Shown here piece by piece: positions 1 through 555 of a stretch of 555 bases of DNA. Position 1 is the stretch's first letter. Each line of letters opens with the position of its first letter. The stretch lies in the sequence record EF517115.1. One strand, 5' to 3'. The DNA comes from a phage. A program made the translations under genes and the position numbers. The notes below the pieces were generated by a model that saw only the letters and a list, made by a program, of their open reading frames with translations, was not told where the DNA came from and did no database searches.

Positions 1-99
1 TAGAGTGCATAAAGTATGCATAATGGTGTACCTAGAGTGACCTCTAAGAATGGTGATTATATTGTATTAGTATCACCTTAACTTAAGGATCAACATAAA

Positions 100-107
100 G
101 GGAGGAG
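100..107 (+). promoter_or_regulatory. Shine-Dalgarno ribosome-binding site for the downstream small ORF
   Basis: GGGAGGAG at 100-107, purine-rich and complementary to the 16S rRNA 3' end, with a 4-6 nt spacer (ACTC) before the ATG at 112-114. Confidence 0.75.
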
Positions 108-111
108 ACTC

Positions 112-261
112 ATGTTCCGCTTATTGTTAAACCTACTGCGGCATAGAGTCACCTACCGATTTCTTGTGGTACTTTGTGCTGCCCTTGAGTACGCATCTCT
201 TACTGGAGACCTCAGTTCACTGGAGTTTGTCGTTTGCTCTATACTCACTTGTAGCGATTAA
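112..261 (+). CDS. Small hypothetical protein, 49 aa, homolog of T7 gene 19.5 product (function unknown)
   Basis: ATG at 112 preceded by a strong SD; open frame to TAA at 259-261. Hand translation: MFRLLLNLLRHRVTYRFLVVLCAALEYASLTGDLSSLEFVVCSILTCSD. All three reverse frames across this interval contain stops, so there is no competing antisense ORF. Length, position just left of the terminal repeat and sequence match my recollection of T7 gp19.5. Not independently verified. Confidence 0.8.
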   Translation: MFRLLLNLLRHRVTYRFLVVLCAALEYASLTGDLSSLEFVVCSILTCSD

Positions 262-500
262 GGTCTTCCTGACCGACTGATGGCTCACCGAGGGATTCAG
301 CGGTATGATTGCATCACACCACTTCATCCCTATAGAGTCAAATCCTAAGGTATACCCATAAACAGCCTCTAATGGTCTATCCTAAGGTCTATACCTAAAG
401 ATAGGCCATTCTATCAGTGTCACCTAAAGAGGGTCTTAGAGAGGGCCTATGGAGTTCCTATAGGGTCCTTTAAAATATACCATAAAAATCTGAGTGACTA
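262..500. other. Non-coding right-end region between the last gene and the terminal repeat; candidate concatemer-processing/packaging region
   Basis: No ORF longer than about 22 codons and none with a convincing RBS. Contains the CCTAARG heptamers and a short tandem unit. In T7-like phages this region lies directly left of the right terminal repeat. Confidence 0.6.
344..429 (+). repeat. Dispersed heptamer repeats CCTAAGG / CCTAAAG flanking the terminal repeat
   Basis: CCTAAGG at 344-350 and 381-387; CCTAAAG at 394-400 and 423-429. Further copies lie inside the terminal repeat (CCTAAAG 517-523; variant CCTAAAA 541-547). About 0.03 copies of a given 7-mer are expected by chance in 555 bp. Confidence 0.7.
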
Positions 501-555
501 TCTCACAGTGTACGGACCTAAAGTTCCCCCATAGGGGGTACCTAAAACCCAGTCA
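501..555 (+). repeat. Start of the direct terminal repeat of a T7-like genome (partial; continues past the window)
   Basis: TCTCACAGTGTACGGACCTAAAGTTCCCCCATAGGGGGTACCTAAA matches, from memory, the first bases of the T7 genome (160-bp terminal repeat in T7). Only the first 55 bp fall in this window. Confidence 0.75.
523..541. other. GC-rich hairpin-capable inverted repeat inside the terminal repeat
   Basis: CCCCC (526-530) / GGGGG (534-538) around a 3-nt loop ATA; extendable by G523:C541 and T524:A540 with one T/T mismatch at 525/539. Confidence 0.4.

Follow-up and report, generated by a model that had tools for sequence, protein, structure and literature searches.

Gene 19.5 is the last gene of the bacteriophage T7 genome, lying downstream of promoter phiOR with terminase gene 19 on one side and the right terminal repeat on the other, and the same gene order is also found in phiA1122 and Vi06. 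Its product is non-essential and is predicted by TMHMM to be a short membrane-spanning protein (PMC2680503). After deletion of the holin gene 17.5, the A24D substitution in gp19.5 was the one strongly compensatory change, with a benefit confined to the holin-deleted background and a delay of lysis in the wild type, and E38G arose in recovery from endolysin disruption (Heineman, Bull & Molineux, 2009; PMC2680503). The same study called gene 19.5 a candidate for alternative holin activity, said only that a membrane role is left open by its results and described late lysis in a 19.5 deletion mutant, noting that the deletion phenotype of older work may partly stem from the adjacent M-hairpin (PMC2680503). 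A24D and E38G, together with rising 19.5 mRNA, were also reported in a passaged T7 holin deletion (Xu et al., 2021; PMC8365609). Seamless removal of only 19.5 leaves a viable phage whose plaques are much smaller and whose burst is 152 vs 224 (PMC12153263), and in T7+ infection the 19.5 transcript is the most abundant at 25 min (PMC6938266). Family databases list no function for gp19.5 (DUF5465 in Pfam, 'unknown function' in PHROG). An earlier sequence-only reading of the DNA studied here had held that T7 gp19.5 has no assigned function, which stands as far as these databases go, but the literature provides a candidate secondary holin or lysis role (PMC2680503; PMC8365609).

Our analysis concerns a window of 555 nt, by which we mean the whole stretch of phage DNA analysed, and the copy of gene 19.5 that it carries (Table 1). 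The right end of T7 (NC_001604, 39278–39832) and the window align with no gaps, 545 of 555 positions being identical (98.2%); BLAST gives 98.4% identity across 552 nt. The window starts about 50 nt downstream of phiOR, which is annotated at 39229 in T7, and takes in gene 19.5 and the non-coding DNA to the right of it. Its open reading frame begins with ATG and encodes 49 residues (MFRLLLNLLRHRVTYRFLVVLCAALEYASLTGDLSSLEFVVCSILTCSD), where the reference T7 gene reads ...CAALGYASLTGDLSSLESVVCSILTCSD and ends in TAG. The sequence-only reading had assigned this frame to gp19.5, an identification borne out both by the alignment to T7 39389–39538 and by the NCBIfam model NF040465 (T7_gp19.5), which scores 78.2 bits against a cutoff of 33 and covers residues 3–49. 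Pfam PF17553 (DUF5465; 39.6 bits, cutoff 25) and PHROG 2193 (E = 4e-22) match the protein as well. Compared with T7 protein 19.5 (T7p60, NP_042013; UniProt Y195_BPT7), the locus, length, frame, Shine-Dalgarno sequence and flanks are all alike and 47 of 49 residues are identical; the window differs by G26E, S39F, a TAA stop in place of TAG and one synonymous change. The first three of these had been given correctly in the sequence-only reading, as alignment and translation of the reference T7 gene demonstrate, and the synonymous G129A had been missed. The family-invariant residues (the H11–L18 block, G26, E38 and C42) are all kept except G26, which is Glu in the window protein. Judged from these matches, membership of the window protein in the gp19.5 family by descent is not in doubt; its retention of function is.

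Table 1. Features of the 555-nt window, its differences from reference T7 (NC_001604) and the sister alleles of its gp19.5
Feature	Position in window	Strand	Description and basis
Shine-Dalgarno GGAGG	101..105	+	6 nt 5' of gene 19.5 ATG; same in reference T7
Gene 19.5 CDS, variant allele of T7p60	112..261	+	Corresponds to NC_001604 39389-39538; 49 codons + TAA stop
Residues 1-16, basic Leu-rich N-terminal segment	112..159	+	R3, R10, H11, R12, R16; putatively cytoplasmic
Residues 17-31, putative transmembrane helix	160..204	+	FLVVLCAAL(G>E)YASLT; hydropathy, Hessa scale, TMHMM, AF2
Residues 32-49, break G32-D33 then acidic helix	205..258	+	C42-x4-C47; putatively periplasmic; AF2 helix 34-47
C>T	90		Window vs NC_001604 alignment
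G>A	129..129	+	Synonymous, Leu6 TTG>TTA; derived relative to four outgroups
G>A	188..188	+	G26E; charge replaces invariant Gly mid hydrophobic helix; reference alignment and translation
C>T	227..227	+	S39F; C-terminal helix, adjoins invariant E38; reference alignment and translation
G>A	261..261	+	Stop TAG>TAA, silent; reference alignment
G>A	342		Window vs NC_001604 alignment
G>C	363		Sole transversion of the window; window vs NC_001604 alignment
C>T	410		Window vs NC_001604 alignment
G>A	547		Inside terminal repeat
C>T	553		Inside terminal repeat
Sister allele			V23
Sister allele			V23+I31+T48
Sister allele			V23+F39
Sister allele			E26+F39 (window protein)
Sister allele			E26+F39+T48
Sister allele			E26+E32+C39

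The 49-codon frame is preserved in 30 sequences (29 fetched loci and the T7 reference) whose identities range from 44 to 100%. In natural orthologs, codon positions 1 and 2 of the H11–L18 block, G26, E38 and C42 are invariant and position 3 is variable, and because the first two positions are fixed while the third varies, selection acts on the gp19.5 protein and not on the DNA. Among these orthologs dN/dS was overall only moderately below 1: comparisons with close relatives gave 0.35–0.52, and that with one distant relative gave 1.19. By this codon pattern gene 19.5 is a real, translated gene and not a chance open reading frame. The HRVTYRF block was also considered as a DNA element (TAGAGTCACCT at 144–154 repeats TAGAGTGACCT at 33–43) and rejected, since its third codon positions vary, and an Rfam scan of the window returned only a chance-level snoRNA match (19 bits vs a gathering score of 50). 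An exhaustive phmmer search of 1.84 billion representatives yielded eight matches, none of them at E ≤ 1e-10. The gp19.5 family is small and confined to T7-like phages, so that remote homology is of no help with function.

Some members of the family depart from the T7 arrangement or carry unexpected labels. In the Salmonella phage Vi06, the codon aligned to the T7 ATG is a Leu codon within an open frame (…GGDSLFRLLL…), and gene 19.5 may there start with a codon other than ATG or at another place; just upstream of 19.5, where the terminase gene would stand, this phage has an HNH endonuclease gene. Two gp19.5-family proteins are filed under bacterial names, WP_353846506.1 as 'Staphylococcus hyicus' and WP_161954300.1 as 'Escherichia coli', on contigs of about 20–40 kb; they look like T7-like phage genomes or contamination of bacterial assemblies, not bacterial genes.

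The basic, leucine-rich N terminus, the hydrophobic core and the three cysteines (C22, C42 and C47) described in the sequence-only reading are all present. Residues 1–11 form a strongly amphipathic basic segment with a hydrophobic moment of 0.77, and the invariant H11–L18 block (HRVTxRFL) falls mostly within residues 1–16 and extends to nt 165. The Kyte-Doolittle maximum and the minimum of the Hessa-scale sum both lie at residues 17–31, with values of 2.07 and –0.16 in the wild type and of 1.87 and +1.78 in the window allele. The AF2 model, which is of modest confidence (pLDDT 67.7, from a 6-sequence alignment), consists of a helix at residues 2–31, a break at G32–D33 and a second helix at residues 34–47. 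From the positive-inside rule we infer an N-in/C-out topology, with the acidic Cys-containing tail outside. Within C42-x4-C47 (235–252), codon positions 1 and 2 of C42 are invariant and those of C47 are 0.92 conserved, and the two cysteines could form a disulfide if the tail is periplasmic.

From the literature and the sequence, we propose a working mode in which gp19.5 would be a highly expressed late protein of 49 residues with its basic N-terminal segment on the cytoplasmic side, residues ~17–31 lying in the inner membrane as one hydrophobic helix and, on the outside, a C-terminal helix that is short, acidic and Cys-containing. Acting as an accessory factor, it would tune membrane permeabilisation or lysis timing together with burst size, non-essential yet adding to fitness. 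In outline gp19.5 would work like a phage holin, such as T7 gp17.5 (class II) or the single-TMD class III holins and antiholins: it is small and late, with one predicted TMD, charged flanks and lysis-timing genetics. However, gp19.5 differs from phage holins in that it lies outside the lysis cassette, can be deleted without loss of lysis and is only a putative hole former. The hhalign comparison of gp19.5 with the T7 holin gp17.5 detects no relationship (probability 0.08%), and at E ≤ 1 Pfam returned only DUF5465 and no holin family. The term 'accessory holin or lysis-timing factor' is used here for a functional hypothesis, not for family membership.

A different role was put forward by Kim et al. 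(1997), who, as cited in Heineman et al. (PMC2680503), proposed that gp19.5 takes part in generating the M-hairpin. On that account the protein would serve DNA maturation, through formation or processing of the M-hairpin in concatemers, and the effects on lysis would be indirect. The position of the gene agrees with this, as it lies in the packaging and terminal region beside the terminase gene and ends 30 nt upstream of an imperfect inverted repeat (291–331) whose arms of 19 nt are 79% complementary and enclose a 3-nt loop. Folded as single-stranded DNA, this repeat reaches –7.2 kcal/mol, more stable than shuffled versions (z = –2.8), and it is free of the window's ten mutations. It may correspond to the 'M-hairpin' that has been described next to gene 19.5 in concatemer processing. 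However, gp19.5 has the look of a membrane peptide (hydrophobic helix, TMHMM) and not of a DNA-binding protein, and no nucleic-acid-binding domain was detected in it with Pfam or NCBIfam. The compensatory changes are specific to holin or endolysin perturbation (PMC2680503; PMC8365609), and the deletion reported as seamless still cut plaque size and burst (PMC12153263). We consider a maturation role quite unlikely.

The flank beyond the inverted repeat is itself repetitive. Between 8 and 547, and most densely at 329–547, there are 13 copies of the heptamer CCTAAAG, variants with one mismatch included, against 2.4 expected, and none of 200 shuffles reaches 13; we take this array to be the short repeats known from T7 genome ends. 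The change at 547 converts a perfect heptamer to CCTAAAA and that at 363 converts CATAAAG to CATAAAC. The T7 terminal repeat (TCTCACAGTG...) begins at window position 501 and the window ends 55 nt into it; in each T7 record, BLAST also aligns this segment (501–555, TCTCACAGTGTACGG...), which includes the mutations at 547 and 553, to a second location.

Two non-conservative changes in so small a protein had been thought notable in themselves, an impression that the rest of the window does not support. Ten derived substitutions are present window-wide, and gene 19.5 carries four of them in 150 nt against six in the 405 nt of the flanks (Fisher P = 0.47), a density no higher in the gene. G:C>A:T transitions account for nine of the ten, A:T>G:C changes are absent, and the single transversion, G>C, is also at a G:C pair. 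Given the 44.7% G+C of the window, finding all nine transitions at G:C has a P of about 7e-4. The coding sequence offers 25 synonymous, 44 missense and 1 nonsense G:C>A:T changes, of which one synonymous and two missense were observed; the missense:synonymous ratio is what G:C>A:T mutation by itself would yield. We polarised the differences with four natural relatives (phiA1122, Bas102, Vi06 and vB_Yep_15). The T7 base equals the outgroup majority at all ten sites, and at eight of them the window base is absent from every outgroup. Because T7 agrees with the majority throughout, every one of the ten changes is placed on the branch of the window and T7's own branch has none, which direct descent of the window from reference-type T7 would predict.

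This polarity bears on the possibility that the DNA comes from a natural T7-like phage and that its differences are ordinary allelic variation. Close natural relatives do exist at 95–97% identity, and some relatives have TAA stops or a T at 410. However, variation between natural phages does not look like this: natural relatives differ from T7 by about 40% transversions and by transitions in both directions, and measured against their G:C>A:T share of about 36%, nine of nine again has a P of about 7e-4. The division of changes between the branches, ten to none, argues in the same direction, as does the invariance of Gly26 in nature. Among 50,697 phage records, none is closer to the window than T7, and neither E26 nor F39 occurs there in any T7-like gp19.5; none of the assembled contigs searched encodes the exact window protein, and none of the IMG/VR contigs contains the doubly mutated 52-mer. 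The protein is, moreover, labelled as phage T7 itself and sits inside a block of variant T7 alleles. A natural source is very improbable in our estimation.

That block contains the window protein in exact form, as UniProt A9XLC3 (A9XLC3_BPT7), equivalent to GenBank ABR22995.1 and ABR22996.1. It comprises 13 consecutive accessions, ABR22985–ABR22997 (UniProt A9XLB3–A9XLC5), all labelled Escherichia phage T7, and the 10 that our look-ups returned hold six variant gp19.5 alleles (Table 1). Among the accessions returned, E26 is found in ABR22987, ABR22995, ABR22996 and ABR22997 and F39 in ABR22989, ABR22995, ABR22996 and ABR22997, so that the window has E26 in common with the sister alleles ABR22987 and ABR22997 and F39 in common with ABR22989 and ABR22997; other sister alleles differ from it in having A23V, T31I, G32E, S39C and S48T in other combinations. 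The series includes seven changes in all (A23V, G26E, T31I, G32E, S39F, S39C and S48T), each of which needs one base change at a T7 G:C pair, five being G:C>A:T and two G:C>C:G; the series is known here from its proteins alone, and these base changes are read off T7 codons. The non-transition changes are all G:C>C:G, namely G363C in the window, S48T (AGC>ACC) and S39C (TCT>TGT, if directly from Ser39), and the residues of this type are carried among the sister alleles by ABR22987, ABR22988 and ABR22997.

Deamination damage and certain polymerase errors leave a G:C>A:T bias too. The differences could for this reason be suspected of being sequencing, PCR or DNA-damage artefacts, cytosine deamination for example. 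Against this, E26 and F39 recur in several separate accessions, nested as inherited mutations would be, and Sanger errors are far too rare to produce a divergence of 1.8%. We give an artefactual origin next to no weight.

An excess of G:C>A:T with all changes derived relative to the T7 ancestor, as found here, is expected of a laboratory-mutagenised T7 lineage. From the accession order, and from their timing and content, we presume that ABR22985–ABR22997 belong to the 2008 work of Sousa, Ze-Ze, Silva and Tenreiro. That work (Mol Phylogenet Evol 48:563) is said to describe a T7 'known phylogeny' after Hillis et al. 1992. The explanation that we favour, with moderate confidence, is that the window copy represents a T7 lineage descended directly from reference-type T7, in which mutations would have accumulated under a G:C-targeted mutagenic regime, the most likely source being a laboratory experiment of the 'known phylogeny' type in which T7 was propagated in the presence of nitrosoguanidine. 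The two missense changes (G26E and S39F), the silent one at Leu6 and TAG>TAA would be four of ten mutagen-type hits distributed evenly across coding and non-coding DNA. Because the ten-hit load is spread in this way, the four changes in gene 19.5 would be untargeted hits, and the substitutions passive by-products of mutagenesis, the protein itself not having been targeted.

With respect to the agent, nitrosoguanidine-evolved T7 shows GC>AT changes and frequent parallel hits, according to PMC5850294, which discusses Cunningham et al. (1997). A 5'-purine context, of the type associated with alkylating agents, is present at eight of nine sites; with a baseline of 66% in the window this is not significant (P = 0.14), and we rejected it as a nitrosoguanidine fingerprint. 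Heat is reported to raise both G:C>A:T and G:C>C:G in phage T4 (PMC8923235). The G:C>C:G transversions are not what nitrosoguanidine typically produces and could also come from heat or from damage of the deamination type, which makes nitrosoguanidine a candidate agent and not an established one.

A reading that gives the protein a more active part is that the substitutions are adaptive, serial passage having selected gp19.5 changes that retune lysis timing at two hot spots. In its full form this reading would have gp19.5 regulate the timing of lysis as a single-pass peptide resembling a secondary holin or an antiholin, with the hot spots on the small-residue A24/G26 face of the membrane helix and the E38/S39 turn of the outer helix, both struck repeatedly upon passage of T7, and G26E and S39F would have been selected and convergent. 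Like A24D, G26E puts an acidic residue into the hydrophobic helix, two residues away, and resembles it biophysically on the Hessa scale; E38G adjoins S39F, both pairs falling within two short stretches of gp19.5, and A24D and E38G were compensatory or adaptive in two independent studies (PMC2680503; PMC8365609). The sister alleles add recurrence: codon 39 changed to F at least twice, in the V23 and E26 backgrounds, and to C once (at least three changes), S48T occurs in both the V23 and the E26 background, and two pairs of sites, 23x39 and 26x48, do not pass the four-gamete test.

However, recombination or shared ancestry among lines may explain the repeated residues, about six GC>AT missense events over 44 possible sites would give one coincidence with a probability of ~0.3, and mutagen hot spots and parallel hits are on record for mutagenised T7 (PMC5850294). 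Both the density of changes in the gene and their missense:synonymous ratio match the neutral expectation under a G:C>A:T spectrum. A24D, for its part, is favoured only without the holin and delays lysis in the wild type (PMC2680503). In addition, A24D (a C>A transversion) and E38G (an A>G transition) were selected after holin deletion or endolysin disruption, without a mutagen; those of the window, in contrast, are G:C>A:T hits amid a generally mutated background. Selection on gp19.5 appears unlikely to us, and we think it equally doubtful that the protein is the convergently evolving regulator just described; if it were true, the ABR alleles would amount to a natural mutational scan of gp19.5 still to be exploited.

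Whether acquired passively or not, the substitutions probably differ in their consequences. Alignment to T7 gp19.5 and its orthologs, the check suggested in the sequence-only reading, confirmed both replacements and separated an invariant site from a variable one. All 23 distinct natural orthologs of 49 aa have Gly at position 26, as do all eight distant representatives, and the codon for it shows synonymous variation. On the Hessa scale, the cost of inserting residues 17–31 rises from –0.16 to +1.78 with G26E (about +1.9 kcal/mol) and to +3.22 with A24D (about +3.4 kcal/mol). Glu at this family-invariant position would weaken membrane insertion or helix packing, and the predicted consequence of G26E is that function is probably lost in part or altered, in the manner of A24D. 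Such a change would be tolerated since the phage can do without gene 19.5 and since deleterious changes become fixed in bottlenecked mutagenised lines. Position 39, by contrast with Gly26, varies in natural orthologs (S in 14, V in 5, A in 3 and Y in 1), and S39F is probably tolerated or near-neutral despite adjoining the invariant E38. The TAG>TAA change is probably near-neutral too: it can be regarded as silent because the third base of the stop varies among relatives, where the majority base reaches only 65% of natural orthologs and A is present in two of the four outgroups. G26E is likely the only change of functional weight. Taken together, a laboratory-evolved, mutagenised T7 line, with gp19.5 acting as an accessory membrane or lysis factor and G26E as a partial loss, is the joint explanation that we hold to be reasonably probable.

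Gene 19.5 and this exact protein allele are already publicly deposited, and the finding is largely ordinary. The differences from reference T7 mark the provenance of a mutagenised laboratory lineage and not new biology of gene 19.5. The residual value lies in G26E, which falls at a family-invariant glycine two residues from A24D, the compensator of holin loss, and the deposited series (A23V, G26E, T31I, G32E, S39F/C and S48T) offers a cheap starting set for work on a long-suspected second lysis or membrane factor of T7.

Follow-up and report, generated by a model that had tools for sequence, protein, structure and literature searches.

Does the point at which unique DNA gives way to terminal-repeat DNA in this 555-nucleotide stretch of phage sequence (the window) correspond to an end of the mature genome, and if so, to which one? 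A sequence-only reading had placed base 1 of a T7-like terminal repeat at position 501 and described the step between 500 and 501 (500|501) as an exact mature-genome end or concatemer junction boundary. Here, the window is compared with T7, with annotated relatives and with assembled contigs carrying the same junction.

The window corresponds to the T7 right-end region

The best phage match is the T7 genome, to which positions 1-552 align with 98.4% identity (V01146 39278-39829, equivalent in NC_001604); no match reached 100%. Over all 555 bases, the ungapped alignment to V01146 39278-39832 contains 545/555 identical positions (98.2%), 10 substitutions and 0 indels. The similarity between the window and T7 is the result of homology and not of chance. 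The window very probably represents the right-end region of the T7 genome, from a strain with 10 point substitutions, and 500|501 the left boundary of its terminal repeat. It contains the following features:

1-111, plus strand: leader that follows promoter phiOR and includes the gene 19.5 Shine-Dalgarno region (T7 39278-39388)
112-261, plus strand: gene 19.5, 49 aa (T7 39389-39538)
291-331, no strand: conserved inverted repeat/hairpin (AGGGATTC...CATCCCT), centred at 311
344-429, plus strand: array of short repeats of the CCTAAAG/CCTAAGG type at the right end (copies at 344, 381, 394 and 423)
467-500, plus strand: conserved pre-repeat block (CCTTTAAAATATACCATAAAAATCTGAGTGACTA), kept across Teseptimavirus, Teetrevirus and Przondovirus
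500-501, no strand: boundary between the unique right end and the terminal repeat (T7 39777|39778), corresponding to base 1 at the mature left terminus
501-555, plus strand: nucleotides 1-55 of the 160-bp direct terminal repeat, opening with the conserved TCTCA and matching T7 1-55

Ahead of the window are the end of gene 19 (T7 39130) and the promoter phiOR (T7 39229), the latter 49 nt upstream of it. Gene 19.5 is the sole substantial open reading frame in the window with a known counterpart. Its product is identical to T7 gp19.5 at 47/49 residues, with the changes G26E and S39F, and the gene also contains one synonymous change and a TAA stop codon in place of TAG. The exact variant gp19.5 protein is not on record. 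Further copies of the CCTAAAG/CCTAAGG-type repeat are found inside the terminal repeat at 517 and 541, the second of which (541-547) is abolished by the G>A substitution at 547. An Rfam scan of the window (E<=1) returned no family, only a chance snoRNA match that scored 19 bits, the gathering score being 50. Scanning the window for sigma-70 promoters and intrinsic terminators gave no signal over shuffle expectation.

Position 501 is the first base of the terminal repeat

Both ends of the V01146 record were read directly. Bases 1-160 (TCTCACAGTG...GTGTCCCT) recur at 39778-39937, which defines the two copies of the T7 terminal repeat. Window position 501, equivalent to T7 39778, is therefore base 1 of the right copy, and the comparison bears out the earlier placement to the base. 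Positions 501-552 match bases 1-52 of T7 records with E = 2e-17 in a search space of 2.3 Gb, and most T7 records among those listed begin at the base equivalent to position 501. Over the whole repeat portion of the window, 53/55 bases are identical to T7 1-55, the differences being located at 547 and 553.

On the other side of the boundary, positions 1-500 correspond to T7 39278-39777 without a gap and constitute the unique right end, with gene 19.5 followed by the CCTAAAG-type short repeats. Unique right-end DNA thus abuts the repeat directly, as had been proposed. The segment 411-546, which extends across the boundary, is identical to T7.

The description of 500|501 as a mature-genome end is correct for one end only. 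It stands for the left end cut from the concatemer, which is homologous to the experimentally established T7 left terminus, but fails for the right end. The mature right end is the far edge of the terminal repeat, 160 bp downstream of 500|501 and 105 bp past the end of the window. In the right-end repeat copy of a linear genome, 500|501 is no physical end.

The boundary itself is not new. Knowledge of the T7 termini and of the 160-bp repeat dates back to the early 1980s. Both are recovered as a matter of routine with tools such as PhageTerm, which retrieved the T7 160-bp direct terminal repeat from read-start peaks (PMC5557969). The ends of T3 were mapped by next-generation sequencing, with base 1 at TCTCATAG / TCTCATAGTT... 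and the last base at ...GTGTCCCT (PMC3896407).

Within the repeat, window positions 526-538 form a perfect 13-nt palindrome (CCCCCATAGGGGG), which is imperfect in relatives (CCCCCCATAGGGG).

The boundary is conserved among relatives

We compared the window with five records in which the terminal repeats had been annotated by the depositors: phiA1122 (NC_004777), Cedecea phage Yanou, Klebsiella phages GP-5 and Oda, and T3 (NC_003298). In MAFFT alignments, the annotated first repeat base of all five (5/5) occupies the same column as window position 501. The motif common to these boundaries is ...CCTTTAA(A/G)AAT.T..CA.AAA..TCTGA.TG..TA|TCTCA(C/T)AGT. The window itself is T7 proper and none of T3, phiA1122, Yanou, GP-5 or Oda. 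The identity of the boundary, its exact position and its conservation are direct observations from these comparisons.

A sensitive search with window 421-555 detected matches in 357 phage records. In distant Autographiviridae, comprising Klebsiella, Dickeya, Pectobacterium and Vibrio phages, only positions ~467-535 can be aligned, at ~80% identity, forming an island that spans 500|501. The alignment of T7, T3 and Oda contains 14/20 invariant columns in window 481-500, compared to 0-7/20 in the five 20-nt bins upstream of it (401-480). The block at 467-500 is a candidate recognition sequence for left-end formation.

The 34-nt block together with the first five repeat bases TCTCA (467-505) is the best-conserved non-coding stretch across the three Studiervirinae genera and a candidate signal for left-end maturation.

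Private substitutions resemble a mutagenesis spectrum

The window differs from T7 at positions 90, 129, 188, 227, 261, 342, 363, 410, 547 and 553. G:C>A:T transitions account for nine of these changes and G>C for the remaining one; A:T>G:C changes are absent. The T7 base is present at these sites in almost all relatives examined, which identifies the window states as private and derived. Among natural close relatives, 37% of the changes in the same segment are G:C>A:T (Fisher p = 0.0035, the relatives not being independent of one another). The mutated G is preceded by a 5' purine in 8/9 cases. G:C>A:T changes at 5'-purine-G are a signature of alkylating mutagens such as MNNG.

Such a spectrum is more suggestive of chemical (MNNG-type) mutagenesis or cytosine deamination than of natural divergence, and a chemically mutagenised T7 lineage may be the source of the window. 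In that case, both copies of the repeat would need to contain the changes at 547 and 553. A mutagen was reportedly used in the Hillis/Bull experimental phylogeny. A passage of PMC8923235 cites Springman et al. 2010 for the application of MNNG to T7.

Other laboratory sources were considered for the variants. The heat-adaptation T7 genomes (PMC8923235) were rejected as their origin, with only ~10 substitutions fixed per genome. LySE hypermutator phagemids (PMC13236587) were also rejected, as the dual A+C deaminase generates all transitions and the window is devoid of A:T>G:C changes. Origin from a packaging phagemid or vector is unsupported, with no match among plasmids. The exact 30-mer containing both private repeat variants (window 526-555) had no match in IMG/VR, JGI metagenomes or GTDB genomes.

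Linear right end or assembly junction

The same junction can be present in a deposited sequence for different reasons. The window is more likely than not either the right-end repeat copy from a linear genome record with correct termini or a short sequenced fragment or amplicon of that region, in which case 500|501 would be an internal repeat boundary only. The repeat is present at both ends in 39/40 of the best T7 records, with the match located at the right end, and most T7-group records begin at base 1 of the repeat. The length of 555 bases and the mutagenesis-like spectrum both fit a short sequenced fragment from an experimental line. A complete linear genome, however, would reach nucleotide 160 of the repeat, whereas the window stops at nucleotide 55.

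It is quite possible, though short of probable, that the window instead originates from an assembly that is circularly permuted or concatemer-style and in which the terminal repeat is collapsed to a single copy. 500|501 would then be a true junction at which the termini are to be reset. In this layout, the single repeat (...GTGTCCCT) would continue into ATCTGTTACAG..., followed by phiOL, A1-A3 and gene 0.3. The heptamer ATCTGTT, a class II T7 RNA polymerase pause site, occupies T7 161-167 directly after the last repeat base, outside the window. We examined ten IMG/VR contigs carrying the exact junction 26-mer. Five of them (L003, L007, L009, L010 and L012) contain a single repeat followed by ATCTGTT and left-end DNA, while L004, L005 and L011 end with the repeat. 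In all IMG/VR relatives with a contig crossing the junction, ATCTGTT comes directly after the repeat. The five contigs with a single repeat are permuted or circular assemblies in which the repeat was collapsed, and their deposited coordinates consequently do not begin at the true terminus. A GenBank example is the T7 record OZ035731, which has unit length with one repeat (39,778 bp) and matches the window at 2755-3306. Counting against this layout, the window ends at repeat nucleotide 55, short of the sequence that would show it, and the majority of deposited T7 records are linear and have the repeat twice.

A chance likeness to the start of the T7 repeat, or a terminus shifted in this strain, would leave 500|501 without special status, but this is highly improbable. 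No evidence was found in its favor; two substitutions fall within the repeat portion (547 and 553). Against it stand the 52-nt match at E = 2e-17, the identity to T7 over 411-546 and a boundary column common to five relatives annotated independently.

Should the source prove to be a T7 assembly in circularised or permuted form, the boundary tells an annotator where base 1 belongs, and a single collapsed repeat is to be put back at both ends.

A conserved hairpin 190 bp upstream of the boundary

The center of the inverted repeat at 291-331 is located exactly 190 bp upstream of base 1 of the terminal repeat in T7, phiA1122, Yanou and the window. Folded as DNA, it has an energy of -8.5 kcal/mol (z = -2.2). 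The hairpin is found in T7, T3 and Przondovirus relatives, with an outer stem that is invariant in the three genera. Four of the inner pairs are retained through two-sided changes (four distinct sequences).

Chung, Nardone and Hinkle reportedly described in 1990 a 'hairpin' end on T7 concatemers, located ~190 bp leftward of the mature left end, that might serve as an intermediate in repeat duplication. The hairpin at 291-331 may be this structure. Alternatively, it may represent an RNA structure at the 3' end of the phiOR/19.5 transcript. As a tentative and rather doubtful proposal, the block at 467-500 and the hairpin could together constitute cis signals for left-end cutting and hairpin-primed repeat duplication across Studiervirinae. 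If true, a maturation signal common to the left ends could emerge from comparative analysis, for a process described in reviews as poorly understood.

Proposed role of the boundary in genome maturation

T7 replication generates head-to-tail concatemers joined via the repeat. PacB is the site recognised by the small terminase gp18, and gp19 makes its cut at PacC (PMC9860248, which refers to Chung and Hinkle 1990, Tsuchida 1996, and Fujisawa and Morita 1997). The direct terminal repeats have been described as the product of synthesis that extends the 3' ends at staggered nicks (PMC5557969). According to a 2026 review, the way in which initiation and termination make redundant ends is less understood than the cos or headful systems (PMC13595956).

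From the established work on T7 and T3, we infer cleavage at 500|501 and duplication of the repeat, as follows. In replicating DNA, genomes would be linked head to tail by a single copy of the repeat, so that the unique right-end sequence (window 1-500) continues straight into base 1. The terminase, with its small subunit gp18 and large subunit gp19, would recognise pac signals at the junction and cut in a sequence-specific manner, which may involve a double-strand cut or staggered nicks plus 3' extension. A break at 500|501 would give the mature left terminus its 5' end (5'-TCTCACAG...), while a break at the opposite edge of the repeat, 160 bp downstream and beside ATCTGTT, would create the mature right terminus. 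As the junction would contain one repeat and virion DNA two, the repeat would have to be copied by DNA synthesis during maturation.

Comparison with known systems

The closest known system is T7 itself (V01146/NC_001604; Dunn and Studier 1983). It has in common with the window gene 19.5, the short-repeat array, the pre-repeat block and the repeat start TCTCACAGTGTACGG. The window differs from it by the 10 point substitutions, nine of them G:C>A:T. Two of the 10 alter gp19.5 residues and one (547) breaks a CCTAAAG copy in the repeat. It also carries just the first 55 nt of the 160-bp repeat of T7.

In T3 and other Studiervirinae, the start of the terminal repeat aligns to position 501, and the core AAA(A/G)(A/T)TCTGA(G/A)TGnnTA|TCTCA(C/T)AGT is shared. 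Unlike the core, the sequence inside the repeat and farther upstream diverges between these phages and the window, and the repeat lengths vary between 148 and 239 bp (T3 repeat at 37978-38208).

Lambda-type cos sites resemble the T7 junction in that the terminase makes a fixed, sequence-specific cut in the concatemer. The products are different: cos cutting generates short single-stranded cohesive ends without duplication, while ends of the T7 type are blunt and include a direct repeat of 160 bp that needs to be copied (PMC5557969, PMC13595956).
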